Below, piece by piece: positions 1 through 64,000 of a stretch of 64,000 nucleotides of DNA. The DNA is from Actinomycetota bacterium. Lineage in GTDB: Bacteria > Actinomycetota > Acidimicrobiia > Acidimicrobiales > JACCXE01. The stretch covers positions 6,058 to 70,057 of the forward strand of contig JBEEFT010000184.1 of assembly GCA_041166225.1 (NCBI GenBank), written 5' to 3'. The position numbers and the translations under genes were made by a program. The notes beneath the pieces were generated by a model. It made no database searches. It had not been told where the DNA came from and worked only from the letters and a program-made list of their open reading frames with translations. Within the stretch, counting starts at the first letter, position 1. Each line of letters begins with the position of its first letter.

Positions 1-1100
1 TCACAACGAAGAGCGGCTTCAGCCTCCGAGGCAGCAAGAACCACCCGCTGTTGTGCCTCGTGCCGGTAGCGGGCGTCCCGATGCTGCAGTGGCTAATGCT
101 CGACGAAATCACAGAGGGCACCGTCGTCTGCCTTGCCCGCAACGCGTGGATGAACGTCATTCCGCGCGCGCGCGAGATGCAACTCGGTGTGCTCTGCGGC
201 GCGTGGGTGTCCGAAGGTTTCGCGTCCGAGAACCGTGCCGGCATCAACAACACGGACTTCAATTTCTTCGAGGAGATTCTCGAGGCGTACGACGTCATTG
301 TTGGTGGGTCGCGTTACGTGGCGAAACGAGAGACGCGCGTAGACCGCAAGGCGATTTGGGAGCTCGATGTCCAGTCCATGGACGCCTTCAAAGCCAGTCC
401 GCTAGGCGAATTGGTAGGAAGCAAAGCGAGCGACAAGTTCGTTCCATCCGCGGTTTGGAAGGGCGGTTGGGGCGTAAAGCGAGCGTTCCTCATGGCCTGT
501 TTCGAGGGTGATGGCGGCCCCCGAAAGGGCACGGACAATTCGTTCTCGGTTCACTACACGACGTACAGCGAACGCCTCGCTCAGGAGTTGCAGGAGCTCC
601 TCGCAGAGTTCGGGGTGATCGCCAGTATTCAGCGCTACACAAAAGCGAGCGGTGCGATCGAGTTGCGGCTGATCATCAGCGGGCTGCGCAACGTCAAGGC
701 ATTTGCAGAGCGCGTTGGTTTCTTGAAAACCAAGCAAGCCAAGCTCGATGAACTGATTCGCAGGGCGCCCCTTCGAGCGCATCGACTGACGCAGGACCAC
801 GTCCCGTTCGTAGCCGACTTCGTACGCGACGAACTTGAGGATCGCGGGCGTGGCAGTGGGCGCTCGTGGCTCATGGCACACAACTTCGATCGCATCGAGC
901 GGTGGGAGAGCGAGCGCCTTCGCATCATCGATCGGATAAAGGATCCGGAGATCCTCGCCACGATCCTTCCGATCATGGACTCGGGCTATCGCTTCGAGCG
1001 GATCGTTTCGGTTACCGACGAGGAACCCGCCGAGGTCTATTCGCTGCGGGTTGACAGCGAGGACCATTCGTTCCTCGCCGGCGGTTTCGTAAACCACAAC
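1..1100 (+). mobile_element. GyrA intein with LAGLIDADG homing-endonuclease domain (N-terminus lies upstream of the window)
   Basis: nt 3-90 encode ..[28 protein letters not shown], which resembles mycobacterial GyrA intein block B. There are two LAGLIDADG-type motifs: [14 protein letters not shown] (~183-224) and [15 protein letters not shown] (~477-521). The C-terminal splicing blocks [22 protein letters not shown] end at 1100 and are followed by Thr+1 (acc 1101-1103). Confidence 0.85.
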
Positions 1101-3200
1101 ACCGAGTGCCGCCTCGGACTACTCGCCAACGAAATGCTGGCGGGAATCGACGAGAACACTGTCGACTTCGAACCGAACTACACGTTCGAATTCGAACAGC
1201 CAAGCGTGCTGCCATCGCGGTTCCCGAATTTGTTGGTCAATGGGTCACAAGGCATCGCGGTCGGCATGGCCACGAACATCCCGCCGCACAACCTCGGCGA
1301 AGTGATCGACGCCACGATCCACCTGATCGACAACCCCGACGCCACGCCCGACGAACTGATGAAGTTCGTGCACGGTCCCGATTTCCCGACCGGCGGGCTG
1401 ATCCTCGGGCGTCAGGGAATCATCGACGCCTATCGCACGGGCCGCGGTTCCATCCGCGTTCGCGCCAAGACCGAGATCGTGGAAGACAAGAAGGGCGGCG
1501 TCTCAATCGTCGTCAGCGAGTTGCCGTATCAGGCGTCGATGAATGCGATTACGACGCGCATCGCCGAGCTGGTGAACAACAAAGAACTCGAAGGCATCCG
1601 GGCGCTCGACGACCTGTCATCGGGTGTCGACACCAGGCTCGTGATCGGCCTCAAGCGCGACGCCAACGCGCTCGTCGTGTTGAACAACCTGTTCAAGCAC
1701 ACCCAGCTGCAAACCAGCTTCGGCGTGAACATGGTTGCCCTGGTCGACGGCGTGCCCCGCACATTGAACCTGGTCGACGCGCTCAAGGCCTACATCGAGC
1801 ATCAGGTCGACGTCATCACGCGGCGTTCCGAGTTCCGTTTGAAGAAGGCGCAAGACCGAGCGCACATCGTCGAAGGCCTACTGAAGGCGCTCGACATGAT
1901 CGACCGGATCATTGCGTTGGTGCGCGCGTCCGCCGACCGGGCCGAGGCCCGAACTGGTCTCATGGCCGAAGGTTTCGACTTCAGCGAGATTCAGGCCAAC
2001 CACATTCTCGACATGACGATTGGGCGCCTGACGCGCCTGGGTCGCAGCGAGCTCGACGCCGAGATGGCCCAGCTGCGCGAGACGATCGCGGAGCTTCAAG
2101 ACATCCTGTCGAAGCCCGAGGTGCTGCGCACGGTCATCAAGACCGAGATGGGCGCCATCCGCGACAAGTTCGCGACCGGGCGCCGCGCGATCATCACCCA
2201 CGACCCCGGCGAACTCGGCGCCGAAGACTTCATCGACGACGAAGACCTCGTGTTCCTGATTACGCGGGCGGGCTACGTGAAGACCGTTGCCGCGGGCGCG
2301 TTCCGCACGCAGGGCCGCGGCGGTCGCGGTATCGCGGGCGCGAAGCTGAAGGAAGAAGACCTCATCGCGCAGGTCATCCACACGACCGCGCATGCGTTCT
2401 TGTTGTTCTTCTCCACGCGTGGCCGCGTGTTCCGCCTCAAAGCACACGAGATCCCGATGAAGGACCGCACGGCGCGGGGCACGCCGGTGATCAACCTGCT
2501 GCCGCTCGAGCCCGACGAAAAGATCCAGGCGGTCATCGCAACGCGTGACTACCCCAGCGACAAGATGCTGTTGTTCGCCACGAAGAAGGGCGTGATCAAA
2601 AAGACGCCGTTCTCCGAGTACGACAAGAGCCGTCGCGAAGGCTTTATCGCCATCACGCTGAAAGAGGGCGACGAGTTGGTGCGCGTGCTCACCACGAGCG
2701 GCACCGACGACATCTTCCTTGTCACCAGGAGCGGAGCGACTTTGCGCTTCGACGAGCAGTCGGTGCGGCCTACGGGCCGCTCAGCCCAGGGCGTCATCGG
2801 CATGCGCATGCGCGCCGACGACGAGGTGGTTAGTTGCGACGTCGCTCGCGACGACACCGCCATTCTCATCGTCACCGATGCTGGTTTCGGTAAGCGCACG
2901 CAACTCGACAAGTTCCCGCGCAAGGGCCGCGGCGGCCTCGGCATGAAGGGGATCAAGCTCACGGCTAAGCGCGGCTTTGTTGTCGCTGCCTTCATGGTGG
3001 GCTTGGACGACGAAATCATGCTCGCCGCTTCCAACGGTGTCACCGCCCGGATGCCGGTGCGCTCGATTTCAAGCCAGGGCCGAGACGCCACGGGTGTGCG
3101 GGTGATGAACCTCGATAACGGAGCGACCCTTGCCACGGCGGCTCCCATCATCCAGGCTGAAGAAGCCGTCGACGACGACACGGCGATGCCGGTTCAGTAG
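1..3200 (+). CDS. gyrA: DNA gyrase subunit A, 5'-truncated by the window edge and interrupted by an intein (C-extein starts at 1101)
   Basis: Frame 3 is open from nt 3. After ...GGFVNHN the sequence [13 protein letters not shown]...[25 protein letters not shown] matches the GyrA segment that follows the catalytic Tyr. A long C-terminal repeat region follows, and the stop is TAG at 3198-3200. Confidence 0.95.
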
Positions 3201-3238
3201 CGCTTCCCCCACAACCGAACTGATATCGGAGGTGGGAC

Positions 3239-3766
3239 ATGCGCGCTCGCGCACGCAATTCGGAACGGGCCCAAGTGGTGCCGTTGCTGGCCGCAGTGGT
3301 CGTGTTCGCGGGGTTGGCGATGATCGCCCTTGGACATCTGGGTGGGGGAGCGGTGGAGCGCGCTGAAGCGCGTCGCGCCGCTGACGCCGCTGCACTCGCA
3401 GGAGCGGCCGAAGGCCGCGTCGGCGCCGACCGACTGGCGGATGCCAACAACGCGACCGTCGCCGGTTACGACGAATCAGGTCACGACGCCGAGGTCGTCG
3501 TTCACTACGGCCAGGCGCGGGCGATCGCGCGCGCCAGGCGCGACGGCGGGGGCATCGGTACGCGCCCCGGCGACCCCGCGCCAGCGTTGCGGGCCGCGCT
3601 CGCCCGCGCCGCCCAGATCCTCGGTCACAAGCCGCACGTTGTCCGGGCGCACGATCTGGTCGTCGATCTCACCGCCGACGGCTACGCCGAACTCGAGCCG
3701 CGGGCGGCCGAGGCGGGGCTCTGCCCCAGCGCCCCAAACCAGATGAGAGTGTGCGGCGCCGATTGA
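3239..3766 (+). CDS. Membrane-anchored hypothetical protein, TadE/Rv3654c-like N-terminal region (tentative)
   Basis: A strong SD (ggaggtg) lies 5-6 nt upstream of the ATG. There is one N-terminal TM helix. The pattern AEARRAADAAALAGAAEG...NATV..(short beta segment) is typical of TadE-like pseudopilin-type proteins. Function was not verifiable here. Confidence 0.4.
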   Translation: MRARARNSERAQVVPLLAAVVVFAGLAMIALGHLGGGAVERAEARRAADAAALAGAAEGRVGADRLADANNATVAGYDESGHDAEVVVHYGQARAIARARRDGGGIGTRPGDPAPALRAALARAAQILGHKPHVVRAHDLVVDLTADGYAELEPRAAEAGLCPSAPNQMRVCGAD

Positions 3767-3782
3767 CCACTAACTTCAGGCG

Positions 3783-4130
3783 ATGCCCGCGCGTCAGTAC
3801 ACGCTGCGGTCGATCAACGTGCGCAGCGTCGTGCGGGTGTCGGCCGTCCTTTATGCCTGCGTGGTAATGGTGTTCGTGGTGGCCTGGGTGATCCTGTGGA
3901 TCGTCGCCGGCGTGTTGGGTGTGACGGGCAACGTCGAGGACTTCGTGGCCAAGTTGTTCGCGCTTGACTCATTCCACTTCTCGGTGTGGGCGCAACTCGG
4001 TGCCACGATCATCGGTGGCCCGGTTCTGATCGCGATTGGCACCGGGGCCAATGCACTGGCCGCAACCTTCTACAACCAGATCACCGAACTCGTCGGTGGT
4101 ATCCAGATCGACGTCGACCTCGACGACTAG
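3783..4130 (+). CDS. DUF3566-type transmembrane protein (the conserved actinobacterial gene downstream of gyrA)
   Basis: 115 aa. The sequence YTLRSINVRSVVRVSAVLYACVVMVFVVAW... has two TM segments. Its position directly after gyrA and before tRNA-Ile matches the layout in mycobacteria. Confidence 0.7.
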   Translation: MPARQYTLRSINVRSVVRVSAVLYACVVMVFVVAWVILWIVAGVLGVTGNVEDFVAKLFALDSFHFSVWAQLGATIIGGPVLIAIGTGANALAATFYNQITELVGGIQIDVDLDD

Positions 4131-4154
4131 TTAGATTCAGCGCTCCTGCACTGC

Positions 4155-4231
4155 GGGGATATAGCTCAGCTGGTTAGAGCGCAGCACTGATAATGCTGAG
4201 GTCCCTGGTTCGATTCCAGGTATCCCCACCA
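4155..4231 (+). tRNA. tRNA-Ile (anticodon GAT at 4189-4191), CCA encoded
   Basis: Hand-folded cloverleaf: acceptor GGGGATA/TATCCCC, D stem GCTC/GAGC, anticodon stem CAGCA/TGCTG with loop CTGATAA, T arm CCTGG-TTCGATT-CCAGG, discriminator A plus CCA. Confidence 0.95.
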
Positions 4232-4457
4232 CCCACGCTGACAGCGCTCGCGTCAGTTAAACAACGCGCGCGGCCCCAATCCCGCGAAGCGGGGCTAAAA
4301 CCCACACACGCTGGGTATACGTGGACCGCTTCGGCAGGTAAGTCGCTCGTGCGCGCTTGCAGTCGCTAGCGTGGACTCAAGATTCTGGGGACTCGCCCGC
4401 AAGGGCCGGCCCGGATGAGCGTTTCAATCGAAACCAAAACTCAGGAGCTTTCTCAAC

Positions 4458-6425
4458 ATGCGTATTCGTCGTTGGACAACCGCAGGGCTAGCCGCCCTCG
4501 TGGCGGTCCCCGCGCTCTTCGTGGCCAATGCAGGCCCAGCGCACGCTGCTACCGGACCATATGGCGGGAGCGCCACAGGCGATCTGGTCCATGTCCTCGC
4601 TGCCGGGATTCCCGGCGCGCTCGACCCTGCACTGGTCGACGCGCATGTCGCGCCGTCCAAGGCGCTCGTGAACTCGGCGGGCCTGGGTTCGCCGTACGCG
4701 GGCAAACGATCGGCGGCCCGGGCCACGAACGCCGACGCGTCGCTCATTGGTGGCGCGATCCCGTTGAACCTCGTTACGACCGCCGAGCAGACCGCACCGC
4801 CGAATAACTCGACGCCAAACGTCGTGAGCGCCACGGGTCCGATCGACTTGTCGCCTATCGCCACGGCCGATCTCGCCACGGGTTCGGCGATTGCGCACTG
4901 GGGCGCGTCCGATACCACCTGTGTTGCGCCCGGAACGCCGATCGCGCAGGGCAAGGAGTCGCTCGCAAACGCCAGCGTCCTCACCGGTCTCGGCGATCCG
5001 CTCGGAGACGCCGTGTTGTCGATCACCAACGGCAACGGCGGCGCCGCGTACACGCAATCCACGGTCGGCCTCGTCGACGTTGCTGGCCAGACCAACAAGG
5101 GCCTGAAGTCCGAGTCGCTCGATCAGCTCACCGGCGTCGTTCTGTTCAAGGGCACCGCCAACGAGTTGACGATCAACGTGGTCGCACCTCCGCGACTCAC
5201 CGCGATTGCCACCGGTAAGAAGGCGACGTCTGACGTCACCTACACCGAGCCTGTCCTGCAGATCATCCAAGGCGGCACCGTTACAAATGTGCTCGACGCC
5301 TCCGACGCCAACCTCACGGTCGAGCTCCCCGGCGTGCTCCTGCGACTCAAGCTGGGCACGCTCGACAATAAGGTCACAAGCGACACCGAAGCATCTGGTA
5401 CGGCCAAGCTGCTCGAGCTCTCTGTGCTCGACATCACCGGCACGTTCACGCTGGCGACGGCCGAAATTGCTCCGATGACCGTGTCGGCCAAGGTCCCCGC
5501 CGGTGGTGTGACCTGTGGGTCCAACGACCCGCTCGCCAACGTGCAGGTCGACGCGTCGACCCCGATCGTGCTGCCGGGCGGTTCGTTCGAGTACGCCGTC
5601 ACCGTTCCGAACACAGGCGACTGCACCGTGAACAACGTCAAGGTCGTCCTCACTGTCACCGGCCCGAGCGGCACCACTATCACGAGCATCACCCAGCCAC
5701 CGCCGGGAACGATTTCCGGACTCACTGCGACATGGCCAGACATCGGCAACATCGCTCCAGGGGAGCTGAAGGTCGTAAAAGCGACGGTGAAGGTACCGTC
5801 CGGAGCAACGAGTGGGGCCACGTTCAAGGGCACGGCTACGGCGTCGGGTACCTGCGACGGCGCGCCGGTGTCGCACACCGCTGACTCGGGCCCCGTCCCG
5901 CAGGTCGGCGCCGCCAGCTCGGGTTGTGACCTTTCGGCCAGCTCGATCTCGTCGTCGCACAAGGAAGTTCGCATCGGCGACTACTTCAACGAGTACGTCC
6001 GCCTGGCGAACCTCGGTAAGACGGCGTGCAACGGCATCAAGGTCACGGTGCCCTATCCCCCCGACACCAGCTTCGTTACCTGCACCGACGGCTGCACCCA
6101 CGACGACACCGCTCGCGTTGTCACGTGGAACATCCCGTCGCTCGCCTCGGGCACGTCAAAGGATCTCGTCGCTACGTTCAAGGTGAACCCCTCGGCGAAG
6201 TCCGGTGAGAACCTGGGGACCTCGGTCACCATCACGTCGGGTAAGCAGATTGTCACCGACAAGGATTCGTTGCCGATCGTCACTGCGGCAAACGTGCTCA
6301 ACGCCGGCGCCCAGCGCTCGCGTGGCCTGCTGCCCCGCACCGGTGCTGATCTGCCACTCGGCCTGGCGCTCACCCTCATGGGTGCGTTCCTTGGCCTGCG
6401 CGGTCTGCGCCGACGCATCGCGTAA
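4458..6425 (+). CDS. LPXTG-anchored surface protein with DUF11-type repeat domains
   Basis: AGGAG lies 10 nt upstream. The Sec signal is ...ANAGPAHA|AT. DUF11-like segments are present (FEYAVTVPNTGDCTVNNVKVVLTV; YVRLANLGKTACNGIKVTV). The C-terminal sorting signal is LPRTG followed by a hydrophobic helix and RRRIA. Confidence 0.85.
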   Translation: MRIRRWTTAGLAALVAVPALFVANAGPAHAATGPYGGSATGDLVHVLAAGIPGALDPALVDAHVAPSKALVNSAGLGSPYAGKRSAARATNADASLIGGAIPLNLVTTAEQTAPPNNSTPNVVSATGPIDLSPIATADLATGSAIAHWGASDTTCVAPGTPIAQGKESLANASVLTGLGDPLGDAVLSITNGNGGAAYTQSTVGLVDVAGQTNKGLKSESLDQLTGVVLFKGTANELTINVVAPPRLTAIATGKKATSDVTYTEPVLQIIQGGTVTNVLDASDANLTVELPGVLLRLKLGTLDNKVTSDTEASGTAKLLELSVLDITGTFTLATAEIAPMTVSAKVPAGGVTCGSNDPLANVQVDASTPIVLPGGSFEYAVTVPNTGDCTVNNVKVVLTVTGPSGTTITSITQPPPGTISGLTATWPDIGNIAPGELKVVKATVKVPSGATSGATFKGTATASGTCDGAPVSHTADSGPVPQVGAASSGCDLSASSISSSHKEVRIGDYFNEYVRLANLGKTACNGIKVTVPYPPDTSFVTCTDGCTHDDTARVVTWNIPSLASGTSKDLVATFKVNPSAKSGENLGTSVTITSGKQIVTDKDSLPIVTAANVLNAGAQRSRGLLPRTGADLPLGLALTLMGAFLGLRGLRRRIA

Positions 6426-6445
6426 CGCACCGCTAACGCATTGAC

Positions 6446-6477
6446 GCACGAGCCCCGGCTTCGGCCGGGGCTCGTGC
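6446..6477 (+). terminator. Strong stem-loop (14-bp perfect stem, TTCG loop) downstream of the surface-protein gene
   Basis: GCACGAGCCCCGGC-TTCG-GCCGGGGCTCGTGC, 21 nt after the stop. There is no U-tract, which is common in high-GC actinobacteria. Confidence 0.6.
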
Positions 6478-6511
6478 GCGTCTGGGGTTCGGTACGTCTT
6501 AGGGTGGGGGC

Positions 6512-6649
6512 GTGAAGGCACTCCGTCGAGCTGTTGTTGCTGTCGCGGTCGCCGCTGTCGTCGCGGCTTTCGTGCGTCTCCGTGGCGCAGGCGGCACACC
6601 GCCGAGCGGCGGGGGATGGCGCGAAGTCCCCGCAGACGACTTGAAGTAG
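6512..6649 (+). CDS. Candidate 45-aa single-pass membrane protein (not in the ORF track)
   Basis: GTG start preceded by a purine-rich stretch, gggtggggg. It translates to MKALRRAVVAVAVAAVVAAFVRLRGAGGTPPSGGGWREVPADDLK. It fills the gap between the terminator and the next gene, ending 4 nt before the 6654 ATG. Confidence 0.35.
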   Translation: MKALRRAVVAVAVAAVVAAFVRLRGAGGTPPSGGGWREVPADDLK

Positions 6650-6653
6650 CGAT

Positions 6654-7661
6654 ATGGCAGCGAAGACGGCCGGCATCCGAGCCGCCGTTGTCGGCACCGG
6701 TGCAGTCGGGCTGCGCGCGGCGCGCCAACTGCACGAGACCGACGGCGTGTCGTCGGTGGTCGTAGTGTCTCGCCGCGCAGCTCGCGCCGCGGCAATCGCC
6801 GCAGACTTAGGCGGCGCGGCGTCGGCCGGGGAGTGGCCGGGGGTTGCCACGTCGGTCGACGTCGTCGTCCTCGCGGTGCCCGATGCCGTGCAAGCCGATA
6901 TGGCTCGCGTCGCGATCGGTGACGGCGCCGATGTCGTAGCCACTGCGTCGTCGATCGGCGCGTACGACGCCATGGTCGGCCTCGCGCACCGCGCCGCGTC
7001 GCTCGACCGGGTGGTGGTCGCGAGCGCGGCGATGTCACCGGGGTTGACCTGTCTGCTCGCGTGGCGCGCCGCACGTGACCTCGACGTAGTCGACGAGGTG
7101 CACGTGGCTACGTCCGGCACCGGCGGACCAGCGTGTGCGCGAGCTACGCACGCAGCGCTGCGTGGCCCCGCGGCGCTTTGGCGCGACGGTCGCTGGCAAA
7201 GTGAGCCTGCAGGCTCGGGCCGCGAACTGTGCTGGTTCCCTGAACCGGTTGGCGGCCAAGACTGTTACGCGTCGAGTTCGGCCGAGACGTCGCTGATGCT
7301 CGCGTTGTTCCCGACGGCGCGGCGTATCAGTGCCCGTGTGGCGGCGACGCGCCGAGACCGCGCCACGTCGTGGCTGCCGATGCTGCGGCCGCCGCACCCC
7401 GAAGGTCTCCTCGGCGCGGTGCGAGTGGAGGTGCGGGGATGGAAGAGCGGCGCCGCGTGCACCAACGTGATGGGCGCCGTCGACCGCCCCGCTGTCGCGG
7501 CGGGAACATTGGCCGCGCTTTCGGCCGTGGCCTCGGCGCGGGGAGAGTTGGCTTACGGCGTCGGTGGCCTCGCGGCGCTAGCGAAGGACCCCGCCGCGCT
7601 GCTGGTCGGACTCGCCGAACGCGGGGTGAAGGTTGCGCAGTACGCAGGCGGCGGCGAGTAG
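6654..7661 (+). CDS. Rossmann-fold NAD(P)-binding protein, saccharopine-dehydrogenase-like (tentative)
   Basis: The N-terminal sequence IRAAVVGTGAVGLRAARQL contains a GxGxxG dinucleotide-binding motif. The remainder is not diagnostic by eye. Confidence 0.45.
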   Translation: MAAKTAGIRAAVVGTGAVGLRAARQLHETDGVSSVVVVSRRAARAAAIAADLGGAASAGEWPGVATSVDVVVLAVPDAVQADMARVAIGDGADVVATASSIGAYDAMVGLAHRAASLDRVVVASAAMSPGLTCLLAWRAARDLDVVDEVHVATSGTGGPACARATHAALRGPAALWRDGRWQSEPAGSGRELCWFPEPVGGQDCYASSSAETSLMLALFPTARRISARVAATRRDRATSWLPMLRPPHPEGLLGAVRVEVRGWKSGAACTNVMGAVDRPAVAAGTLAALSAVASARGELAYGVGGLAALAKDPAALLVGLAERGVKVAQYAGGGE

Positions 7662-7663
7662 CA

Positions 7664-8095
7664 CTACACCGAAACGGTGCCGCGCCCGACTTCGAGTTCG
7701 CGCAAACGCCGGCTGAGGTGTTCGAGCAGGCTTCGCGCGATGGCGCTGGTTCGCAGCACGTCTTCGAAGCGTTCCGCGTTGATCTTGTACAGGTGCATCG
7801 GCGTACGCGCGGTGACGGTGGCCGACCGTGGCAGGTGGTCGAGTAATCCCATTTCGCCGATGGGCTGACCCGGAACCGCCCGGGCGACGTCGTCGCCGCC
7901 AATGTTGATGTCGGCCTCGCCTTCGATCACGACGTAGCAGGCGTCGGCGACGCGACCCTGGTCGCACAGCACCGTCCCTGCGGGCACGTCGATTTCCTCG
8001 ACGATCGCGGCGAGCGCCTCGAGATCCTTCTTCGAGCATCGCCGGAACAATTCAACGTTGCCCAGCCGTTCGATCGTGTTCTTGTCAGGCGCCAT
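7664..8095 (-). CDS. Stand-alone cyclic-nucleotide-binding domain protein
   Basis: VELFRRCSKKDLEALAAIVEEIDVPAGTVLCDQGRVADACYVVIEGEADI...GEMGLLD..PRSATVTA is a CAP-effector-type cNMP-binding fold with no DNA-binding domain. I set the start at the ATG at 8095, which overlaps the upstream ABC ATPase stop by 11 nt. An alternative start is 8128. Confidence 0.8.
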   Translation of the reverse strand: MAPDKNTIERLGNVELFRRCSKKDLEALAAIVEEIDVPAGTVLCDQGRVADACYVVIEGEADINIGGDDVARAVPGQPIGEMGLLDHLPRSATVTARTPMHLYKINAERFEDVLRTSAIARSLLEHLSRRLRELEVGRGTVSV

Positions 8096-9065
8096 CGGTT
8101 TCTCCGATCGGGAAATGACAGGCGACAAAGTGGCCTGGTTTTAGCTCGGCGAGCGGCGGTTCGACCTCCGCGCAGTACGGCTCGGCCCGAGGGCACCGGG
8201 TGCGGAAGCGGCACCCTGAAGGCGGATCGATCGGCGACGGCGGATCACCAGCCACTGCGTCGGGCGCGGCGCCGGGACGGACCGTTGGATCCGGAACCGG
8301 GATCGAATCCAGAAGCGCTGCGGTGTAGTGATGCAACGGTCGGGCGTATAGCTCCTCGGCCCCGGCCAGCTCCACGATCTTGCCGAGGTACATCACTGCG
8401 ACCCGGTCGCTCACGTTCTTGACCACGCCCAAGTTGTGCGACACGAAGATCAGCGTCAGGCCGTAGCGCTCCTTCATGTCTTCGAGCAGGTTGAGAATCT
8501 GCGCTTGCACGGATACGTCGAGCGCGGAAACCGGCTCGTCGCAGATGATCAGGTTCGGGTCGAGCGCGAGGGCGCGGGCGATGCTGATCCGCTGGCACTG
8601 GCCACCGGAAAACTCGTGAGGCCGACGACCCGCGGCGGCGACATCGAGGCCGACCGCGTCGAGCAACTCGCGCACCTTGTCTTCGCGTTCTTCCTTTGTG
8701 CCGACGTTCCAAATCGCCAGCGGCTCGCCGATGATGTCGCGCACGCGCCGCCGCGGGTTCAGCGACGAGATCGGGTCTTGGAAGATCATCTGCAGGTCGC
8801 GCCGCACGGCGCGTAGCTCCTCACCGTGCAGGTTCGTCAGCTCGCGGCCGTTGTAGACGATCGAGCCGCTCGTCGGACGCGGGAGTTGCAGAATCGCGCG
8901 GCCCGTCGTCGACTTTCCGCACCCGGACTCGCCGACGAGCCCGAGCGTCTCTCCTTGGTAGACGTCGAAGTTCACCCCGGACACGGCGTGCACCTTGCGC
9001 CCCGCGCCCGCGGGGAACTCAACGGTGAGGTCGCGCACTTCGAGCAGCGTTTTGGGCGTGGTCAT
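8085..9065 (-). CDS. Peptide/nickel ABC transporter ATP-binding protein (OppF/DppF type)
   Basis: Walker A is GESGCGKST and the signature is FSGGQCQRISIARAL, followed by Walker B LIICDEPVSALD. The C-terminal oligopeptide-ABC extension has CRFRTRCP. The start MTTPKTLLEV at 9065 overlaps the upstream stop (ATGA). Confidence 0.9.
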   Translation of the reverse strand: MTTPKTLLEVRDLTVEFPAGAGRKVHAVSGVNFDVYQGETLGLVGESGCGKSTTGRAILQLPRPTSGSIVYNGRELTNLHGEELRAVRRDLQMIFQDPISSLNPRRRVRDIIGEPLAIWNVGTKEEREDKVRELLDAVGLDVAAAGRRPHEFSGGQCQRISIARALALDPNLIICDEPVSALDVSVQAQILNLLEDMKERYGLTLIFVSHNLGVVKNVSDRVAVMYLGKIVELAGAEELYARPLHHYTAALLDSIPVPDPTVRPGAAPDAVAGDPPSPIDPPSGCRFRTRCPRAEPYCAEVEPPLAELKPGHFVACHFPIGETDGA

Positions 9066-10060
9066 CCGCGCACCGGTACGCCGACCGGATACCAACACGC
9101 GAACGCGTGGTCGGCGGTCACCGTGTCGTCGGACATGAGCGGCGGCTCTTCGTGGTGGCAGTTGTCGCGCGCATACGGACACCGCGGCGAGAAATTGCAC
9201 CCCGCGGGTGGGTTCACGAGATCCGGTGGCCGACCGCCGATTGCGGGAAGACGCGTGTGGCTCGGCTGATCGGTCTTCGGGATCGAGTGGATCAAGGCCT
9301 CGGTGTAAGGCATGCGCATCTGTGTGAACAGCTCGCGGGTCGGCGCCTTCTCGACGATCTTGCCGGCGTACATCACCGCGATGTCGTCGGTGCGTCCGGC
9401 CACGACGCCAAGGTCGTGCGTCACGAGGATCATCGCCATGTGTCGTTCACGCTGCTTGTCCTGAAGCAGGTTGAGGATCTGCGACTGCACGGTGACGTCG
9501 AGGGCGGTCGTCGGCTCGTCTGCGATCAGCAACTTCGGCCCACACGCGATCGCAATGGCGATCGTGACGCGTTGGCGCATCCCGCCCGAGAGTTCGAAGG
9601 GGAACTGTTTCATGCGGCGCTCAGGCTCGGGGATGCCGACGCTGCGCAACAGTGCGACCGCAGTTTCGATCGCCCGTTCCTTCTCCATACCGAGGTGCAC
9701 GCGCAGGCCTTCGGTGACCTGGTTACCGATCTTCATCACGGGGTTCAGCGACGTCATCGGGTCCTGGAAGACCATGCCGATCTCGGCGCCCCACACGGCG
9801 CGCATCTGCTTGGCGTCGAGCGAGGACAGGTCGCGTCCTTCGAACAGAACCCGGCCTTCACTGACCACGTTCTTGGGTGGCAACAAACCCATGATCGAAC
9901 GCGACAGCACCGTCTTGCCCGACCCTGACTCGCCGACGATGCCAAGCGTTTCGCCACGCTCGAGCGTGAACGACACACCGTCGACCGCGCGCACGGTTCC
10001 GCGGTTGGTGCGGAAGTGCGTGACGAGATCCTCGACGACGAGCAGGGGCTGGTCGGTCAC
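9062..10060 (-). CDS. Peptide/nickel ABC transporter ATP-binding protein (OppD/DppD type)
   Basis: GESGSGKTV, LSGGMRQRVTIAIA, LLIADEPTTALD, and a C-terminal CNFSPRCP motif. Confidence 0.9.
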   Translation of the reverse strand: MTDQPLLVVEDLVTHFRTNRGTVRAVDGVSFTLERGETLGIVGESGSGKTVLSRSIMGLLPPKNVVSEGRVLFEGRDLSSLDAKQMRAVWGAEIGMVFQDPMTSLNPVMKIGNQVTEGLRVHLGMEKERAIETAVALLRSVGIPEPERRMKQFPFELSGGMRQRVTIAIAIACGPKLLIADEPTTALDVTVQSQILNLLQDKQRERHMAMILVTHDLGVVAGRTDDIAVMYAGKIVEKAPTRELFTQMRMPYTEALIHSIPKTDQPSHTRLPAIGGRPPDLVNPPAGCNFSPRCPYARDNCHHEEPPLMSDDTVTADHAFACWYPVGVPVRG

Positions 10061-10932
10061 ACCGACACGTCTTTCGTGTCGAAGCGCGCCCGCAGCGCGT
10101 CACCGGCGAAGTTCAACGCCAGAACGGTGAGGAAGAGCACCGCCGACGGGATGAGGCTCAGCGCGGGATGGTCTTCGAGAAAGCTGCGTCCGTCGTTGAT
10201 CATGCCGCCCCACGTCGCGGTGGGCGCATGGACGGACAGCCCGAGAAACGCGAGCCCACCCTCGCCGACTATCGCGAGCGCGACGGCAATAAACGAGAAC
10301 GCGCCAATCGGGATCGCGACGTTGGGCAGGATCTCGCGAAGGATGATCCGCCGGTTCGACGCGCCAAGGGTCCGCGCCGCGAGTACGAAGTCGCGCTGGG
10401 CGAAGGTGAGCGTGCTCGCGCGCACGATGCGCGCAATGCCGGGAATCGAGATCACGGCAATCGCGATGGTGACGTTGCGTAGGTTCTGGCCGAGGAACGT
10501 GACGATCGCGAGCGCGAAGACCAGAGCCGGGAACGCGAGCATCACGTCGGCGATCGCCATCAGGACCCGGTCGATGCGGCCGCGGTAGAACCCGGCGATC
10601 ACGCCCATTGCGCCACCAATCAACAGCCCGATGGCGATCGACGCGAATCCGACGGTCAGCGAGACCCGACCGGCGTACACGACGCGGGCGAACATGTCGC
10701 GGCCCAGCGAATCGGTGCCGAGCAAATGATGAAGGCTCGGGTTGAGATTGATGGCAGCTTTCTGCGCGTTGGGGTCCGGGATCGGCAGGACGCTCGCGAA
10801 CACGGCGAGGAAGATCACCAACGCGACCCACGCCAACGACAAGATGAAAAAGAAGCCGAGCTTGCGCTTGCGCCGTGGGCTCGCCTCGACGGCCGCGGCT
10901 TCGGGGACGGGTGCGTTAGCCAGCGGCAGCAT
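10057..10932 (-). CDS. Peptide ABC transporter permease (OppC/DppC type)
   Basis: Six TM segments, with an EAA-like loop in ...ARTLGASNRRIILREILPN.... It overlaps its neighbours by 4 and 17 nt. Confidence 0.85.
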   Translation of the reverse strand: MLPLANAPVPEAAAVEASPRRKRKLGFFFILSLAWVALVIFLAVFASVLPIPDPNAQKAAINLNPSLHHLLGTDSLGRDMFARVVYAGRVSLTVGFASIAIGLLIGGAMGVIAGFYRGRIDRVLMAIADVMLAFPALVFALAIVTFLGQNLRNVTIAIAVISIPGIARIVRASTLTFAQRDFVLAARTLGASNRRIILREILPNVAIPIGAFSFIAVALAIVGEGGLAFLGLSVHAPTATWGGMINDGRSFLEDHPALSLIPSAVLFLTVLALNFAGDALRARFDTKDVSV

Positions 10933-11869
10933 GGCGGACCCTTGGGTCGATCACGACGTAGAGCAAGTCGACGAGGAAGTTGACGAGGACGTAGCCGACG
11001 GCCACGAGTAGCACCGTGCCCTGCACGACGAGGTAGTCCGTGCTGAAGATGGATTGCACCGTGAGTTCACCGATGCCGGGCAGTGCGAAAAGGATCTCGA
11101 CGATGAACGTGCCGCCGATCAACCGGCCGAAGTTGAGACCGGCCACGGTGACTAACGAAAAACTTGATGGGCGAAAGGCGTGGCGCCACAGGATTCGCCG
11201 CGGCGGCATGCCCTTGGCCCGCGCCATCGTGATGAAGTCTTCTTGCAGAGTTGTGATCATGTCGGCGCGCAGCAAGCGGAGGTACGTCGCCAGTTCCGCG
11301 AGCGCGAGCGTGATCGACGGCAGCGTCAACGACCGCAGGTTTTCGACCGGGTTTTGGCTAAACGGCGTGTAACCGGTCGCGGGGAAAACATGGAACGCAA
11401 CGGCGAACAACAACACCAGCACCACGCCCACGATGTAGGGCGGCAATGCAAGGAACCCGAACGATACGCCTGTCGATATTCGGTCCAGCAGGCCATCGGG
11501 TTTGGTGGCGGCGCGGATCGCAAGGGGGATCGAAACCACGAGGGCGAGGAACTGCGACAGCACGAGCAGTTCGAGGGTGACTGGCAGGCGCTGCTTCAGC
11601 GCCTCGGTGGTGGGTTGGTTGTTTTGGTACGACCGACCGAGGTCACCGTGCACGGCGTTCCACACGAAGCTCCCGTATTGACTGACGACGGGCTTGTCGA
11701 GGCCAAGTTGTTTGTGCAGGGTCTTGACCGCCGCGGGCGTTGCGCTCGGGCCGAGAATGTTGACTGCCGGGTCTCCCGGCAACAACTTCAACATCCCGAA
11801 CGACAACGCCGTGACGGCGAACAGCACGGGGATCAGATAAAGAATCTTCCCGGCTACGGAGCGCAGCAC
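10916..11869 (-). CDS. Peptide ABC transporter permease (OppB/DppB type)
   Basis: The N-terminus MLRSVAGKILYLIPVLFAVTALSFGMLKLLPGDP is typical of the family. ...ARAKGMPPRRILWRHAFR... is the EAA loop. Confidence 0.9.
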   Translation of the reverse strand: MLRSVAGKILYLIPVLFAVTALSFGMLKLLPGDPAVNILGPSATPAAVKTLHKQLGLDKPVVSQYGSFVWNAVHGDLGRSYQNNQPTTEALKQRLPVTLELLVLSQFLALVVSIPLAIRAATKPDGLLDRISTGVSFGFLALPPYIVGVVLVLLFAVAFHVFPATGYTPFSQNPVENLRSLTLPSITLALAELATYLRLLRADMITTLQEDFITMARAKGMPPRRILWRHAFRPSSFSLVTVAGLNFGRLIGGTFIVEILFALPGIGELTVQSIFSTDYLVVQGTVLLVAVGYVLVNFLVDLLYVVIDPRVRHAAAG

Positions 11870-11885
11870 GTTTTAGGGAGCGGCG

Positions 11886-13532
11886 CTAGTTGACGCCGAC
11901 GTGGGTCAGGAGGAATGCGCCTCCGATTGTGTGGTTCACGCCTGCTTCACCGTCGGGCAGGGTCCAGGTTTCGATGCCCTTCACCTTGGGCTTGAACGCA
12001 ATCTGCCAAATGGTCTGGTTCAACCAAACGTAAGGAACGTCGTCGGTGGCGAAGCGTTTGGCGATGTCCTGATACGCCGCCTTGCGTTGGGCGTCGTCGG
12101 CCGACGTGCGGCCCTTCAGCAACGCGGCGTCGATCGCCGGGTCATTGTTCCGGGCGAAGTTCAAAGCGAGCTGACCGATCGGCGCAGCTGTCTTTGTGGA
12201 CCACCACACGAAGTCGGCGTCGGGATCAGGCTCGCCGAACTGACGCCAGTCGTAGGCCTGGTACGCACCGTTGAGAGCGTTGAGGATGTACTCGCTCTGC
12301 TGAACCTGCTTGATCGTGACGTTGATGCCGGCGTCTTTCCACATTGACTGGATGAGCGACATGTCCTGCAGGTTGCGGCCGGTGTTGGTGGTGCCGAGTT
12401 CGAACGTCACGTTGCTGACGCCCTTGTCGGTCTCGTACTGCTTGACCAAGTCCTTGGCTTTCGCCAGATCAAAGCTGGGATATGTGGTGTCGCTGTGGAA
12501 GTCCGATCCGACATTGCCGAACGGGCCGGTTGAGTCAGGCGAGATCCCGAAGTCGATGGTGTCGATACGACGCTTGCGGTCGGTCGCGTACGCGAGAGCT
12601 TTGCGGATCCGAACATCGTCGAGGGGCGCCTTCGCCGTGTTGAGCATGATGAAGTGCTCTTCTTGCTCACCCTGCACCTTCTCGTCGGTGATCGACGCAA
12701 TGCTGCCGCTGTTCTTCAAGTCCTTGATGGTCTGCACGTCGCTCGAATGCATCAAGTCGATCGTCCCGGCCCGCAGGCTGGACTCACGCGACTGGGTCTC
12801 GACGATCGGGCGCAGCTCGACGGAATCGAGGTAGGGCAAGCCCTTCTGCCAGTAGTTCGGGTTCTTGGTGGCGATCATGTGGTTGCCCGGCACCCAGTCT
12901 TTGAGCACGAATGGTCCGGTGCCGATCGGGTTACGCGGCGCAGCCTTCGGATCGTCGAGCATCTTGTGCGAGAACACGAAGCCAAGCTGACCGGTGAGGT
13001 ACGTCGGGAACGGCACCCATGGTCCGGCCATCGTGAACTGCGCCGTGAGGTCGTCGACCTTCGTGACCGTCTTGAGATAACCCACGATCGCAGCGGCGGT
13101 GAGCGGTGACTTGAGGTGCGCGTTCCAGTCGGCGACGACGTCGTCGGCGGTAAGCGGGTCGCCGTTGCTGAATTTCACATTCGGACGCAGCTTCACGGTC
13201 CACTGGGTGTAGTCCGCGTTGTGGTCGATCGACTCGGCCAGGTACGGATGGACCTTGCCGTCCTTCCCGAACGCGCCCAGCGAGTCGTAGACGATCGACG
13301 CGTACGTGAGGCCGGTGACGTCCATGCGGTTTTGCGTCGGATCGAATCCGTCGACTTCCGCCTCCACGCCCATCACCAACTTGCCGCCCGGCTTCGGCGT
13401 TGCGGTCGAAACTTTGCCTCCGCTGCTACTGCCCGACGACTTCTTGTCGGACGATCCGCACGCTCCCGCTACTAACGAGGCGGCTAGGACGACTGCTGCG
13501 ACGCGGCCCACTGTTCGAACCCTGGCACTCAT
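11886..13532 (-). CDS. ABC transporter substrate-binding lipoprotein, family 5 (peptide/nickel)
   Basis: I set the start at the ATG at 13532, which has GGAGAA upstream. The signal carries the lipobox LVAGAC. The family-5 SBP body includes ...GTGPFVLKDWVPGNHMIATKNPNYW.... The track start at 13613 is probably an over-extension. Confidence 0.85.
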   Translation of the reverse strand: MSARVRTVGRVAAVVLAASLVAGACGSSDKKSSGSSSGGKVSTATPKPGGKLVMGVEAEVDGFDPTQNRMDVTGLTYASIVYDSLGAFGKDGKVHPYLAESIDHNADYTQWTVKLRPNVKFSNGDPLTADDVVADWNAHLKSPLTAAAIVGYLKTVTKVDDLTAQFTMAGPWVPFPTYLTGQLGFVFSHKMLDDPKAAPRNPIGTGPFVLKDWVPGNHMIATKNPNYWQKGLPYLDSVELRPIVETQSRESSLRAGTIDLMHSSDVQTIKDLKNSGSIASITDEKVQGEQEEHFIMLNTAKAPLDDVRIRKALAYATDRKRRIDTIDFGISPDSTGPFGNVGSDFHSDTTYPSFDLAKAKDLVKQYETDKGVSNVTFELGTTNTGRNLQDMSLIQSMWKDAGINVTIKQVQQSEYILNALNGAYQAYDWRQFGEPDPDADFVWWSTKTAAPIGQLALNFARNNDPAIDAALLKGRTSADDAQRKAAYQDIAKRFATDDVPYVWLNQTIWQIAFKPKVKGIETWTLPDGEAGVNHTIGGAFLLTHVGVN

Positions 13533-13657
13533 GGTTTTCTCCATTCGCCCCAGCTGATGGTTTCGTGAACATAGCGTCACGTCGCGCGGCGCGCGCACGA
13601 TCCCGGAACGCATTGCCGGACCCCGGACCCCAGTCAGTAGATTGATGGCCCCGTCAC

Positions 13658-13734
13658 GGGGGCGTAGCTCAGCTGGCTAGAGCACTTGCTTTGCAAGCAA
13701 GAAGTCGTGGGTTCGAGTCCCATCGCCTCCACCA
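13658..13734 (+). tRNA. tRNA-Ala (anticodon TGC at 13692-13694), CCA encoded
   Basis: The acceptor GGGGGCG/CGCCTCC contains the G3:U70 Ala identity pair. The anticodon loop is TTTGCAA and the T loop is TTCGAGT. Confidence 0.95.
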
Positions 13735-13781
13735 ACAACCAAAGAACCGGCATCGAACCGGCGTGTCTACGATCAAGCGCG

Positions 13782-14156
13782 ATGGCGGTCACCGGGCTCG
13801 GAAACCTCGCGTGCAAAGTGCGCGACATGGACGCGGCGATTGCCTTTTATGAGCACGCGGGGGCTGACATTGCCGACCGTATGGAGTGGGCCGGCGCCGA
13901 GCGCGCCGACGTGCGCCTCGGTGCCGTGACGATCACGCTGTTCACCCGGGCGATCTACGAAGGCGACATCCAAGTGCCCGACGAGGGATTCCTCCACGCA
14001 GCGATGTTCACCGACGACCTCGACGCCGAACTGGAACGCCACGACGTGTTGTGGGGGCCCGAGGTCGTCACGGGACCGTTTGGGCGGCGCCGGATCGCGT
14101 TCGTGGAAGCGCCCGGTGGCATGCGGCTCGAGTTCATGGAACAGCTCGAGGGCTGA
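13782..14156 (+). CDS. VOC/glyoxalase-family protein
   Basis: MAVTGLGNLACKVRDMDAAIAFYEH...GGMRLEFMEQ has the beta-alpha-beta-beta-beta module pattern. The track start at 13686 runs into tRNA-Ala, so I chose the ATG at 13782. Confidence 0.7.
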   Translation: MAVTGLGNLACKVRDMDAAIAFYEHAGADIADRMEWAGAERADVRLGAVTITLFTRAIYEGDIQVPDEGFLHAAMFTDDLDAELERHDVLWGPEVVTGPFGRRRIAFVEAPGGMRLEFMEQLEG

Positions 14157-14157
14157 A

Positions 14158-15300
14158 ATGGAGCGCGTGCGCATCGGCGTCGTCGGAGTCGGAAACATCG
14201 CTCCGTTGAACGTCGCGGGCTATCTCGAGCATCCGGCGTGCGACGTTGTTGCGTTGTGCGATCCGCGGGAAGACAAGGCGCGCGCGATGGCCGCTGAGTG
14301 GGGCGTGCCGAACGTGTACACGTCACTCGACGCGTTGCTTTCCGATCCCGACGTCGACGCGGTCGAGATCCTCACGCCTACGCATATGCACAAAGATCAC
14401 GTGCTGGCCGCGATCGCGGCGGGGAAACATGTGAGCGTGCAGAAGCCGATCGCGAACACCGTTGCCGACGCGCGCTCCATGCGCGATGCCGCCGACGCAG
14501 CCGGCGTGGTGCTTCGCGTCAGCGAATGCTTCATCCACTATCCACCGCTGCTGAAGGCGAAGGAACTCATTGCGTCGGGCGCCATCGGCATCCCGACGAT
14601 GCTGCGGATGAAAACCGTTGTCGGTACGACCGACACCGAGTTCCAAGCGAACCTGGAACCCGGCGGCTACGAGTGGCGCTTCGACGACAAAAGCCCGGGC
14701 GGCCATCTTTTCGACGACGTCATTCACAAGTACGGCGTCGGGATCTGGTTGTTCGACCAAGCAGTGACGTCGGTGCAGGCGATCGTGCGGCGCGCTCCCG
14801 TTTTCTTCGAGGCCCCAACTGCAGCGATCTGGGAGTACGAACGTCAAAGCCTGCTCGGCATGATGGAGGTGACTTACGCGCCGGACATGTTCATCCGCAG
14901 CCGTTACTACGGCGCCGACGAGTTCTTCGAGATTCAAGGCACCGAGGGATTCATCTGGGTGACGCGCGCGACGGGCGAGATGCTCGACCTCGCGCCGGTG
15001 GTCCACTACGCGAAGGACGGCACGCAGACGCACTTCGATGCGATAGACGCCGACTGGCTGACCGGCTTCCGGGACAGCTCGAAGTACTTCGTCGATGCGC
15101 TTCTAAGTGGCACGCGCCCGGTCGACATGACGGCCGACGCCGCCATCGAAGCGCTCCAGTTGTGCTTCGCGGTGTACCAAGCGAGCAACGAACGCGCCCC
15201 GGTGGATCCGCGCACCATCGACGGCTCGGTGGGTCCGCCGTGGTGGCCGCCGGACCTTCACGAATCAATCGAGCTCTTGAACACCTACGGGCGCGAATAA
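14158..15300 (+). CDS. Gfo/Idh/MocA-family oxidoreductase
   Basis: MERVRIGVVGVGNIAP...EILTPTHMHKDHVLAAIAAGKHVSVQKP. The ATG at 14158 lies 1 nt after the preceding stop. Confidence 0.85.
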   Translation: MERVRIGVVGVGNIAPLNVAGYLEHPACDVVALCDPREDKARAMAAEWGVPNVYTSLDALLSDPDVDAVEILTPTHMHKDHVLAAIAAGKHVSVQKPIANTVADARSMRDAADAAGVVLRVSECFIHYPPLLKAKELIASGAIGIPTMLRMKTVVGTTDTEFQANLEPGGYEWRFDDKSPGGHLFDDVIHKYGVGIWLFDQAVTSVQAIVRRAPVFFEAPTAAIWEYERQSLLGMMEVTYAPDMFIRSRYYGADEFFEIQGTEGFIWVTRATGEMLDLAPVVHYAKDGTQTHFDAIDADWLTGFRDSSKYFVDALLSGTRPVDMTADAAIEALQLCFAVYQASNERAPVDPRTIDGSVGPPWWPPDLHESIELLNTYGRE

Positions 15301-15317
15301 AGGGCTGTTGTACGTCG

Positions 15318-16064
15318 TCACCGTGTCGTGAGGTCGGCGACCAGTGGCCAATGATCCGACGCCAGCCGCGCGCCCGGTTCCCTGACAACCACGCGCGCGT
15401 CGACGACCTCGACGTGTTCGTTGACGAGGATGAAGTCGATCGGTGGGCCGTGTGCGGTGCCAGTGAAACCGTGAAATGTTCCCGGAGCGTTCGGCGGAAA
15501 CGCGTTACGGAAGCGGGCGTCGGCGAGCGTGTCGAACAGCGCGTCGTCGGGCGCCGCGTTGAAGTCGCCGACGATGACCTGCGGTTGCGCGAGGTCGAGC
15601 CACTCGAGGAGTTGCGTGACGCTGCGCCTCCGAAGCTTTGACGACCGCTGGTCGAGGTGCGTGTTCGTAAAGGACAGGGGCGCGCCGTGGTTGTTCACGA
15701 CGACCGTCGTTGCGATGCGGGGGAACGACGCGCCCTCGAGGCGCGTTCCGGGAGTGTCGGGAGTGTCGCCGAACCAGCGCGTGTGGTGTTCGACCACGTC
15801 GATACTCGACGACACCAACACAGCACAGTGCTCACCACTCCGATTGGTGCCACGTCCGTCACCGAAGGCACGCACGTCACCGCCGTGCGTCACGAGATAT
15901 CGCACCTGGCATCCATAAGCCTCTTGCACTCCGAGCAGATCGGCGCGAAGTGACGCGGCAACGCGCGCCGTCGTGCGGCGCCGAAAAGGCCAGGAGTTAA
16001 GCCCGTCGAACGCGCGCGCATTGCGCACGTTGAACGAGCCAACGCGCAACACGTTCCGTTCCAT
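15318..16064 (-). CDS. Endonuclease/exonuclease/phosphatase (EEP) family protein
   Basis: LRVGSFNVRNA...LLGVQEA...THLD...GDFN...SDHWPL are the EEP catalytic motifs. The start at 16064 (MERNVLRV) is preferred over 16112. Confidence 0.8.
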   Translation of the reverse strand: MERNVLRVGSFNVRNARAFDGLNSWPFRRRTTARVAASLRADLLGVQEAYGCQVRYLVTHGGDVRAFGDGRGTNRSGEHCAVLVSSSIDVVEHHTRWFGDTPDTPGTRLEGASFPRIATTVVVNNHGAPLSFTNTHLDQRSSKLRRRSVTQLLEWLDLAQPQVIVGDFNAAPDDALFDTLADARFRNAFPPNAPGTFHGFTGTAHGPPIDFILVNEHVEVVDARVVVREPGARLASDHWPLVADLTTR

Positions 16065-16074
16065 GACGCGCCGT

Positions 16075-17676
16075 TTAGGGGCTCGGACGACGCAATCGGG
16101 CGAGCGCCGCAAGAGTTACTGCGGCGGCGCCCGCGAGGAGGGAGGGGGTCGCCCCGCGGCCGGTGCGGGGCAGAACGGCGCGTGGAGGAGTCACTGACGG
16201 CGCGACCGTTGTTGTCGTCACCACTGCAGGCCGCGTGGCGGAAGCAACGACGATGCCGCTGGGCCGCCCGCGCACGGGCAGCGTGTACTGCGTAGGCATC
16301 ACCTGCTGCGACGGCAACGCGGGGTCGGGCAGGCCGTGCTGCGCGGTGGCGGCTGCGGCGAGCGCGTTCGCGTCGGGCAGCGGCGGCACGTCGACGCGCG
16401 CTGCGCCCGCGAAGTTGATCGCGCTCGTCAGGTCGCCGACGGTCTCGCGACGCCAGTCGCTCAGGTTCGGACACCGCACGTTGAAGCGTCGCTCGAGCAG
16501 CTTGATTACCGACGTGTGATCAAAGACGTCGCTGCTCACCAACGGTCCCCGCGTGAATGGCGAGATGAGCATCATCGGCACCCGGAATCCGAGGCCGACG
16601 GGCCAGTTCAGGAAGTACTCGTCGAGCTCGGTCGGCGGCGGGGTCGGCGGGAGAACGTGGTCGAAGTGGCCGTCGTTCTCGTCGTAGTTGACGATGAACA
16701 GCGTTTTGGCCCATACGTCGGGGTTAGCCGTGAGCGCGTCGAGAATCTGGTCGATGAACTGCGCGCCGCGTCCGCTCGACGCGTTCGGATGTTCCGATGT
16801 TTCTGTCGCCCCGACGATGTAACTGACTTGGGGCAACCGATCGGCGAGGACATCGGATTTGATGCGCGCTGCAGTGGCTGCGCCGAGCAGCGCCGTAGAA
16901 GGAATGAAGCTGTTGCCGCGCCGATACAGGTCAGTGTGAGTGTCGGCGAATCCGGCAAAGCTTGGCAACATGTTGTCGTCGTAGTTGTCGTGTTCTTGGT
17001 AGAGGTACCAGTCGACGCCCGCCTCGTGCAGCGTCTCGGGAAACGTCTTCCACTTGAGCGCGCCCGGCGTGGTGTTGGTGTTCGCGATCACGGGCCCGCC
17101 GCGCAACGCGTGCGGGTCGATGGTCCCGCTCATAAACATCACTCGGTTCGGGTTCGTCGGACCGAACACCGAGCAGAAGTAGCGGTCGCAGACCGTGAAC
17201 GCGTCGGCGAGGGAGTAGTGGTACGGGATGTCGGCCTGGTTGTAATACCCCATGACGATCGGGTCGTTGCTCTGGCCGAGCATGAAGCCGTCCATCCGAC
17301 CCTGGTTCCACATGAGGTGCTGGGAGTGCCACTCGTGATCGAGGCCGCCGAAGGTTTGAGCCTTGGTCTTCGTGGTGTCCATTCGCCACGGCAAGACGTA
17401 GCCCGACGGGTTCTTCAGCACCCTCGGATCGCGTTGGCGGAACACGCCGGGGATCGCGTGCGGGTCGTCGAACCCGATCACACCGGACATCCGTCCGAAG
17501 TACTCGTCGAAGGACCGGTTCTCCTGCATGAGGATCACGAAGTGTTCGATGTCGTCAAGCGACGCTGCACCGGAGGGAACAGATGTGGCGAGAGCGCGCG
17601 CGAGGCCCGGACCCATGGCGGTACCAACAACGCCCGCGGCGGCGCCGCCGAGGAACTGGCGTCGAGTGATCGGCAT
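16075..17676 (-). CDS. Phospholipase C / acid-phosphatase (phosphoesterase) family enzyme with Tat signal and LPXTG anchor
   Basis: The twin-arginine signal is MPITRRQFLGGAAAGVVGTAMG. The phosphoesterase-family body includes IEHFVILMQENRSFDEYFG...NYDENDGHFDHV. The C-terminus is LPRTG followed by a hydrophobic helix and RLRRPSP. Confidence 0.85.
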   Translation of the reverse strand: MPITRRQFLGGAAAGVVGTAMGPGLARALATSVPSGAASLDDIEHFVILMQENRSFDEYFGRMSGVIGFDDPHAIPGVFRQRDPRVLKNPSGYVLPWRMDTTKTKAQTFGGLDHEWHSQHLMWNQGRMDGFMLGQSNDPIVMGYYNQADIPYHYSLADAFTVCDRYFCSVFGPTNPNRVMFMSGTIDPHALRGGPVIANTNTTPGALKWKTFPETLHEAGVDWYLYQEHDNYDDNMLPSFAGFADTHTDLYRRGNSFIPSTALLGAATAARIKSDVLADRLPQVSYIVGATETSEHPNASSGRGAQFIDQILDALTANPDVWAKTLFIVNYDENDGHFDHVLPPTPPPTELDEYFLNWPVGLGFRVPMMLISPFTRGPLVSSDVFDHTSVIKLLERRFNVRCPNLSDWRRETVGDLTSAINFAGAARVDVPPLPDANALAAAATAQHGLPDPALPSQQVMPTQYTLPVRGRPSGIVVASATRPAVVTTTTVAPSVTPPRAVLPRTGRGATPSLLAGAAAVTLAALARLRRPSP

Positions 17677-17687
17677 CAGGCGAGACG

Positions 17688-18410
17688 TCAGCCGAGTGGG
17701 GACCAGCCCGACACGCGCAGCAGTCGGCTCTCCCACTGGTCACGAACATCGAGCGCGTCGATCATCCAGCTGCCCGGCTTCTTGTACGCGTCGGGTACCT
17801 CACGATTGAACAATGCGAGCAACCCGTCTTGGTTGTTGACGCGTTGCCACAACACGATCTCGCGGTGCTTGCCGCTGCCGAACCGCGGGACGAACGCGGC
17901 GACGAGCTCGAGCAGCCCGCCGCCCGGCCGCGCGTTGGCGGTCTCCAATGTCTTGACGTAGAGCGTCGACGCCTTCTCGAGGTAGTTGTCGAACTCACCG
18001 CGGTGCGGCCACGCCGTGTCCTCCATGAACAGCGGCAGCACTCCGTCGGCGGGTTCGTCCGACGCGGCCGAGATGGTGGACAGGTCGAGCGTCTGCAGAG
18101 TTGAGAACGCGGCGGGTTCGAGCACCTTGGCTTCGAGTCCGTGCCGCAACGAATCCATCTCGGCGTACCAGTCATGCAGATCGCCGTTGTGAATGCGCGC
18201 GTCGAGGTCGTCGATGACGGCCGAAGACGCGACCGCCGTGACAGTGACGAACACGTAGGCCCAGCCGGTGCCGTGGGCCTGATGCATGAACCACAGCAGC
18301 CGGGCGTCGTCGGACCTCGCCAAGGTCGGCGCCCAGCCCTCGCGGTACAACCGCTCGAACCGATCGGCGTCTTTGCCGGCGACGCGGTGGGTTTCGTGCA
18401 CGAACAGCAT
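17688..18410 (-). CDS. Hypothetical protein (possibly a tandem NIPSNAP-like alpha/beta-barrel)
   Basis: A clean 240-aa ORF with codon-biased composition and no motif I can name with confidence. Confidence 0.5.
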   Translation of the reverse strand: MLFVHETHRVAGKDADRFERLYREGWAPTLARSDDARLLWFMHQAHGTGWAYVFVTVTAVASSAVIDDLDARIHNGDLHDWYAEMDSLRHGLEAKVLEPAAFSTLQTLDLSTISAASDEPADGVLPLFMEDTAWPHRGEFDNYLEKASTLYVKTLETANARPGGGLLELVAAFVPRFGSGKHREIVLWQRVNNQDGLLALFNREVPDAYKKPGSWMIDALDVRDQWESRLLRVSGWSPLG

Positions 18411-18463
18411 GGGCGGGACCCTACGCGGACAAATCGGGCAACGACGGCTGTACGCTCGGGTTC

Positions 18464-18613
18464 ATGATCCTGGTTCGAATTGCGATGGCGTTGGCCGCCG
18501 CTGCAGCCGGTCTTGCCGCTTTTCTCGGTGCCACGGCTGACCGTCTTCCCGACAACCCCGCTACCTGCGTGACGGTCCCCGCGGCCCATGTGCAAGTCGG
18601 GGTCTGCAAGTAG
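18464..18613 (+). CDS. Candidate 49-aa secreted peptide with C-terminal Cys-X12-Cys (not in the ORF track)
   Basis: It translates to MILVRIAMALAAAAAGLAAFLGATA|DRLPDNPATCVTVPAAHVQVGVCK, a Sec-like signal with an AxA site. It ends 7 nt before the downstream lipoprotein gene. It resembles the 49799 peptide. The SD is weak. Confidence 0.45.
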   Translation: MILVRIAMALAAAAAGLAAFLGATADRLPDNPATCVTVPAAHVQVGVCK

Positions 18614-18620
18614 CAGCAGC

Positions 18621-19097
18621 TTGGTGCGCCGGGGCTTCGCAGTAGCAGCGCTTCTCCTCGCAACACTGGGCGTCTTCTCCTGTGGCGGCAAGGACGAGCC
18701 CACGCTCAATACCGCTGGTGGTACCACCGCGAAGACGGACTCCTCGCCTGTCCCCACCGCAGCAGGCAAACCCCACTTCGACACGCCGGAGGCAGCGATG
18801 CGGTACCTCGCGGCGGCGTGGAACGCGCACGACCTGGTCAAGCTGAAGCACGTGACCGACCCCTCGGCGCGCGGCGAACTCGACGCGATGCACGCCGTCG
18901 CGATCAACTTGCGACTCAACCACTGCGACGCGAACCCCGGCGCCGGCGACTACACGTGCCATTTCGACCACGACTTTCCCGCCCATGCCTCAACCACGAT
19001 GGCTATGAACCACACCGGGCCCGGCGAGGCTGTGTTTCTCGTCGGCCCCGCCGATACGCCCGGGTGGTACATGACCGTGTTCGAAAGCTGCAGTTAG
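18621..19097 (+). CDS. Hypothetical lipoprotein
   Basis: I set the start at TTG 18621 or GTG 18624 (LVRRGFAVAALLLATLGVFSCGGK). There is a lipobox-like VFSC. The track start at 18588 overlaps the upstream sORF. Confidence 0.55.
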   Translation: MVRRGFAVAALLLATLGVFSCGGKDEPTLNTAGGTTAKTDSSPVPTAAGKPHFDTPEAAMRYLAAAWNAHDLVKLKHVTDPSARGELDAMHAVAINLRLNHCDANPGAGDYTCHFDHDFPAHASTTMAMNHTGPGEAVFLVGPADTPGWYMTVFESCS

Positions 19098-19104
19098 CGC
19101 CGCC

Positions 19105-19536
19105 TCATTCGGGTGGCGCCGCCGTGGGGTTGTCGTTCACTTCCTGCAGGATCCACAGGTTGTCGTCGGGATCGCTGATCTCGGCGTATGTGCCGTAGCG
19201 GGCGCGATCGGGGTGCGGACCGTCGCCCCGACCCGTGGCTCCGAAGTGGTACAGATCGCCGACGTTCACGCCGCGGTCGACGAGCCAGTCGCGGGCCGCA
19301 ACGATGTCGGTGACGCACAGGTGCATGCCCTTGAAGAGCCCGGCGCTCGACGCGTCGGAAATGCCGCGGCCGATCGTGACCGAACACGCTGAACCCGGCG
19401 GGGTCATTTGCACGACGCGCACCGGGCCCATGTCGTGGTCTACGTCGAGGGTCCAACCCATCTTGTCGACGTAGAACTCCTTGGAACGATCCACGTCGGT
19501 GACGGGCAGCGTGATGAGTTCGAAGCTGAAGTTCAT
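19105..19536 (-). CDS. VOC/glyoxalase-family protein
   Basis: MNFSFELITLPVTDVDRSKEFYVDKMGW...ISDPDDNLWILQE. The ATG at 19536 overlaps the upstream stop (ATGA). Confidence 0.8.
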   Translation of the reverse strand: MNFSFELITLPVTDVDRSKEFYVDKMGWTLDVDHDMGPVRVVQMTPPGSACSVTIGRGISDASSAGLFKGMHLCVTDIVAARDWLVDRGVNVGDLYHFGATGRGDGPHPDRARYGTYAEISDPDDNLWILQEVNDNPTAAPPE

Positions 19537-20291
19537 GAAGCGCTGTACATCAACGAACCCGGCGTCGTGAGCAGCTCGCCGGTCTCGAGCCAAGTCTTCA
19601 ACCCCGACAGAATCATCGGCCAACCGCCATACAGCTCGTCGTTCGCGTCTTCGCGCAACTGGTCGTGCGTGACTTTGAGCAAGCACGAATCGTCACCGAT
19701 CTTGTCGATCTCCCAGGTGACCCGGCTGAAGCCCTCGCTTTTCACCTCTTCGCTCCAGAGCGCCCGCATCGTCTGCACGAGTTTGCGGGGCGGGTCGACC
19801 TCGACGTTCTCGCCTTCGCCGAGTGGAAAGTCACCGGCGTGCATGTCGAAGCGCGATCCCGCCGTGAACTCGCTGTCGACGCGGGCGCCGAAGTTGTACT
19901 TGCTGCGGATGTCGGGGTTCGTGATGGCGTTCCACAACAGCTCGGGTGTGGTGCGGATATAGATCTCGTAGACCTTCTCCATTGTTTTCTCCAGTTCGTG
20001 TTTCAAATCGGTGAGCGTGGCCGCCCATGGTTCGGAGTACTTGCTGACCCACCGCTCGTAAACGAGGCGGATGGGGACGGGATTGAGGAAGTGCAACTTC
20101 TCCCGACCTCGCCGGCGGCTGACGACCAGGTGTGCTTCTTCGAGAATCTTCAAGTGCTTCATCACACCGAAGCGGCTCATTTCGAAGCGTTGCTCGAGTT
20201 GGCCGAGCGTCTGGCCGTCACGACGGAAGAGCTCATCCATGAGCGAACGCCGGGTGGGATCTGCGATCGCTCGGTAGACGTCCTCTTCCAC
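19533..20291 (-). CDS. ArsR-family HTH regulator fused to an SRPBCC/AHSA1-like domain
   Basis: The N-terminal winged HTH is IADPTRRSLMDELFRRDGQTLGQLEQRFEMSRFGVMKHLKILEEAHLV. The C-terminal part, IYIRTTPELLWNAITNPD...VTWEI...LKVTHD, is SRPBCC-like. Confidence 0.8.
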   Translation of the reverse strand: MEEDVYRAIADPTRRSLMDELFRRDGQTLGQLEQRFEMSRFGVMKHLKILEEAHLVVSRRRGREKLHFLNPVPIRLVYERWVSKYSEPWAATLTDLKHELEKTMEKVYEIYIRTTPELLWNAITNPDIRSKYNFGARVDSEFTAGSRFDMHAGDFPLGEGENVEVDPPRKLVQTMRALWSEEVKSEGFSRVTWEIDKIGDDSCLLKVTHDQLREDANDELYGGWPMILSGLKTWLETGELLTTPGSLMYSAS

Positions 20292-20302
20292 TCGACCACC
20301 AT

Positions 20303-20322
20303 ATGTGACCTATAGGTCACAT
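20303..20322. promoter_or_regulatory. 20-bp perfect palindrome, probable operator in the divergent ArsR-like / ada-alkA intergenic region
   Basis: ATGTGACCTA|TAGGTCACAT starts 12 nt upstream of the ArsR-like start (20291) and ends 69 nt upstream of the ada-alkA GTG (20391). Confidence 0.6.
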
Positions 20323-20390
20323 GTCAAGAGGCGGACTGCGGTGTCGGATTTCCGCCAGTTACAGGTGCAGCGGCGTGTCACAGTGCTCGT

Positions 20391-21842
20391 GTGTACGAGG
20401 ACTTCGACCGCTGCTATCGGGCCGTGCAGTCGAAGGACGCCCGCTTCGACGGATGGTTCGTAACCGCGGTCCTCACGACCAAGATCTATTGCCGGCCCAG
20501 TTGTCCGGTGCGCCCGCCGTACGCCAAGAACATTCGGTTTCTGCCGACGGCCGCGGCGGCGCAGGCCGCTGGGTTCCGGGCGTGTAAGCGTTGCCGGCCA
20601 GACGCGTCCCCCGGCTCACCCGAGTGGAACCTGCGAAGCGACGCTGTGGCACGCGCGATGCGCTTGATCGCCGATGGCGTGGTCGACCGCGAGGGCGTAA
20701 CGGGACTCGCGGCTCGCCTCGGCTATTCGACTCGGCAGCTCGAACGTCACCTCGTCGCCGAGGTCGGCGCCGGTCCGTTGGCTGTGGCCCGCGCCCAACG
20801 CGCGCAAACGGCGCGGTTGCTCATCGAGACAAGTGACCTCCCGTTCAGCGCGGTGGCGTTCGGCGCCGGATTTGCGAGCATCCGCCAGTTCAACGACACG
20901 GTGCGCGATGTCTTCGACGCGACGCCGACCACCTTGCGCGAGCGAGCCCGCAAGCGCAACACCCTCCCGACACCCGGTGCGCTGTCGTTTCGTCTCCCGT
21001 TCCGCAAGCCATATGCAGCCGACGCGTTGTTCGGTCGGCTCGTATCGGTCGGCGTACCCGGCGTAGAGGAGTTTCGCGACCGTGCCTACCGGCGCACGCT
21101 GCGTTTGCCGCATGGCAACTGCATCGCCGAGCTCTCGCCCACTCCCGATCACATTGCGTGCCGTCTCATCCTCGACGACGTGCGCGACATCACTACTGCG
21201 ATTGCGCGGTGTCGTCGGATGCTTGACCTCGATGCGGACCCCGAAGCCGTCGACGAGGTGCTCGGCGCCGACCCGTTCCTGAGCGAGCTGGTCGCCAAAC
21301 ACCCCGGTATCCGGATCCGTCGGACCGTCGACGAACACGAAACCGCAGTTCGAGTCGTGCTCGGCCAACAGGTCTCGCTCGGAGCGGCACGCACGCACAC
21401 CGGTCGGCTCGTGGCTTCGTGCGGTGGCCGCATTGCCGATCCCAACGGCGGGCTCACGCACTTGTTCCCATCCTTGGACGAGCTTTGGGAGTTCGACGTG
21501 ACGACATTGCGCATCCCCGCGTCGCGGCAGCGCACCATTCGGGGATTGATCGCAGCGTTGCGGGACGGACGAGTCGTCCTCGATGCCGGTGCGGACTTCG
21601 CGCAAGCGCGGGCTCAACTCGTAGCGCTGCCCGGCATCGGACCCTGGTCGGCCGAGATGATCGCCATGCGCGGCCTGGGAGATCCCGACGCGTTCCCGGC
21701 CACGGACATCGGCGTCACGAACGCGGCGAGCGCGGCCGGGCTCAGCCGTGATGTTGCGAGCTACGCGCACGAGCACTGGCGACCATGGCGGTCGTACGCG
21801 GTTCACTATCTGTGGGCTGCGAATATGAAAGGTGAAACATGA
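20391..21842 (+). CDS. alkA: Ada-AlkA fusion: Ada Zn-finger methylphosphotriester domain, AraC-type HTH and DNA-3-methyladenine glycosylase II
   Basis: The N-terminal part D.RFDG.F..AV.TT.IYCRPSCP...GFRACKRCRP carries the Ada Cys4 site. An AraC-type HTH lies in the middle. The C-terminal AlkA/HhH-GPD region is ...LVALPGIGPWSAEMIAMRGLGDPDAFPATD. Confidence 0.85.
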   Translation: MYEDFDRCYRAVQSKDARFDGWFVTAVLTTKIYCRPSCPVRPPYAKNIRFLPTAAAAQAAGFRACKRCRPDASPGSPEWNLRSDAVARAMRLIADGVVDREGVTGLAARLGYSTRQLERHLVAEVGAGPLAVARAQRAQTARLLIETSDLPFSAVAFGAGFASIRQFNDTVRDVFDATPTTLRERARKRNTLPTPGALSFRLPFRKPYAADALFGRLVSVGVPGVEEFRDRAYRRTLRLPHGNCIAELSPTPDHIACRLILDDVRDITTAIARCRRMLDLDADPEAVDEVLGADPFLSELVAKHPGIRIRRTVDEHETAVRVVLGQQVSLGAARTHTGRLVASCGGRIADPNGGLTHLFPSLDELWEFDVTTLRIPASRQRTIRGLIAALRDGRVVLDAGADFAQARAQLVALPGIGPWSAEMIAMRGLGDPDAFPATDIGVTNAASAAGLSRDVASYAHEHWRPWRSYAVHYLWAANMKGET

Positions 21843-22345
21843 AGCGGCACGAAACCCCTGTCACCCGATCGCGCACGATCGACAGCCCGGTCGGGCCGAT
21901 CACCCTGGGCGGCGACGACGACGTGCTGACTCGACTCGTAATGCACGAGCAACGCCACGCACCCGTCGGCCTCGTCACGTGGCCCGAAGACCGCAACGCA
22001 TTCGGCGATGTCGTCGACCAGCTCAAGGCCTATTGGGCTGGTGATCTCACCGAGTTCGACGTGGACATGCGCCTCGAAGGCACTGAATTCCAACGCCGCG
22101 TGTGGGACGGACTGCGCCAGATCCCTTACGGCGAGACGTGGTCATACGGTCGCCTCGCTGCGCACGTTGGCGCCCACGGCGCGCAGCGCGCCGTCGGCTT
22201 GGCCAACGGCAAGAACCCAATTGCGATCATCGTGCCGTGCCACCGGGTGATCGGCTCCACCGGATCCCTCGTGGGGTACGGGGGCGGGCTGGATCGCAAG
22301 ATGTTCCTGCTCGCGCTCGAACAGGCGACCGACCGCCTGTTTTAG
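21839..22345 (+). CDS. ogt: Methylated-DNA--protein-cysteine methyltransferase
   Basis: The active site is IIVPCHRVIGSTGSLVGYGGG. The ATGA overlaps the ada-alkA stop. Confidence 0.9.
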   Translation: MKRHETPVTRSRTIDSPVGPITLGGDDDVLTRLVMHEQRHAPVGLVTWPEDRNAFGDVVDQLKAYWAGDLTEFDVDMRLEGTEFQRRVWDGLRQIPYGETWSYGRLAAHVGAHGAQRAVGLANGKNPIAIIVPCHRVIGSTGSLVGYGGGLDRKMFLLALEQATDRLF

Positions 22346-22833
22346 ATATCGGCAGCCACGAGTTTCCCGGTGCGAACGTCGAATGTGAATCCCGCGATTT
22401 CGGTCGAGGTCGGGATCAGCGGGCAGGCACGCAAGCGCGCGATGTCGTCTCGCAGCGCGCTCGCCTGATCGGTCATCGCCAAAAACGTGAAGCCCGATGC
22501 GTCGACGCCGCCTGCCTCGGTGACGCGCTGCGCCACCTGTTCGTCGGTCGCGCCCGCCATCGCACACTCGGTGTGCTGGACCACACAGATGCGCCGTACG
22601 TCGAGCAGGTTCACGGCCAGGATCAACGAGCGCAGCGCGTCGTCGGTGACGCGCGCACCCGCATTGCGCACGATCTTGGCGTCGCCCGGTTTCAACCCGA
22701 GCATCGCCAGAGGATCTATGCGGGAGTCGATACAGGTCAGCACGGCCAGGCCCTTGGCCGCTTTTCCCTTTACGCCCGAGTCGTGAAACTGCTCGGCGTA
22801 CGTGCGGTTGGCGTCAATGAGGTCGTCGAACAT
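22342..22833 (-). CDS. Beta-class carbonic anhydrase
   Basis: MFDDLIDANRTYAEQF...LTCIDSRIDP...VVQHTECAM contains the beta-CA Zn ligands Cys, His and Cys (CxDxR and HxxC motifs). Only the last 163 codons of the 398-aa track ORF look protein-like. Confidence 0.85.
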   Translation of the reverse strand: MFDDLIDANRTYAEQFHDSGVKGKAAKGLAVLTCIDSRIDPLAMLGLKPGDAKIVRNAGARVTDDALRSLILAVNLLDVRRICVVQHTECAMAGATDEQVAQRVTEAGGVDASGFTFLAMTDQASALRDDIARLRACPLIPTSTEIAGFTFDVRTGKLVAADI

Positions 22834-22926
22834 CGGCTCAGTTTTTACTAGGACGCGACCGCTTCGATAACAACCCCACGCCGGCCCGCCCTGATCCTCG
22901 CCGGGGGCTCGGGCAACATAGGGCGC

Positions 22927-23589
22927 GTGACGCCGCATCGATGGTTGGCCGTGTGGTTGGCCGCGATGACGTTGGTCGGCCTGCTCGCGAGCGTTGTGTT
23001 GAGTCCGCTGCACGCGAAGAACCCGAAGCTCGAGGTCGAACTCGTGGCGATGGCACACGCGGCGCGCGACGTTCGGTTGGTCCCGACGCCGGATCGACGG
23101 ATCGTCATTCGAGGTGGACCGGCGCCGCTTCCGACGATCCCGTCGCCTGAAGCTGTCAATGAGATCACGCGGACAAACAGCGTTCGACTGAAAGCGATCG
23201 TCGACCGCTACGGGTGGCCGGGCAAAAAGCTGGCCGGCGAAGACGGCGCGCATGCCGCGTGGGAAGTGTTGATCGCCGCACCCGACGTCGCGTTGCACCA
23301 GCGGTCGTTCGCGCTGATGCAACCGATGCGGAACCAGGTGCGGAAGCTGGACTTCGCTTATCTCACCGACGTCGTCGCCGTGGAGAACGATCAACCTCAG
23401 ACGTATGGCACGCAGTGGACGTGTCGCAGTGGCCACCTCGTTTTGACGACGCCGGTGCGAGATCGCCCGGGCGTGGACGCGCGGCGTAAGGCGGTCGGGC
23501 TCCCGCCGCTCGGTGCGAATTACCTGCAAATTCTGCACGGCTTCAGCGACAACAAACCGGGGTGTTTCAGCCGATTACCTCGGGGGTGA
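22927..23589 (+). CDS. Hypothetical membrane-anchored protein (DUF6624-like, tentative)
   Basis: An N-terminal TM helix is followed by ..IVDRYGWPGKKLAGEDGAHAAWEVLIAAPDVALHQRSFALMQ...YLTDVVAVENDQPQTYGTQW. Confidence 0.5.
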   Translation: MTPHRWLAVWLAAMTLVGLLASVVLSPLHAKNPKLEVELVAMAHAARDVRLVPTPDRRIVIRGGPAPLPTIPSPEAVNEITRTNSVRLKAIVDRYGWPGKKLAGEDGAHAAWEVLIAAPDVALHQRSFALMQPMRNQVRKLDFAYLTDVVAVENDQPQTYGTQWTCRSGHLVLTTPVRDRPGVDARRKAVGLPPLGANYLQILHGFSDNKPGCFSRLPRG

Positions 23590-23591
23590 CC

Positions 23592-23612
23592 CTATACCCC
23601 CCTGGGGTATAG
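23592..23612. promoter_or_regulatory. CsoR-type operator (inverted repeat CTATACCCC-CCT-GGGGTATAG)
   Basis: A 9-bp perfect inverted repeat with a G/C-tract core ends 8 nt upstream of the csoR ATG. It has the same architecture as the TACCC..GGGTA operators described for CsoR-family repressors. Confidence 0.7.
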
Positions 23613-23619
23613 TGCTGAG

Positions 23620-23895
23620 ATGGCCGGTTACAGCGATAGCAAAGACGTCGTCGGCAAGCGCCTGCGGCGCATCGAGGGGCAAGTACGCGGGTTGCAGCGC
23701 ATGGTGGAAGAAGACACGTACTGCATTGACGTGCTGACGCAGGTGTCTGCGGTGACCAAAGCGTTGCAGGCAGTCGCGCTCGAACTGCTCGACGACCACC
23801 TTTCCCATTGCGTGCGCGACGCCGTCGGTACCAGCGACATCGATGCGAAGGTGGCCGAAGCATCGGCGGCTATCGCGCGGTTGGTGAAGTCATGA
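23620..23895 (+). CDS. csoR: CsoR/RcnR-family metal-sensing repressor (Cu-type C-H-C ligands present)
   Basis: LRRIEGQVRGLQRMVEEDTYCIDVLTQVSAVTKAL..VALELLDDHLSHCV. The Cys in YCID and the H-x3-C match the CsoR Cu(I) site. Confidence 0.85.
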   Translation: MAGYSDSKDVVGKRLRRIEGQVRGLQRMVEEDTYCIDVLTQVSAVTKALQAVALELLDDHLSHCVRDAVGTSDIDAKVAEASAAIARLVKS

Positions 23896-25220
23896 CCCGC
23901 ACCGGCGCGTTCGGCCCCGACGTGTGGGAGGCCGTGAAAATGGCGTTCTTCATGATGTGGGAGACGCTTTGGGCGTTGGTGCTCGGCTTCGGCCTGTCCG
24001 GAGTGGTGCAGGCTTTCGTTCCCCGTGAGTCGATGGAGCGACGGTTCGGTCGTCATAACCCGCGGGCAGTGGTGGAGGCGACGGGCCTTGGGATGATCTC
24101 GTCGTCGTGCTCGTATGCAGCGACGGCGATGGCCAAGTCGCTGTTTCAGAAAGGCGCCGACTTTCTCACCGCGATGGTGTTCATGTTCGCGAGCACCAAC
24201 CTCGTGCTCGAACTGGGGATCGTCCTGTTCGTGTTGATGGGCTGGAAGTTCGCACTCGCCGAGTTCATCGGTGGGCCGATCATGATCGTGTTGCTGGTGC
24301 TGATCGGCGCCGTTGTGTTCACGCGCCGGGCGACAGAAGCGGCGCGCGAACGATTGGTCGCGGCGGCGCCGGGTGCGGCGGCGCACGAGCATGGACTGCT
24401 GCGGTCGCGTGCGGCCTGGAGCGACGCCGCGCGGTACACCCTCGCCGATCTCACGATGCTGCGAAAGGAGTTGGTGATCGGTTACGGCGTGGCCGGCGTG
24501 ATCACCGTGTTCGTTTCGCACGACGTGTGGAACAAGGTGTTCTTCGTCGGGCACGGGGTGTGGACACCGATCGAAAACGCGATCGTGGGCCCGTTCATCG
24601 CCATCGTGAGTTTCGTGTGCTCGATCGGCAACGTCCCGTTGGCTGCCGCGCTGTGGCACGGCGGGCTCGGCTTCGGCGGAGTGGTCGCGTTCATTTTCGC
24701 CGACCTGATCACGTTGCCGTTGCTGCTCATCTACAGGAAGTACTACGGCACTGCGCTGACCCTGAAGTTGCTGGCGGTCTTCTGGATCGTGATGGTGATC
24801 GCGGGCCTTGCGGTGCACGGGCTGTTCTCGCTCGCGCACGCCGTCCCGGCGCCGCCGTTTCACGGCGACTTCGCCCACCCCCGCTTTAGCTGGAACTACA
24901 CGACGTATCTGAACTTCATTTTCCTCGCGGTGTTCGCAGGCATCCTGTGGCTGTCACGCCGAAGCCGCGAAAGCAGTTCGGGTTACGCCATCGATCCCGT
25001 GTGCGGCATGCAGGTGCAGACGGCGAACGCTCCGGCCCACCGCCGGTACGCGGGACACGACGCGTGGTTCTGCTCCGACCGGTGCGCCGAACGCTTCGAC
25101 CGCGAGCCCGAGAAGTACCTACAGGGCGGCGGCGGCCTCGATGACCGCGGCGACGATGCCGTCCCAATCAGCCTCGGGTTGACGCGTGACCGTCACGAAG
25201 TCGACCACGCCGAAGATTGA
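23892..25220 (+). CDS. Multi-pass permease (DUF318/ArsP-like) fused to a C-terminal YHS/TRASH metal-binding domain, a putative Cu transporter
   Basis: The ATG at 23892 overlaps the csoR stop (ATGA). There are about 8 or more TM helices, with conserved SSSCSYA and CSIGNVPLAAALW motifs. The C-terminal sequence IDPVCGMQVQ....AWFCSDRCAERF is a YHS domain. Confidence 0.75.
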   Translation: MTRTGAFGPDVWEAVKMAFFMMWETLWALVLGFGLSGVVQAFVPRESMERRFGRHNPRAVVEATGLGMISSSCSYAATAMAKSLFQKGADFLTAMVFMFASTNLVLELGIVLFVLMGWKFALAEFIGGPIMIVLLVLIGAVVFTRRATEAARERLVAAAPGAAAHEHGLLRSRAAWSDAARYTLADLTMLRKELVIGYGVAGVITVFVSHDVWNKVFFVGHGVWTPIENAIVGPFIAIVSFVCSIGNVPLAAALWHGGLGFGGVVAFIFADLITLPLLLIYRKYYGTALTLKLLAVFWIVMVIAGLAVHGLFSLAHAVPAPPFHGDFAHPRFSWNYTTYLNFIFLAVFAGILWLSRRSRESSSGYAIDPVCGMQVQTANAPAHRRYAGHDAWFCSDRCAERFDREPEKYLQGGGGLDDRGDDAVPISLGLTRDRHEVDHAED

Positions 25221-25349
25221 CGCGACGCCGGGCGTAGCGAGGATCGCCTGTCCGAATGCGCTCGCTTCGAGATCGTCGGGCACGGTCGTGTCGAGCGTGA
25301 ACTTCATCGCGTTTGGATTGGGGGTCGGCGACGGCGAGGCAGATGCCAT
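25119..25349 (-). CDS. Nfu/NifU N-terminal-domain-like small protein
   Basis: [20 protein letters not shown]...[25 protein letters not shown] carries the TPNPN..KF and DF.TVT..DW hallmarks. The start at 25349 has AAAGG upstream. Confidence 0.65.
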
Positions 25350-25373
25350 GCGACGAGTCTTACCTTTCAGGCG

Positions 25374-25394
25374 ACAATACAAGTACAATACAAG
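25374..25394 (+). promoter_or_regulatory. Tandem ACAATACAAG x2 containing a TACAAT -10-like hexamer, a possible promoter of a leaderless mRNA
   Basis: The sequence is ACAATACAAG-T-ACAATACAAG. TACAAT (25384-25389) ends 7 nt before the GTG at 25397, and no SD is present. Confidence 0.4.
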
Positions 25395-25396
25395 CT

Positions 25397-26356
25397 GTGC
25401 GCGTCTCGATCCTCGACGATTACTTCGACACATTGCGGACACTGCCGTGCTTCGACAAGCTCGCCGGTCACGACGTCACCGTGTGGACCGACCACGCGCA
25501 GGAACTGGACGTGCTTGCGGATCGGTTGCGCGACACCGAAGCGCTCGTACTCATCCGTGAGCGCACGCAGATCGACGCGGCTTTGCTCGAGCGGTTGCCG
25601 AAGCTTCGGTTGATCAGCCAGCGCTCGGTCTTCCCGCACATCGATATCGACGCGTGTTCCCGGCTCGGCATAGTCGTGTCGTCCGACTTGCACGCAGGTT
25701 CGCCGTCGTACGCGACGGCCGAGCTCACCTGGGCGCTCGTGCTAGCGGGCATGCGCCGCCTGCCCCAGCAAGTCGCGTCGATGAAGGCCGGTTCCTGGCA
25801 GGCGGGCATGGGTCAGTCGGTGCTTTTCAAGACGCTCGGTGTGTACGGCTACGGCCGCATCGGCAAAGTAGTCGCCGATTACGGCCGCGCCTTCGGGATG
25901 GAGGTGCAGGTCTGGGCCAGCGAGCAGTCGCGCGCCCGCGCCGCCAGCGATGGGTGGCGGGTGGCGGAGTCGAGGGACGCGTTCTTCGCGACGTCTGACG
26001 TCGTGTCGCTGCACATGCGACTGGTCGACGCGACGCGCGGCATCGTTGCCGCGCGTGACCTGGCGGCGATGAAACCGACCGCGCTCATTGTCAACACGAG
26101 TCGCGCCGGATTGATAGAACCGGGCGCGTTGGTGCGCGCGTTACAGGCCGGCCATCCCGGTGCGGCCGCGGTCGACGTTTACGAGCGCGAGCCGGTCACC
26201 GATGTCGACGACCCGCTGCTGCAGCTCGACAACGCGATCTGCACGCCGCACATCGGCTACGTCACCGTCGACGAGTGGGAACTGCAATTCCGCGACGTGT
26301 TCGATCAGATCAACGCGTTTGCGGCGGGAAGTCCGATCAACGTCGTGAACCCTTAG
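25397..26356 (+). CDS. D-isomer-specific 2-hydroxyacid dehydrogenase family protein
   Basis: [24 protein letters not shown] is the NAD-binding motif. ...NTSRAGLIE.. and ..TPHIGYVT.. are the catalytic Arg/Glu/His context. I chose the GTG at 25397 to avoid a divergent overlap with the Nfu-like gene. Confidence 0.8.
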
Positions 26357-26365
26357 GGTCTCGGC

Positions 26366-26707
26366 GTGGACCCGCGTCATCAGCCTGGCCCGATCGACGT
26401 CCAGCGCGATACCGGCGTCACGATCACGTTCGAGGACGGCTACGTAGCGTCGTTCGACCTGATGACGCTGCGCCTTGCGTGCGCGTGCGCGCAATGCCGT
26501 GGAATGCGCGAGCGCGACATCGAGGTGTGGCCCGCGCCGACCAGCCCGTTGCCGCTGCGGATCGACGACGCCGAGCTGCACGGCGCTTGGGGCATCCGCC
26601 TCATCTGGAACGACGACCACGGCACAGGGATCTTCCCGTTCGCCGCGCTGCGGGAGTGGCACGAGGCCGGCCGCACAGACGCGTTCAGCGACTACGCCAA
26701 TCACTAA
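26366..26707 (+). CDS. DUF971-family protein
   Basis: The C.C..C cysteine cluster (LACACAQCRG) and the ...WNDDHGTGIFPFAALRE tail are typical of DUF971. Confidence 0.65.
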   Translation: MDPRHQPGPIDVQRDTGVTITFEDGYVASFDLMTLRLACACAQCRGMRERDIEVWPAPTSPLPLRIDDAELHGAWGIRLIWNDDHGTGIFPFAALREWHEAGRTDAFSDYANH

Positions 26708-26724
26708 CCGGCCTTCCATACCCT

Positions 26725-26748
26725 CGGGTGTGGTCGAAGCGACACCCG
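26725..26748 (+). terminator. Possible stem-loop terminator (7-bp stem)
   Basis: CGGGTGT-ggtcgaagcg-ACACCCG, 18 nt after the DUF971 stop. It is weak and has no U-tract. Confidence 0.3.
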
Positions 26749-26763
26749 TGAGCGGAATCGGGC

Positions 26764-27171
26764 ATGATGCGAGACATGGCTAGCCAGATCCCGCTCGTCG
26801 ACTACTTGGTTCTCGGCGACAACCCTCACCTCCAGGGCCACAAGTGCACGAGTTGCGGCGCGGTGTTCTTCGATCGCCGCAACGCGTGCGCGTCGTGCTC
26901 CAGCACCGAGTTCAAGCCGACTGAGATTGCGACCGAGGGCGTGCTGCGCACGTTCACCATCGTGTCGCTCGCAGCGCCGGGCGTGCCCACGCCGTTCGTG
27001 GCGGGCGTCATCGACTGTGACGGCGTATCGGTGCGCGGCAACGTGATCAATACCGAGCCCGACCCCGAGCACGTGCAGACCGGCATGAAGCTGCGCCTCG
27101 CCACCTATGTAGTCGGCGCCGACGACGACGGCACCGAGGCCGTCGGTTTCGGTTTCGAGCCCATTTCCTAA
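26764..27171 (+). CDS. DUF35 OB-fold/Zn-ribbon protein (thiolase partner)
   Basis: The Zn ribbon is CTSCGAVFFDRRNACASC, followed by an OB-fold segment. It lies immediately upstream of a thiolase-like gene, which is the usual pairing. Confidence 0.8.
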   Translation: MMRDMASQIPLVDYLVLGDNPHLQGHKCTSCGAVFFDRRNACASCSSTEFKPTEIATEGVLRTFTIVSLAAPGVPTPFVAGVIDCDGVSVRGNVINTEPDPEHVQTGMKLRLATYVVGADDDGTEAVGFGFEPIS

Positions 27172-27180
27172 GGAGACACC

Positions 27181-28389
27181 ATGGCCACTGAAGACATCTA
27201 CATCCTCGGCATCACGATGACGAAGTTTGGCAAGCACCCGGACAAGGACATCATCGACCTCGCGTCCGAAGCCGCCCTCGGTGCTATCGCCGACTCCGGG
27301 ATCTCGATGAAGGAAATCGGGATCCTCGGCTTCGGCAACCTGATGGGCCAGAACTCGGGCCAGATGCTGCAAAAGCAGATCGGCCAGACCGGCATCCCCG
27401 TCTACAACGTGAGCAACGCATGCGCGACGGGAGCGACGGCGCTGCGCACCGCGATCATGGCGATCAAGGCCGGCGAGACCGACGCCGGTCTCGCCGTCGG
27501 CGTCGAGAAGCTCGCCGGCGCCGGCCTGCTCGGCCAGAGCGGCGGCGGCGCGAAGACGGGCGAGAAGTATCAGTACGCGCCGTCGGGCCGCTTCGGTTCG
27601 GTCGCAGGTACCGACGGGCGGATCGGCACCAACACCATGCCCGGCGTCTTCGCGCAGATCGGCCAGGAGTACGGCCACAAGTACGGCGGAACTTCGTTTG
27701 AACTCTTCGCCAAGATCAGCGAGAAGAACCACGCGCACTCCACGCTCAACCCGATGGCGGCGTATCAGAAGCGCATGACGCTCGAAGAGATCATGGGTGA
27801 CGTGATGATCGCCTACCCGAACACCCGTCCGATGTGCTCGGCCAACTGCGACGGCGCGGCTGCCGCGGTTGTCGTGAGCGGCACCAAGCTGAAGACCCTT
27901 TCGCTCGAACAGCAACGCCGTGCCGTGAAGGTCAGCGCGTCGATCCTCACGACCGACCCGTACGAAGAAGCGTGCCAAGTGCTGCCCGACGTCAACCAGC
28001 TCACGAAGAACGCGGCCAAGCAGGCTTACGAGCAGGCCGGCGTCGGCCCGTCCGATCTCAACCTCGTCGAGCTGCACGACTGCTTCGCCACCGCCGAGCT
28101 TGTTCACTACGACAACCTCGGTTTGTGTGAAGAGGGCGGCGCGGCCGACTTCTTCAACTCCGGCGCCACATGGCGCGACGGGTCGACTCCGGTGAACGTC
28201 TCCGGCGGCCTCGAGTCGAAAGGCCATCCGATCGCAGCTACCGGGATCGCGAACATCTGGGAGGTTTGCCATCACCTCCGCGGTGAAGCGGGCGACCGTC
28301 AGATCGAAGGCGCCAAGGTCGGTCTCGCGCACGTCATCGGCCTCGGCAACGCCTGCGGCATTCACATCCTCGAGAAGTCAGCGCTGTAG
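27181..28389 (+). CDS. Thiolase-like lipid-transfer protein (SCP-x/Ltp type)
   Basis: VSNACATGATAL is the active-site Cys context. ...LVELHDCFA... and ..GLESKGHPIAATG.. are motifs of the thiolase C-terminal domain. Confidence 0.85.
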   Translation: MATEDIYILGITMTKFGKHPDKDIIDLASEAALGAIADSGISMKEIGILGFGNLMGQNSGQMLQKQIGQTGIPVYNVSNACATGATALRTAIMAIKAGETDAGLAVGVEKLAGAGLLGQSGGGAKTGEKYQYAPSGRFGSVAGTDGRIGTNTMPGVFAQIGQEYGHKYGGTSFELFAKISEKNHAHSTLNPMAAYQKRMTLEEIMGDVMIAYPNTRPMCSANCDGAAAAVVVSGTKLKTLSLEQQRRAVKVSASILTTDPYEEACQVLPDVNQLTKNAAKQAYEQAGVGPSDLNLVELHDCFATAELVHYDNLGLCEEGGAADFFNSGATWRDGSTPVNVSGGLESKGHPIAATGIANIWEVCHHLRGEAGDRQIEGAKVGLAHVIGLGNACGIHILEKSAL

Positions 28390-28475
28390 CAATCCGCAGC
28401 GTCGCTTTTCCCAAGCAGTACTGGTATCCGGTCGCGCAATCGCGTGACCTGAAGCGGAAGCCGATTTCGGTTTCG

Positions 28476-29477
28476 ATGATGGACGAGCCGCTGGCGATCT
28501 TTCGAGATGCCAGCGGCTCGCCGCGTGCGGTGCTCGACCGCTGCCCGCATCGCAACGCGGCCCTGAGCGACGGACGCGTCGCCGCCGACGGCTGCATCGA
28601 GTGCCCGTACCACGGGTGGCGTTTCGACGGCGAAGGCGAATGCGTCGAAGTGCCTGGTCTGTTCTCCGGCGACGCGGCGCGAGCGACCGCGCGCAACGTC
28701 GTGTCGCACGCCGCGACCGAGCGCGACGGCTTCGTGTACGTATGGGCCGAGGCCGGAGGCACGCCGACGCGTGAGCCGTTCGCGATGCCCGACCTGATCA
28801 ACTCGGTACACGCAACCGGCAAGCGTAAGAAGTGGCAGGTCGGCCAGGTGGTGTTTCCCGTCGACCTCGACGCCACGCTGCACGCCGCGCTCGAGAACAC
28901 CCTCGACGTGCCCCACACCGCATTTCTGCACAAGGGCATCTTCCGCGGCAAGCGACTCAAGGAACTGCACGCCGTGCGCCGCGACTTCGACGGCGGCGTC
29001 GAAGTGGAATTCCTCGGCGAACCCGTCGGGCTCGGTCCCATCCAGGGCGGGCCGCTGGCGAACAAGACGTTCAAACACTGGGACCGGTTCCTCATGCCGT
29101 CGATCGCGCAGGTCGAATATCGCGTCGAGCCGTGGGTCGAAGTCTTCAACAACGTGATTCACGTTCCGCTATCGCCGAACGTCACGCGGGCCTGGTTCGT
29201 GTTCCGTTGGTGGACGCCGCTGCCCGCTGCCATCTGGAAGCCGATTATCGAAGTGCAGGGCCGCATGGTGCTGCGCCAAGACGTGAAGGCGATGAAAAAG
29301 CAGTCGGCGAACATCGACCGCTTCGGCGGCGAACGTTTCGCGTCCACCGACCTGGATCTGCTGGGCGCCGCGATCTGGCGGATGCTGCGTCAAGCCGAGA
29401 AGGCTGAAGACCGAGCGGCATCGTCCCTAGACGACACGCTCGTCGAAGGCTCCGACTCGCTGACCTTCAAGGCCTAA
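28476..29477 (+). CDS. Rieske [2Fe-2S] oxygenase (PaO/Tic55-like). The true N-terminus probably lies upstream of the first canonical start.
   Basis: The Rieske motif is CPHRNAALSDG...CPYHGWRF. The in-frame upstream codons (28404-28475) encode AFPKQYWYPVAQSRDLKRKPISVS, which is the conserved Rieske N-terminal strand, yet they contain no ATG, GTG or TTG. Confidence 0.8.
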   Translation: MMDEPLAIFRDASGSPRAVLDRCPHRNAALSDGRVAADGCIECPYHGWRFDGEGECVEVPGLFSGDAARATARNVVSHAATERDGFVYVWAEAGGTPTREPFAMPDLINSVHATGKRKKWQVGQVVFPVDLDATLHAALENTLDVPHTAFLHKGIFRGKRLKELHAVRRDFDGGVEVEFLGEPVGLGPIQGGPLANKTFKHWDRFLMPSIAQVEYRVEPWVEVFNNVIHVPLSPNVTRAWFVFRWWTPLPAAIWKPIIEVQGRMVLRQDVKAMKKQSANIDRFGGERFASTDLDLLGAAIWRMLRQAEKAEDRAASSLDDTLVEGSDSLTFKA

Positions 29478-29490
29478 GCAGCACAACGCG

Positions 29491-30198
29491 CTAGTCCTCA
29501 GATCGGTCGACGAGGCGATAGCCGACGCCAGGCTCGGTAATCAGCCGCGGCCTGCCGGGATCGTCGTCAAGCTTCTTGCGTAGCTGGCTGGCGTAGACGC
29601 GCAGATACTGCGTCTCGGTGCCATAACCCTTACCCCACACCTGCTCCAGGATCATTCGGTGGCTTAAAACGCGCCCGGGATGCCGAGCCAACGCAGCGAT
29701 AAACCCGAACTCCTTGGGCGTGAGATCGACGGCGCGCCCCTCGACGGTCACAGTGTGGTGCGGCAGGTCGACGCGCACGTCGCCCACCTCGAGCACTGCC
29801 TCATCTACGGCGACCGCCGCGCGCGAGCGGTGCCGCAGCGCCACGCGAACGCGGGCGAGAAGTTCGGGGAGCGAGAAGGGTTTGGTGACGTAGTCGTCGG
29901 CGCCTTCGTCGAGCGCCGCTACTTTCCGGTCGTCCGCGCCTTCGGCCGTGAGCACGATGATCGGCAACTGCGACCACATCCGGATACGGCGGCAAACTTC
30001 GATCCCGTCAATGTCGGGCAAACCCAAGTCGAGGATCACGATCGACGGATCTGACGAAGCCGCTCGGTCCAATGCGTCGAGTCCCGTCGCCGCCTGCACG
30101 ACGCGGTAGCCCCGCGCTTCGAGCGCAGCCGTGAGGGCCCGCGTAATCGATGGTTCGTCGTCCACGACCAGGACCGTCTCGCCGGTCGCGTCAGTCAC
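29491..30198 (-). CDS. OmpR/PhoB-family response regulator (KdpE-like)
   Basis: The receiver domain is VLVVDDEPSI...ILDLGLPDIDG...TAEG...KPF. The winged-helix domain is ...LTPKEFGFIAALARHPGRVLSHRMILEQVWG...YLRVYASQLRKKL. The GTG at 30198 overlaps the kinase stop by 8 nt. Confidence 0.85.
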   Translation of the reverse strand: MTDATGETVLVVDDEPSITRALTAALEARGYRVVQAATGLDALDRAASSDPSIVILDLGLPDIDGIEVCRRIRMWSQLPIIVLTAEGADDRKVAALDEGADDYVTKPFSLPELLARVRVALRHRSRAAVAVDEAVLEVGDVRVDLPHHTVTVEGRAVDLTPKEFGFIAALARHPGRVLSHRMILEQVWGKGYGTETQYLRVYASQLRKKLDDDPGRPRLITEPGVGYRLVDRSED

Positions 30199-31327
30199 GG
30201 CGAACCGGCAGACTGAACGAGAAGCGCGCGCCTCCGCCTGGCTCACCCGTGAGTTCGATGCGGCCGCCGTGGGCCTCCACGATCGCCCGACAGATCGCGA
30301 GACCAACACCGCTCGACTGGCTGCCGTCCCCGCGTTGGAATGGCTCGAAGATGCGCTCGGCCTGGTACGTCGGAACGCCGGTACCCTCGTCGCTCACCCA
30401 CGCCACGACGACGTCGCCACCCTGACGGGCGCCGACGCGGACCATCGAGCGTGGCGGTGAATGTCGCGCCGCGTTCTCGAGGAGGTTGGTGATCACTTGA
30501 TCAATTAGGACATAGTCCGCGTCGACCAGCGGCAAGTCTGTAGGAAGCTCGACCTGGACGCGCACTTGGCGGAACAACCGGTCGAGTCGTCGGACTCGTT
30601 CGTTCACGAGTTCCTCCAGGTCGACCGCCTGCAGTTGCGGACGCAACGCGCCCGCTTCGATGCGGCTCAGGCTGAGCAGGTTCGCGACGAGCCGGTCGAG
30701 GCGTTGTGCCTCGTCGGCGACGAGGTCGAGCAATTCGTGGCGCGTCGCGTCGTCGTATGCAGCGTCGGAACGAAGATCGGTGGCTACGGCGCGGATCGTC
30801 GCCAGCGGTGTGCGCAGGTCGTGCGACACGGAACGGATCAGAGCGCGTCGCTGTTCATCCACCTGTTCCAGTACCGCGAGTCGCGTCGCTTCGTCGGCGT
30901 GCGCCTCGCGTTCGGCGACCACCGCTTCGTAGCGTTCGTGCATCTCCTGTATTTCGGCGGCGCGCGCTTCGGCGGCGCGCCGTCGCTCGGCCTCCGACGC
31001 CACGACGGTGCCGAGGATCACCGCAACGGCCAGGAAAACTGCGAGCGCAACGCCGTCGTCGAGTAGCGCAATTTTGGGCGTCCAGAAGGGACGAATGAAC
31101 GCGAGATTGAACGCGACGGCGGACATGACGCCGATGGCGAGCGCTGCGACGCGACCACCCAACAGCGCCGCGATCAGCACGGGGACGACCAACAGCAGCG
31201 CGGGTGTGGCGCGGCTGATCGAGTCGCGTGCGGGCACCAAAGCGGACGTGACCACGACGACCGCAACAGCGCCCGCAAGCGCGCCGGCCCAAGAAACCGG
31301 CTCGCGGCCGAACCGGTAGGGGGTCAC
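30191..31327 (-). CDS. Sensor histidine kinase with a DUF4118-type membrane domain (KdpD C-terminal-like, with no N-terminal Kdp sensor domain)
   Basis: Four TM helices resemble KdpD DUF4118. The H-box is IRSVSHDLRTPLATI, the N-box is QVITNLLENAARHSP and the G-boxes are DEGTGVP and GVGLAICRAIVEAHGG. Confidence 0.85.
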   Translation of the reverse strand: MTPYRFGREPVSWAGALAGAVAVVVVTSALVPARDSISRATPALLLVVPVLIAALLGGRVAALAIGVMSAVAFNLAFIRPFWTPKIALLDDGVALAVFLAVAVILGTVVASEAERRRAAEARAAEIQEMHERYEAVVAEREAHADEATRLAVLEQVDEQRRALIRSVSHDLRTPLATIRAVATDLRSDAAYDDATRHELLDLVADEAQRLDRLVANLLSLSRIEAGALRPQLQAVDLEELVNERVRRLDRLFRQVRVQVELPTDLPLVDADYVLIDQVITNLLENAARHSPPRSMVRVGARQGGDVVVAWVSDEGTGVPTYQAERIFEPFQRGDGSQSSGVGLAICRAIVEAHGGRIELTGEPGGGARFSFSLPVRRD

Positions 31328-31335
31328 ACTCGTGA

Positions 31336-31355
31336 TCTTTGCGCTTTCTTTGCGC
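31336..31355. promoter_or_regulatory. Direct repeat TCTTTGCGC x2 at 11-nt period, a candidate OmpR-family response-regulator binding site
   Basis: TCTTTGCGC-tt-TCTTTGCGC lies 9-28 nt upstream of the kinase GTG (31327), in the divergent region shared with the APC-permease gene. Confidence 0.45.
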
Positions 31356-31483
31356 GCTCGGGCGCGTCCTTACGGCTTCTTTACAACTACACGGTGTTCA
31401 CTCGACACGTGGTTACGTCCGCTCCACCAAGACCCATCCCGCCCACCCCCGCGTTGGACTTGCCCGAAGACCGCCGTTACCGG

Positions 31484-33388
31484 ATGAAACGCCGGTTCCT
31501 CGGTGCGCCGCTGCACACTGCGGAGCTTGCGCACGAACGGCTTGGAAAGCCGACGGCGCTCGCGGTGTTCGCGTCCGACAACTTGTCATCTTCGGCCTAC
31601 GCCACCGAAGAGATCCTGCGCGTACTCGTGCCTGCGATTGGCGTCGCCGCGTTCGCGCTCGTAGTGCCGATCACCGTTGCGTTACTGATCGTGCTTGGTT
31701 TTCTGATCCTGTCCTACCGACAGACGATCAAGGCCTACCCGACCGCGGGCGGCGCCTACATCGTCACCAAAGACAACTTCGGGTTGTTGCCGGCGCAAGT
31801 CGCCGGCGTAGCGCTGCTGACCGACTACATCCTTACCGTGTCGGTTTCGGTCGCCGCAGGCACCGCCGCGCTGACGTCGGTGTTTTCCGCGCTGGCGCCG
31901 TGGGCCGTCCCGATCTCGGTCGCCTTCATCGGCGTCATCGCTTTTGGGAACCTGCGCGGCGTAAAGGAGTCCGGCAAGGTTTTCGCGGTGCCCACGTACT
32001 ACTTCCTGATCAACATGGTGGTGCTGCTTACCGTCGGTCTTTTCAAGCTGTTTCTGGGGCATCTGCCGGTGGAGTCGCTCCATCAGCCCGGGCTCGTGCA
32101 CGTCGGTCATAGCGCGGCCGACGGTGCGCTGTTCGCGGGCGCGGGCATTTATGTCGTGATGCACGCGTTTGCGTCGGGGGGTGCCGCGGTAACCGGCGTC
32201 GAAGCCATCTCCAATGGAGTGCCGGCGTTCAAGGTGCCCGAGTGGAAGAACGCGCGCGAAACGCTGGTGGTGATGGGTTCGTTGTTGGGCGCGATGTTCC
32301 TCGGCCTTTCGATGTTGGCCGCGCACCTGCACGTCACACCCTTCGAAGCCGGCACGCCGACAGTCATCTCTCAGATCGGCAAGCTCGTGTACGGGCGCGG
32401 CGCGCTCGGCACGTTGCTGTACCTCGGGTTGCAATCGGGCACCGTGCTCATTCTCGTGCTCGCGGCAAACACTTCATTTGCGGACTTTCCTCGTCTCGCC
32501 AGCTTCCACGCGGGTGACAACTTCATGCCGCGACAGCTCACGAAACGGGGCCACCGTCTTGTGTTCTCCAACGGCATCATCAGCCTCGCGATCGCGTCGG
32601 CTGTCCTCGTGGTGTTGACCGAAGCCAAGGTCGACCGCTTGATCCCGCTTTACGCGATCGGCGTGTTCACCAGCTTCACGCTGAGCCAAGGTGGGATGGC
32701 GAAACACCACATCACCCATAAAGAAGATGGGTGGCGAACGGGTTTGTTCGTCAATGGCATGGGTGCGCTCTTGTCGCTGGTCGTCGACGTGATCATCGCG
32801 ATCACCAAGTTCACTCACGGTGCCTGGGTGATTGTCGTGCTGGTGCCGGTGATGGTCGCGATGCTCGTTCGGCTGAACCGTCAATACGAGTCGGAGGCGC
32901 ATGAGTTGGCGGCCGACGCCAAACTGGCGGCCGAGGCACCGGTTCTGCGTCGTCACGTGGTGCTCGTTCTCGTGGACTCGCTCGACCGCGCTGCCGCGCG
33001 CGCATTGCAGGTCGCACGCACGCTGCACCCCGACGAGTTGCGCGCCGTGCACATCGCGGTGGACCTGTACCGAGCGGAGCTTCTGGCCGAGGAGTGGCGC
33101 CGGTTGGGGCTGAGCCGGTTGCCGCTGGAACTCGTTGATTGTCCGGATCGGCGCCTCGCCCGGAGCGTGCTCGAGGTCGCGGCCGAAGCGACGGCCGACG
33201 GCGAGACCGAGGTGAGCGTGCTCGTGCCCCGCCTCGAGCACCGCCGTGCATGGCATCACCTCCTGCACGACCGAACCGGCGAGACGATCGCTGACGCACT
33301 CGGGCAACTCGATCATGTGAACGTCACGTTCGTGCCGTATCGCCTCGGATCGCGAAAGGACAACCTCGATGTCTCTATTGATGCGTAA
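31484..33388 (+). CDS. APC-superfamily permease with a C-terminal cytoplasmic domain (Rv2690c-like)
   Basis: MKRRFLGAPLHTAELAHERLGKPTALAVFASDNLSSSAYATEEIL is followed by about 12 TM helices and a C-terminal soluble part of about 200 aa. The start is uncertain: ATG at 31484 or GTG at 31394. Confidence 0.75.
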   Translation: MKRRFLGAPLHTAELAHERLGKPTALAVFASDNLSSSAYATEEILRVLVPAIGVAAFALVVPITVALLIVLGFLILSYRQTIKAYPTAGGAYIVTKDNFGLLPAQVAGVALLTDYILTVSVSVAAGTAALTSVFSALAPWAVPISVAFIGVIAFGNLRGVKESGKVFAVPTYYFLINMVVLLTVGLFKLFLGHLPVESLHQPGLVHVGHSAADGALFAGAGIYVVMHAFASGGAAVTGVEAISNGVPAFKVPEWKNARETLVVMGSLLGAMFLGLSMLAAHLHVTPFEAGTPTVISQIGKLVYGRGALGTLLYLGLQSGTVLILVLAANTSFADFPRLASFHAGDNFMPRQLTKRGHRLVFSNGIISLAIASAVLVVLTEAKVDRLIPLYAIGVFTSFTLSQGGMAKHHITHKEDGWRTGLFVNGMGALLSLVVDVIIAITKFTHGAWVIVVLVPVMVAMLVRLNRQYESEAHELAADAKLAAEAPVLRRHVVLVLVDSLDRAAARALQVARTLHPDELRAVHIAVDLYRAELLAEEWRRLGLSRLPLELVDCPDRRLARSVLEVAAEATADGETEVSVLVPRLEHRRAWHHLLHDRTGETIADALGQLDHVNVTFVPYRLGSRKDNLDVSIDA

Positions 33389-33749
33389 CCGACGCGCGGC
33401 CGCCGATCTCAAGAACGCCAGGTCTGCAGTTGAGGAAGCAGCGGTAGCGCTGCGAGCGTGCGTGCCCATTGCTTCCGTTGTTTGGCGGCAGCCCGTGCGC
33501 GTGCAAGGTCGCGTGCGGTCGATGCGGGTGCAGCCCTGGGCCGATGTCGCGAGCCTGGAGTGCACGCTGGTCGATGAGAGCGGCGGCATCACGGTGGTGT
33601 TCCTCGGACGCCGCAAGATCGCGGGGATTCATCCGGGCACCGTGATGTGCGTGGAAGGAGTGTCGGGCTCCCACCGCGGCAAGCTGGCAATGATGAACCC
33701 CGTTTACGAACTGATCGAGACGCCCCACGTCGAGGTTCCGCACCACTAA
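33369..33749 (+). CDS. OB-fold nucleic-acid-binding-domain protein (Rv2694c-like)
   Basis: ...VRVQGRVRSMRVQPWADVASLECTLVDESGGITVVFLGRRKIAGIHPGTVMCVEG. An alternative start, ATG at 33381, overlaps the permease stop. Confidence 0.6.
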   Translation: MSLLMRNRRAAADLKNARSAVEEAAVALRACVPIASVVWRQPVRVQGRVRSMRVQPWADVASLECTLVDESGGITVVFLGRRKIAGIHPGTVMCVEGVSGSHRGKLAMMNPVYELIETPHVEVPHH

Positions 33750-33767
33750 ACGACGTAGCGTCGCGTC

Positions 33768-34589
33768 GTGGTGTTTGACGGGGCTGCGGCGCGCGCCGAA
33801 TACGAGCGCGACGGGTATTGGATCGCGCCGAGGTTGTTTGCGGCCGACGACGTTGCTCGCTTCGTCGCTGCGTCAGAACGCGTCGTCGACGGTGATTACC
33901 GGACGGGCCGGGCCCCGACGCTGTGCCTACCGCTGTCGCCGCAGGCTTCCGACCTGCGCAAGATCGATAACGCATGGTGGGCCGACGACGATCTCGCGGC
34001 GCTTGCGACGTCGCCTGTTCTCGGCGAAATAGCCGCAGCGTTGCTCGGGGCCGCGTCGGTCCGATTGTGGCAGGACCAGTTGCTCTACAAGCCGCCCGGC
34101 GGGCGCACGGAAACGACAATCGGATGGCACCAGGACTGGGCCAGTTGGAACAGCGTCGCGTCGCGTGACGCTTTCGTCACGGCCTGGGTTGCGTTCGACG
34201 ACGTCGACGACGACAACGGCGCAATGCAGATGATCCCGGGTAGTCACGCGTGGGGGCTGGTCGAAGGGGCCAGCAACTTCTTCGACACTGACCGCGACCA
34301 ACAGTTGCGCGTGATCGGCGAACGCGGCGCGCCGGCTCCGCGGTCGGTGGTGATGAAGGCCGGCGAAGTGAGTTTTCATCACCCCCTGACGTTCCACGGC
34401 AGCGGACCGAACACTTCCGACCGCATGCGTCGATCGCTCGCGATCCACTTCGTCGACGGCGACGTCGAAGCGGTGTCGCGCGACGGAATTTGGCAGCACT
34501 ACAACCTGGCACTGTTTCGCGAGCGCGGCGGCCGGACGGGTGAGCATTACCGATTCGACGACCTCTGCCCTGAGGTTTATCCCGTCTAA
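33768..34589 (+). CDS. Phytanoyl-CoA dioxygenase (PhyH) family Fe(II)/2-oxoglutarate oxygenase
   Basis: ..YERDGYWIAPRLF.., WHQDWASW (the HxD facial triad), ..FHHPLTFHGSGPN. Confidence 0.75.
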   Translation: MVFDGAAARAEYERDGYWIAPRLFAADDVARFVAASERVVDGDYRTGRAPTLCLPLSPQASDLRKIDNAWWADDDLAALATSPVLGEIAAALLGAASVRLWQDQLLYKPPGGRTETTIGWHQDWASWNSVASRDAFVTAWVAFDDVDDDNGAMQMIPGSHAWGLVEGASNFFDTDRDQQLRVIGERGAPAPRSVVMKAGEVSFHHPLTFHGSGPNTSDRMRRSLAIHFVDGDVEAVSRDGIWQHYNLALFRERGGRTGEHYRFDDLCPEVYPV

Positions 34590-35116
34590 GAAACAACCGC
34601 GCGTTTCGTGGCGTGATGGCGTGCGTTCTCGACGTAGTGAGCGCTGCTTAGGCGCAGGTGGGCCTTGGCCGTTTCGTCGAGGTCACGGATTATTTTCGCC
34701 GGGACTCCGGCGGCCAACACTCCGGGCGGAATGTGTTGACCCTCTTTGACGAGCGCGCCCGCGGCAATCAACGACTCCGCCCCGACGACGGCGCCGTTGA
34801 GCACGGTCGCGTGAAGCCCGACGAGGCACCCATCTTCGAGCGTGGCGCCGTGGATCATCGCTGCGTGACCAATCGTGACGCCGGCGCCGACCGTGAGCGG
34901 CACCCCGGGGTCGGTGTGCATCACGGTGTTGTCTTGCACGTTGGAGCCTTCGCCGATCGTGATCGTCTCGAACTCCGACCGCAGGACGCAGCCGTACCAA
35001 ACGCTGGCGTTCGCCTTGAGCACGATGTTGCCTATGAGCACGGCGTTGTCGGCGATCCAGGCGGTGGGGTCGATCTTGGGCGTGTGATCACCGAATGAGA
35101 AGAGATGGGGCTGCAT
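34586..35116 (-). CDS. Gamma-carbonic-anhydrase-like hexapeptide-repeat protein
   Basis: PKIDPTAWIADNAVLIGNIVLKANASVWYGCVLR......ITIGEGSNVQDNTVMHTD is a left-handed beta-helix, YrdA/PaaY-like. Confidence 0.85.
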   Translation of the reverse strand: MQPHLFSFGDHTPKIDPTAWIADNAVLIGNIVLKANASVWYGCVLRSEFETITIGEGSNVQDNTVMHTDPGVPLTVGAGVTIGHAAMIHGATLEDGCLVGLHATVLNGAVVGAESLIAAGALVKEGQHIPPGVLAAGVPAKIIRDLDETAKAHLRLSSAHYVENARHHATKRAVVS

Positions 35117-35145
35117 CGCCGCAACTTATTGGCCATGCTGGCGGG

Positions 35146-36354
35146 ATGACGACGTTGCTCGAAGACGCCCGGTCGCTCCAGGACGGCACGGTCGCGTTGC
35201 GCCGGTCGCTGCACGCTCATCCCGAACTCGGCCTTGAGCTGCCGTGGACGCAACAGCGCGTCGTCGATGAACTGGCCGACCTGCCGATCACGTTGACGGC
35301 GGGGGCCGGTTGCACGTCGGTGATCGGTGTGCTCGACGGTGCCGAGCCCGGCCCCACGGTGTTGCTGCGCGGCGACATGGACGCCCTGCCGATGCCCGAG
35401 GACACCGGCCTTGAGTTCGCTTCCGGAGTCGACGGCGTGATGCACGCGTGCGGGCACGACGCGCACACCGCGATGCTCGCGTCGGCCGCGCGGCTCCTCA
35501 GCGACCGCCGCAACGAAATCGCCGGACGCATCGTGTTCATGTTCCAGCCCGGCGAAGAGGGCGCGTTCGGCGCGCAGGTGATGCTCGACAACGGTCTGTT
35601 CGCCACTGCCGGTCGACCGGATGCGGCGTTTGCGCTCCATCAGTCGCCGACGGTGCCCAACGGGATGATCGCGCTGAAGCCGGGGGCGATCATGGCGGCA
35701 ACCAACAACTTCTTCATTCGCGTCGTCGGCAAGGGCGGCCACGCGTCGATGCCGCACCTCGCGGTCGACCCGATCCCGCCCGCCTGCGAAATCGTGTCCG
35801 CCATGCAGGCCTACGTGACCCGCCGCGTCGATGCCTTCGACCCCGCCGTCGTCACTGTCGCGAAGATTCGCGCCGGCACCACAGTCAACGTCGTGCCGGA
35901 GGACGCGCTGCTCATCGGCACAATCCGAACGGTCTCGCCCAAGACGCGCGCCGCCGTTGTGCAAGGGATCGAAGATTTAGCCAAAGGCATCGCCGCCGCG
36001 CACGGTTGCGTCGCCGAGGTGGAGATGACGCCGGGCTACCCGGTCACGGTCAACGACGACACGATGGCTGGATACCTGCGCGACGTAGCAACGGAACTGC
36101 TCGGCGAGACGCTCGTGCGGGTTATGCCTGCACCGGTAATGGGGGCCGAAGACTTCTCTTACGTGCTCAACGAGGTGCCGGGGGCACTCGCGTTCCTCGG
36201 GACGATGCCGGCTGACCACTCCGGATTCGTGGCGCCGAACCATTCGAATCGCATGGTGCTCGACGAAACCGCGCTGGCGACCGGCGTGGCGTTGTATGCG
36301 TCGGCCGCGCTGCGTTTCGCGTCCAGCGTCACGGCCGACGACTCGCGCGGTTGA
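35146..36354 (+). CDS. M20D-family amidohydrolase (N-acyl-amino-acid/hippurate hydrolase type)
   Basis: LRRSLHAHPELG...LLRGDMDALPM.E......S...GVMHACGHDAHTAML. The start at 35146 avoids an overlap with the divergent neighbour. Confidence 0.85.
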   Translation: MTTLLEDARSLQDGTVALRRSLHAHPELGLELPWTQQRVVDELADLPITLTAGAGCTSVIGVLDGAEPGPTVLLRGDMDALPMPEDTGLEFASGVDGVMHACGHDAHTAMLASAARLLSDRRNEIAGRIVFMFQPGEEGAFGAQVMLDNGLFATAGRPDAAFALHQSPTVPNGMIALKPGAIMAATNNFFIRVVGKGGHASMPHLAVDPIPPACEIVSAMQAYVTRRVDAFDPAVVTVAKIRAGTTVNVVPEDALLIGTIRTVSPKTRAAVVQGIEDLAKGIAAAHGCVAEVEMTPGYPVTVNDDTMAGYLRDVATELLGETLVRVMPAPVMGAEDFSYVLNEVPGALAFLGTMPADHSGFVAPNHSNRMVLDETALATGVALYASAALRFASSVTADDSRG

Positions 36355-37091
36355 CGAACGTCGCGCTGTTTCCGACCTGCATCGTCGACGCAGTTACGCC
36401 CGCGGTCGGCTTTGCGACCGCGCGCGTCCTGACCCGTCGGGGGTGCGAGGTATCGGTAGCCGAACGGACCACCTGCTGCGGCCAACCGGCGTGGAACGCG
36501 GGACAGGCCGCGGCCGCCGCCACCGTCGCCCGGACAACGCTGCGGGGATTCGAGGAGGCCCTTTCGCACGGCGCGGACGCGATCGTGGTCCCGGCCGGAA
36601 GTTGCACGACGATGGTCCGGGTCTTCTGGGCTGAGTTGTTCGAGTTGGTCGGCGAGCACGACGCCGCCCGCCGCGCTCGCCTGATCGCGTCGAAGGTCTA
36701 TGAGCTCAGCGAATTTCTGCGCACGTGCGAACCCGTCGAGACCCAACCTCCGGTCGGCGAGCAGGTTCGCTATCACCCGTCTTGTCACATGCTGCGCGAA
36801 CTCGGTTTGCGCGACGAGCCGATCGCCGCATTGCGAGGGTGTGGCATCGACGCTGATCCGGGTCCCGAACGGTGTTGCGGGTTCGGGGGCCTATTCAGCG
36901 TGAAGTTGCCCGAGGTCTCGGTGGCCATGGCCGACGAGGTGCTCGACGATGCGGTGGCCGACGGTGCGACCGAAATCGTGACTGCCGACGGATCATGTCT
37001 CATGCAGTTGGCCACGCGCGCCGAGAAGCGAGGCCTGCCGTTGAAGTTCCGTCACCTCGCGGTCGCGATCGACGACGCGGAACAACGATGA
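36351..37091 (+). CDS. lutA: Lactate utilization protein A (Fe-S oxidoreductase with CCG domains)
   Basis: VALFPTCIVDAV...TCCGQPAWNAG and a second CCG motif, PERCCGFGG. The TTGA overlaps the upstream stop. Confidence 0.85.
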   Translation: MTNVALFPTCIVDAVTPAVGFATARVLTRRGCEVSVAERTTCCGQPAWNAGQAAAAATVARTTLRGFEEALSHGADAIVVPAGSCTTMVRVFWAELFELVGEHDAARRARLIASKVYELSEFLRTCEPVETQPPVGEQVRYHPSCHMLRELGLRDEPIAALRGCGIDADPGPERCCGFGGLFSVKLPEVSVAMADEVLDDAVADGATEIVTADGSCLMQLATRAEKRGLPLKFRHLAVAIDDAEQR

Positions 37092-38494
37092 CGACGCAAC
37101 CTATCGCCATCACACCACGGCTTCGGGCGCGCACTACGGCAGCCCTGGGCGATGAGCGGCTCGGGCGTGCGCTTTCGAACGCAGCAGACACCTTTGAGCA
37201 GCGGCGAGCTATTGCCACGGCCGCTTTCGTCGACCACGACCAGGTTCGCAACCACGCTCGCTCGATTCGCGCCGACGTGTTGTCGCGTCTACCCGACTTG
37301 CTCGAAGAGTTTGCAGATCGCGTAATCGCGGCCGGCGGTCACGTCTGCTGGGCCCCGACCGCGAGCGATGCAACGAATTACGTGCGCGATGTCGCCCGCC
37401 GCCGTGGGGCCAAGCGCGTCGTCAAGGGCAAGTCGATGCTGAGTGAGGAGATCGCGCTCAACCCGGCGCTCGAAGCCGACGGAATCGAAGTCACTGAGAC
37501 CGATCTGGGCGAATGGATCATCCAGGTTGCCAACGAAACACCGAGCCACATCATCGTTCCTGCCATCCATCGCGACCGCGGACAGATCCGCGACGCCCTC
37601 AACAAGGTGGCGGGTGGCGATCTCACTGACGTGCCCGAGGAACTGGCCGCGTTCGCGCGCGCGCAGCTGCGAGCCAAGTTTCTCGAGGCCGACATCGGGA
37701 TCACCGGAGTGAACTTCGGTGTGGCGTCGACCGGCTCGTGTGTGCTCGTCACCAACGAAGGCAACGGACGACTCACCAGTTCGGTGCCGCCCGTACACAT
37801 CGCGCTGATGGGGATGGAACGCGTTGTCGCCGACTGGGATCAACTCGACGTAATGCTGGCGCTCCTGCCGCGTTCCGCCACCGGTCAGGCGGTGACGACG
37901 TACGTGTCCGCCATGACCGGTCCGCGCAAAGACGGTGAACGCGACGGGCCCGACGAGTTCCATCTCGTGATCGTCGACAACGGTCGAAGTGCGGTTGCCG
38001 GTTCTGAGTTTGCCGAGATGCTGTCGTGCATTCGCTGCGGCGCGTGTCTCAACGTCTGCCCGGTGTACCGCCAGATCGGTGGCCACGCGTACGGGTGGGT
38101 GTACTCCGGGCCCATGGGCGCGGTGCTCACGCCGCTCCTCGCTCAACGCGAGTACACGACGGCGAACGAGCTGGCGAACGCGTCGAGTCTTTGCGGCGCG
38201 TGTTGGGAGGCATGCCCGGTCGGCATCCCGTTGCAAGACATGCTCCTCGCGCAACGCCGGCGCAACGCCGCCGACGTGCGCCCAACCGAAGAAGCAGCGT
38301 GGAACGCGTGGGCCGCAACGTGGTCGCGCACCGGCACGTACTGGGCGAGCCTGCGTACCGGCAACGCGGTGCAGCGCCTGCTGGGCGACAACTTGGCGCG
38401 GCTGCCGGGCGTCGGCCGCTGGACCGACGGACGCGCACTTCCGCCCGCCGCTGAAGTGTCCTTTCGCGACGCGTGGCGCCGAGGCGACCGATGA
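37088..38494 (+). CDS. lutB: Lactate utilization protein B (4Fe-4S ferredoxin-type, LUD domain)
   Basis: CIRCGACLNVCPVY and CGACWEACPVGIP are the cluster motifs. The ATG at 37088 overlaps the lutA stop (ATGA). Confidence 0.9.
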   Translation: MTTQPIAITPRLRARTTAALGDERLGRALSNAADTFEQRRAIATAAFVDHDQVRNHARSIRADVLSRLPDLLEEFADRVIAAGGHVCWAPTASDATNYVRDVARRRGAKRVVKGKSMLSEEIALNPALEADGIEVTETDLGEWIIQVANETPSHIIVPAIHRDRGQIRDALNKVAGGDLTDVPEELAAFARAQLRAKFLEADIGITGVNFGVASTGSCVLVTNEGNGRLTSSVPPVHIALMGMERVVADWDQLDVMLALLPRSATGQAVTTYVSAMTGPRKDGERDGPDEFHLVIVDNGRSAVAGSEFAEMLSCIRCGACLNVCPVYRQIGGHAYGWVYSGPMGAVLTPLLAQREYTTANELANASSLCGACWEACPVGIPLQDMLLAQRRRNAADVRPTEEAAWNAWAATWSRTGTYWASLRTGNAVQRLLGDNLARLPGVGRWTDGRALPPAAEVSFRDAWRRGDR

Positions 38495-39171
38495 CCTCCG
38501 TCCGCGAAACCGGCGACCGCGCCGCCTTCCTTTCCACCATCCGCCGCGCCATTGCGGCGTCACACGGACAGTTCACGCGTCCGGTCGAGCCATTGGTGTC
38601 GCCGTTACCGCTGGTCGAATACGTCGCAGAGCACGGGACGCTCGCAGAACAGTTCACAACCGCGCTCACGTTGCTCGGCGGCGTGGTGCGCAGGGTTGTT
38701 GACGGGACCACGCTCGCGGCAGTGGTCGACGACGCGCTCGGGTTTGCTCGACGCGACGACGAGCGGGTCCGGGTCGTGCTCAGTGACGATCCCGACTGCG
38801 ATCGACTGCGGTCGTGGCTGGCGCAGCGCGACGACGTCGAGGTGCTCGACTACGACAACGCAGCGACGGTTGCCACGGCGGATCTCGGGATCACAGGAGC
38901 GCGCGGGGCTGTAGCGCTCACGGGTTCGGTGGTGGTCGACGCCGCTTTCGCCGGGGGTCGTACCGTGAGCCTCTTGCCGCCTGTTCACCTCGTGTTGGTC
39001 GACGCGGCGTCGATCGTTGCCGCGCCGGGGGACCTTTGGCGCGCGATGCGCGCACCGATGCCGTCGAACTTGGTGCAGATCACCGGTCCCAGTCGCTCGG
39101 CGGACATCGAGTTGATCATTACCTTGGGTGTGCACGGGCCGCGCGCGCTTTGGGTCGGGCTTTTGACCTAG
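38491..39171 (+). CDS. lutC: Lactate utilization protein C (LUD domain)
   Basis: Its position and size after lutAB fit lutC. ..ADLGITGARGAVALTGSVVV... and ..GPSRSADIE are LUD-family motifs. The ATGA overlaps the lutB stop. Confidence 0.8.
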   Translation: MTSVRETGDRAAFLSTIRRAIAASHGQFTRPVEPLVSPLPLVEYVAEHGTLAEQFTTALTLLGGVVRRVVDGTTLAAVVDDALGFARRDDERVRVVLSDDPDCDRLRSWLAQRDDVEVLDYDNAATVATADLGITGARGAVALTGSVVVDAAFAGGRTVSLLPPVHLVLVDAASIVAAPGDLWRAMRAPMPSNLVQITGPSRSADIELIITLGVHGPRALWVGLLT

Positions 39172-39276
39172 TCACGGTGGCTTTTGTCCGGAGGGCGGAA
39201 GATTTCCAGATCTGAAGCGTTACCTCTGCGGGGCGTCATTCGCGGCTGCGAGTCATTCACTACAAGGAGCACACGC

Positions 39277-41094
39277 GTGCGCAAGATCCTGACGGCCTTC
39301 GTCGTCGCCCTCACCCTGCTATCGGCCGACCTGATTTGGTCCCAATCCGCTCAGGCGGCCGTGACGATCCCTAGAACCACGACGGGTGAAGCGATCATCG
39401 GATTCGACCAGGGCTTCCTGCCTGACGTCGGCGTTGGAAGCCTCCTTCACGGTCTCCCGGTAACCCGGCGCTCGGTGAACGGTTCGTTCGTCACCGTTGC
39501 GGTTCCGAACCTCGACATCGTGCGTCAAGTGATCTCACTCATTCCCGGCGTCAAGTACGTCGAGGACAACGGCACGATGAAAGCGCTCGCCACTCCCAAC
39601 GACGCCCGCTACGGCTCGCAGTACGGGCCGGCGATGATGGGTTTCCCTGCGGCGTGGGGGGCGATCGGTTACGGGTCGTCGGCGGTGAAGGTCGCCCTCA
39701 TCGACTCGGGTGTGCTCGCAACGCATGAAGACCTAGCCGGGCCTCGTCTGCTCCAGGGCCATGACTACGTCAACAACGACTCGGTGCCCGACGACACGTG
39801 TGGCCACGGCACGCATACCGCGGGCATCGTCGGCGCTACCGCTAACAACAACGTCGGTGTGGCCGGCATGGCGCAGGTCACGATCCTGCCGATGAAGGCG
39901 CTCGCGATGACCGGCGGCCTGTTCTCCAGCGGCTGCTCGGGTAGTTACGCCGCGATCGCACAAGCCATCATCGATGCCGCCGACCAGGGTGCGAACGTGA
40001 TCTCGATGAGCATCGGTGGAACGGCGTCGTCCACGCTCGAGAACGCCGTCAACTACGCCTACTCGAAGGGCTCGATCCTCGTCGCGGCCGCCGGTAACGA
40101 CGGTGCCTCGAACAGCATCGATTATCCCGGCGCGTACCCCAACGTCATCGCCGTCGGCGCGCTCGACAGCACCAAAACCAAGGCCAGCTATTCCGACATG
40201 GGCCCACAGATCGATATTGCGGCCCCGGGTTCGAACGTAATCTCCAGCTACAACGGCGGCACGGCGTCGTACTCATCGCTGAGCGGCACGTCGATGGCAA
40301 CGCCGCACGTCGCCGGTGCGATCGCTCTGGCCTTGAGTTGTGCGCCGGCCGGCACGACGCCGGCGCAGGTCACCAGCGCGTTGTACAGCACCGCCGAGGA
40401 TCTCGGGGCGACGGGCTTCGACCAGAGCTACGGCAACGGCTTGGCCCGTGCCGACCGGCTCGTGTTCGCGCTGTGCCCCAACGCACCGGCGCCGCCCAAC
40501 CAGAACCCCGTCGCCAAGTTCACCACCACCACGTCGGGACTCACGGTCAACGTGAATGGCTCGACGTCGAGTGATCCCGACGGCAACCCGTTGACATACG
40601 CGTGGGACTTCGGCGACGGCGGCACCGCTACAACCGCCACCGCCTCCCACACCTACGCGGCCGCGGGCTCACACACCATCACGTTGACGGTGAACGACGG
40701 CCGGGGCGGTTCGAACTCAACTACGTCGACGGTGAACCTCAGCACCGATCCCGATCCGGCTACGCCGACGTTGCTGAGCGGCCAAAACCAGGCGGTGTCG
40801 ATCAGCTCTACGCACGCAGACAACCACTACAAAATTTTCGTTCCGGCCGGCCAGACGCAGCTGCGTGTAGCGGAGAGTGGCCCCGCGTGCGGGGTGTTCT
40901 CGTGCTCGGTTGACTCCGACTTGTACGTGCGCCTCGGCGCGCGCGCGACGACGACGCTCTACAACTGCCGGGCCAACGCCAAAGGCAACGCCGACGTGTG
41001 CACGATCTCCACGCCGACGTCGGGCTGGTGGTACGTCGACGCCCACCGCAAGGGCGGCAGCGGCACCGTCTACATCACGCCGACTATCAGCTAG
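39277..41094 (+). CDS. Secreted S8 subtilisin-family serine protease with PKD and pre-peptidase C-terminal (PPC) domains
   Basis: AAGGAG lies 7 nt upstream of the GTG at 39277, and the signal is ..SQSAQA|AV. The catalytic residues are D (VALIDSGV), H (GHGTHTAG) and S (SGTSMATPHVAG). The PKD domain is DPDGNPLTYAWDFGDGG....HTYAAAGSHTITLTVNDGRG. The PPC-like tail is ..YKIFVPAGQTQLRV...DSDLYVR. Confidence 0.9.
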   Translation: MRKILTAFVVALTLLSADLIWSQSAQAAVTIPRTTTGEAIIGFDQGFLPDVGVGSLLHGLPVTRRSVNGSFVTVAVPNLDIVRQVISLIPGVKYVEDNGTMKALATPNDARYGSQYGPAMMGFPAAWGAIGYGSSAVKVALIDSGVLATHEDLAGPRLLQGHDYVNNDSVPDDTCGHGTHTAGIVGATANNNVGVAGMAQVTILPMKALAMTGGLFSSGCSGSYAAIAQAIIDAADQGANVISMSIGGTASSTLENAVNYAYSKGSILVAAAGNDGASNSIDYPGAYPNVIAVGALDSTKTKASYSDMGPQIDIAAPGSNVISSYNGGTASYSSLSGTSMATPHVAGAIALALSCAPAGTTPAQVTSALYSTAEDLGATGFDQSYGNGLARADRLVFALCPNAPAPPNQNPVAKFTTTTSGLTVNVNGSTSSDPDGNPLTYAWDFGDGGTATTATASHTYAAAGSHTITLTVNDGRGGSNSTTSTVNLSTDPDPATPTLLSGQNQAVSISSTHADNHYKIFVPAGQTQLRVAESGPACGVFSCSVDSDLYVRLGARATTTLYNCRANAKGNADVCTISTPTSGWWYVDAHRKGGSGTVYITPTIS

Positions 41095-41103
41095 ACAACT
41101 CGC

Positions 41104-42210
41104 GTGCTTGCCACGCGGCTGCCTGAGATGCTCGATGCGCTCGCGCGGCTCGTCGCGGTCGAGTCTCCGTCGGCCGATCAGTCCGCGTGCGCGCGTTGTG
41201 CCGATGGTGTCGCGGAGTTGGCTTCGGAACTCCTCGACGGCGCCGCGCCGGAACGAATCGTTCTAGACGGAGCCACGCATCTGCGCTGGATCTTCGGTGA
41301 CGCCCCTACGCGGGTCGCGTTGATCGGCCACTTCGACACGGTGTGGCCGATCGGCACTCTCGACGAGTTGCCGTTCAAGGTCGAAGACGGCCTGGCGTGG
41401 GGTCCTGGGTGCTTCGACATGAAGGCGGGGATCGTGCAAGGTCTCTTCGCGCTGGCCGCACTCGGTCCCGACGCGTTGAATGGCGTGGCGTTGCTGTTGA
41501 CTAGCGACGAGGAACTCGGTTCGCCGTCATCACGCGGCCTCGTCGAATACACCGCGCGCGGGGCGAGCGCGGCGCTGGTGCTCGAACCAGGAGTCGACGG
41601 CGCGCTGAAGACGGCGCGCAAAGGTGTCGCGCTCTATCGGCTCAAGGTGCACGGGCGTTCCGCCCACGCCGGCCTCGAGCCGCAGAACGGAGCGAACGCA
41701 TTGCTCGGGCTCTCAGCCGCGCTGCAGGAAATCACGACGCTGAACGATGTCGGACGGGGAACGACGGTCACCCCGACTACTGCGAGCGCAGGCACCGCGC
41801 GCAACGTTGTGCCCGACTACGCGGTGTGTGAAGTCGACGTTCGCGGTGAGACCGCAGAGGAGTTGCAGCGCGTCGACGGCGCGATGCACGCGCTATCGCC
41901 ACAGATCGATGGCACCTCCTTCGAAGTCGAAGGCGGTATCAACCGTCCTCCGCTCGATGCCGCGGCTTCAGTCGACCTCTTCGCGCGCGCGCAACGCATC
42001 GCGAGAGACATCGGTATGGGCGAACTGCGGGGCGCCGCCGTTGGTGGCGGCAGCGACGGGAACTTCACTGCGGGCATTGGTGTTCCGACACTTGACGGCT
42101 TGGGAGCCGTCGGCGACGGCGCGCACGCTCGGCACGAACACGTCGTGGTCGACGCGATGGCGCCGCGCGCCGATCTGCTCGCCGCGCTGGTGCGCGAGTT
42201 GCTGGCTTAA
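41104..42210 (+). CDS. M20/M25/M40-family metallopeptidase (carboxypeptidase G2-like)
   Basis: ..LARLVAVESPS.., ALIGHFDTVWP, GPGCFDMKAG, LLLTSDEELGS, ..GRSAHAG. Confidence 0.8.
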   Translation: MLATRLPEMLDALARLVAVESPSADQSACARCADGVAELASELLDGAAPERIVLDGATHLRWIFGDAPTRVALIGHFDTVWPIGTLDELPFKVEDGLAWGPGCFDMKAGIVQGLFALAALGPDALNGVALLLTSDEELGSPSSRGLVEYTARGASAALVLEPGVDGALKTARKGVALYRLKVHGRSAHAGLEPQNGANALLGLSAALQEITTLNDVGRGTTVTPTTASAGTARNVVPDYAVCEVDVRGETAEELQRVDGAMHALSPQIDGTSFEVEGGINRPPLDAAASVDLFARAQRIARDIGMGELRGAAVGGGSDGNFTAGIGVPTLDGLGAVGDGAHARHEHVVVDAMAPRADLLAALVRELLA

Positions 42211-43088
42211 AGCTCGTCGTCGTCGGCAAACATCGGCGTGATCGAGGGCACCACGCCGCTCGCCATCACCGCGTGCGCAACCGGCAGCGCGGCCTCGGCC
42301 AACGCGCGGGCCGCCTCTTCACCCATAATCGCAAGCGGTCGCGTCGCCAACTCGTCGGTGCGCGCTTCGATCGCCTGGAGGTAGGCACGACCCTTGTCGG
42401 TGGGGGCTCCGTCTCCGGCGACGAGCCCGCGCGATGCAAGCGCGTCGAGCGCGGCGTCCCACTCGACGTCGGGCCAGTTGCGCGTGCGCTGCAACGTCTC
42501 GCGCGGAATCGCCGTGTACGTCGACTGCATGACGAGCGCTTCACACGGGCCGATGCCGGCGTCGACCAATGCCGCAATGTGGCCGTCGCCCCGGTGTTCG
42601 CGAATCAGCGTCGCCGCCCACCATGCCGTTATGGGCGCGCCACCGTCGGGCCACTGCAATCCTGCGTGCGCCGCGAACAGAGGGCGGCCGCCCAAGTCGG
42701 TGGTCGCCGCTTCGGCCAGCGTCTTCGCCAGCGGGGCCAGCGTCTTCAGCTGTTCCACGTCGAGCGTTTTCATCGCGGAAAGCGCGTCGACCATCCCGTC
42801 GACGCGCGCATGCAGCACGGCGGCGGGCGTGGTGATCTTCCAACAATCCGGTACGGCGCGCTTCACGAGCGACGCATGAAAGTTGTAGAAGGTCGCCACG
42901 ATCATCTTCGGGCTCACGGGGCCCATCGCCGCGCTGCGGCTGGCGAAGTAGCCCATCCAGAACCCCTTCATGCCGACGGCGTCGAGCGCGGTGCGACTCT
43001 CGGCTGCGAAATAGGTGATCGCGTGGTACGGCTCGAGGCGACGCCAGATGCTGCGCGCCAGCGGCGCGAGTTCAGGAGCGAGCGTCAC
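42207..43088 (-). CDS. Conserved hypothetical protein
   Basis: A clean 293-aa ORF (..RRLEPYHAITYFAAESRTALDAVGMKGFWMGYFASRSAAMG..), coupled to the upstream SDR gene by a 4-nt overlap. I recognise no motif. Confidence 0.5.
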   Translation of the reverse strand: MTLAPELAPLARSIWRRLEPYHAITYFAAESRTALDAVGMKGFWMGYFASRSAAMGPVSPKMIVATFYNFHASLVKRAVPDCWKITTPAAVLHARVDGMVDALSAMKTLDVEQLKTLAPLAKTLAEAATTDLGGRPLFAAHAGLQWPDGGAPITAWWAATLIREHRGDGHIAALVDAGIGPCEALVMQSTYTAIPRETLQRTRNWPDVEWDAALDALASRGLVAGDGAPTDKGRAYLQAIEARTDELATRPLAIMGEEAARALAEAALPVAHAVMASGVVPSITPMFADDDEL

Positions 43089-43903
43089 GTCGTCTCACCG
43101 TGCAGGGTCGCCCGTAGCGCGTCGGCGCCGATGTACTGCTCCATCATCCCGTGCATATCGGGCCCGCGGCGCAACGTGTGACCGCCGTCGACCGCGATGA
43201 TCTGGCCCGTTGTCCACGCCGCCTCCGGGCCGGCCAAGTAGCGGACAGCTTCGGCGACGTCTTCGGGCGTGCCGGTGCGCCCGAGCGGCATCTGCGCGAT
43301 GTAGTCGCCTTGGATGAATTCGTTGGTCGTGATGGCGGCGGTCAGCTCGGTCGGCACCAGACCGGGACGGACGGCGTTCACGCGTACGCCGACCATTCCC
43401 ATCTCATCAGCAGTGTTCTTCACGAGCATCTCGACCGCAGCCTTCGACACGCAGTACGCACCCATGTAGCGGTGCGTCAGCGCGCCGGCGATCGACGAGA
43501 TCGCGACCATCGACCCGCCGCCCGCATTTGCGATCGCAGCACCGGCGTGCTTGAACGTGAGAAAAACGCCGGTGAGGTTGGTCTGCATCACGGCATTCCA
43601 CGTGGATAGTTCCGTAGTAGTGATCGCGCCCGCCGCTCCCATGCCTGCGTTCGCGACAGCGATATGCAACCCGCCCCCGTCAGCTGCCACCGTGACCGCC
43701 GCCCGTACCGACTCTTCGTCGGTGACGTCACAAACCGCGTGTCGCGCCGAGGCCGGCAACGATTCCATCGCAGCGGCGAGCTTGGATTCGGTGCGTCCGC
43801 AGATCGTGACGACTGCGCCGTCGGCTGCGAGCCGCTGCGCGATGGCCAGACCGATGCCTGAGCCTCCGCCGGTGACAAGCGCGTGTTGCCCGTCGAGTTT
43901 CAC
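43085..43903 (-). CDS. Short-chain dehydrogenase/reductase (SDR)
   Basis: GTG at 43903. LVTGGGSGIGLAIAQRLAADGA is the TGxxxGxG motif, followed by NAGMG and the YCVSKAA catalytic YxxxK. The 408-aa track ORF is over-extended into the antisense strand of the DUF2207 gene. Confidence 0.85.
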   Translation of the reverse strand: MKLDGQHALVTGGGSGIGLAIAQRLAADGAVVTICGRTESKLAAAMESLPASARHAVCDVTDEESVRAAVTVAADGGGLHIAVANAGMGAAGAITTTELSTWNAVMQTNLTGVFLTFKHAGAAIANAGGGSMVAISSIAGALTHRYMGAYCVSKAAVEMLVKNTADEMGMVGVRVNAVRPGLVPTELTAAITTNEFIQGDYIAQMPLGRTGTPEDVAEAVRYLAGPEAAWTTGQIIAVDGGHTLRRGPDMHGMMEQYIGADALRATLHGETT

Positions 43904-45711
43904 TACCAACCTCCTCCTCCGCCGCCGCCTCCGCCACCACCGGAGAAGCCGCCGCCGCCGCTGAATCCGCTGCCGCCCGACGCCGCCGGCGTCGACACAA
44001 TCGTGCCCGACGTCTGGACCGCGAAGCTCGACATCGAGTGCGCGAAGCCGCCGAAGCCGAACGCGTTCCACGAGCCGTACGGCGTGTACCAACCCATTCC
44101 CGGCGGCGGGTTGTCGCCGTAGATCCCGTGGAACGCGTTCGCCCAATGCTCGGTCTCGTGAAAGATGATCGCGTAGGGCAAGTACTTCGCGAAGATGTTC
44201 TCTTCCTCGGCGAACTTCATCCGATCGGCTTCGGCGGTCGCCATGTATTGCTTGAAGCCCATCGCTTGGTCGAGTGCCGCGCTGCCTTTGGCCGTGCGCG
44301 CTGGCATCCATCGATGCGCGGCCATCAGCACGATCGCCGCGACGACCAGCGGAATCGTGAGCAGGCCCGCATGCGTGAACGCCGCTACGGCCACCAACAC
44401 GCCAAGTGACCCGATGAGCGCCAAGATCCCAATCACGAGGTACTTACTGCGGACGGTGTCTGGCCGGCGAGCGAACCAACCGGTACGTACGCAGTCGGCG
44501 TAAAGGTTGTTCTGCACTGCGTGCAGATCCGACGCGAACGTGTTCTTGAGTTCAGACAGCAGCACCTCGTCGCGGCCGTCGAAGAGTCCCTTGAACAACC
44601 GCTCCTCGTAAACCAGCAGCTCAGCGTCGGCCGGCTTGGTCTTGGTGATCTTCCAATCGGCCTTGTGGAACAACCCGTCTTTCTCGGTCTCTTCCAACGT
44701 GAGGTACCCCCGTACGCCGAGGTCGACAATGGTTGCCGTGACGTCGAGCGGATCGGCCCGTTCGTCGATGAGGACACCGACCTGCGCAGGCCGGGCGTCG
44801 TCGGGTGGCCGATATTGCACCGGGCCGCCGTGACGGTCGAACATCGCGCGGCGTTCTTCCTGACCGGCGGCCGCGCCGACGGCGCGGTCTCGTCCCGTTT
44901 TCCAGATCAGGCGGAGAACCAAGAACAGCAACCCGACGAGCAGCCCGAACGAGCCCAACGCCGTCTTGGGGGTGACGGCGAAGGCACGTTGTATCGCCCA
45001 CTTCTCGTCGAGGATCGGCTTGAGGCCCGCCCGTTGGATCACGCCCTTGTTGATGCCGACGATCACCGACATGCCCTGCCCCGGGTACAGCACGCCTTGC
45101 GTGAAGTTGGCAGCTTGCGGCGATGCCACCTGAGCGCCATCGCACGGCAACGTCGACTGGTCGGGTCCTTGATAGCAGGCGACCTTGTTGATGCCGTCGG
45201 GGGCGGTGACGTGAATTTCGGTTGAGTCGATGGGCATTTGCCATCCGAATCCGACGACGTTCCAGTACAGCTCGTCGTGGTCGGCAAATGCGTTCAGCGC
45301 ACCGTGCAATACGTAGCTGATGGTGTAGCGGTGCTCGCCGGTGACGGTGTTGTCCTTGTCGCCGATCTTGAAGACCTTCTCGCGCCCGGTGTCGCTGATC
45401 GCGTTGTGGGCCGACGCGCCGATCGCGCTGACGCGAATGTTTGTCAGCTTGTAAACGCGCTCGTATTTGGGCTTGGGGTTGTAATCGAAGCGGACCTGGA
45501 AGTTCCGAAAGATGCCGTGGTGGGGCTCGTTGGCGAAGTCGACGTCGAGCGTTTCGACGACGTCGATCGTGCCGTTCCGCTGGATGGCCATCACGATCGA
45601 CTGATGGTCCATATGAAAACCGACGCTCTCGGCGCTCGCACTCCGAGCCGGGACGACGAGGGCTGCGACCGCCGCGACGAACACAAACGCGAGCGGTTTA
45701 GATGCGCGCAA
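43903..45711 (-). CDS. DUF2207-family membrane protein with a C-terminal poly-Gly tail
   Basis: Signal, then an extracellular domain, then 3 TM helices, then a cytoplasmic part ending in SGGSGFSGGGGFSGGGGGGGGGGGW. It follows a LemA gene, which is the classic pairing. The start is uncertain: TTG at 45711 overlaps the lemA stop by 14 nt. Confidence 0.75.
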   Translation of the reverse strand: MRASKPLAFVFVAAVAALVVPARSASAESVGFHMDHQSIVMAIQRNGTIDVVETLDVDFANEPHHGIFRNFQVRFDYNPKPKYERVYKLTNIRVSAIGASAHNAISDTGREKVFKIGDKDNTVTGEHRYTISYVLHGALNAFADHDELYWNVVGFGWQMPIDSTEIHVTAPDGINKVACYQGPDQSTLPCDGAQVASPQAANFTQGVLYPGQGMSVIVGINKGVIQRAGLKPILDEKWAIQRAFAVTPKTALGSFGLLVGLLFLVLRLIWKTGRDRAVGAAAGQEERRAMFDRHGGPVQYRPPDDARPAQVGVLIDERADPLDVTATIVDLGVRGYLTLEETEKDGLFHKADWKITKTKPADAELLVYEERLFKGLFDGRDEVLLSELKNTFASDLHAVQNNLYADCVRTGWFARRPDTVRSKYLVIGILALIGSLGVLVAVAAFTHAGLLTIPLVVAAIVLMAAHRWMPARTAKGSAALDQAMGFKQYMATAEADRMKFAEEENIFAKYLPYAIIFHETEHWANAFHGIYGDNPPPGMGWYTPYGSWNAFGFGGFAHSMSSFAVQTSGTIVSTPAASGGSGFSGGGGFSGGGGGGGGGGGW

Positions 45712-46270
45712 CGGGGGCTGCCTTCGCGTCGAGGTCGGCTTGGAAATATTCAGCGTTGCGAAAGCCCAGCGCCTTGGCGAACACGACAACCGGAAACGAC
45801 TCTTGACTGGTGTTGTAATTCCGCACGGTGCCGTTGTAATACCGCCGCGCAAACGACAGGTCCTCTTCGAGGGTCGCGAGCTCGTTCTGCAGCGACTGGA
45901 AATTCGTGTTCGCTTTGAGGTCGGGGTACGCCTCGGCGACTGCGAGTAACGAACCCACGGCCTGTTGGACCTGCTCCTCGGCCTGGCCCGTAGCCGCAGG
46001 ACCGCGCACGCGGGTGCGTGCCTCGACGACGCGCTGCAGCGTCTCCTGTTCGTGCAACTTGTAACCCTTCACTACCTCGACGAGGTTGGGCACGAGATCG
46101 GCGCGTCGTGTGAGTTGTACGTCGATGCCAGCCCACGCGTCGGCCACTTGGTTTCGCTGCTTTACGAGCTTGTTGAAGCTCTTCATCGCGAACAGCAGAA
46201 CCAACACCACCAGCACGCCAACGAGGATCAGAACCATTCCGCGGACGCTAGCTGGGGATACCGAAATCAC
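45698..46270 (-). CDS. LemA-family protein
   Basis: An N-terminal TM helix is followed by FNKLVKQRNQVADAWAGIDVQLTRRADLVPNLVEVVKGY..HE..TL..V..AR. An alternative start is the ATG at 46237. Confidence 0.85.
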   Translation of the reverse strand: MISVSPASVRGMVLILVGVLVVLVLLFAMKSFNKLVKQRNQVADAWAGIDVQLTRRADLVPNLVEVVKGYKLHEQETLQRVVEARTRVRGPAATGQAEEQVQQAVGSLLAVAEAYPDLKANTNFQSLQNELATLEEDLSFARRYYNGTVRNYNTSQESFPVVVFAKALGFRNAEYFQADLDAKAAPVARI

Positions 46271-46320
46271 AAGCCGGGTACCGCCCTGGAGTCATTCATC
46301 GACTTTGGAGGGACCGCGCC

Positions 46321-46794
46321 ATGGGCGTCATCCGCAAGACAGCGTCAATCAGCACGCTGGGCATGATCAACTTCCGCAGCAAGAAAGAAAAGCTGCAGCG
46401 CGCGGAACGCGCGCTCGAAGCCGAGCATCTCGCTCGCTCCGTCGCCGAAAGCGGCTTCGCGCGCGTCGAAGGTGAACTGAAGCGACTGACGAAGGCCGAA
46501 GCGAAGGCGGCCAAGCAGCTGACGCGGCTGCGCCGGAACCGCAAGGTGCGCAAGGCCGACCGCCTCACTGCGATTCTCAATGCCGCGCAGCCGATGGTGA
46601 AAGCGGCCCAGCCCGTAGTCAAGGACGGCATGGACACGGCGCGCTCCACGATGACCGACGTCGCCAAGCAGAGCCGCAAGCACGGCAAGCGCGCGGGCAA
46701 GGCAGCGAGCCGCGCCGCCGAACGCGCCTCACATGAGGTCAAGCGCGGCGCTGAACGCGCGATGACCGAAGCGCGCTCCGCGATTTCCAGCTGA
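46321..46794 (+). CDS. Hypothetical basic coiled-coil protein
   Basis: A GGAGGG SD lies upstream. The 157-aa product is Lys/Arg/Ala-rich and helical, with no recognisable domain. Confidence 0.5.
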   Translation: MGVIRKTASISTLGMINFRSKKEKLQRAERALEAEHLARSVAESGFARVEGELKRLTKAEAKAAKQLTRLRRNRKVRKADRLTAILNAAQPMVKAAQPVVKDGMDTARSTMTDVAKQSRKHGKRAGKAASRAAERASHEVKRGAERAMTEARSAISS

Positions 46795-46816
46795 TTCGTT
46801 TACGCGGGTAGCGCGC

Positions 46817-47683
46817 TCAGACCTTCGAGACTGCGAACGTGTCGCAGCGGTCCATGCTTTCGGCGCGGTAGCCGGTAAGGAACCACTTCTGGCGCTGCGC
46901 CGCTGACCCGTGCGTCCACGTCTCGGGGTTCACCTGACCTTGCGTCTGTTGCTGGATTCGGTCGTCGCCAACGGCGGCGGCTGCGTCGAGTCCGTCGCGG
47001 ATGTCGGCCTCGCTGAGGTCCTCGATGAATCCGGTCTTCTCGGCGCCTTGCGCCCATCGTCCGGCTAGGCAGTCAGCCATCAACTCGGTGCGCACGCCCG
47101 CGCTTTGCGGGCCGGTGCTGCGGTCACGGTTCGATTTCTCGAGCACGCCGGTGAGGTCCTGGACGTGGTGGCCGTATTCGTGCGCGATGACATATGCCTC
47201 GGCGAACGGGCCGCCTTGCGCGCCGAATCGAGTACGCAACTCGTCGTAGAACGCCAAGTCGATGTACACGAGCTTGTCGACCGGGCAGTAGAAGGGACCC
47301 ACCTCGGTCGACGCTTGACCACAACCCGTGTTCGTCGCGCCCGAGAAGAACACGGTCTTGGCGCCTTGATACCCCGGCAGTGTCTGACCCCAGTAGTCCT
47401 GCACGCTGTTGATGACGGCGACAATGCGGCAGTCTTCGCGCTGATTGGCGTCGTCGCCCGTCGTGCACGACGTCGACAACGCTGCATTGTTTCCTTGGTC
47501 GGTGTTACCGGTATCGGTGCCCCCGATTGCCAAGTTGCCGCCGCCACCCCCGCCGAGGAGGTTCAGCACCAACACGATTACGCCGATGAGACCGCCGCCA
47601 CCGAGGGCGAGGCCGCCACCGCCCATCCCGCGTCGATCCGAGACCTGGGACGAGTCGAGCTGCGCGTCACGGCGAAATCGCAT
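46817..47683 (-). CDS. YpfJ-family neutral zinc metallopeptidase (PF04228-like)
   Basis: The N-terminus [19 protein letters not shown] is followed by a Gly-rich TM region. ..GPFYCP.D..VYIDL.F and the HExxH site, [11 protein letters not shown], are present. Confidence 0.85.
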
Positions 47684-47713
47684 GCCGACACTCGTACCGC
47701 TCGGTGGCTGCCG

Positions 47714-48796
47714 TTAACCGCTGGCGCTCACCGCGAACGCGTCAATCACCCGCTCGGTCCACCGGCGAAGATCGTCGTAGTGCTCGGCCGGCGTTTTTCC
47801 GAGCCGCACCACGATCAAGTCGAGCGCCGGTACCACCACGATGCGTTGGCCGTCGTACCCGACGCAACGAAACGTTCCGTATCGATCACCGCCCGCCCAC
47901 CAATGCGCGCCGTAGTAGTTGTCGTTTTCCTCGTCGTAGGACCGGATTCGGCGGGCGTGGTCTACCCAGCCCTGAGGCAGGAGCCGCTTGCCGTCCCACA
48001 CACCGTCACGCAGATAGAGGTAACCGAAGCGAGCAAAGTCTTGGGCGGTTGCATACACGTAGGAGCTCGCGATCCAAGTGCCGGCGTCATCGAAGGTTGC
48101 CGTTGCGCTACGCATCCCGATCGGCGCGAACAACCGCGCTTCAAGAAATCGCCGATACGCATCACCGGCACCGACAAGGCGCGCCACCGCGCCAGACACG
48201 ATGTTCGTTGTCCCGCTCGAATAGTTGAAGCGCTTACCGGGAGGTGCCGCGAGAGGGCGGTCGGCCGCGAACGTGGCGACGTCCGCTTTTCCCTCGCCGA
48301 ACAACATGTTGATCACGTCGGAACGCTCGCCGTCGACGTAATCCTCGACGAAGTCGAGCCCGTCGCGCATGTCGAGGAGGTGCTCGAGCGTGATCACGCG
48401 GCGGCGGTCGTCGTCTCCTGACCACAGCGGCACTCCGAGCGGCTCGTCCAGCGCGAGCCGGCCCTCGTCGACGAGCATGCCGACCAGCGCATGCAGCATC
48501 GACTTGGCCATCGACCAGCTCAGCAGCGGAGTAGTCGCGTTGATCGGCTCGTCGGCACGATCGAAATGTTCGATCGTGCTCGCGTAGCGCTCGGCGACTA
48601 GGCGACCGCGATGCACGATCACGGCGGCGAACGTCGTCGCGCAAGGACCGGATGCGTCGAACAACTCGTCGAGCAGTGCGTCGAGGGCTACTCCGGCAGC
48701 GACGCCGCCCCGCGGCCAATCGATGGTCGGCCACGGCACGCCACCGGGTTGCGGCGGCAACGGAAGCAGGGGTGCGCTGAACGGATCGATGGCCAT
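47714..48796 (-). CDS. Serine hydrolase, beta-lactamase/transpeptidase-like family
   Basis: The SxxK motif is in LLSWSMAKSMLHALVGMLV, and ..YSSGTTN.. is the YxN-like motif. The start is the ATG at 48796 (MAIDPFSAP). Confidence 0.75.
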   Translation of the reverse strand: MAIDPFSAPLLPLPPQPGGVPWPTIDWPRGGVAAGVALDALLDELFDASGPCATTFAAVIVHRGRLVAERYASTIEHFDRADEPINATTPLLSWSMAKSMLHALVGMLVDEGRLALDEPLGVPLWSGDDDRRRVITLEHLLDMRDGLDFVEDYVDGERSDVINMLFGEGKADVATFAADRPLAAPPGKRFNYSSGTTNIVSGAVARLVGAGDAYRRFLEARLFAPIGMRSATATFDDAGTWIASSYVYATAQDFARFGYLYLRDGVWDGKRLLPQGWVDHARRIRSYDEENDNYYGAHWWAGGDRYGTFRCVGYDGQRIVVVPALDLIVVRLGKTPAEHYDDLRRWTERVIDAFAVSASG

Positions 48797-48845
48797 CCCG
48801 ATTCGTGGTTTAGTGCATCGTGCGCTTCGACACCGTTGGCCGCCC

Positions 48846-49352
48846 ATGAGTTGGCTTAGCGAGCGTTCCCGCAACGGCGGCATCGACGAGGTGCCGCTAC
48901 CAAGCGGCGCCGGCCGGTTGTGGCTGTGCGGCAAGCACCTGATCGGGCCTGATCCCGAAGCCACGCTGTTGCGGACGGGCGCGTCGACGGTGGTGTGTCT
49001 CAACGACGAAGCCGAATTGGTGCACCGGTTTCCGGAGTACGTGCGGTGGCTGCGCGCCAACGCGGACGAGCGGGCGGTGTGGTGGCCCGTGCACGACATG
49101 CATGCGCCTGGCGGCGACGGGTTGGGTTCGCTCGTATCGCTTGTGCGCGAACGCCTCGATGCCGGCGAAGGGGTCGTGGTGCATTGTGGCGCTGGGATGG
49201 GACGTGCCGGATCGGTCGCAGCGGCGGTGTTGATCGCCTACGGCGAGCAGATAGACGACGCGCTGGCCCACGTCGCCGTGAGCCGCCCGGGGGCCGGGCC
49301 GCAAACGATCGCGCAGCAACTCGCGTTGGAGGAATACGCCAAGTCGATGTAA
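48846..49352 (+). CDS. Protein tyrosine/dual-specificity phosphatase (CX5R)
   Basis: The P-loop is VVHCGAGMGRAGSVAAAVL. The start is the ATG at 48846 (MSWLSERS..). Confidence 0.8.
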   Translation: MSWLSERSRNGGIDEVPLPSGAGRLWLCGKHLIGPDPEATLLRTGASTVVCLNDEAELVHRFPEYVRWLRANADERAVWWPVHDMHAPGGDGLGSLVSLVRERLDAGEGVVVHCGAGMGRAGSVAAAVLIAYGEQIDDALAHVAVSRPGAGPQTIAQQLALEEYAKSM

Positions 49353-49366
49353 CCGCCTGCGCTCAA

Positions 49367-49645
49367 ATGTGGCCAAAACCCGTCGATAGGGACCGGGTGA
49401 TCTTCACGTGTGCATCGAGGCTCAGCCGTGCAGCGGCACTGTTGTGGGTGCTTGCCGCAGTCGGGCTTGCTTGTGTGATGAGTGCTGCGACCGCAGGCTC
49501 GGCGCGAGCGGACGCAGCGGTGGCGGATAAGGGGGCCACGGCCTCCCACGGTGGCGGCGTCTCGTACGCCGCGCTGGCCACTCCTGTGCTCGTGGTGGGC
49601 TTCAGCGTGGTCGGAGCCGTACGCCGCCGCCGCGCCGCGTCGTAA
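49367..49645 (+). CDS. Small secreted protein with a C-terminal TM helix and poly-Arg tail (sorting-signal-like, with no LPXTG)
   Basis: MWPKP...RLSRAAALLWVLAAVGLACVMSAATAGSARA|DAAVADKGATASHGGGVSYAALATPVLVVGFSVVGAVRRRRAAS. The start is uncertain. Confidence 0.4.
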   Translation: MWPKPVDRDRVIFTCASRLSRAAALLWVLAAVGLACVMSAATAGSARADAAVADKGATASHGGGVSYAALATPVLVVGFSVVGAVRRRRAAS

Positions 49646-49798
49646 TACCGAGTCTTACGTCATCGGTCCGTTTGACTCTCTGGTACAACCTCGCGGTCCG
49701 GCGGCGGTTAGCGTAAGAACGTTGGGTCTGGGTCGTTACCCAACACGTCTCCCAATCCGGGGGCAACAACAACCGCGTCTGCGGGAGGTAGATACCGA

Positions 49799-49984
49799 AT
49801 GATTCGTCGTCGTATTGCAATGCTCGCACTGGTTCTTGCTGGTTTCGCCGGCATGGCTGCGATTCCCATGGCCACCCCGGCCGATGCCGCGGTAACCCAC
49901 ATCGTGTCGCCGGTTCCGACTGGTCTGGCCCGTTTGTGCGTCATCGTGCAGGCATCCAACACGGGTCTCTGCATCCACCTCTAA
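49799..49984 (+). CDS. Small secreted peptide (Sec signal plus a 31-aa mature region with Cys-X10-Cys), function unknown
   Basis: A GGGAGG SD lies about 11 nt upstream. The product is MIRRRIAMLALVLAGFAGMAAIPMATPADA|AVTHIVSPVPTGLARLCVIVQASNTGLCIHL. It resembles the 18464 sORF at the N-terminus (MI..RIAM) and in the C-V-[TI]-V...G-[VL]-C loop. Confidence 0.6.
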   Translation: MIRRRIAMLALVLAGFAGMAAIPMATPADAAVTHIVSPVPTGLARLCVIVQASNTGLCIHL

Positions 49985-49998
49985 ATCGAGCTAAGCGT

Positions 49999-50799
49999 TC
50001 AATAGTGGCCGAGTGAGCCGGTACGGCGACATTGCCGTACCGACCACTCGAAACCCCAGAACGCCACCGGCACCAGCACCACCGTGAACAGGCCGAGCGC
50101 TAATGCGTCGCGCCCGATCGCACCAAGGTCCGGGTTCGGAACGAGCGCGAGCCGGACGCCTTCGAGGCCGTGGCTCATCGGCAGCGCGTACGCCAACAGC
50201 TGGAACGGGCGCGGTAACACCGAGATCGGGTAGAGCACGCCGCCCAACAGCCCGAACGCGGACCCGACGAAGCCGAGCAGAGCACCGGTGCGCTTGACCA
50301 CCATGATCAGCCCCGCGGCCGCTAGGCCCACCGCGCTGAACGCAGCGAGGGTCAACAACAACATGCCGCTTGCGATCGCCAGGTTCCCGAGCGCGATTTT
50401 GGCGTGAAACAACAGCGCTCCGAGCGCGATGTACAACACGAGCTGGACCGTTGCGAAGATGAACGGCCACGCCGCGCCACACACCAGCAATAGTTTCGGG
50501 TCGTTCGGGGTGACGAGTAACGCCTCCATCGTGCCCATCTGCTGTTCTTGGCCGAGACTTCCGGCAAAGCTGCCCAAGGCCACCGAGAAGTAGCTCAGGG
50601 CCGCAGTTCCGACGAGCGCGAACGTGAAATAGTCGCCGCCGTAGGGACGCAGGGCGGTGGTGTTTCCCGGCACGAGACGACTCAGGAAGCCCGCCGACAG
50701 GAGCGTCGAGAAGATTCCGGCGAACTGCGTGATGAGCGCGAGGCGATACGTCTTTTCCTGGCGGAAGTCGCGGCGAACGAAGGCACGAATCAACGTCAC
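49999..50799 (-). CDS. ABC-2-type exporter permease
   Basis: The GTG at 50799 overlaps the ATPase stop (GTGA). The six-TM ABC-2 pattern begins VTLIRAFVRRDFRQEKTYRLALI.... Confidence 0.8.
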   Translation of the reverse strand: MTLIRAFVRRDFRQEKTYRLALITQFAGIFSTLLSAGFLSRLVPGNTTALRPYGGDYFTFALVGTAALSYFSVALGSFAGSLGQEQQMGTMEALLVTPNDPKLLLVCGAAWPFIFATVQLVLYIALGALLFHAKIALGNLAIASGMLLLTLAAFSAVGLAAAGLIMVVKRTGALLGFVGSAFGLLGGVLYPISVLPRPFQLLAYALPMSHGLEGVRLALVPNPDLGAIGRDALALGLFTVVLVPVAFWGFEWSVRQCRRTGSLGHY

Positions 50800-51578
50800 T
50801 GCGCCGCCAGCGCTTTCATTGCCCGGCCCAACGTCGTTTTGTTGACGTTCGCTACGTCGTCGACGATCTCGCCCTCGCGCAGCACGCTCACTCGCTCGCA
50901 CACGTCGGCTGCCTCGACGACGTCGTGCGTTGTGAGCAGCGTGCTGACCCCGGCGTCGTCGCGCAGGCGCTTGATCACTACGTGAAATTCCGAGCGCGAA
51001 ACCGGGTCGAGGCTGCGCGTCGGTTCGTCGAGCAGCAGGATCATCGGCCGGTGTAGCAGCGCGCGGGCGAGGCCGAGTCGGCGTCCCATCCCCTGGGAGA
51101 AGCCCGACACCGGCCGATCCGCGTGTTCGGCCAGATTGACCATCTCGAGTGTCGTCTCGATGATTTCGTCCGGCGCGGCGAGGCGGTGCAACGCGGCTGC
51201 AAACTCGAGATTCTGGCGAGCCGTGAGCCGCCAGTACAGGCTGCGCTCGTCACCAGTGCTGAACCCGATCAGCCCGCGAACCGCATCACCTTCGCGCTCG
51301 ACGTCTCGGCCACCAACCAGCGCGCTGCCGCTGTCGGCGGTGACGAGTGTGGCGAGGATGCGCAGGAACGTGCTCTTGCCTGAACCGTTCGGCCCCATCA
51401 CGCCGTGGACCGTGTCCCGGGCGACGATTAAATCGACGCCGCGCAAAGCGTTGACGACACCCTTGGGCCGGCCAGGCCAAAAGCCCCGCACGTAGAAGCG
51501 CTTCTCAACGCCCGTTGCGTCGACTGCGTTGGCACCGAAGGGCGGGTCTGTGCGTATGTCGGGCGAGGCGGTTACCAC
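50796..51578 (-). CDS. ABC transporter ATP-binding protein (DrrA/ABC-2 partner type)
   Basis: Walker A is GPNGSGKST, the signature is FSQGMGRRLGLARAL and Walker B is ILLLDEPTRSLD. Confidence 0.9.
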   Translation of the reverse strand: MVTASPDIRTDPPFGANAVDATGVEKRFYVRGFWPGRPKGVVNALRGVDLIVARDTVHGVMGPNGSGKSTFLRILATLVTADSGSALVGGRDVEREGDAVRGLIGFSTGDERSLYWRLTARQNLEFAAALHRLAAPDEIIETTLEMVNLAEHADRPVSGFSQGMGRRLGLARALLHRPMILLLDEPTRSLDPVSRSEFHVVIKRLRDDAGVSTLLTTHDVVEAADVCERVSVLREGEIVDDVANVNKTTLGRAMKALAAQ

Positions 51579-51596
51579 GACCTACATTCTCGCGGC

Positions 51597-52019
51597 GTGA
51601 CGTCGGCCCGGCTGCATCTGCGAATGACGACTTTGCTCGTCGCGTCCGCAGTGTCGTTGCGTCGCCGGGACACTACCGAGACGCTGCGCCGCATGCTTGA
51701 CAGCACGCGGCGTTGGCCGCCGTTTTCGGGGCCGGAGGCGCTCCGAGCGCTGCGGGTTCCGGCGCGGGCGCTGAGGGCAAACTGTCTCACTCAATCTGTT
51801 GCCCTCACGGTTGCGTTTGAGCGCGCAAACCAGAACCCGACGCTAGTTCTGGGGTGCAGGCGCTACGAGAACCGAAAATGGGGCGCGCATGCCTGGGTCA
51901 TCGTCGGCTCGGACGTCTTCGACGCTATTCCGAGCGGTGCTCACGAGCCGCTCGCGCGGCTCACCGCGGAAACCGAATGGGTGCCCGCCCCGATGCCGCC
52001 CAAGCGGCAAGCGGATTAG
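51597..52019 (+). CDS. Lasso-peptide-type B2 protein (transglutaminase-like Cys protease, PF13471-like)
   Basis: ..ANCLTQSVALTVAFERANQNPTLVLGCRR...WGAHAWVIVGSDVFD carries the Cys...His...Asp triad context seen in McjB-C-terminal/B2 proteins. It starts at the GTG at 51597. TACATT (51583-88) lies 8 nt upstream, which suggests a leaderless transcript. Confidence 0.8.
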   Translation: MTSARLHLRMTTLLVASAVSLRRRDTTETLRRMLDSTRRWPPFSGPEALRALRVPARALRANCLTQSVALTVAFERANQNPTLVLGCRRYENRKWGAHAWVIVGSDVFDAIPSGAHEPLARLTAETEWVPAPMPPKRQAD

Positions 52020-52141
52020 AGAATGAGGCTGATGTTGATGGCCTCGGCCTGACGGCCTTGAGTCCACTCTTCGATCGAGCCGTAATCGCTCAACTGCGGC
52101 GTTTCGTAGCCGTCTTCGGTGGTGTTGATTGCGTCGTTCAT
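52016..52141 (-). CDS. 41-aa RiPP precursor with a canonical lasso-type leader and an atypical 13-aa core (not in the ORF track)
   Basis: GGAGGA lies 6-7 nt upstream of the ATG (52141..52139). The product is MNDAINTTEDGYETPQLSDYGSIEEWTQ|GRQAEAINISLIL. Y12-x-x-P15-x-L17-x3-G21-x5-T27-x28 fits the lasso leader motif YxxPxLx3Gx5Tx exactly, and Gly follows at core position 1. The stop TAA (52018..52016) overlaps the B2 stop TAG (52017-52019). Confidence 0.75.
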   Translation of the reverse strand: MNDAINTTEDGYETPQLSDYGSIEEWTQGRQAEAINISLIL

Positions 52142-52224
52142 TTCTCTCCTCCGGTCGTACCTGTCGAGAACGCACCAACTGACCTTTTCTTGCGTAAAGA
52201 TCTAGAAGATGAGAGTTTCTTGAG
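52142..52224. promoter_or_regulatory. AT-rich divergent control region between the precursor gene and the PqqD/kinase operon
   Basis: By my count, 52181-52224 is about 39% G+C in a window that otherwise looks roughly two-thirds G+C. It contains TTTCTTG twice (52186-92 and 52216-22), the palindromes AGATCT/TCTAGA (52198-52206) and AAGAT twice. Confidence 0.5.
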
Positions 52225-52506
52225 GTGCGACGCTTTGTCCCCAGTAGTGACGTGATCATCCATGAAGAAGAGGGCGACGCCTTCTTGCTGCATGTTGAGT
52301 CAGGACGATACTACGGACTCAACCGTTCTGCACTAGTTGTTTGGAACGCCGTCGTCGCAGGGGCCGATCCGGTCGACGCATTAACCCAGAAGTGGCCGCA
52401 GCGACAGCCCGAAACATTGCGTTCCGACGCAGAAGCCCTGGTCACGGGGCTGTTAAACGCAGGCTTGATCACCGAGCAGACCGAGGCGCCGGGACCCGCT
52501 GCGTGA
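52225..52506 (+). CDS. PqqD-family RiPP recognition element (lasso B1-type chaperone)
   Basis: 93 aa. ..EEGDAFLLHVESGRYYGLNRSALVVWNAV..G....AL........ETLRSDAEALVTGLLNAGLI is the PqqD/RRE pattern. Confidence 0.8.
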   Translation: MRRFVPSSDVIIHEEEGDAFLLHVESGRYYGLNRSALVVWNAVVAGADPVDALTQKWPQRQPETLRSDAEALVTGLLNAGLITEQTEAPGPAA

Positions 52507-53417
52507 CCGCAGCCGAGACGTGGCCGGGATGCCACGGCGTGCGCCTCGTGGGCGAGCCGGTCGATCTCGGAACATCTGCTGGGTCGCCTCTGGCTGAAGC
52601 AACCATTCGTTTCGGCGCTGTAGCGGTAGGCGACTCTGATCACCTGTGGACGCAACACGGCGAGGCCGTTGTCGACGGCGAGCACTTCGAAGTCGACCGG
52701 GTGATGCGCCAACGGGGCCGCGGGGCTTACGTCCTGACCGGTAGTGGTGGCCCCACGATGGAGGTTGACCAGGACGCCGCCACCATCACGATTGAGGATG
52801 GCGACGAGGCCGTCCAGCTTCAGCTGCTGGCGACTTTCGGGGTCCCGTTGATCTTGCACACCACGGACGCGCTGGTGCTGCACGGCTCGGCCTGCGCGCT
52901 TGGTGACCGCACGATCGTGGTCTGCGGAGAGTCGGGTTCGGGCAAGTCGACGCTTCTGGTCGGGCTTGCGGACGCCGGTTGGACCCCGATTACCGAAGAT
53001 CTGTGCGCGGTCGATTTCCGGCCCCAGACGCCGCACGTATGGAGCGGCCCGCCATGGGTGCGCATCGGGCACGGCAAACCCGGCCCCGTCGGCAGCGCGC
53101 AGCGCTTCGGTTCCGCGTACAAGACGGGGTGGGACATAGCGGCGTCGCAAACGCCAGTGCCGCGCCCGATTACCCACGTGGTGTTGCTCGACGCCCCCGG
53201 CGGCGGCGACGCGCTGCTCGAGCCGGTCCCGGCGGCGGTCGCGATCCGGCGCCTCGCGCCGCACGGTGTTTGGCTCGGCGACCAAGACGAGCTCGGGCGG
53301 CGTCTGTTCGGACCTATCGCCGATCTAGTCGCAAAAGTGCCTGCGTTCCGGCTTCGCATGCCCCGCAGCGACTCATGGCTTGACGAGGTCCCGGGGCTTC
53401 TCGCGGCCCGGCTCTAG
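52503..53417 (+). CDS. HPr-kinase-related serine kinase (HprK C-terminal-domain-like)
   Basis: The GTG at 52503 overlaps the PqqD stop (GTGA). ALVLHGSACALGDRTIVVCGESGSGKSTLLVGLADAGWTPITEDLCAV matches the HprK P-loop core. Confidence 0.75.
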   Translation: MTAAETWPGCHGVRLVGEPVDLGTSAGSPLAEATIRFGAVAVGDSDHLWTQHGEAVVDGEHFEVDRVMRQRGRGAYVLTGSGGPTMEVDQDAATITIEDGDEAVQLQLLATFGVPLILHTTDALVLHGSACALGDRTIVVCGESGSGKSTLLVGLADAGWTPITEDLCAVDFRPQTPHVWSGPPWVRIGHGKPGPVGSAQRFGSAYKTGWDIAASQTPVPRPITHVVLLDAPGGGDALLEPVPAAVAIRRLAPHGVWLGDQDELGRRLFGPIADLVAKVPAFRLRMPRSDSWLDEVPGLLAARL

Positions 53418-54530
53418 CGGGGCGCGGCTGCGACCAGTAGCGATGCGCCACGATCGGCGGATGAGGCGCCCGCCGAGAATCGCCGCCAGCTTTACCGATG
53501 CCGCGGGGCCCTGGCGCCCGATTACGTCGCTCAGTACCAAGGTCGCCTGCGCGCGACGTTCGTCGACCAGCGCGTAACGCAAACTCATTCGGATTGCGCT
53601 GTCGCGCCGCATTACCGGCCAGTCGGCGGACAGCACGGGCGCAATTGCGGCCCGCCGTTCTCGGCCACCACTGACGCGTCGCAGTTCCTCCGGTGACGCG
53701 ACGCCGAGGCGTTGGGCCTGGGCGAGGGCCACTGCCACGGCAGTGGGGCAGCGCGCCTCGTAGGCGATGCGGCCGACGCCGTCCCAGTCGACGCCGTCGC
53801 GCTGCTCGGCATCGGTGACGACCATGGCGATGTCGACGGTCCACAAGAGACGCGCGAATACGTGGAACGGCTTGGCCGCGTGCGCCGCCAGCATCACAAT
53901 CTCGATTTCGGGCGGCAAGTCGAATGCCGGCGCTCCGTACAGCGTCGTGTTTCGGCGGGCCGCCCACAGTTGGTCGCTCGTGAGGCGATTCGCCCGCGAA
54001 CGCCAGAACGCGAGGTCGCGATGCAGGTCGATGGGCAGGCCGGGCAACGCCGGGTGGGTCAAGTCGATCTCGTGGGGCCGGCGCTCGGGTAGCGGGGTCC
54101 AGCCTGCGCCGCCGAGCGCGCCAACCGCCGGCTTGATCTGCTCGGGGGGCAGCACGAGATCGATGTCGTCCATCGGACGCAGGCCGGGATCGGGATAACG
54201 GCTCGCAAGCGCGCCGCCCTTCATTACGAGGGCGGGGTGTCCGGCGTCGGCCAGCGGCTGCAGAGCGAGCGGCCCGATGCGGGGCAACATCAGACGGCTC
54301 TGCGCGTGACATCGCCCGAAGTCGTTCTGCAGGACGTCGACCCAGCGCTCGCCGTCGGCCGCGATGCCGGCCTGCTCGAGCGCGCGCCACAGCAGCGGCG
54401 ACACGCGTTGCACGAGAGCGATGTCGGCGGCTTCGTTGAGGTCGGCGCCCGCGTCGACGGCAGCGAGGACCTCGGCCGGGGATGGTTCGCGTCGGCATGC
54501 GGCCCATAGCAGCGCCGCAGTCGGGTTCAC
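53373..54530 (-). CDS. Uncharacterised nucleotidyltransferase family protein (PF14907/NTP_transf_5-like)
   Basis: ..LVMKGGALASRYPDPGLRPMDDIDLVLPPEQ...AL...GW matches the family core. It is convergent with the kinase gene and overlaps it by 45 nt. Confidence 0.7.
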   Translation of the reverse strand: MNPTAALLWAACRREPSPAEVLAAVDAGADLNEAADIALVQRVSPLLWRALEQAGIAADGERWVDVLQNDFGRCHAQSRLMLPRIGPLALQPLADAGHPALVMKGGALASRYPDPGLRPMDDIDLVLPPEQIKPAVGALGGAGWTPLPERRPHEIDLTHPALPGLPIDLHRDLAFWRSRANRLTSDQLWAARRNTTLYGAPAFDLPPEIEIVMLAAHAAKPFHVFARLLWTVDIAMVVTDAEQRDGVDWDGVGRIAYEARCPTAVAVALAQAQRLGVASPEELRRVSGGRERRAAIAPVLSADWPVMRRDSAIRMSLRYALVDERRAQATLVLSDVIGRQGPAASVKLAAILGGRLIRRSWRIATGRSRAPLEPGREKPRDLVKP

Positions 54531-54603
54531 GGCTGAACGTTACCGATCCGTTCGTCACGGCTTCGGTTCTGTCTCGCCGTTAGCGGGCATTTAGCCTGAC
54601 GAC

Positions 54604-55866
54604 ATGAAGCCGACTACGCGGTTCTTGCTTTCAGGTGCGGCGGCCGCCGCGAATACCGCCAACGCCATCCGTCCCGCGGCGCGCTCGGGTCCGGTGTCGT
54701 TCCCGTCGTTCGCGTTCGGCGTCGTGCCCTCGGAGTGGCCGACGCAGGTCGGGATCGTGCAACTCGCAACGGCCGCGCTGCTCGCGCGCAAAGGCGGGCT
54801 GCGCGGATGGCGCGGCGCCACTGGCGTCGCGGCGTACGCGGCGTCGGTCGCCGGGCTCGTGCACATGCACCGCAAGGCGGGCGAAGCCGGCCGCATTTTG
54901 GAGCAAGCGCTCGTCGACGAGTTGGGCGCGGATTACCGCAAGCGCATCGACGAAGCGTTCACGCCCGCCACTGAAGTGCCGTTGACGCGTCAACAACTCG
55001 TGCGACCCGACCTCGGGATCCGCAAGCGTTACCGCTCGGCGCGCAACCTCAGTTACGGCGACGCCGGCCTGCGTAATCAGCTCGACGTCTGGAAGCGTGC
55101 CGACCTCCCCGCCGACGCCAAGGCGCCGGTGCTGTTTCAGGTGCACGGCGGTGCGTGGACCGTCGGGATGAAGGAAGGCCAAGCGGAGACGACGATGGGC
55201 CACCTCGCCGAACGAGGGTGGGTGTGCGTTACGACGAACTACCGGCTGTCGCCGCGCTCGACGTGGCCCGACCACATCGTCGACGTCAAGAAGGCGTTGA
55301 TGTGGACCAAGCAGCACATCGCCGAACACGGCGGTGACCCTGACTTCATCGTGATCACCGGCGGATCGGCCGGGGGGCACCTCGCGTCGCTCGCAGCGCT
55401 CACGCCCAACCTGGCCGACTTCCAGCCCGGCTTCGAGGACGCCGATACTTCCGTGCAGGCAGCGGTGCCCTTCTACGGCGTGTACGACCTCGTCAACCGT
55501 CACGGAACCAGTCGCGCCGACATGGAACGGCTCATGCAGACGCGCGTGTTCAAGACGCGGTTGTCAGAGGACCGCGCCCGCTGGGAGCAGGCGTCGACCA
55601 TCAGCCACGTGCGGCCCGACGCGCCGCCGTTCTTCGTGCTGCACGGCACGAACGACTCGCTCGTGCCGGTGGAACAGACCCGCAGCTTTGTCGACGAGTT
55701 GCGCAAAGAGTCGACGCAGCCCGTTGTCTACGCGGAACTGCCGGGCGCCCAGCACGCTTTTGAAATCCTGCCGTCGGTACGCGCTTACGCGTGTGCGCAT
55801 GCCGTCGAGCGCTTTCTCGCCGTCATCCGTAGCGAGCACAACGCCGACGTCGCCGCGAATCGCTAA
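54604..55866 (+). CDS. Alpha/beta-hydrolase-fold esterase/lipase (HGG-type) with N-terminal membrane segments
   Basis: The oxyanion motif is VHGGAWTVG, the nucleophile elbow is ITGGSAGGHLA, and a late ..HGTNDSLVP.. ..AQHAFE supplies the Asp and His. Confidence 0.8.
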   Translation: MKPTTRFLLSGAAAAANTANAIRPAARSGPVSFPSFAFGVVPSEWPTQVGIVQLATAALLARKGGLRGWRGATGVAAYAASVAGLVHMHRKAGEAGRILEQALVDELGADYRKRIDEAFTPATEVPLTRQQLVRPDLGIRKRYRSARNLSYGDAGLRNQLDVWKRADLPADAKAPVLFQVHGGAWTVGMKEGQAETTMGHLAERGWVCVTTNYRLSPRSTWPDHIVDVKKALMWTKQHIAEHGGDPDFIVITGGSAGGHLASLAALTPNLADFQPGFEDADTSVQAAVPFYGVYDLVNRHGTSRADMERLMQTRVFKTRLSEDRARWEQASTISHVRPDAPPFFVLHGTNDSLVPVEQTRSFVDELRKESTQPVVYAELPGAQHAFEILPSVRAYACAHAVERFLAVIRSEHNADVAANR

Positions 55867-58670
55867 GCGGTTATCTCAACGGCGGCGCCGTTGAACTCGC
55901 CGTTCTCGTCGACCACCGATCCACGTTTGATCGTGGCGATATCGCCGCGGCGCAGCGCCACATTCGCCGTCCAGCGTCCGTTCACGAGCTTGGCCCGCAT
56001 CGCGAACGTGCGACCAGACGACCGGTGTACGGACACCGTCGCCACCCGCACGTCGCCGTTCGACGCCCAACCACGGAACGTGCACGTCTTGCATATCGGG
56101 CGGCCGCCGTCGTCGTGGATCGCGGCGATCGACGACTTATACGTACGCGGGTACGTCGCGCCAGCCGTGAATGACACTGCGCCGTTGCGTTCGACGCGCA
56201 CCCCGTCGACACGAACGCCTTCCCAAGGCCGAACCGAAAACACACGCGACGTGAGCGCGTAGCTCTTCGGGCCCGCTGCAGTTCGGTGACGACCGTTGAT
56301 CACGAACCGATACGAGCCGGTCGGAACCTGTCCGGCGGCGATGTTCCGCGGGAAGAAGTCTGCCGCTTCGAAGTTGGCCGTCCACAGCCATTCTTGGCGG
56401 TTCGTGCGATACGGGATCTGGCTCTGAATGCCCTTCGGCAACGCGAGCACCGTTTGCACTTCGCCGGTTTGGTCGGCATAGGCGGTCCACGTTTTGCCCA
56501 CGAGTCGTTCGACACGGACCACGGGCTGATCGACGTCGTTGTTGCCACCCCGCCACTTCACCGTTGCCGCGTCGAACCGGTTGATCGATTTCGGTTGCCC
56601 CACGATTTCGGGCGACCCCGCGTCGACAGGCAGCGACGCATTCCACGCGTCGTACGCCTCGCTCGCGGCACGCCCAACAGCCTGGGCCGTTGCCTGTTGA
56701 CGCGCCTCGTCGGCCACCGCGACAACTGCGAGCGGCTCGTCCTTAGGCAGCGGCGCGCCCTGCAGCGCGGCGGCCATGCGCACGAGGCGCGTCACCATGT
56801 AGTCGGCGGTGTGCGGCCCGTATGAGGTGAGGGCTTTGCGGTAGTGATCGAAGCTCATGAACACGCGGTAGCTCACGGTGTAGCCGTTGTAGTCGCCGGT
56901 GTGGCCGAGCCCGACCGTGAGCTTGTAGCCGGGCGCACCGAGGCTTTGGATCTCTTCCTTGGTGAAGTTGCCCTTGATCGCGGCGGGGTCGGCGGGCTCG
57001 GCGTTGGCCGTCGCCGCGTTCGCAGCCGCGTCCCACCCGTTGGCGTCGTTGTGCACCTGCGCAACCATCCGGCGATAGGCGGCGTCGGTGACAACAAGGC
57101 TGCGGTCGTTGAAGACCTTCGCCTGGGGCAGCCCCGGGTTCGGGCAACGCCACGACGTGTCGGGTTTCTGATCGCAGTACGGCGACCAGTCGAAGCCGTC
57201 GTAGATGTTGCCGCGGGTCGCGTCGGTGCGGCTCTCGAGGTTCTTGATGAGGTCGACCTGCGGCTCGCACGAGCATGACGCGAGAAGGATGTCGCCGAGG
57301 CGCACCGCTTGCAGATGGATGCGGGCGTTCTCCTCGAGGATCCCAGCCGATGGGGCGTCGTAATGCTCGGGGACGGGCAGACCAAGCTTCTTCATGGTCT
57401 CGAACGTCTGGCTGGCGTTGTCGTTGCTGTCGCCGATCGGTCGTTCGCAGTCGGGCAGGCCGGCGACGGGTACGCCGGGATTACCTTCGACCGTGGGCTC
57501 GGTCCGGCAGTTGCTCACCGCTGGATAGGGGTGGGACACGGGACCGGGCACCCAGCCGTCGAACATGGCCACGGGGAAGTTCGAACTCCATGGGATCGTG
57601 CCGTGATTCGCGCCGATCTCATTGAACCCCGCGACCACCCTGTCGGCCAAAAATCGCGCGTGACGCTCAGCCTGCGCGTAACCCTGGTGCGCGAACGCTC
57701 GCACGATCCCGCCGCCGATCCGGTCGTTCAGATCTTCGGCCGGTTCGGAACTGCCAACGTCGCCCTGGCTGAACACGAGCGGCGCGTTCAGATCGCGCTG
57801 AACGAATCGTTCGAGCGGCGCGATGTAGTCACCGCTGATCAGGTTGTAACCGTCGAGTGACTCGGGGTGAACGCCGTAGTTCATCCACACGGCGAGTGGC
57901 TTGGGGGTGGCGCCGGAGATGTCGTCGAAGCGCATCACGACGAGTCCGTTGTCGTTCTCGTACTGCGGGTAGCCCGACGGACTGCCGTCGTCGGCGATCG
58001 CTCCGCCCGGGGCGTTTCGATAGTCGCCGCCCGCGGCCACTGTTGTCGCGCCGACGCGTACGGGCTTGAGGTTGGCCTCGGCGTGTTCGATCGCCTGGGC
58101 CATCGCACGGGCCTGGTACTCGAACATTCGCAGGTCCATCACGTCTTGGAACAGCCACGGGCCCGGGGCGGCGGTTGTGTAATACGGCGAGTTGTGGTTG
58201 TGCGTCGCGCTGTAGAGGATGTGATCGGCGGTGACGTGTGAGCCGGCCGTGGCCAGCAGTTGGCCGACGCGGCGCACGAGCATGTCCTGGGCCAAGTAGT
58301 TGTCGCTCTTGAGCAACGCGATCGGCGCGCCGCTCGTGCCGGCGATGACGATGGCGCGCACCGACAGGCGCGACTGCACGCCGTAGCTCGGCTGGCGTTT
58401 CGTGGCGTGGAGGTTCGGGTCGCTGTCGGCGCTGAGCAGGAGCGCAGGGTCGAGCGTGGGCGGGGTGAGGTTGGCGAGATCGTCGGCCCAGTCGTCGACC
58501 TCCAAGCCGGGACGGCTGCTTGCGTACTGACCTGCCGATGCTCCGACGTTCCAGGTTGCATCTACGACACCGACACCGGCGCGCACGCCCGCCGGTGCTG
58601 CTTGCGCGTGACCCGGGACCGCGGCCAGGAGCGCGGCGATTACCGCAGTTGCGACCCCCCAGAACTTCAT
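55863..58670 (-). CDS. Secreted neutral/alkaline-ceramidase-like protein with a large C-terminal extension
   Basis: The ATG at 58670 overlaps the upstream stop (ATGA). The signal is ..AAVPGHAQA|AP. RAGVGVVDATW.., SRLSVRAIVIAG....IALLKSDNY.., and ILYSATHNHNSPYY resemble the neutral-ceramidase N-terminal domain. Confidence 0.6.
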   Translation of the reverse strand: MKFWGVATAVIAALLAAVPGHAQAAPAGVRAGVGVVDATWNVGASAGQYASSRPGLEVDDWADDLANLTPPTLDPALLLSADSDPNLHATKRQPSYGVQSRLSVRAIVIAGTSGAPIALLKSDNYLAQDMLVRRVGQLLATAGSHVTADHILYSATHNHNSPYYTTAAPGPWLFQDVMDLRMFEYQARAMAQAIEHAEANLKPVRVGATTVAAGGDYRNAPGGAIADDGSPSGYPQYENDNGLVVMRFDDISGATPKPLAVWMNYGVHPESLDGYNLISGDYIAPLERFVQRDLNAPLVFSQGDVGSSEPAEDLNDRIGGGIVRAFAHQGYAQAERHARFLADRVVAGFNEIGANHGTIPWSSNFPVAMFDGWVPGPVSHPYPAVSNCRTEPTVEGNPGVPVAGLPDCERPIGDSNDNASQTFETMKKLGLPVPEHYDAPSAGILEENARIHLQAVRLGDILLASCSCEPQVDLIKNLESRTDATRGNIYDGFDWSPYCDQKPDTSWRCPNPGLPQAKVFNDRSLVVTDAAYRRMVAQVHNDANGWDAAANAATANAEPADPAAIKGNFTKEEIQSLGAPGYKLTVGLGHTGDYNGYTVSYRVFMSFDHYRKALTSYGPHTADYMVTRLVRMAAALQGAPLPKDEPLAVVAVADEARQQATAQAVGRAASEAYDAWNASLPVDAGSPEIVGQPKSINRFDAATVKWRGGNNDVDQPVVRVERLVGKTWTAYADQTGEVQTVLALPKGIQSQIPYRTNRQEWLWTANFEAADFFPRNIAAGQVPTGSYRFVINGRHRTAAGPKSYALTSRVFSVRPWEGVRVDGVRVERNGAVSFTAGATYPRTYKSSIAAIHDDGGRPICKTCTFRGWASNGDVRVATVSVHRSSGRTFAMRAKLVNGRWTANVALRRGDIATIKRGSVVDENGEFNGAAVEITA

Positions 58671-61600
58671 CGTCGTGACGTTAGGTGTCTGCCGACCAGC
58701 GCGACCACTAGAAGCGCCGCGGGAATGAGCCCGTTGACGTTGGAGCCCGTCGCCGGCAACGTCTCGGCTGCGAGCACGCGTGTCGCAGGGAAGCCGACGT
58801 TGCCGGCGTCGTCGACCGCTCGCACCGAGACGGTAAGCGGACCGGTGCCCGACGGCACCACCACGGTCGCTTTCGTCGCGCCCGCGGCAAGTTCGAGTGT
58901 CTGCGAACCGACGGTCACGCGGTAGGTGTGGGCCGCTCCGCATGCGCCGTCGTCACCGGTGCGCGTGAACTGCACGTCGACCTGATCACCGACGCGCGAG
59001 ACACTCGAGATCGACGGCGTGCCGGGGCGGTCGGCGTCGGTGCCATAGGCGCCGGTGTTGTGGAGGTCGTGGCCGTTCTTCGGCCACTCGGGCGTTTGGC
59101 ACGCCGCGCCGTCGGTATGCCACAGGAACAACTGTCCGTCGCGTGTGGCGAGCGCCAGCTCGAGTTTGCCGTCGCCGTCCATGTCACCTGCACCCGCCGA
59201 CGACACCGCCCAGCCCGCTGTGAACTTCGGGAACGTCGGCGCTGGACGCCCGCCGTCGCCGTACGCAGCGAGGTCGTACATCGCCGAGGCTTGCACCACC
59301 TCGGGCCGCCCGTCACCGGTGACGTCGAGGATCACCGGTGTGTTGATGAACTGAAGGTCGTTCATCTGCGCGGGAAAACCGGGCGCGAATTGGCCGGTGG
59401 TCGCGTCCCACACCGAGATGTGATCTTCGGCCAGCAGTTGCTGTTCCGGGAGGATCACGTCGAGGAGTCGGCGGGCGCCGGTGGAACCCATCGCGAAGTT
59501 GATCTGCTTGCTCGCACCCACGTGTCCGAACACGCCACCGCCCAGCGATGGGATCGTTGGCAGGTCCGTTGCCGTGCTGCCCAGACCGGGCACTGTGGTC
59601 GCCGCGGTTTTGTACCGGCCGTCGTTGCCCGCGCCGTAGTAGCTCGAGCCGTTCGCGTTCAACAGGTACGCCGGGCTGCCGATCGACGCGGTACCGATCT
59701 CACGTTTGCCGTTACCGTCGACGTCGGCCATCACCGGTTGGCCGTTGGAGCCTTCACCCACGTACGGCAACAGTTCGAGGCTCAACATCGCGATGGGGAC
59801 GGGCCATCCCGTGACGTAAGCCTGGTCATCGGGGTGGGGTGTGGCGGCCGAGCGCGGAGTTTGGGGGTGCGCGGTGCCGTCGTGGTGCAACAGGTACGTG
59901 CGCGTGTTGCCGGTGGCGTTGACGGCTCCGATCGCGGCCACCACGGGGTCCACGGTGTTCGGAGTTTCCGCGTACTCCTCGTTGACATTGGTTGCGACTT
60001 CGAGCGTGCCGTCGCCGTCGACGTCACCCACCGACGGCGTCGCGATCACTTTGCGACCGAAGTGCGCCTCGGCGTCAGCGGTGAAGGTGATGCGGTGGGT
60101 GACGGGGTCGACCGACTTGACCTTCGCGGGGTCACGCAGCAACACCGGCCACCCCTTCACCGGTGTGCCGTCGGCGTGCCACGCGTAGATGTGGCCGTCG
60201 TTCGAGCCCGCGATGAGTTCGAGGCCGCGCGTTGTCGGATCGAGATCGGCGGCCGCAGGTTGTGATGTGAAGGCGCGGTCGACCGTGTTGAGGTGATCGC
60301 GCACGTCGGGCGCGCCGTCGTCGTCGCAACGCGCGTTGCGCACCACTTGGCACGCCGTCTCATACGAGAAGGCACGGTTGCCGCGCACCGGGAACCCGTT
60401 CACCGGCCGGCCGTCGTTGTGCCAGACGTGCAGGTCGCCTTCGATGTCAGCGACACCAACCTCAGGCGTGCCGTCACCGTCGAGGTCGGCAACCACCGGC
60501 GCGCCGGTGAGCACCGCGGCGTACACAGTCTTCGGGACGTCGCCGCGGGTGTACGCGTTCGCACCGCTGCTGGGCAGATTGATCGCGCGTGTGTGGACCG
60601 GCCATCCGGCGGCTTCGGTGCCGTCGGCTTTGAAGGCGTGCACGAAGCCATTGCCGTCGCCCATCACGAGTTCGTCGCGCCCGTCGTTGTCGAGGTCCTC
60701 GAACGCCGGCGACCCCGCACCGTCGCCTTCCAACGCGCGCGGCCACCCGGGAACCAGCGTTGGGTCGTCGTGGGCGAACGCCTGATGCTGGGCGATGGCG
60801 GTTTGCCACGGTTGGTCGCCGGTCTTGACGACGACCCGAATTCGGAACGCGTCCTTCTCGGGAAGCGAACGTGCGGTGGGGTCGTCGGCCGGTGTGTAGG
60901 GCGGCACGGAGTGGTCGATCGCGGCGCGCACCTCGGCCAAGTTGATGGTGGCGAGCGTGCCCTCGACGGCGTGGTTGGCCGCAGCGTGTTTGACCGTGGT
61001 CCACTTGTCGGCCGCGGGCCAGCGCGGGGGTTGCACGCCGGGCGCATATTGAACTTCCCACGTGAAGTTCGTGGCCCGGGGCGCCGCGACGCGCCCGGTG
61101 ACCTTCACGACGCCGCGCGCAGGAAGCGGTTCCCACCAGGCCGGCGCGGTGATGTCGGCTTCGGGTGGAATGTGGCCCGCGGCGACGAGGCCAACAAGGT
61201 CGTCGCTGCGGATCCGACCCCAGCCACTGATCTGATCCCACCCCGCCGTCGTGACGAAACGTGCGCTCGCGGGAAGCGTGGTGACGAAATTGTTGGGCGG
61301 GCCGGGAGGTTTGGGTGTGGAGAAGTCGACGTCCTGCGCGGCGAGGCGGAACAGTTGCTTTGCTTCCTCAGCCGAGAGCGGGCGCCCCGATGCGTCCGGT
61401 TTGATCACGCCCTTTTGCACCGCGTTGCGCGCCGCCGAGTACAACAGCCCGGCCATGCCCGCGCTCTGCCCGACGGCGTCGGACGAACAAGACGACGAGG
61501 CGACGGTCACCCAGATGTAACCGCCGAAGTTCGTACACCCGTTGAACGCGAGCCACGTCGCTGGATGCTGCACCGTGTCAACGGAATGGGTGACCGAGTT

Positions 61601-62623
61601 GACGACCATCGAGTGGTTGAGCGCTGACGGTTGGTTGTGGTGACCGGCGGACTCATCGGCCGCCGACGCGACGAACAGCACGCCGTGGTGGTACGCGTAG
61701 TCGACCGCGAGTTGCGCGAAGTGCGTGTTGTTCAGCGCACCAAGGGCACTCTGAATCACGCTCGCACCGTTGTCGGTTGCGTAGACCGCGGCTTCGGCGA
61801 AGTGGTTCGAGTCGGCCACGAAACTGTCGCCGACCCGCATCTCCATCAGCGTGCAGTTGGGGCACTGCGGATCGAGCTTGGTGCCGATCTCGCCGGCCGA
61901 GTCCTCGGATTCGCCGGTGCCGTGGCTGTAGTCCACGTCGTCGTTCGGATCGTTGTCGCCCTCGAAGAAGTCCCACCCTGAGATGTCGTCGACGTAACCG
62001 TTGTGGTCGTCGTCAACGCCGTCGGAGAAGGCGCGGATCACATCGCCCGGGTCGATGAGCGTGTTGTTGTCGTACGGGTTCTCGTGGACGCGTGAGTCGT
62101 GCGCGTAGTCGGCCACGGTGAATACGCCGTCGCCGTCAGCGTCGTAATCCTGCACGCTGCCGCCCCGCCCGCCGCCGTTGGGCTTAGGCAACTCGCCGCG
62201 ATTCAACGCGAACTTCTTCATCAACTCCGGGCGGTCTTCGTCCCAGCGAATCCCGCTGTCGGTGACCGCGATCACGGTGTCGGGTCGTCCGGTGGTCGTC
62301 TCCCACGCACGGTTCGTGCGCGGGCCGCGCACACCGAAGAACTCTTGTGGGTTCAGATTCACGAGCGGGTCGTAGTCGGCTTCGCCCGGCTTCGACGCGT
62401 AGTCCGACAGCTTCCACGTGCCCCGGCAGTCGAAGTTCGCAGGAAGGTCACTGCCCGGGGGGCGGGGCTGGCCCGCGGCCACCCCGTCGCACGCACCGTT
62501 CCTTATGTGGAGACGGGAGTAGTCGTAGACCCCGCCGGGCTGCACGCCGAACGGGAAGACCGCATGTGCCGGACGGGGCAGGACGAGAAGAAGCAGAACG
62601 ACAACGATTCCCCAACGGCGCAT
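58667..62623 (-). CDS. 1318-aa LPXTG-anchored S8 peptidase-like protein with multiple FG-GAP/VCBS repeats
   Basis: The signal is ..LPRPAHA|VF. The S8 Asp (VIAVTDSGI) and His (DYSHGTGESEDSAG) contexts are present. There are at least six D-x-D/N-G-D/N-G-x-x-E repeats (DLDNDGRDELV, DLDGDGTPEVG, DVDGDGTLEVA, DVDGNGKREIG, DVTGDGRPEVV, DMDGDGKLELA). The C-terminus is LPATG followed by a hydrophobic helix and HLTSRR. Confidence 0.8.
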   Translation of the reverse strand: MRRWGIVVVLLLLVLPRPAHAVFPFGVQPGGVYDYSRLHIRNGACDGVAAGQPRPPGSDLPANFDCRGTWKLSDYASKPGEADYDPLVNLNPQEFFGVRGPRTNRAWETTTGRPDTVIAVTDSGIRWDEDRPELMKKFALNRGELPKPNGGGRGGSVQDYDADGDGVFTVADYAHDSRVHENPYDNNTLIDPGDVIRAFSDGVDDDHNGYVDDISGWDFFEGDNDPNDDVDYSHGTGESEDSAGEIGTKLDPQCPNCTLMEMRVGDSFVADSNHFAEAAVYATDNGASVIQSALGALNNTHFAQLAVDYAYHHGVLFVASAADESAGHHNQPSALNHSMVVNSVTHSVDTVQHPATWLAFNGCTNFGGYIWVTVASSSCSSDAVGQSAGMAGLLYSAARNAVQKGVIKPDASGRPLSAEEAKQLFRLAAQDVDFSTPKPPGPPNNFVTTLPASARFVTTAGWDQISGWGRIRSDDLVGLVAAGHIPPEADITAPAWWEPLPARGVVKVTGRVAAPRATNFTWEVQYAPGVQPPRWPAADKWTTVKHAAANHAVEGTLATINLAEVRAAIDHSVPPYTPADDPTARSLPEKDAFRIRVVVKTGDQPWQTAIAQHQAFAHDDPTLVPGWPRALEGDGAGSPAFEDLDNDGRDELVMGDGNGFVHAFKADGTEAAGWPVHTRAINLPSSGANAYTRGDVPKTVYAAVLTGAPVVADLDGDGTPEVGVADIEGDLHVWHNDGRPVNGFPVRGNRAFSYETACQVVRNARCDDDGAPDVRDHLNTVDRAFTSQPAAADLDPTTRGLELIAGSNDGHIYAWHADGTPVKGWPVLLRDPAKVKSVDPVTHRITFTADAEAHFGRKVIATPSVGDVDGDGTLEVATNVNEEYAETPNTVDPVVAAIGAVNATGNTRTYLLHHDGTAHPQTPRSAATPHPDDQAYVTGWPVPIAMLSLELLPYVGEGSNGQPVMADVDGNGKREIGTASIGSPAYLLNANGSSYYGAGNDGRYKTAATTVPGLGSTATDLPTIPSLGGGVFGHVGASKQINFAMGSTGARRLLDVILPEQQLLAEDHISVWDATTGQFAPGFPAQMNDLQFINTPVILDVTGDGRPEVVQASAMYDLAAYGDGGRPAPTFPKFTAGWAVSSAGAGDMDGDGKLELALATRDGQLFLWHTDGAACQTPEWPKNGHDLHNTGAYGTDADRPGTPSISSVSRVGDQVDVQFTRTGDDGACGAAHTYRVTVGSQTLELAAGATKATVVVPSGTGPLTVSVRAVDDAGNVGFPATRVLAAETLPATGSNVNGLIPAALLVVALVGRHLTSRR

Positions 62624-62669
62624 CGGGTCGGAGCGTAGCTAGCGGCCCCTGGCCCGTGTCAGGAAGACG

Positions 62670-63596
62670 TCACCAGTCGAGCACCGCGTTGAATACCTCG
62701 GCCCCGAGTCCCAGCCCGCTGAGATGGCCGCCACCTTTTTGGACGCGCAGTTCGGCGTCTGGGAACAGCGGCACGATGTGTTGTGCGTGTGACAACGGCA
62801 CGATGTTGTCTTCGTCGCCTTGCCACCAGGTGACGTGCTGTTTCACGTCACGCACCGAGAACCCCCAGTCGCGGGTGAACAACACCGCGTCATACGCAAC
62901 GGCGCGCATGCTGTGGCTACCGCTGTTCATGATGTCGTCGAGGAACATTTCGGTGTGCTCGGGCGTCAGCAACACCTCGCGGTCACCGGGGGGCGAGAAG
63001 CGTGCGTACAGCTTTAACAGTGTCGGACCGATCGGTTTCGCGACGCGCACCACTGTCGTCATGATCGACCCCATCGGTTCGGTCATCATCGGCAGCACCG
63101 TCCGCCAGTGCATGCCGAAGCCAACCCAGCCCCCGGGCGCGCCTTCTTCGCCGCCGCTTGGCACGACCCCGCCGAGGATGCCGACGGTCGGCACCCGCTC
63201 GCCGAACGTGTACGCCGCGGCGAGCGCGTAGGGCGCGCCGCCCGACAGCCCGACAACTGAGAACCGATCGACGCCGAGGTTCTCGAGCGCGACAGCGAGG
63301 TCGTCGTTGAAGTCGACCAACCGGTGGTACAGGTGCCCCGTCGACAGACCGACGCCGGGCCGGTCCATGCCGATCAGGCGCACGCCCTTCTCGTTCGCAA
63401 GCTTCCGCGCTGGTTCGGGAATCTGGCGGCGTGCGCCGGGCGTCCCGTGGAACCACAACACGGTCTTTTCGGCCTTCGCCGGACCGTATTCGGCCACACC
63501 CAACACTCGCCCGTCCCGCACAGGGACCTTGCCTTCGTATCGCGCTGGCGTAATCGTCACACGCCGATGCTCGCGTGTTTCGACGACGTAAGACAA
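62670..63596 (-). CDS. Alpha/beta hydrolase
   Basis: ..VLWFHGTPGARR.. and the nucleophile elbow VVGLSGGAPYALA. The start is uncertain: TTG at 63596, GTG at 63560 or ATG at 63671. Confidence 0.7.
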   Translation of the reverse strand: MSYVVETREHRRVTITPARYEGKVPVRDGRVLGVAEYGPAKAEKTVLWFHGTPGARRQIPEPARKLANEKGVRLIGMDRPGVGLSTGHLYHRLVDFNDDLAVALENLGVDRFSVVGLSGGAPYALAAAYTFGERVPTVGILGGVVPSGGEEGAPGGWVGFGMHWRTVLPMMTEPMGSIMTTVVRVAKPIGPTLLKLYARFSPPGDREVLLTPEHTEMFLDDIMNSGSHSMRAVAYDAVLFTRDWGFSVRDVKQHVTWWQGDEDNIVPLSHAQHIVPLFPDAELRVQKGGGHLSGLGLGAEVFNAVLDW

Positions 63597-63604
63597 GAAA
63601 GGTG

Positions 63605-64000
63605 TCAGTCGGCGGCGCCGGAGGCGAGCGTGACCTTCGCCGAATGGGTGGTGCCGTCGCTCCGCGTCCACGCGAGGGTGACCGTGTCGCCGGGCCGGTG
63701 GGTGTGGATGAGGTTCGTTAGAGCCGACGCAGTGCGAATGACCGTTCCGTCGACCGTTGTGATCACGTCACCGGTGGCGACGCCCGCCTTTTCCGCCGGC
63801 GAGCCCGGCTGCACGCTGACCACGCCGGCGCCGCCCGCGGCGACGTCACTCGTGCGTACACCGAGGAAGCCGCGCACGCCGATGTGGATCGTGCTGGTCT
63901 CGTTGCCGTCGCGGATTTTGGCCACTACATCTTTGGCCGTGTCGATAGGCACAGCGAGGCCCACCGACGCGTTGCGACCGAAGCCACGCGCCGCTGCCGT
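63605..64000 (-). CDS. HtrA-like trypsin-family serine protease, C-terminal part with PDZ domain (5' end beyond the window)
   Basis: The ORF is open to the window edge. ..GLAVPIDTAKDVVAKI.. is followed by a PDZ domain: GFLGVR...GAGVVSVQPGSPAEKAGVATGDVITTVDGTVIRTASAL. Confidence 0.8.
   Translation of the reverse strand, partial: TAAARGFGRNASVGLAVPIDTAKDVVAKIRDGNETSTIHIGVRGFLGVRTSDVAAGGAGVVSVQPGSPAEKAGVATGDVITTVDGTVIRTASALTNLIHTHRPGDTVTLAWTRSDGTTHSAKVTLASGAAD

Follow-up and report, generated by a model that had tools for sequence, protein, structure and literature searches.

Cyclase-less clusters combining an RRE, an HprK kinase and an NTP transferase have been described in Bacillota under the name of Linear Polyphosphorylated Peptides (LPP) (Popov et al. 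2026, Nat Commun; PMC13381572). The LPP product is linear and polyphosphorylated, its unphosphorylated precursor is cleaved poorly, and LPP are regarded by their authors as linear analogues of phosphorylated lasso peptides, restricted to Bacillota (PMC13381572). Related chemistry is documented for lasso pathways: PadeB1 and PadeB2 cut the precursor independently of PadeC (PMC5067487), HprK-like kinases phosphorylate a Ser of linear precursors ahead of cyclisation (PMC8498205; PMC6993621), and PsmN is needed for the addition of hexose onto the phosphate (PMC6993621).

Here we describe a locus from a 64,000-nt stretch of DNA (hereafter the window) of Actinomycetota bacterium GCA_041166225.1 (contig JBEEFT010000184.1, 6,058-70,057, forward strand), which shares with LPP the RRE, the HprK kinase, the NTP transferase, the lack of a cyclase and a YxxP RRE-binding motif in the leader. 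However, the LPP protease is signal-peptidase-like (SpI-like) and the LPP exporter an MsbA-like pump, whereas the window locus encodes a lasso B2 Cys-protease and a split ABC-2 ATPase and permease. The LPP precursor (35-200 aa, leader YxxPxVLxHQxIxFETxxS, phospho-Ser3) likewise contrasts with the lasso leader YxxPxLx3Gx5T-x, the 13-14 aa cores and the invariant Ser10 of the window type, and window-type loci were found in actinobacterial (Acidimicrobiia-like) MAGs, outside the reported range of LPP.

Paeninodin and pseudomycoidin clusters carry the same tailoring pair, an HprK-like kinase (PadeK/PsmK) and an uncharacterised NTP transferase (PsmN), together with split B1/B2, an ABC exporter and a Thr(-2) leader, but they have a C cyclase and an Asp/Glu at core positions 7-9, where the window type has neither cyclase nor conserved acid. 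Characterised lasso-associated HprK kinases act on the C-terminal Ser and LppK on Ser3, whereas the window-type Ser lies 4-5 residues from the core C-terminus. HprK-like and PqqD proteins are also paired, outside a lasso context, in the uncharacterised HPr-rel-A (TIGR04352/TIGR04353) and SynChlorMet (ScmC/ScmD) systems, but the window proteins score far below the cutoffs of these families (kinase 30 vs 200 bits, PqqD 16 vs 35), and a weak PF27840 ScmC match was obtained for the L002 kinase homologue.

Loci and searches

The window was compared with 14 other loci, comprising seven genome loci (L003-L007, L042, L056) and seven metagenome loci (L083-L089), and with a canonical lasso set carrying the same NTase family in Acidimicrobiia and related MAGs (L008, L020, L021, L028, L049, L057, L080). 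Six Asn-synthase-type lasso cyclases adjoining homologous NTases, two of them checked for PF00733, served to build a cyclase HMM, which was searched with HMMER filters off against all six-frame ORFs of at least 30 aa of the window. The window precursor was scored with NF033521 lasso_leader_L3 (cutoff 19).

Gene content of the locus

Seven intact genes occupy positions 49999-54530 (Table 1), at coordinates in agreement with the preliminary description. This description had assigned them to an ABC-2 exporter pair, a transglutaminase-like B2 protease with a Cys/His/Asp context, a 41-aa precursor with a textbook lasso leader, a PqqD/RRE B1 protein, an HPr-kinase-like kinase translationally coupled to the latter, and a PF14907-like nucleotidyltransferase, all of which was borne out. 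As it had also stated, the genes are intact: their lengths agree with those of homologues and the catalytic motifs are present. The GC content of the locus is indistinguishable from that of its flanks. Successive genes are spaced by -4, 18, -4, 83, -4 and -45 nt, which leaves no room for a further gene inside the locus and confirms that no unassigned space could hold a cyclase. Judging from its sequence, the divergent intergenic region would act as promoter region for both the precursor (minus strand) and the PqqD-kinase pair (plus strand).

Table 1. Features of the locus, with positions in the window
Feature	Position	Strand	Length and evidence
ABC-2 type exporter permease	49999-50799	-	266 aa; PF01061 4.9e-16, PF12698 1.2e-11
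ABC exporter ATPase, DrrA-like	50796-51578	-	PF00005 4.6e-26, TIGR01188 drrA 2.3e-56
Lasso-type B2 leader peptidase	51597-52019	+	140 aa; PF13471 4.5e-10
Precursor peptide	52016-52141	-	41 aa; NF033521 lasso_leader_L3 21.3 bits
Divergent intergenic region	52142-52224	.	83 bp, relatively AT-rich, read from sequence
PqqD-type RRE, discrete, lasso B1 equivalent	52225-52506	+	93 aa; PF05402 8.6e-10
HprK-like serine kinase	52503-53417	+	304 aa; family profile vs HPr kinase/phosphorylase
PF14907 (NTP_transf_5) nucleotidyltransferase-fold enzyme	53373-54530	-	385 aa; PF14907 1.8e-32

The permease starts at a GTG codon (50799) overlapping the ATPase stop as GTGA; its open frame extends up to 50901, and the L001 homologue is called at 267 aa. 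The ATPase-permease pair also adjoins the locus in L003, L004 and L056, and in L007 the ATPase only is called beside it. The B2 protein scores 41.8 bits against NF033537 lasso_biosyn_B2 (cutoff 33); neither its catalytic Cys ('CL') nor its His ('AHAW') varies among window-type and canonical B2s, and window-type B2s have an acid (D/E) at His+11. The B2 is a transglutaminase-fold Cys protease, called by JGI at 131 aa from ATG 51624. The PqqD protein (84 aa in the JGI call) matches NF033530 at 4e-10 and has the lasso B1 proteins TbiB1 (E 0.0015), TfuB1 and PbaB1 as its nearest solved relatives, whereas LppB of LPP was not matched in this comparison.

A GTGA overlap couples the kinase translationally to PqqD, and JGI likewise calls the kinase at 304 aa. 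On its own it matches in the P-loop region only (TIGR04352, 30 bits), but the profile of its family matches the HPr kinase/phosphorylase structures 1jb1, 2qmh, 1ko7 and 3tqf (E 3e-8 to 9e-7). Its His127 and GxSGxGKS motif are invariant, and BLAST clustering groups it with kinases of canonical lasso loci. The NTase gene is convergent with the kinase gene, their 3' ends overlapping by 45 nt. Its AF2 model (pLDDT 92.9) has weak fold matches to the Pol-beta-type NTases LnuA, ANT(2'')-Ia, TglT and FKRP, and no solved relative of the family was found by sequence. The invariant D122 and D124 may correspond to D134/D136, the metal site that was mutated in PsmN. In L007 and L056 the NTase gene is coupled to one resembling melibiase/GH31-type glycosidases, and in L005 and L006 it has a NUDIX gene beside it; these neighbours would fit a sugar or nucleotide chemistry.

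The precursor family

The precursor, preceded by a GGAGGAG Shine-Dalgarno sequence and also present in an independent JGI gene call, has a stop codon overlapping that of B2. It passes the NF033521 cutoff, and its leader (residues 1-28, 52058-52141) contains YETPQLSDYGSIEEWTQ followed by G, an exact fit to the lasso leader pattern YxxPxLx3Gx5Tx/G (the slash marking the leader-core boundary). The core, GRQAEAINISLIL, spans 52019-52057, with the codon of the invariant Ser10 at 52028-52030.

Homologous precursors were identified in 16 further loci, corresponding to 14 distinct places. The cores of the family (GRQAEAINISLIL, GRQAEGIEISLIL, GSYAQIVDLSAVIL, GSYAQIVDLSIII, GAYAEVINLSVVLP, GKYAEDINVSVIF, GVRAQLVQISIII, GVRAQLVTISVII, GRPGQIDISIILFP, QNPPIEIEVSLVIG and QGCDDIICISIILP) are all 13-14 aa long and have a single invariant residue, a Ser at position 10 in most cores and 9 in one, followed by 3-5 hydrophobic residues. 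The N-terminal Gly is mostly conserved, with Gln in its place in two members; most cores have either E or Q at position 5 (two have I or D), and N, E, D, Q, T, I and C all occur at position 8. Asp/Glu occurs at positions 7-9 in L003, L004, L042, L084 and L088, the window core has Asn8 and Glu5 as its only acid, and the L089 core contains two Cys. Since no acid is conserved and two core types (L007; L056/L087) are devoid of any acidic residue, a lasso macrolactam cannot define this family. The precursor is under purifying selection, with eight synonymous and one non-synonymous codon changes between the window and L083, 7/0 between L005 and L085, and 6/2 between L007 and L056.

Distribution of the locus and absence of a cyclase

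The preliminary description had reported no lasso cyclase in the 64-kb window, and this was confirmed: the best match of the cyclase HMM in the whole window had an E-value of 0.28 (5.6 bits), and the SGGxDS PP-loop was found in no frame of it. The order NTase, kinase, PqqD, precursor, B2 is common to the window and the 14 other loci, and this five-gene block is constant while the flanks differ. Scoring these homologous loci for a cyclase and for core conservation, as the preliminary description had suggested, gave a cyclase in 0/15 loci within the DNA covered (64-kb window, up to +/-10 kb for genome loci, 1-14 kb for metagenome loci) and the one invariant core Ser. Identity among the 15 NTases goes as low as 38%. 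The relatives are all actinobacterial (Acidimicrobiia-like) MAGs or metagenome contigs, and neither the best 120 NTase homologues listed, out of 241, nor the 80 genome loci include a cultured carrier.

The NTases of the window type form one clade in an NJ tree, nested among those from lasso loci with PF00733 cyclases, and the long cores of these cyclase-bearing sister loci have Asp/Glu at position 8 or 9. Like the window locus, the canonical loci in which a precursor was identified (L008, L020, L028, L049, L057, L080) have a homologous leader (YEAPxLxxHGSxxExT-x), and most of the canonical loci encode PqqD, B2 and an ABC-2 exporter as well; a kinase belonging to the window BLAST cluster was identified in L008 and L028 only. 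Unlike the window locus, the canonical loci have an SGGxDS-containing PF00733 cyclase adjoining the NTase, and their cores are 22-29 aa long with Asp/Glu at 8 or 9, against 13-14 aa in the window type. The penultimate core residue is a Ser in 4/6 canonical loci (L020, L049, L057, L080).

Proposed pathway and alternative explanations

We consider it probable, though well short of certain, that this is a functional RiPP locus derived from an actinobacterial split-B lasso pathway that has lost its macrolactam synthetase, with a predicted product that is linear and not a lasso. The preliminary description had likewise proposed that the recognition and cleavage half of the lasso machinery was kept and combined with kinase and NTase tailoring but no cyclisation, which is supported by the 15 loci without a cyclase in the DNA covered, the cores without a conserved acid, the purifying selection on the precursor and the nested NTase clade. 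The cyclase was probably lost independently in LPP and in the window locus.

By analogy with homologous systems, the PqqD-type RRE would bind the 41-aa precursor through the YxxPxL leader motif, and the HprK-like kinase would phosphorylate core Ser10 (GRQAEAINI-S-LIL), possibly repeatedly, with the leader still attached. The PF14907 enzyme may then derivatise the phosphate or the Ser with a hexose-type or nucleotide-derived group, before the RRE would present the leader to B2 for a cut after Thr(-2)-Gln(-1); export of the 13-residue amphiphilic product is predicted to fall to the ABC-2 ATPase and permease. Binding, phosphorylation and cleavage are modelled on the biochemistry of PadeB1/B2, of paeninodin-cluster kinases, PsmK and LppK, and of LppB, and the NTase step on PsmN genetics only. 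This last step is the weakest link, because LppN was inactive when expressed heterologously (PMC13381572) and the chemistry of PsmN is not settled. A linear core carrying a phosphate on Ser10, possibly NTase-extended, released by B1/B2 and exported, is thus the most likely outcome.

A true lasso pathway served in trans by an Asn-synthetase-like cyclase encoded elsewhere in the genome is unlikely, if less so for the members with Asp/Glu at core positions 7-9 (L003, L004, L042, L084, L088), even though it ranks first among the alternatives. The leader, B1 and B2 each belong to the lasso type and some cores combine Gly1 with an acid at 7 or 8 (L003 E8, L004 D8, L084 D8, L088 D7), but the acid-free cores and the Asn8 of the window, kept under purifying selection in two sub-clades, argue against it, as do the 0/15 loci with a cyclase in the DNA covered when sister loci have theirs directly beside the NTase; an 8-residue ring in a 13-aa core would moreover leave a 5-residue tail only. 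Still less likely is a new ring or cross-link without need for Asp/Glu, made by the kinase, the NTase or B2, which could arise through phospho-Ser elimination to dehydroalanine, a Ser10 phosphodiester or ester, or B2 transamidation via Gln/Asn. Such chemistry would suit the invariant Ser and mostly conserved Gly1 as the only fixed core positions, the E/Q prevalence at position 5 (I or D in two), the frequent N or Q at position 8, the transglutaminase fold of B2, the two Cys of L089 and an NTase family without solved sequence relative or defined chemistry. It is, however, without precedent in the kinase, NTase and B2 families, a lyase or other partner gene is absent, two members have Gln instead of Gly1, and the closest characterised cyclase-less system, LPP, makes a linear product.

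We find it improbable, more so than either of these, that the kinase-NTase pair acts on another substrate, for instance a protein or glycan of the cell envelope, with the peptide merely cleaved and exported unmodified. In a large Acidimicrobiaceae sister clade the kinase-PqqD-NTase triad does adjoin a Tat/sortase-type surface protein and not a short peptide, and LPP and paeninodin clusters are often housed within capsule loci (PMC13381572). Against this stand the translational coupling of the kinase to an RRE matching the precursor leader motif, the fact that the single invariant core residue is a Ser, and the fixed block of NTase, kinase, PqqD, precursor and B2 in 15 loci with differing flanks. 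A functionless, decaying remnant of a lasso cluster with a deleted cyclase receives the least credence of all and appears very improbable: a canonical component is missing and the carriers are all uncultured, but none of the seven genes is disrupted, their catalytic motifs are in place, translational coupling is preserved, GC content matches the flanks, and the architecture persists in loci of widely diverged NTases. The strong synonymous excess in the precursor and the shared gene order thus support the preliminary description, which had argued against simple decay.

The preliminary description had also held the architecture to be uncharacterised, a view now outdated in concept by the Bacillota clusters of Popov et al. 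2026. The cyclase-less concept is already known from LPP, and what is new is its actinobacterial version with a B2 protease.

A seven-gene locus of the lasso type

The seven genes at window positions 49999-54530 (see table) form a compact block, with intergenic gaps of -4, 18, -4, 83, -4 and -45 nt, and the same gene set, including the 41-aa precursor ORF and the 304-aa kinase, was called independently by JGI on an identical metagenome contig. A recent horizontal transfer of the locus was rejected because its GC and GC3 are the same as those of its flanks.

Two convergent gene pairs are intertwined at their 3' ends: the stop codons of B2 (the lasso leader peptidase) and of the precursor interlock (52016-52019), and the kinase and the nucleotidyltransferase (NTase) share 45 nt (53373-53417). 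Since both overlaps recur among relatives, in L001/L003 and L002/L004 (L003 and L004 being the same places as L001 and L002, respectively), an antisense interplay between the B2/precursor and kinase/NTase transcripts is possible. The divergent starts of the ATPase and B2 lie only 18 bp apart (51579-51596), or 45 bp if B2 begins at the JGI start ATG 51624, close enough to imply that the promoters overlap or are leaderless. An ORF for a Cys-based PTP/dual-specificity phosphatase with the motif VHCGAGMGRAG lies some 650 bp away from the permease; a PTP-SAK/DSPc gene is syntenic in L001 and lies outside the conserved block of the other relatives. The window itself starts within a gyrA gene split by an intein that contains a homing-endonuclease domain of the LAGLIDADG type.

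Features of the locus, of the rest of the window and of related loci (L numbers, fetched relatives' loci with their own positions)
Feature	Position	Strand	Remarks
ABC-2 permease	window 49999-50799	-	GTG start overlaps stop of upstream ATPase as GTGA
DrrA-like ABC ATPase	window 50796-51578	-	
B2 lasso transglutaminase-fold Cys protease	window 51597-52019	+	NF033537, 41.8 bits vs cutoff 33
41-aa precursor ORF	window 52016-52141	-	GGAGGAG Shine-Dalgarno upstream
PqqD-type RRE (B1)	window 52225-52506	+	PF05402 at 8.6e-10
304-aa P-loop kinase	window 52503-53417	+	GTG start overlaps PqqD stop as GTGA
PF14907 nucleotidyltransferase	window 53373-54530	-	113.3 bits vs gathering cutoff 31.2
PTP/dual-specificity phosphatase ORF	window 48723-49352	+	
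gyrA with intein	window 3-3197	+	PF00521, PF03989, PF14528, PF14890
Melibiase/GH31-type glycosidase-like gene	L007 8310-9965; L056 8475-9992	+	
NUDIX hydrolase gene	L005 5222-5695; L006 9501-9974	-	
Two-Cys precursor core	L089 1601-1690	+	
Surface-protein gene examples	L010 9331-9951; L016 9132-9737; L013 9306-9716	-	

Absence of a lasso cyclase from the window

The cyclase is what defines lasso peptides, and none was detected in the 64-kb window. A cyclase HMM, built from six SGGxDS-bearing ORFs adjoining the NTase in related loci and searched with filters off against all six-frame ORFs of at least 30 aa, gave a best match of 5.6 bits (E 0.28), and the SGGxDS motif was absent in every frame. 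The absence is drawn from this profile and motif scan; for the Pfam scan of the 133 six-frame ORFs of at least 180 aa, 25 of 106 families are listed. The preliminary description had considered the seven genes intact, the window devoid of a cyclase and the locus too tightly packed to house one, and all of this was confirmed by the Pfam/NCBIfam matches and JGI call, by the searches and by the intergenic gaps, respectively.

In 80 NTase loci (one genome per species, 10 kb on either side), we found a large NTase-adjacent ORF matching the cyclase profile in seven, six of them being the source of the profile itself and the other (L021) matching at 2.3e-108; two of these ORFs were checked with Pfam and matched PF00733 (Asn_synthase). 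Because a cyclase is present and the cores of the six loci that yielded a precursor are long with Asp/Glu at position 8 or 9, these seven are canonical lasso loci by sequence. Other large genes recurring near the NTase in the 80 loci were considered as hidden cyclases and rejected, none being Asn-synthase-like; they encode MFS, P450, PhyH, ECH, GNAT, AMP-binding, melibiase/GH31-like, acyl-CoA dehydrogenase, thiolase and luciferase-like proteins.

A selected and probably old family in Acidimicrobiia-like MAGs

Homologues of the NTase number in the hundreds, those with a name coming nearly all from Acidimicrobiia MAGs. Eight genome loci combine a close B2 homologue with the same leader (the window, L003, L004, L005, L006, L007, L042 and L056), and seven metagenome contigs recovered via the leader peptide (L083-L089) display the same order, NTase(+), kinase(-), PqqD(-), precursor(+) and B2(-). 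Scored for a cyclase, the homologous loci agreed with the preliminary description, none being found in the 14 related loci within the DNA examined around each. As to core conservation, one Ser is invariant.

Synonymous codon changes in the precursor outnumber non-synonymous ones in the three pairs compared (8/1 for the window vs L083, 7/0 for L005 vs L085 and 6/2 for L007 vs L056), indicating that the precursor is under purifying selection. The catalytic Cys ('CL') and His ('AHAW') of B2 are invariant, and the acid at His+11 is kept in window-type B2s. In a neighbour-joining tree, the window-type NTases formed one clade within the NTases of cyclase-containing loci; being monophyletic, nested and as little as 38% identical to one another, they suggest that a lasso ancestor lost its cyclase once and long ago. 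The earlier argument against simple decay was therefore well founded, given this purifying selection, the kept catalytic motifs and the old shared architecture.

Some members have additional neighbours: a glycosidase-like gene overlapping the NTase start by 4 nt and translationally coupled to it in L007 and L056, and a NUDIX hydrolase gene directly adjoining the NTase in L005 and L006. These GH31-like and NUDIX neighbours hint at a sugar or nucleotide chemistry of the NTase on the phosphate. Several Acidimicrobiaceae genomes have two separate PF14907 loci on a single chromosome or contig: L010/L054 (OY970336.1), L019/L043 (CAVWKG010000016.1) and L036/L044 (CAWHGF010000007.1).

Lasso-type leaders with short cores lacking a conserved ring acid

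The window precursor passes the NF033521 lasso-leader model (21.3 bits vs a cutoff of 19), and its leader, YETPQLSDYGSIEEWTQ↓G (the arrow marking the predicted cleavage), is an exact regular-expression fit to YxxPxLx3Gx5T-x↓G, with Thr at -2. Leaders are near-invariant across the family, as YE(T/A/S)PxL(S/T/A)(D/E)YG(S/T)IE(E/Q)WT(Q/K/R). The cores are all of 13-14 residues and more varied, with GRQAEAINISLIL in the window and GRQAEGIEISLIL, GSYAQIVDLSAVIL, GSYAQIVDLSIII, GAYAEVINLSVVLP, GKYAEDINVSVIF, GVRAQLVQISIII, GVRAQLVTISVII, GRPGQIDISIILFP, QNPPIEIEVSLVIG and QGCDDIICISIILP in other members.

The combination of a small residue 1 and Asp/Glu at 7-9 that serves the lasso isopeptide ring is not present in the window core, in which position 8 is Asn and the sole acid is Glu5. 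Position 8 varies across the family among N, E, D, Q, T, I and C, and two core types, those of L007 and L056, contain no acidic residue. As the acidic position varies or is absent, a lasso-type macrolactam cannot, on these predicted cores, be the family-defining modification, and the absence of a cyclase is in agreement with the substrate chemistry expected of cores unable to form the ring. Only one Ser, which most cores have at position 10 (Ser10), is invariant, and 3-5 hydrophobic residues follow it. The core of L089, QGCDDIICISIILP, differs from those of the other members in its two Cys and its N-terminal Gln, and this peptide could carry a disulfide or thioether.

Recognition, kinase and nucleotidyltransferase proteins

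The closest PDB relatives of the PqqD protein are the lasso B1 proteins TbiB1, TfuB1 and PbaB1, and LppB (9x8z), the RRE of a linear phosphopeptide system discussed below, was not among its structure matches at E up to 10. Taken alone, the window kinase matches the HprK model only over the P-loop region; its family profile matches HPr kinase/phosphorylase structures at E 3e-8, its His127 and GxSGxGKS motif are retained, and by BLAST it falls into one cluster with the kinases from L008 and L028, both canonical lasso loci. The HPr-rel-A equivalog cutoffs (TIGR04352/TIGR04353) were reached neither by the kinase (30.2 bits vs 200) nor by PqqD (16.2 vs 35).

In the NTase, D122 and D124 (DxD metal site) are invariant in 35 homologues and are tentatively read as the equivalent of D134/D136 of the pseudomycoidin NTase PsmN, a site whose mutation inactivates PsmN (PMC6993621). 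The AF2 model (pLDDT 92.9) has a Pol-beta NTase-type fold. Searching PDB sequences with the NTase profile returned no match, and a fold search with the model returned weak, generic matches to LnuA, ANT(2'')-Ia, TglT and FKRP (the last in PDB entries in complex with CDP-ribitol), none at E <= 0.001. These matches fit the NTase fold predicted by the model and do not define the donor; as the sequence search was empty and the fold matches weak and generic, no specific chemistry was assigned.

The same triad beside surface proteins

B2 and a cyclase are both missing from most other NTase loci (>50, Acidimicrobiaceae), in which a gene for a protein of 140-200 aa lies upstream of the kinase-PqqD pair (examples in the table). 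This surface protein has a Tat-like SRRQAxGRMS motif, a hydrophobic region with AAWVVPEIL, a predicted [W/Y]xxPx[ILV] RRE-binding motif, then TAKPAAGA↓(T/A)LSG, with a Ser at +3 past the AxA-like site that recalls Ser3 of the Bacillota peptides below, and a Ser/Thr/Gly/Pro-rich spacer preceding an LAxTG sortase-type signal. Among 56 surface proteins, WxxP was counted in 55, RR in 52 and LAxTG in 47. An ORF cluster upstream of the NTase in a large clade ('c15') was discarded as an antisense artefact of a real minus-strand gene ('c21').

These loci may represent a comparable phosphopeptide system acting on a wall-anchored protein. That the triad also adjoins sortase-signal proteins with an RRE-type motif suggests that PqqD, HprK-like kinase and PF14907 NTase constitute a module for Ser modification that is portable and serves substrates of more than one type, several in all.

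Discussion

Cyclase-less clusters with an RRE, an HprK kinase and an NTP transferase were described in Bacillota by Popov et al. (Nat Commun 2026, PMC13381572) as Linear Polyphosphorylated Peptides (LPPs). The preliminary description was largely right that the recognition and cleavage half of a lasso pathway had been kept without a cyclase, and overstated the novelty of the architecture, of which it knew no characterised case. Expression of an LPP yielded a linear 45-aa core with 1-4 phosphates on Ser3, precursor without phosphate being cleaved poorly; the NTase showed no activity in the heterologous host. In the authors' view, LPPs are the linear counterparts of phosphorylated lasso peptides, and they state them to be confined to Bacillota (PMC13381572).

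The locus resembles LPPs in its discrete RRE, HprK-like kinase and NTP transferase without cyclase, LppN being likened by its description as an NTP transferase. By contrast, its sole peptidase is B2, and no counterpart of the SpI/SipW-like LppS was found by Pfam and NCBIfam scans of every locus ORF; its leader, YETPQLSDYGSIEEWTQ, is of the lasso type with Thr(-2), whereas that of LPPs reads YxxPxVLxHQxIxFETxxS; where LPPs have an MsbA-like pump, it encodes a DrrA-like ATPase and an ABC-2 permease as separate exporter proteins; the structures matched by its RRE are those of lasso B1 proteins, not LppB; and its cores are very short. The locus is most aptly regarded as a lasso-pathway derivative of actinobacteria that depends on B2 and has no cyclase, and it probably arose independently of LPPs. 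No description of such a variant was found in the literature searched, nor any relevant work on PF14907, on HPr-rel-A/TIGR04352 or on lasso peptides in Acidimicrobiia.

We consider a linear RiPP modified on Ser10 the best explanation of the locus, and a reasonably probable one. Guided by the RRE, the kinase would (poly)phosphorylate Ser10, the NTase would further decorate the phospho-Ser10, B1 and B2 would cut the precursor after Thr(-2)-Gln(-1), and the ABC-2 pair would export a linear amphiphilic 13-mer. This order is proposed from the published biochemistry of homologous enzymes: HprK-like kinases phosphorylate a Ser of the linear, leader-bearing precursor (PMC8498205, PMC6993621), PsmN is needed for the addition of one or two hexoses to the phosphate (PMC6993621), and the paeninodin enzymes PadeB1 and PadeB2 cleave their precursor without the cyclase PadeC (PMC5067487). 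The invariant Ser10 is consistent with a linear core bearing a (poly)phosphate on one Ser.

The lasso-type leader, B1/RRE and B2 are all present, as in a true lasso pathway, from which the locus differs in having neither a PF00733 cyclase nor an acidic ring residue; that a cyclase encoded elsewhere acts in trans appears unlikely to us. The invariant Ser10, the kinase and the PF14907 enzyme, or B2 acting on Gln/Asn, might instead install a ring or cross-link that dispenses with Asp/Glu, a new RiPP macrocyclisation chemistry derived from the lasso pathway, and this we judge very unlikely. A milder reading, much more probable than such a cross-link and to us about evenly balanced, is that linear phospho-RiPPs originated a second time, independently and directly from the lasso pathway, with the triad as a portable Ser-modifying module.

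Genome-mining tools that require a cyclase throw out such loci, and RRE-Finder found about half of the lasso-type discrete RREs to be without peptidase and cyclase, flagging these as possible false positives (PMC7470986). If confirmed, the pathway would offer a compact seven-gene system for the function of PF14907, the question raised by PsmN and LppN, and B1/B2 would constitute a stand-alone leader-removal module for cores of 13-14 aa, useful in RiPP engineering. The family shows that leader, B1 and B2 can persist as a stable, selected unit without the cyclase. Confirmation would also mean that linear phosphorylated RiPPs, to date reported from Bacillota alone and with a different protease, reach Actinomycetota, and that they emerged from lasso ancestors at least twice.

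Follow-up and report, generated by a model that had tools for sequence, protein, structure and literature searches.

What becomes of a lasso-type leader peptide in a gene cluster that has no enzyme to close the lasso ring? The question is raised by a small gene, here called A, in the 64-kb stretch of actinobacterial DNA that we analysed (the window), where it lies antisense between the genes for a leader peptidase (B2) and a RiPP recognition element (B1). Such an interleaved layout is unusual. The features of this small gene, by position in the window, are as follows.

52016..52141, minus strand: precursor gene A, ATG start, 41 codons plus stop, encoding MNDAINTTEDGYETPQLSDYGSIEEWTQGRQAEAINISLIL
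52058..52141, minus strand: leader region, residues 1-28, with Y12, P15, L17, G21, T27 and the family-specific G[ST]IEEWT
52019..52057, minus strand: predicted core GRQAEAINISLIL, 13 aa, with the cleavage site deduced from Thr(-2) and Gly(+1)
52147..52152, minus strand: Shine-Dalgarno GGAGGA, 5 nt ahead of the ATG at 52141, by direct sequence reading
52142..52224: spacer between A and B1, 83 bp, AT-rich (GC 0.47 vs. 0.655 for the window)

The first matter to settle is whether so short an ORF is a gene at all. On re-reading the sequence, its position, translation and GGAGGA Shine-Dalgarno all agreed with the preliminary description of the locus, and the coordinates likewise confirmed that A is placed antisense between B2 and B1 with a stop codon overlapping that of B2, i.e., A ends in TAA at 52018-52016 (-) and B2 in TAG at 52017-52019 (+), so that two bases are shared. 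Purine-rich, Shine-Dalgarno-like stretches are likewise found upstream of the start codon in orthologues. A six-frame search of the 64-kb window with the strict motif Y..P.L...G.....T.G gave one match where 0.01 was expected from trinucleotide shuffles, the GC content of A at codon positions 1/2/3 (0.50/0.38/0.76) is coding-like, and the peptide scores 21.3 bits against NCBIfam NF033521 (lasso_leader_L3), for which the cut-off is 19. Given the rarity of the motif, the coding-like GC and the NF033521 score, A is not a chance ORF. The gene had been presented as unannotated, which is only partly right: an identical protein has already been called in NCBI, under the name 'MAG: hypothetical protein QOJ00_2647 [Actinomycetota bacterium]', and two members of the family carry the NCBI name 'lasso RiPP family leader peptide-containing protein'. 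A further ORF at 52138..52293 (-), 51 aa long and with a stop codon overlapping the ATG of A, was considered and rejected; it is not retained in the orthologues that were read. The spacer at 52142..52224 is presumed to be a common promoter region for the divergent A and B1. A promoter and terminator scan of the locus, based on a sigma-70 consensus that says little for Actinomycetota, found none, and an Rfam scan of the locus gave no match.

The peptide from 52016-52141 (-) divides into leader and core as MNDAINTTEDGYETPQLSDYGSIEEWTQ|GRQAEAINISLIL. The translation bears out the leader motif that had been proposed, YxxPxLx3Gx5Tx, at Y12, P15, L17, G21 and T27, with T27 at position -2, Q28 at -1 and G29 as core position 1. 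It also bears out the proposed 13-residue core, in which the sole acidic residue is E5, position 8 is Asn and the sole Ser is at position 10 (S38 of the precursor; codon AGC, 52030-52028). For linear GRQAEAINISLIL, a hand-calculated mass of about 1396.80 Da had been offered, and the recomputed monoisotopic value is 1396.8038 Da.

Which enzymes could act on such a peptide? The genes on either side of A are listed below.

49999..50901, minus strand: ABC-2 type permease (PF01061, 4.9e-16)
50796..51578, minus strand: ABC transporter ATPase, DrrA-like (PF00005, 4.6e-26; TIGR01188, 2.3e-56), its true start maybe further downstream
51597..52019, plus strand: B2, transglutaminase-fold cysteine leader peptidase, 140 aa (PF13471, 4.5e-10; NF033537, 1.2e-10), convergent with A
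52225..52506, plus strand: B1, PqqD-type RiPP recognition element (RRE), 93 aa (PF05402, 8.6e-10), divergent from A
52503..53417, plus strand: K, HprK-like P-loop kinase, 304 aa, with a GTG start overlapping the B1 stop by 4 nt
53373..54530, minus strand: N, NTP_transf_5 nucleotidyltransferase-fold protein, 385 aa (PF14907, 1.8e-32), converging on K with a 45-nt overlap

That a PqqD-like B1 and a B2 peptidase neighbour the precursor had also been claimed, and both proved to be of lasso type by their matches to PF05402, PF13471 and NF033537 and by the likeness of B1 to TbiB1 and TfuB1, two solved lasso RREs that are its closest PDB matches. The B1 match to NF033530 (4e-10) lies under the curated cut-off; residues Y29, N33, W40 and D68 of B1 are shared by all 29 orthologues compared. 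In B2, the catalytic triad is preserved throughout 21 orthologues, with C63 and H98 invariant and position 109 always Asp or Glu.

The start codon of K (GTG) was placed by orthologue length and alignment. K matches TIGR04352 (2.2e-7) with 30 bits, far under the equivalog cut-off of 200, and is thus a relative of that equivalog and not a member. Its profile matches HprK/P in the PDB (E 2.5e-4), and its AF2 model (pLDDT 93) has PEPCK and HprK/P as best fold matches. The Walker A residues G145, G147, K148 and S149 (GxGKS) are invariant, as are E165 and D166, and the family of K forms a tight clade, which at 50% identity comprises about 60 clusters (E up to 1e-30), within a much larger HprK-like set. 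N carries a DxD motif in which D122 and D124 never vary among 19 orthologues, and the adjoining D121 is kept in 18/19; D122/D124 would be the counterparts of D134/D136 of PsmN, which are needed for its activity (PMC6993621). The ATPase and the ABC-2 permease are probable subunits of an exporter; the listed start of the permease overlaps the ATPase gene, so its true start is probably near 50800. Outside the cluster, the window encodes a BD-FAE esterase, a ceramidase-like protein, a beta-lactamase-family protein and a Zn peptidase. The BD-FAE esterase recurs, 78% identical, in one related locus (L003), and relatives of the ceramidase-like protein recur in L003 and L011. The other outer genes do not accompany the cluster in related loci.

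Is this arrangement a peculiarity of a single contig? A search with the peptide as query retrieved two metagenome relatives, each with PqqD and B2 genes alongside on the contig, and a profile built from homologues of K yielded 12 loci in species-representative genomes and 20 metagenome loci. The 12 genome loci all come from uncultured Actinomycetota, Acidimicrobiales or Mycobacteriales MAGs, and all genomes behind the family are uncultured MAGs or metagenome contigs. The related loci, examined as cluster plus flanks of 8-10 kb, together make up about 437 kb. From the fetched loci we obtained 29 precursors (26 unique) with the leader consensus YE.P.L..[YF]G[ST]IEEWT., and in alignment A2, Y12, P15, L17, G21 and T27, and no other columns, are invariant (24/24), while E13, I23, E24 and S38 are conserved at 90% or more. 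The preliminary description had staked its reading on conservation of the small ORF at homologous loci, and it is indeed conserved there, with those five leader residues unchanged. NF033521 was matched by 10/10 orthologues tested, seven of them above the cut-off. Among 27 unique 51-nt leader segments, pairwise variation at codon positions 1/2/3 was 0.23/0.18/0.39, i.e., third positions vary about twice as much as positions 1 and 2, which indicates (purifying) selection on the protein in the precursor leader. The 41-codon gene A is real and conserved.

The neighbourhood is conserved as well. In tblastn searches with the window proteins, all loci of sufficient length carried A, B1, B2, K and N, with order and orientation unchanged. 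K and N, which the preliminary description had passed over, are fixed parts of the cluster. In L008 and L014, the precursor gene is located after the permease gene instead. The ABC-2 pair adjoins B2 in most, but not all, loci that reach that far, and ATPase and permease co-occur. All-against-all clustering of ORFs revealed no further conserved cluster gene, returning only A, B1, B2, K, N, the ABC genes and shadow ORFs. The flanks vary from locus to locus (thiolase, CMD, luciferase-like, ACAD, SDR) and consist of unrelated housekeeping or metabolic genes. A distant kinase match at 31% identity (L034) lies in another context (P450, ParE, MFS) and was set aside as uninformative. The same comparison bears on whether the locus could be a lasso cluster in decay after the loss of its cyclase, in which the small ORF and its neighbours no longer function. 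The absence of a cyclase and the odd antisense orientation of A between B2 and B1 would suit such a history, but the five genes stay intact even in related loci where the kinase is only 37-73% identical to this one, their catalytic residues are invariant, the precursor is under purifying selection and has 270 relatives. We regard decay as extremely improbable.

These 270 relatives came from a profile search of 5.8 billion proteins, and the best 120 of them, all with the leader motif (120/120), supplied 113 unique cores of 11-16 aa. Within these 113 cores from the best 120 of 270 matches, the only near-invariant residue is a hydroxyl amino acid, Ser in 110/113 and Thr in 3/113. Behind it there are always about three hydrophobic residues, and the cores often end in G, P or LP. 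The Ser had been singled out beforehand as a candidate tailoring site, and its near-invariance lends weight to that choice. By comparison, Asp/Glu occurs at core positions 7-9 in just 27/113 and no acidic residue whatsoever in 28/113 (again among the best 120 of 270), which excludes a lasso ring for the family as a whole and agrees with the earlier claim that the core encoded here is unfit for one. Exactly two Cys (C-x4-C-[IV]-S) are present in 31/113 of the cores from the best 120 of 270, and a single Cys in none (0/113). The conserved feature of the family is the Ser with its hydrophobic tail, not a macrolactam ring.

A macrolactam cyclase was also absent wherever it was sought. Pfam scans detected no Asn_synthase-type cyclase among the scanned large ORFs of the 64-kb window and no Asn_synthase in 20 large ORFs beside related clusters, which belong to melibiase-like, acyl-CoA dehydrogenase, ABC-2 permease, Rho, aldehyde dehydrogenase, carboxyltransferase, beta-lactamase and AMP-ligase families. 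The PP-loop pattern SGGxDS had no match in any frame of the ~437 kb of related loci, where a relaxed pattern matched only the N gene in L014 and the Rho gene in L025. The missing cyclase of the preliminary description thus stood up, both in the scanned window ORFs and in these related loci. Could A nevertheless be a true lasso precursor, served by a cyclase gene at another site in the genome? Leader, B1 and B2 are of canonical lasso type, Asp/Glu does occur at positions 7-9 in 27/113 family cores, and the source is a MAG seen through a 64-kb window and the 8-10 kb flanks of related loci. However, the core encoded here has Asn8 and a lone acid at position 5, a ring closed at position 8 would leave a tail of five residues only, the acidic position is unconserved, with 28/113 cores acid-free, and no examined locus has a cyclase linked to the cluster. 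A true lasso precursor appears very improbable.

What, then, would the pathway make? We consider it fairly likely that the locus specifies a lasso-descended RiPP pathway without macrolactam cyclase, which would yield a linear peptide with a phosphate, and perhaps a sugar, on Ser10. What the pathway makes is probably short and carries its modification on a single invariant serine; with neither a cyclase nor a ring acceptor, the peptide would stay linear. From the gene content, its conservation and the catalytic residues, which are observed, we infer the biochemical steps, their order and the product. B1 would bind the leader via YxxPxL, and K would phosphorylate core Ser10 while the leader is still attached, possibly more than once. 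N may extend the phosphate, e.g., with a hexose as in the case of PsmN, and this is the least certain step. B2, given its substrate by B1, would cut after Thr27-Gln28 and release the 13-residue GRQAEAINISLIL, for export by the adjacent ABC-2 transporter. The product expected from these steps would be a small amphiphile with a hydrophobic C-terminal tail and a charged group on the Ser. In split-B lasso systems, B1 and B2 are enough for cleavage without the cyclase.

The modification has precedents in the HprK-like kinases PadeK, PsmK and LppK, which phosphorylate a Ser of their own precursors (PMC6993621; PMC13381572), LppK being the kinase of the linear polyphosphorylated peptides (LPP) of Bacillota (Popov et al. 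2026, PMC13381572), and in PsmN, which is required for hexose addition to phospho-Ser (PMC6993621). The specificity of K is not directly transferable from these kinases, since the Ser lies 3-4 residues from the C-terminus here and at the C-terminus in paeninodin and pseudomycoidin or at position 3 (Ser3) in LPP. Counting against the model, Thr replaces Ser in three family cores, while LppK did not accept an S3T substitution (PMC13381572). The transferase step is the weakest link, as LppN had no activity in heterologous expression (PMC13381572).

Alternatively, B1 and B2 might cut the leader from a core that stays unmodified, with K and N acting elsewhere, e.g., in self-immunity, on a lipid or sugar substrate or in regulation. 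We take this to be unlikely. It is true that the modification is itself inferred, that K and B1 match their NCBIfam models only under the curated cut-offs and that LppN was inactive on its own peptide in the heterologous host (PMC13381572). Yet K and N are present in 14/14 loci of the first set, the 4-nt overlap couples translation of K to that of B1, the sole near-invariant core residue is a hydroxyl amino acid, and the homologous kinases of lasso and LPP clusters target a precursor Ser (PMC6993621; PMC13381572).

A different fate of Ser10 is also conceivable, in which its phosphorylation is a leaving-group step, or N nucleotidylylates the Ser, with a dehydroalanine, a crosslink or a nucleotide-bearing product as the outcome. 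Elimination after prior phosphorylation is an established route in class III/IV lanthipeptides. The 31/113 cores with exactly two Cys just upstream of the Ser and the nucleotidyltransferase fold of N would be compatible with such a course; the cluster, however, holds no conserved lyase or cyclase-like gene, most cores, the present one included, are free of Cys, and where Cys occur they do so in pairs and never singly, which fits a disulfide better. Moreover, PsmN-type proteins have so far been tied to hexose addition (PMC6993621). An eliminated or nucleotidylylated Ser thus seems quite improbable, and we retain the phosphorylated, perhaps glycosylated, linear peptide as the preferred product.

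How new would such a pathway be? The concept of a cyclase-less, phosphorylated RiPP is no longer unprecedented, given the 2026 LPP paper. The literature searched, of which coverage was incomplete, did not describe any cyclase-less cluster from actinobacteria that combines B1, B2, kinase and transferase, and the B2-dependent actinobacterial version with its minimal 13-residue core is new. We lean, by a modest degree, towards a RiPP family of its own, from uncultured soil Actinomycetota, whose lasso leader, B1 and B2 have been uncoupled from cyclisation and would give rise to peptides of 11-16 residues, linear or (in the Cys-x4-Cys subgroup) disulfide-looped, in which one invariant Ser before a hydrophobic tail bears a phosphate or phosphoglycosyl group. 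That the interpretation generalises to a family of at least 100 distinct precursors is supported, with the chemistry as a proposal.

If true, this would be the first lasso B2 peptidase at work in a pathway other than lasso biosynthesis, and linear phosphopeptides would have arisen here independently of the Bacillota LPPs. Linear phosphorylated RiPPs would be extended from Bacillota to Actinomycetota, with another peptidase, and the lasso leader, RRE and B2 would amount to a portable processing unit that works without a cyclase, which bears on how RiPP classes diversify. There would also be a bearing on genome mining, i.e., on how the tools should handle cyclase-less clusters. RODEO and antiSMASH require a cyclase. 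According to the RRE-Finder paper, about half of discrete lasso-RRE matches are without lasso partners. As a compact system of five genes, a 13-residue core and one candidate site, the locus would suit the study of HprK-like peptide kinases and of NTP_transf_5 enzymes.

It remains to place the locus among known systems. With TbiB1/B2, TfuB1/B2 and fusilassin it shares the leader YxxPxLx3Gx5Tx, the kinship of B1 and the Cys-His-acid triad of B2. To our knowledge, an ATP-dependent lasso cyclase is a constant feature of the canonical actinobacterial split-B lasso systems, and their cores, of ~15-25 aa, always carry Asp/Glu at positions 7-9. Such systems are normally without a kinase or an NTP_transf_5 protein. 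Set against the lasso class, the locus possesses the leader and the RRE with B2, and shows neither a cyclase, among the ORFs scanned, nor a ring-acceptor core; NF033521, for its part, models a 20-residue leader only and is mute on the core or on lasso formation.

With the paeninodin and pseudomycoidin clusters (PMC6993621; Zhu et al. 2016 as cited there), the locus has in common a split B1/B2, an ABC exporter, an NTP transferase of the PsmN type and an HprK-like kinase, which there phosphorylates a precursor Ser. Those clusters, in contrast to the locus studied here, have a cyclase C, a core in which Asp/Glu serves as ring acceptor, and a target Ser at the C-terminus; their leaders tend to WxxP and their hosts are Bacillota. 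K has the P-loop and HprK/PEPCK fold expected of HprK/P-like kinases, and N has the PF14907 match and DxD motif of the PsmN type.

The LPP systems (PMC13381572) resemble the locus in that they have no macrolactam cyclase, that their discrete RRE recognises a YxxP leader, and that an HprK-like kinase, an ABC exporter and an as yet uncharacterised NTP transferase go with it. Their product is linear with one core Ser modified, as predicted here; in LPP that Ser is polyphosphorylated, and its putative counterpart in the present family is the near-invariant Ser. They differ in several respects. The LPP peptidase is the SpI-like (SipW-type) LppS, whereas B2 takes its place here, and no signal peptidase was seen among the conserved cluster genes or the scanned window neighbours. 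The LPP leader reads YxxPxVLxHQxIxFETxxS with cleavage after Thr(-1), against YxxPxLx3Gx5Tx here, only YxxP being common to both. LPP precursors span 35-200 aa with variable C-termini (the studied example has a 45-aa core modified on Ser3), unlike the cores of 11-16 aa with a Ser near the C-terminus found here; the exporter is MsbA-like in LPP and ABC-2/DrrAB-like here; and LPP have been described as restricted to Bacillota (PMC13381572), whereas the present family belongs to Actinomycetota. Held against the LPP class, then, the locus has the RRE, the HprK-like kinase and the NTP transferase without a cyclase, and departs from it in peptidase type and leader consensus. On the best reading of these likenesses and differences, the pathway would be an actinobacterial, B2-dependent counterpart of the Bacillota LPPs.

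The cluster genes between window positions 49999 and 54530 are interleaved over both strands, with N (the NTP_transf_5 protein gene), the precursor gene A (the sORF), the ABC ATPase and the permease on the minus strand, and B2 (leader peptidase), B1 (PqqD-type RRE) and K (HprK-like kinase) on the plus strand. The stop codons of A and B2 overlap, K and N are convergent and share 45 nt (53373-53417), and no terminators were detected in the window cluster (49999-54530); a transcript of A would run antisense through B2, heading to the ABC genes. A 51-codon ORF (52138-52293, minus strand), antisense to the start of B1, is linked at its end to the sORF start by an ATGA overlap, but is probably spurious, as its reading frame is not kept in the orthologous loci read.

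Outside the window, two related loci carry the precursor gene beyond the B2-B1 gap, 3' of the ABC permease gene and on the same strand as the permease:

L008, 7453-7557, minus strand, precursor gene
L014, 7446-7565, minus strand, precursor gene

With the precursor placed beyond the permease, B2, B1 and K form a single unbroken run, and hence the antisense insertion of A seen in the window is not obligatory.

The surroundings of the cluster differ between loci. In three of them, a melibiase/GH31-like glycoside hydrolase gene lies immediately 5' of the NTP_transf_5 gene, a neighbour that may point to sugar modification or else be a coincidence:

L006, 12013-13668, minus strand, scanned
L007, 12022-13539, minus strand, scanned
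L022, 10022-11539, minus strand, assigned from its near-identity to L007

In the window, two other genes adjoin the cluster:

54604-55866, plus strand, BD-FAE/alpha-beta-hydrolase esterase
55863-58943, minus strand, 1026-aa protein with a weak neutral-ceramidase match at its N-terminus

The esterase has a counterpart in L003 (78% identity) and the ceramidase-like protein has relatives in L003 and L011, and each is absent from most related loci.

PF27840 was not among the Pfam scan matches of the window kinase; it is, however, the precomputed Pfam label on most of its homologues (P0007-P0025), so a recent Pfam family may already include these kinases.

The cores themselves also vary. In some family members the residue that follows the Thr-x site is Gln instead of Gly, giving the cores QEPPIDLEISIVIG and QNPPIEIEVSLVIG, and cleavage at this site could allow the N-terminal Gln to form pyroglutamate:

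L012, ~4289, minus strand, Gln-core precursor
L013, 1770-1877, minus strand, Gln-core precursor
L023, 7577-7672, minus strand, Gln-core precursor

Among the 113 unique cores from the best 120 of 270 profile matches, 31 contain exactly two Cys and none a single one, the pattern being C-x4-C-[IV]-S (e.g., GPCSNLICISIILP). Loci that encode precursors of this subgroup include:

L016, ~390-442, minus strand, two-Cys precursor
L017, ~425-475, minus strand, two-Cys precursor
L019, ~7412-7498, minus strand, two-Cys precursor
L020, ~1829-1918, minus strand, two-Cys precursor

Given this strict pairing, the sequences suggest a six-residue disulfide loop immediately N-terminal to the invariant Ser, possibly a stand-in for the lost macrolactam ring.

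Follow-up and report, generated by a model that had tools for sequence, protein, structure and literature searches.

The seven-gene module found within the window, the whole 64,000-nucleotide (64-kb) stretch of DNA analysed, is predicted to be a self-contained RiPP cluster assembled from lasso peptide machinery without a macrolactam synthetase and yielding a linear product; we assign this reading, with the pathway proposed below, a probability of roughly 0.6. The product is most likely a short linear peptide modified at one invariant serine. The module consists of an ABC-2 exporter, a B2 protease, a 41-residue precursor, a B1 RiPP recognition element (RRE), a kinase of the HprK fold and a PF14907 nucleotidyltransferase (NTase)-fold enzyme (Table 1). 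The module recurs in uncultured actinobacteria of soil: approximately 35 related loci, every one from uncultured Actinomycetota, were found to retain it at kinase identities of 36-73%. All 12 genome loci, and those metagenome loci that were long enough, showed the order B2(+), precursor(-), B1(+), kinase(+), NTase(-), which persisted at 36% kinase identity and amid unrelated flanks. The recurrence of this gene order in ~35 independent loci suggests a module that exceeds chance. The exporter permease adjoins the cluster in the window and in many related loci (L001/L003, L006-L008, L011, L014, L019, L023, L024, L026, L033, L034 and L039). Scans of the cluster for promoters, terminators and Rfam families returned nothing over background.

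Table 1. Features of the module, with positions counted from the first base of the window.
Feature	Position	Strand	Basis
ABC-2 type exporter permease	49999..50799	-	PF01061, E 4.9e-16
ABC transporter ATPase, DrrA-like	50796..51578	-	PF00005, E 4.6e-26
Lasso-type B2 leader peptidase, transglutaminase-core Cys protease	51624..52019	+	NF033537, PF13471
Precursor, 41 aa	52016..52141	-	NF033521 lasso leader, 21.3 bits (cut-off 19)
Predicted core GRQAEAINISLIL	52019-52057	-	Part of precursor
Core Ser10 codon, predicted modification site	52028..52030	-	Anchor conservation
Leader MNDAINTTEDGYETPQLSDYGSIEEWTQ	52058-52141	-	Part of precursor
B1 / PqqD-type RiPP recognition element	52252..52506	+	PF05402, E 8.6e-10
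HprK/PEPCK-fold P-loop kinase, 304 aa, distinct actinobacterial family	52503..53417	+	
Walker A / P-loop GESGSGKS of kinase	52926..52949	+	
Kinase/NTase coding overlap, tail-to-tail, 45 nt	53373..53417	.	ORF coordinates
PF14907 (NTP_transf_5) nucleotidyltransferase-fold enzyme, 385 aa	53373..54530	-	PF14907
DxD metal-binding motif D122-I-D124 of NTase	54159..54167	-	Invariant in 36 homologues

The components concerned with the leader are of the lasso type: a B1 RRE, a B2 cysteine protease and a leader carrying YxxPxL with threonine at position -2. B2 scored 41.8 bits against NF033537 (lasso_biosyn_B2; cut-off 33) and also matched PF13471; its Cys53 (in xCLxQ) and His89 (in HAW), with Asp or Glu after, were invariant in 23 orthologue rows. 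The closest solved relatives of B1 are the lasso B1 proteins TbiB1, TfuB1 and PbaB1. Alternative GTG starts are available for B2 (51597) and for B1 (52225). The precursor ATG is preceded by the Shine-Dalgarno sequence GGAGGAGA, precursor orthologues were found in all related loci, and all loci carry the leader motif YE[AT]PxL[ST][ED][YF]G[ST]IEEWT. Neither the module genes nor the Pfam annotations of neighbouring genes included a signal peptidase match. The permease start was inferred from its 4-nt overlap with the ATPase stop, and the best NCBIfam match of the ATPase was TIGR01188 (drrA), under cut-off.

A lasso cyclase was found neither in the 64 kb of the window nor within up to 10 kb on either side in ~35 loci. 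The SGGxDS PP-loop motif was absent from all frames of the window and of L001-L014, no Asn-synthase-like protein was present among the large ORFs of the window, and no Asn_synthase Pfam match occurred in the gene contexts returned for related loci. A looser search of all loci for PP-loop-like motifs gave a sole match, in L029, which proved to be Rho factor. The cores also depart from the lasso type. The window core lacks an Asp or Glu acceptor at position 7-9, its sole acidic residue being at position 5; among 25 distinct cores, position 5 is Glu in five, no acid is conserved at positions 7-9 and 11 contain neither Asp nor Glu. The missing cyclase, the cores without an acid and the lack of conservation of Glu5 thus argue that the products are not lasso peptides.

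What the 25 distinct cores, of 12-16 residues, do share is a tail of the form [IVL]-x-[IVL]-S/T-Φ-Φ-Φ(-G/P). The anchor of this tail (24 Ser, one Thr) is the sole S/T/Y of 12 cores, and the Ser sits three or four residues from the C-terminus. The C-terminal residue varies (L, I, F, G or P) and is never Ser or Thr (0/25). Gly occupies position 1 in 19 of the 25, and the window core likewise begins with Gly. In the window core Ser10 is indeed the only hydroxyl residue and Leu the last one, as the initial annotation had read it. The same annotation stated, correctly, that in paeninodin-type precursors the C-terminal Ser is phosphorylated by HprK homologues and can then be decorated further, and proposed that a kinase acting here would differ in regiochemistry. 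Against an internal target, the lasso-associated kinases characterised so far all modify a C-terminal Ser; the comparison of cores (a Ser or Thr anchor in 25/25, never at the C-terminus) lends strong support to a predicted internal target. Ser10 is therewith the putative site of modification; the constraint on the Ser-containing tail could instead reflect binding to a target or insertion into a membrane. A subfamily of cores with two Cys residues, from four loci, has Cys at the Ser-2 position in 4/4 (CISIILP, CISLVFG, CISLILP), while the majority of the 25 cores have no Cys.

The kinase belongs to the HprK fold, as first annotated, with its active-site motifs intact. The GTG start of the kinase and the PqqD stop share the sequence GTGA; homologues have their start at the corresponding point, with M-x3-5-WPGCHGVRL, and on an identical metagenome contig the same start had been chosen by an independent gene call. 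By sequence, the kinase is HprK-like only remotely: it scored 30.9 bits against TIGR04352 (cut-off 200), had no match to PF07475 at E <=0.01, and lay below the curated cut-offs of the HPr kinase/phosphorylase family (PF07475; TIGR00679). A profile of the kinase family searched against PDB sequences gave HprK/P 1jb1 as best match (E 2.5e-4), in an alignment spanning His127, the P-loop GESGSGKS and E165-D166. The predicted model (pLDDT 93) matched PEPCK and HprK/P in structure comparison, and the invariant residues include H127, G145, G147, K148, S149, E165 and D166. Homologues are annotated as PF27840 'ScmC'. The family stands out as a branch with sharp limits, ~60 clusters at 50% identity, inside a superfamily of ~23,000; matches outside it fall to E 1e-13 or weaker, and second-tier relatives match TIGR04352, TIGR04355 and TIGR04249, all under cut-off. 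The kinase appears to be no more than a distant relative of the HprK-like RiPP kinases characterised so far. Literature searches on 'ScmC' and on lasso peptides with PF14907 yielded nothing useful.

Adjacency of B1 and kinase is conserved across loci. In the orthologous family the kinase always lies 3′ of B1 and shares its strand, the B1 stop and the kinase start overlapping in most cases, and it adjoins the precursor. The kinase and NTase converge with a 45-nt overlap, as had been claimed, and a tail-to-tail overlap of 4-83 nt occurs in 24 of the 26 entries in which both stops could be read; further convergent overlaps were seen in L015 (8 nt) and L039 (15 nt). These two genes were described in the initial annotation as the only tailoring candidates, which holds within the conserved module: an esterase and a phosphatase adjoining it in the window are retained in close syntenic relatives only.

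The NTase matched PF14907 with 113.3 bits (E 1.8e-32; gathering cut-off 31.2), bearing out its earlier assignment. It carries a Pol-beta-type G...DxD motif, and K104-G105, D122 and D124 are invariant among homologues. Foldseek matches of the predicted structure (pLDDT 93) were all weak (E >0.01) and comprised LnuA, ANT(2'')-Ia, TglT and FKRP; the NTase profile had no match among PDB sequences, and an exact-sequence look-up found no identical entry. PsmN of the pseudomycoidin cluster attaches one or two hexoses to phospho-Ser, an activity for which its DxD motif is essential; D134 and D136, the counterparts of the DxD found here, are required for PsmN activity, and the PsmN model was built on ANT(2'') structures that the NTase model also matched. 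The two-Cys subfamily has no PF14907 gene in any of its four loci. Three of these (L020, L021 and L023) have a GT4 glycosyltransferase in the convergent NTase slot, which is consistent with PsmN-type addition of hexose to phospho-Ser. In L024, a convergent 390-aa ORF proved to be no NTase and had no Pfam match; the actual downstream gene resembles a GH5 hydrolase. With conserved catalytic motifs intact, the kinase, NTase and B2 all look active.

The pathway that we infer from these genes would begin with the binding of B1 to the YxxPxL motif of the leader. The HprK-fold kinase would then use ATP to phosphorylate Ser10 of the core GRQAEAINISLIL, possibly adding multiple phosphates, and the PF14907 enzyme would decorate the Ser10 phosphate, most likely with a hexose or other sugar and less likely with a nucleotide. 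The B2 cysteine protease would cut the leader off after Thr(-2)-Gln(-1), and the ABC-2 transporter would export a hydrophobic phospho(glyco)peptide of 13 residues. Each chemical step and their order are predictions, as is the dependence of the kinase on the RRE, which the initial annotation had proposed as RRE-guided delivery; the known lasso kinases are reported to require little besides the target Ser.

The initial annotation had linked the missing cyclase to the NTase, suggesting that the latter takes its place by adenylylating Glu5 or the C-terminus; capture of the acyl group by the N-terminal amine or by Ser10 would then give a macrolactam, a head-to-tail cycle or a small lactone. Adenylylation is formally the chemistry of a cyclase, and the lack of a cyclase beside B1, B2 and a core with Gly1 would be accounted for. 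We nevertheless give this proposal very little credence. It does not survive the comparison of the cores, where Glu5 is not conserved and a side-chain carboxylate is often wanting, and closure at position 5 would yield a ring below the size of those in known lasso peptides, which have 7-9 residues. Activation of the C-terminal carboxylate alone is formally possible, at a residue that varies. Moreover, the two-Cys loci dispense with PF14907 and mostly carry GT4 in its slot, and the homologous PsmN, with its fold and DxD motif, serves the addition of hexose, while a separate cyclase closes the pseudomycoidin ring. That the module is instead an ordinary lasso cluster with its cyclase encoded elsewhere in the genome hardly seems credible. 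The leader and B2 are lasso-type by curated models, B1 is of the lasso type too, and the cyclase search covered the window and the locus flanks; against this, no cyclase was found in any of those regions, many cores offer no Asp or Glu acceptor, and no acid is conserved at 7-9.

Three other explanations were weighed. Phosphorylation might serve as activation, with elimination of phospho-Ser to dehydroalanine and, in the two-Cys cores, thioether formation to the Cys of C-I-S. Such elimination is known from class III/IV lanthipeptides, kinase-then-elimination chemistry is established in RiPPs, and the constant Cys at Ser-2 of the two-Cys cores would suit it; yet a lyase or cyclase homologue is missing from the conserved module, Cys is absent from most cores, and known HprK-type RiPP kinases leave stable phosphates, so that we consider this quite improbable. 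An unlikely option is that the PF14907 enzyme is a true nucleotidyltransferase, placing an NMP on Ser10 or phospho-Ser10, or a phospho-alcohol from a CDP-alcohol in the manner of FKRP and LicD-type enzymes, with no sugar involved. The Pol-beta-type fold with its intact G...DxD would allow this, and the solved structures closest in fold are the O-nucleotidyltransferases LnuA and ANT(2'') together with FKRP, a CDP-ribitol phosphotransferase, but every one of those fold matches is weak; PsmN, the sole family member with genetic evidence, shows +162 Da hexose units, and both the GT4 replacement and the homologues in glycan loci indicate sugar chemistry. There is also little probability that something other than a peptide, for instance an envelope glycan, is the substrate of the kinase and NTase, which would then just happen to sit beside a minimal B1/B2/precursor set, or that the module is a decaying lasso remnant. 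Distant homologues of the pair (27-44% identity) do occur together in polysaccharide loci without RiPP genes, and LPP clusters of Bacillota sit inside capsule loci (PMC13381572). However, the orthologous kinase is always found 3′ of B1 and beside the precursor in many unrelated contexts, and the invariance of the catalytic residues of all four enzymes over 36-73% identity argues against decay.

If the linear, serine-modified product is correct, cyclase-less RiPPs with a kinase and an NTase would reach beyond Bacillota, their reported limit, and a lasso B2 protease would be seen to serve a non-lasso product. The very short cores with a single conserved Ser make both the regiochemistry of the kinase and the activity of PF14907 enzymes (PsmN, LppN) testable by mass spectrometry. 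The exchange of NTase for GT4 amounts to a natural experiment that points to sugar transfer; a true interchange of the two would mark PF14907 enzymes as phosphate-directed glycosyl transferases. Mining tools that call 'lasso' on B1, B2 and leader motifs would misassign such clusters.

Among known systems, HprK/P and the superfamily of HprK-like proteins of ~300 aa (HprK-related kinases A and B, ScmC of SynChlorMet) share with the kinase the His, GxSGxGKS and (D/E)D motifs and a PEPCK-like fold, but the substrate of HprK/P is HPr, whereas a RiPP precursor is the presumed substrate here. Canonical actinobacterial lasso clusters with split B1 and B2 (fusilassin TfuB1, TbiB1) have the same leader pattern, YxxPxLxxxG...T(-2), the RRE and the Cys/His of B2; they differ in possessing a cyclase and a ring-forming core, both absent here. 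For paeninodin and pseudomycoidin (PsmK/PsmN), as in the window, a single cluster encodes B1 and B2 along with an HprK-like kinase and an NTase of the PF14907 type. Their kinases modify the precursor while it is still linear, and attachment of hexose to the phosphate depends on PsmN with its DxD motif; their cyclase, Asp/Glu ring acceptor and C-terminal Ser target all have no equivalent in the module.

The linear polyphosphorylated peptides (LPPs) of Bacillota (Popov et al., Nat Commun 2026, PMC13381572) resemble the module in their lasso-type discrete RRE, HprK-like kinase, PF14907 protein, ABC exporter and YxxP leader motif and in having no macrolactam cyclase. In these cyclase-less clusters with NTP_transf_5, LppK polyphosphorylates the internal Ser3 of LppA (PMC13381572), which provides a precedent for a kinase target at an internal Ser, the type of site predicted here; deletion of LppN had no detectable effect in a heterologous host (PMC13381572). 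They differ in several respects. The leader peptidase of LPPs is a SpI enzyme (SipW-like, archaeal-type, LppS), their defining feature, where the module has a lasso B2 Cys protease; the exporter is MsbA-like in LPPs and a two-gene ABC-2 type here. LPP cores are variable and long, from precursors of 35-200 aa, with a studied core of 45 aa and a Ser near the N-terminus, as against cores of 12-16 residues with Ser near the C-terminus, and the LPP leader reads YxxPxVLxHQxIxFETxxS versus the YE[AT]PxL motif given above. LPPs are stated by their authors to be restricted to Bacillota (PMC13381572), while the present family is actinobacterial. The cluster is most likely an actinobacterial cousin of the LPPs. 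A bolder version, to which we would give slightly less than an even chance, is that it represents a separate actinobacterial RiPP class that lost its cyclase independently of the LPPs: 12-16-residue lipophilic linear peptides processed by B1 and B2, with a phospho-glycosyl (or phospho-nucleotidyl) group placed on the invariant Ser through a kinase specific for internal Ser, and with the PF14907/GT4 swap reflecting phosphate-directed glycosyl transfer.

The initial annotation had named an HprK-like kinase and a PF14907-like nucleotidyltransferase (NTase) as the only candidate tailoring enzymes, and both genes were confirmed in a GC-rich region (about 66%; see table). The GTG at 52503 was found, as proposed, within a GTGA that contains the PqqD stop codon, and the choice of this start is supported by 20 homologues with an identical beginning and by a metagenome contig of identical sequence, whose genes had been called independently. 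Likeness of the kinase to HprK was faint by sequence (30.9 bits against TIGR04352, cut-off 200). The best solved relative of the kinase family profile was HprK/P, the match spanning His127, the P-loop GESGSGKS and E165-D166, and the structure model (pLDDT 93) matched the PEPCK and HprK/P folds. The His, P-loop and ED were retained across kinase homologues, as were G105, D122 and D124 in those of the NTase. The kinase family was sharply bounded, with approximately 107 clusters (90% identity) at E < 1e-66 followed by a drop to 1e-13; exhaustive searching yielded 60 representatives (50% identity) at E 1e-30 or better within a superfamily of approximately 23,000 HprK-like proteins, and none of the nearest outgroup members reached any curated NCBIfam cut-off.

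Features of the compact module and its flanks in the window
Feature	Coordinates	Strand	Properties
ABC-2 permease and ATPase		-	
B2 protease		+	lasso-type Cys protease
Precursor, 41 aa		-	strong Shine-Dalgarno; lasso leader motif (exceeds the NF033521 cut-off)
PqqD/B1 RRE		+	lasso B1 proteins as nearest solved relatives
Kinase, 304 aa	52503-53417	+	GTG start; HprK/PEPCK-fold
NTase, 385 aa	53373-54530	-	PF14907 member, 113 bits
Flanking genes	46817-49352 and 54604-62623		Zn metallopeptidase, beta-lactamase-fold protein, dual-specificity phosphatase, LipQ-like esterase, ceramidase-like protein, 1318-aa ORF

Related regions were mapped in 12 loci from genomes, which are without exception MAGs of uncultured Actinomycetota, in 20 metagenome loci and in 4 further contexts. 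The order B2(+), precursor(-), B1(+), kinase(+) and convergent NTase was kept in every sufficiently long locus, persisting amid unrelated flanks down to 36% kinase identity, and many loci also carried the ABC-2 pair. The B2 Cys and His, and a D/E after them, were likewise retained. With the catalytic residues of B2, kinase and NTase preserved together with synteny, the module is, on comparative grounds, under selection and not the remnant of a decayed lasso cluster. The flanking genes were syntenic solely with the closest relative (L001/L003) and lie outside the conserved module; the 1318-aa ORF, called as a gene on the identical contig, gave only weak FG-GAP repeat hits.

The kinase ends 45 nt beyond the NTase stop, confirming the annotated convergent overlap (53373-53417). 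Tail-to-tail coding overlap of kinase and NTase, 4-83 nt long, recurred in 24 of 26 entries (the window and related loci), so that such overlap is a conserved feature of the module; in the window, B2 also shares 4 nt with the precursor (52016-52019). Since genes alternate between strands throughout the module, antisense transcription through partner genes is possible. Within 52016-52506, both the precursor, with a GC of 0.55, and the PqqD gene, with a GC3 of 0.65, were poorer in GC than their neighbours (GC3 about 0.8). The divergent precursor-B1 spacer (52142-52251) contains a near-palindromic TTGCGCAA-like element preceded by GAACGCA; this element, which could be a promoter or operator, was also present in L003, L004, L009, L015 and L019.

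The 25 distinct cores measured 12-15 residues (a further core, in L039, has 16), and followed a leader of consensus YE[AT]PxL..[YF]G[ST]IEEWT-x. Their tail was [IVL]-x-[IVL]-S-Φ-Φ-Φ, in some cases with a G or P added, and the anchor residue was Ser in 24 and Thr in one. The anchor was the sole S/T/Y in 12 cores and no core ended in Ser or Thr, so that the internal Ser (Ser10 in the window), suggested previously as the kinase target, is strongly favoured by this comparison as the modification site. The accompanying proposal that the NTase adenylylates Glu5 as a cyclase surrogate did not hold, as Glu occupied position 5 in only 5 of the 25 cores and 11 lacked Asp and Glu altogether. The initial interpretation is upheld in part: the tailoring pair and the internal Ser gain support, the cyclase surrogate does not. 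For much of the family, the core sequences make a lasso isopeptide impossible. No Asn-synthetase-like protein was present among the large ORFs of the 64-kb window, the PP-loop motif SGGxDS was absent from all six of its frames, and the mapped related loci contained no lasso cyclase. The sole match to a looser PP-loop-like motif across loci was a Rho factor.

Evidence bearing on the NTase step came from four loci with two-Cys cores (such as ACQSLVCISLILP and GPCSNLICISIILP), all of which lacked a PF14907 gene. In three (L020, L021, L023) a GT4 glycosyltransferase filled the convergent, stop-overlapping NTase slot, the overlap with the kinase stop in L023 being 4 nt; downstream in L024 were a methyltransferase and a probable GH5 hydrolase. 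Polysaccharide loci also contained more distant homologues, both of PF14907 and of the HprK-like type: the PF14907 homologues of L016 (10001-11305) and of the P0241 context lay in polysaccharide-biosynthesis loci without RRE, protease or precursor, and the P0241 context also held an HprK-like protein. Together, the GT4 replacement and these homologues point to glycosyl-type chemistry at the NTase step, and they further indicate that peptide specificity is not intrinsic to the enzyme pair.

In the proposed pathway, B1 would bind the precursor leader, the kinase would phosphorylate Ser10, the PF14907 enzyme would elaborate the phosphate, most likely with a sugar, B2 would cut the leader after Thr(-2)-Gln(-1), and the ABC-2 pump would export the product.

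A different cluster in L017 (6623-10851) encodes PqqD, B2, an HprK-like kinase, a 618-aa protein ending in a SAM methyltransferase domain, and a precursor whose lasso-like core has a C-terminal Ser (…TLTFGNGDNPAEGDQYNPAGCVS); no Asn-synthase hit occurred within 14.5 kb.

Among known systems, HprK-like kinases act on linear precursors of the paeninodin type, phosphorylating their C-terminal Ser. For PsmN, the uncharacterised NTase of the pseudomycoidin cluster, modelling relied on ANT(2'') structures, which the window NTase model also matches; the DxD motif of PsmN is required for the addition of one or two hexoses to that phosphate. The cyclase-less linear polyphosphorylated peptides (LPPs) of Bacillota, described in May 2026, are encoded with an RRE, an HprK-like kinase, NTP_transf_5 (that is, PF14907), an SpI-type leader peptidase and an MsbA-like exporter; LppK polyphosphorylates the internal Ser3, no visible change followed when LppN was deleted, and the family was deemed Bacillota-restricted by its authors (Popov et al., Nat Commun 2026, PMC13381572). 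No description of an actinobacterial B2-dependent version was found in the literature. The window cluster would work in an LPP-like manner, yet it departs from the LPPs in the peptidase that defines them, and it likewise falls outside the definition of a lasso peptide cluster.
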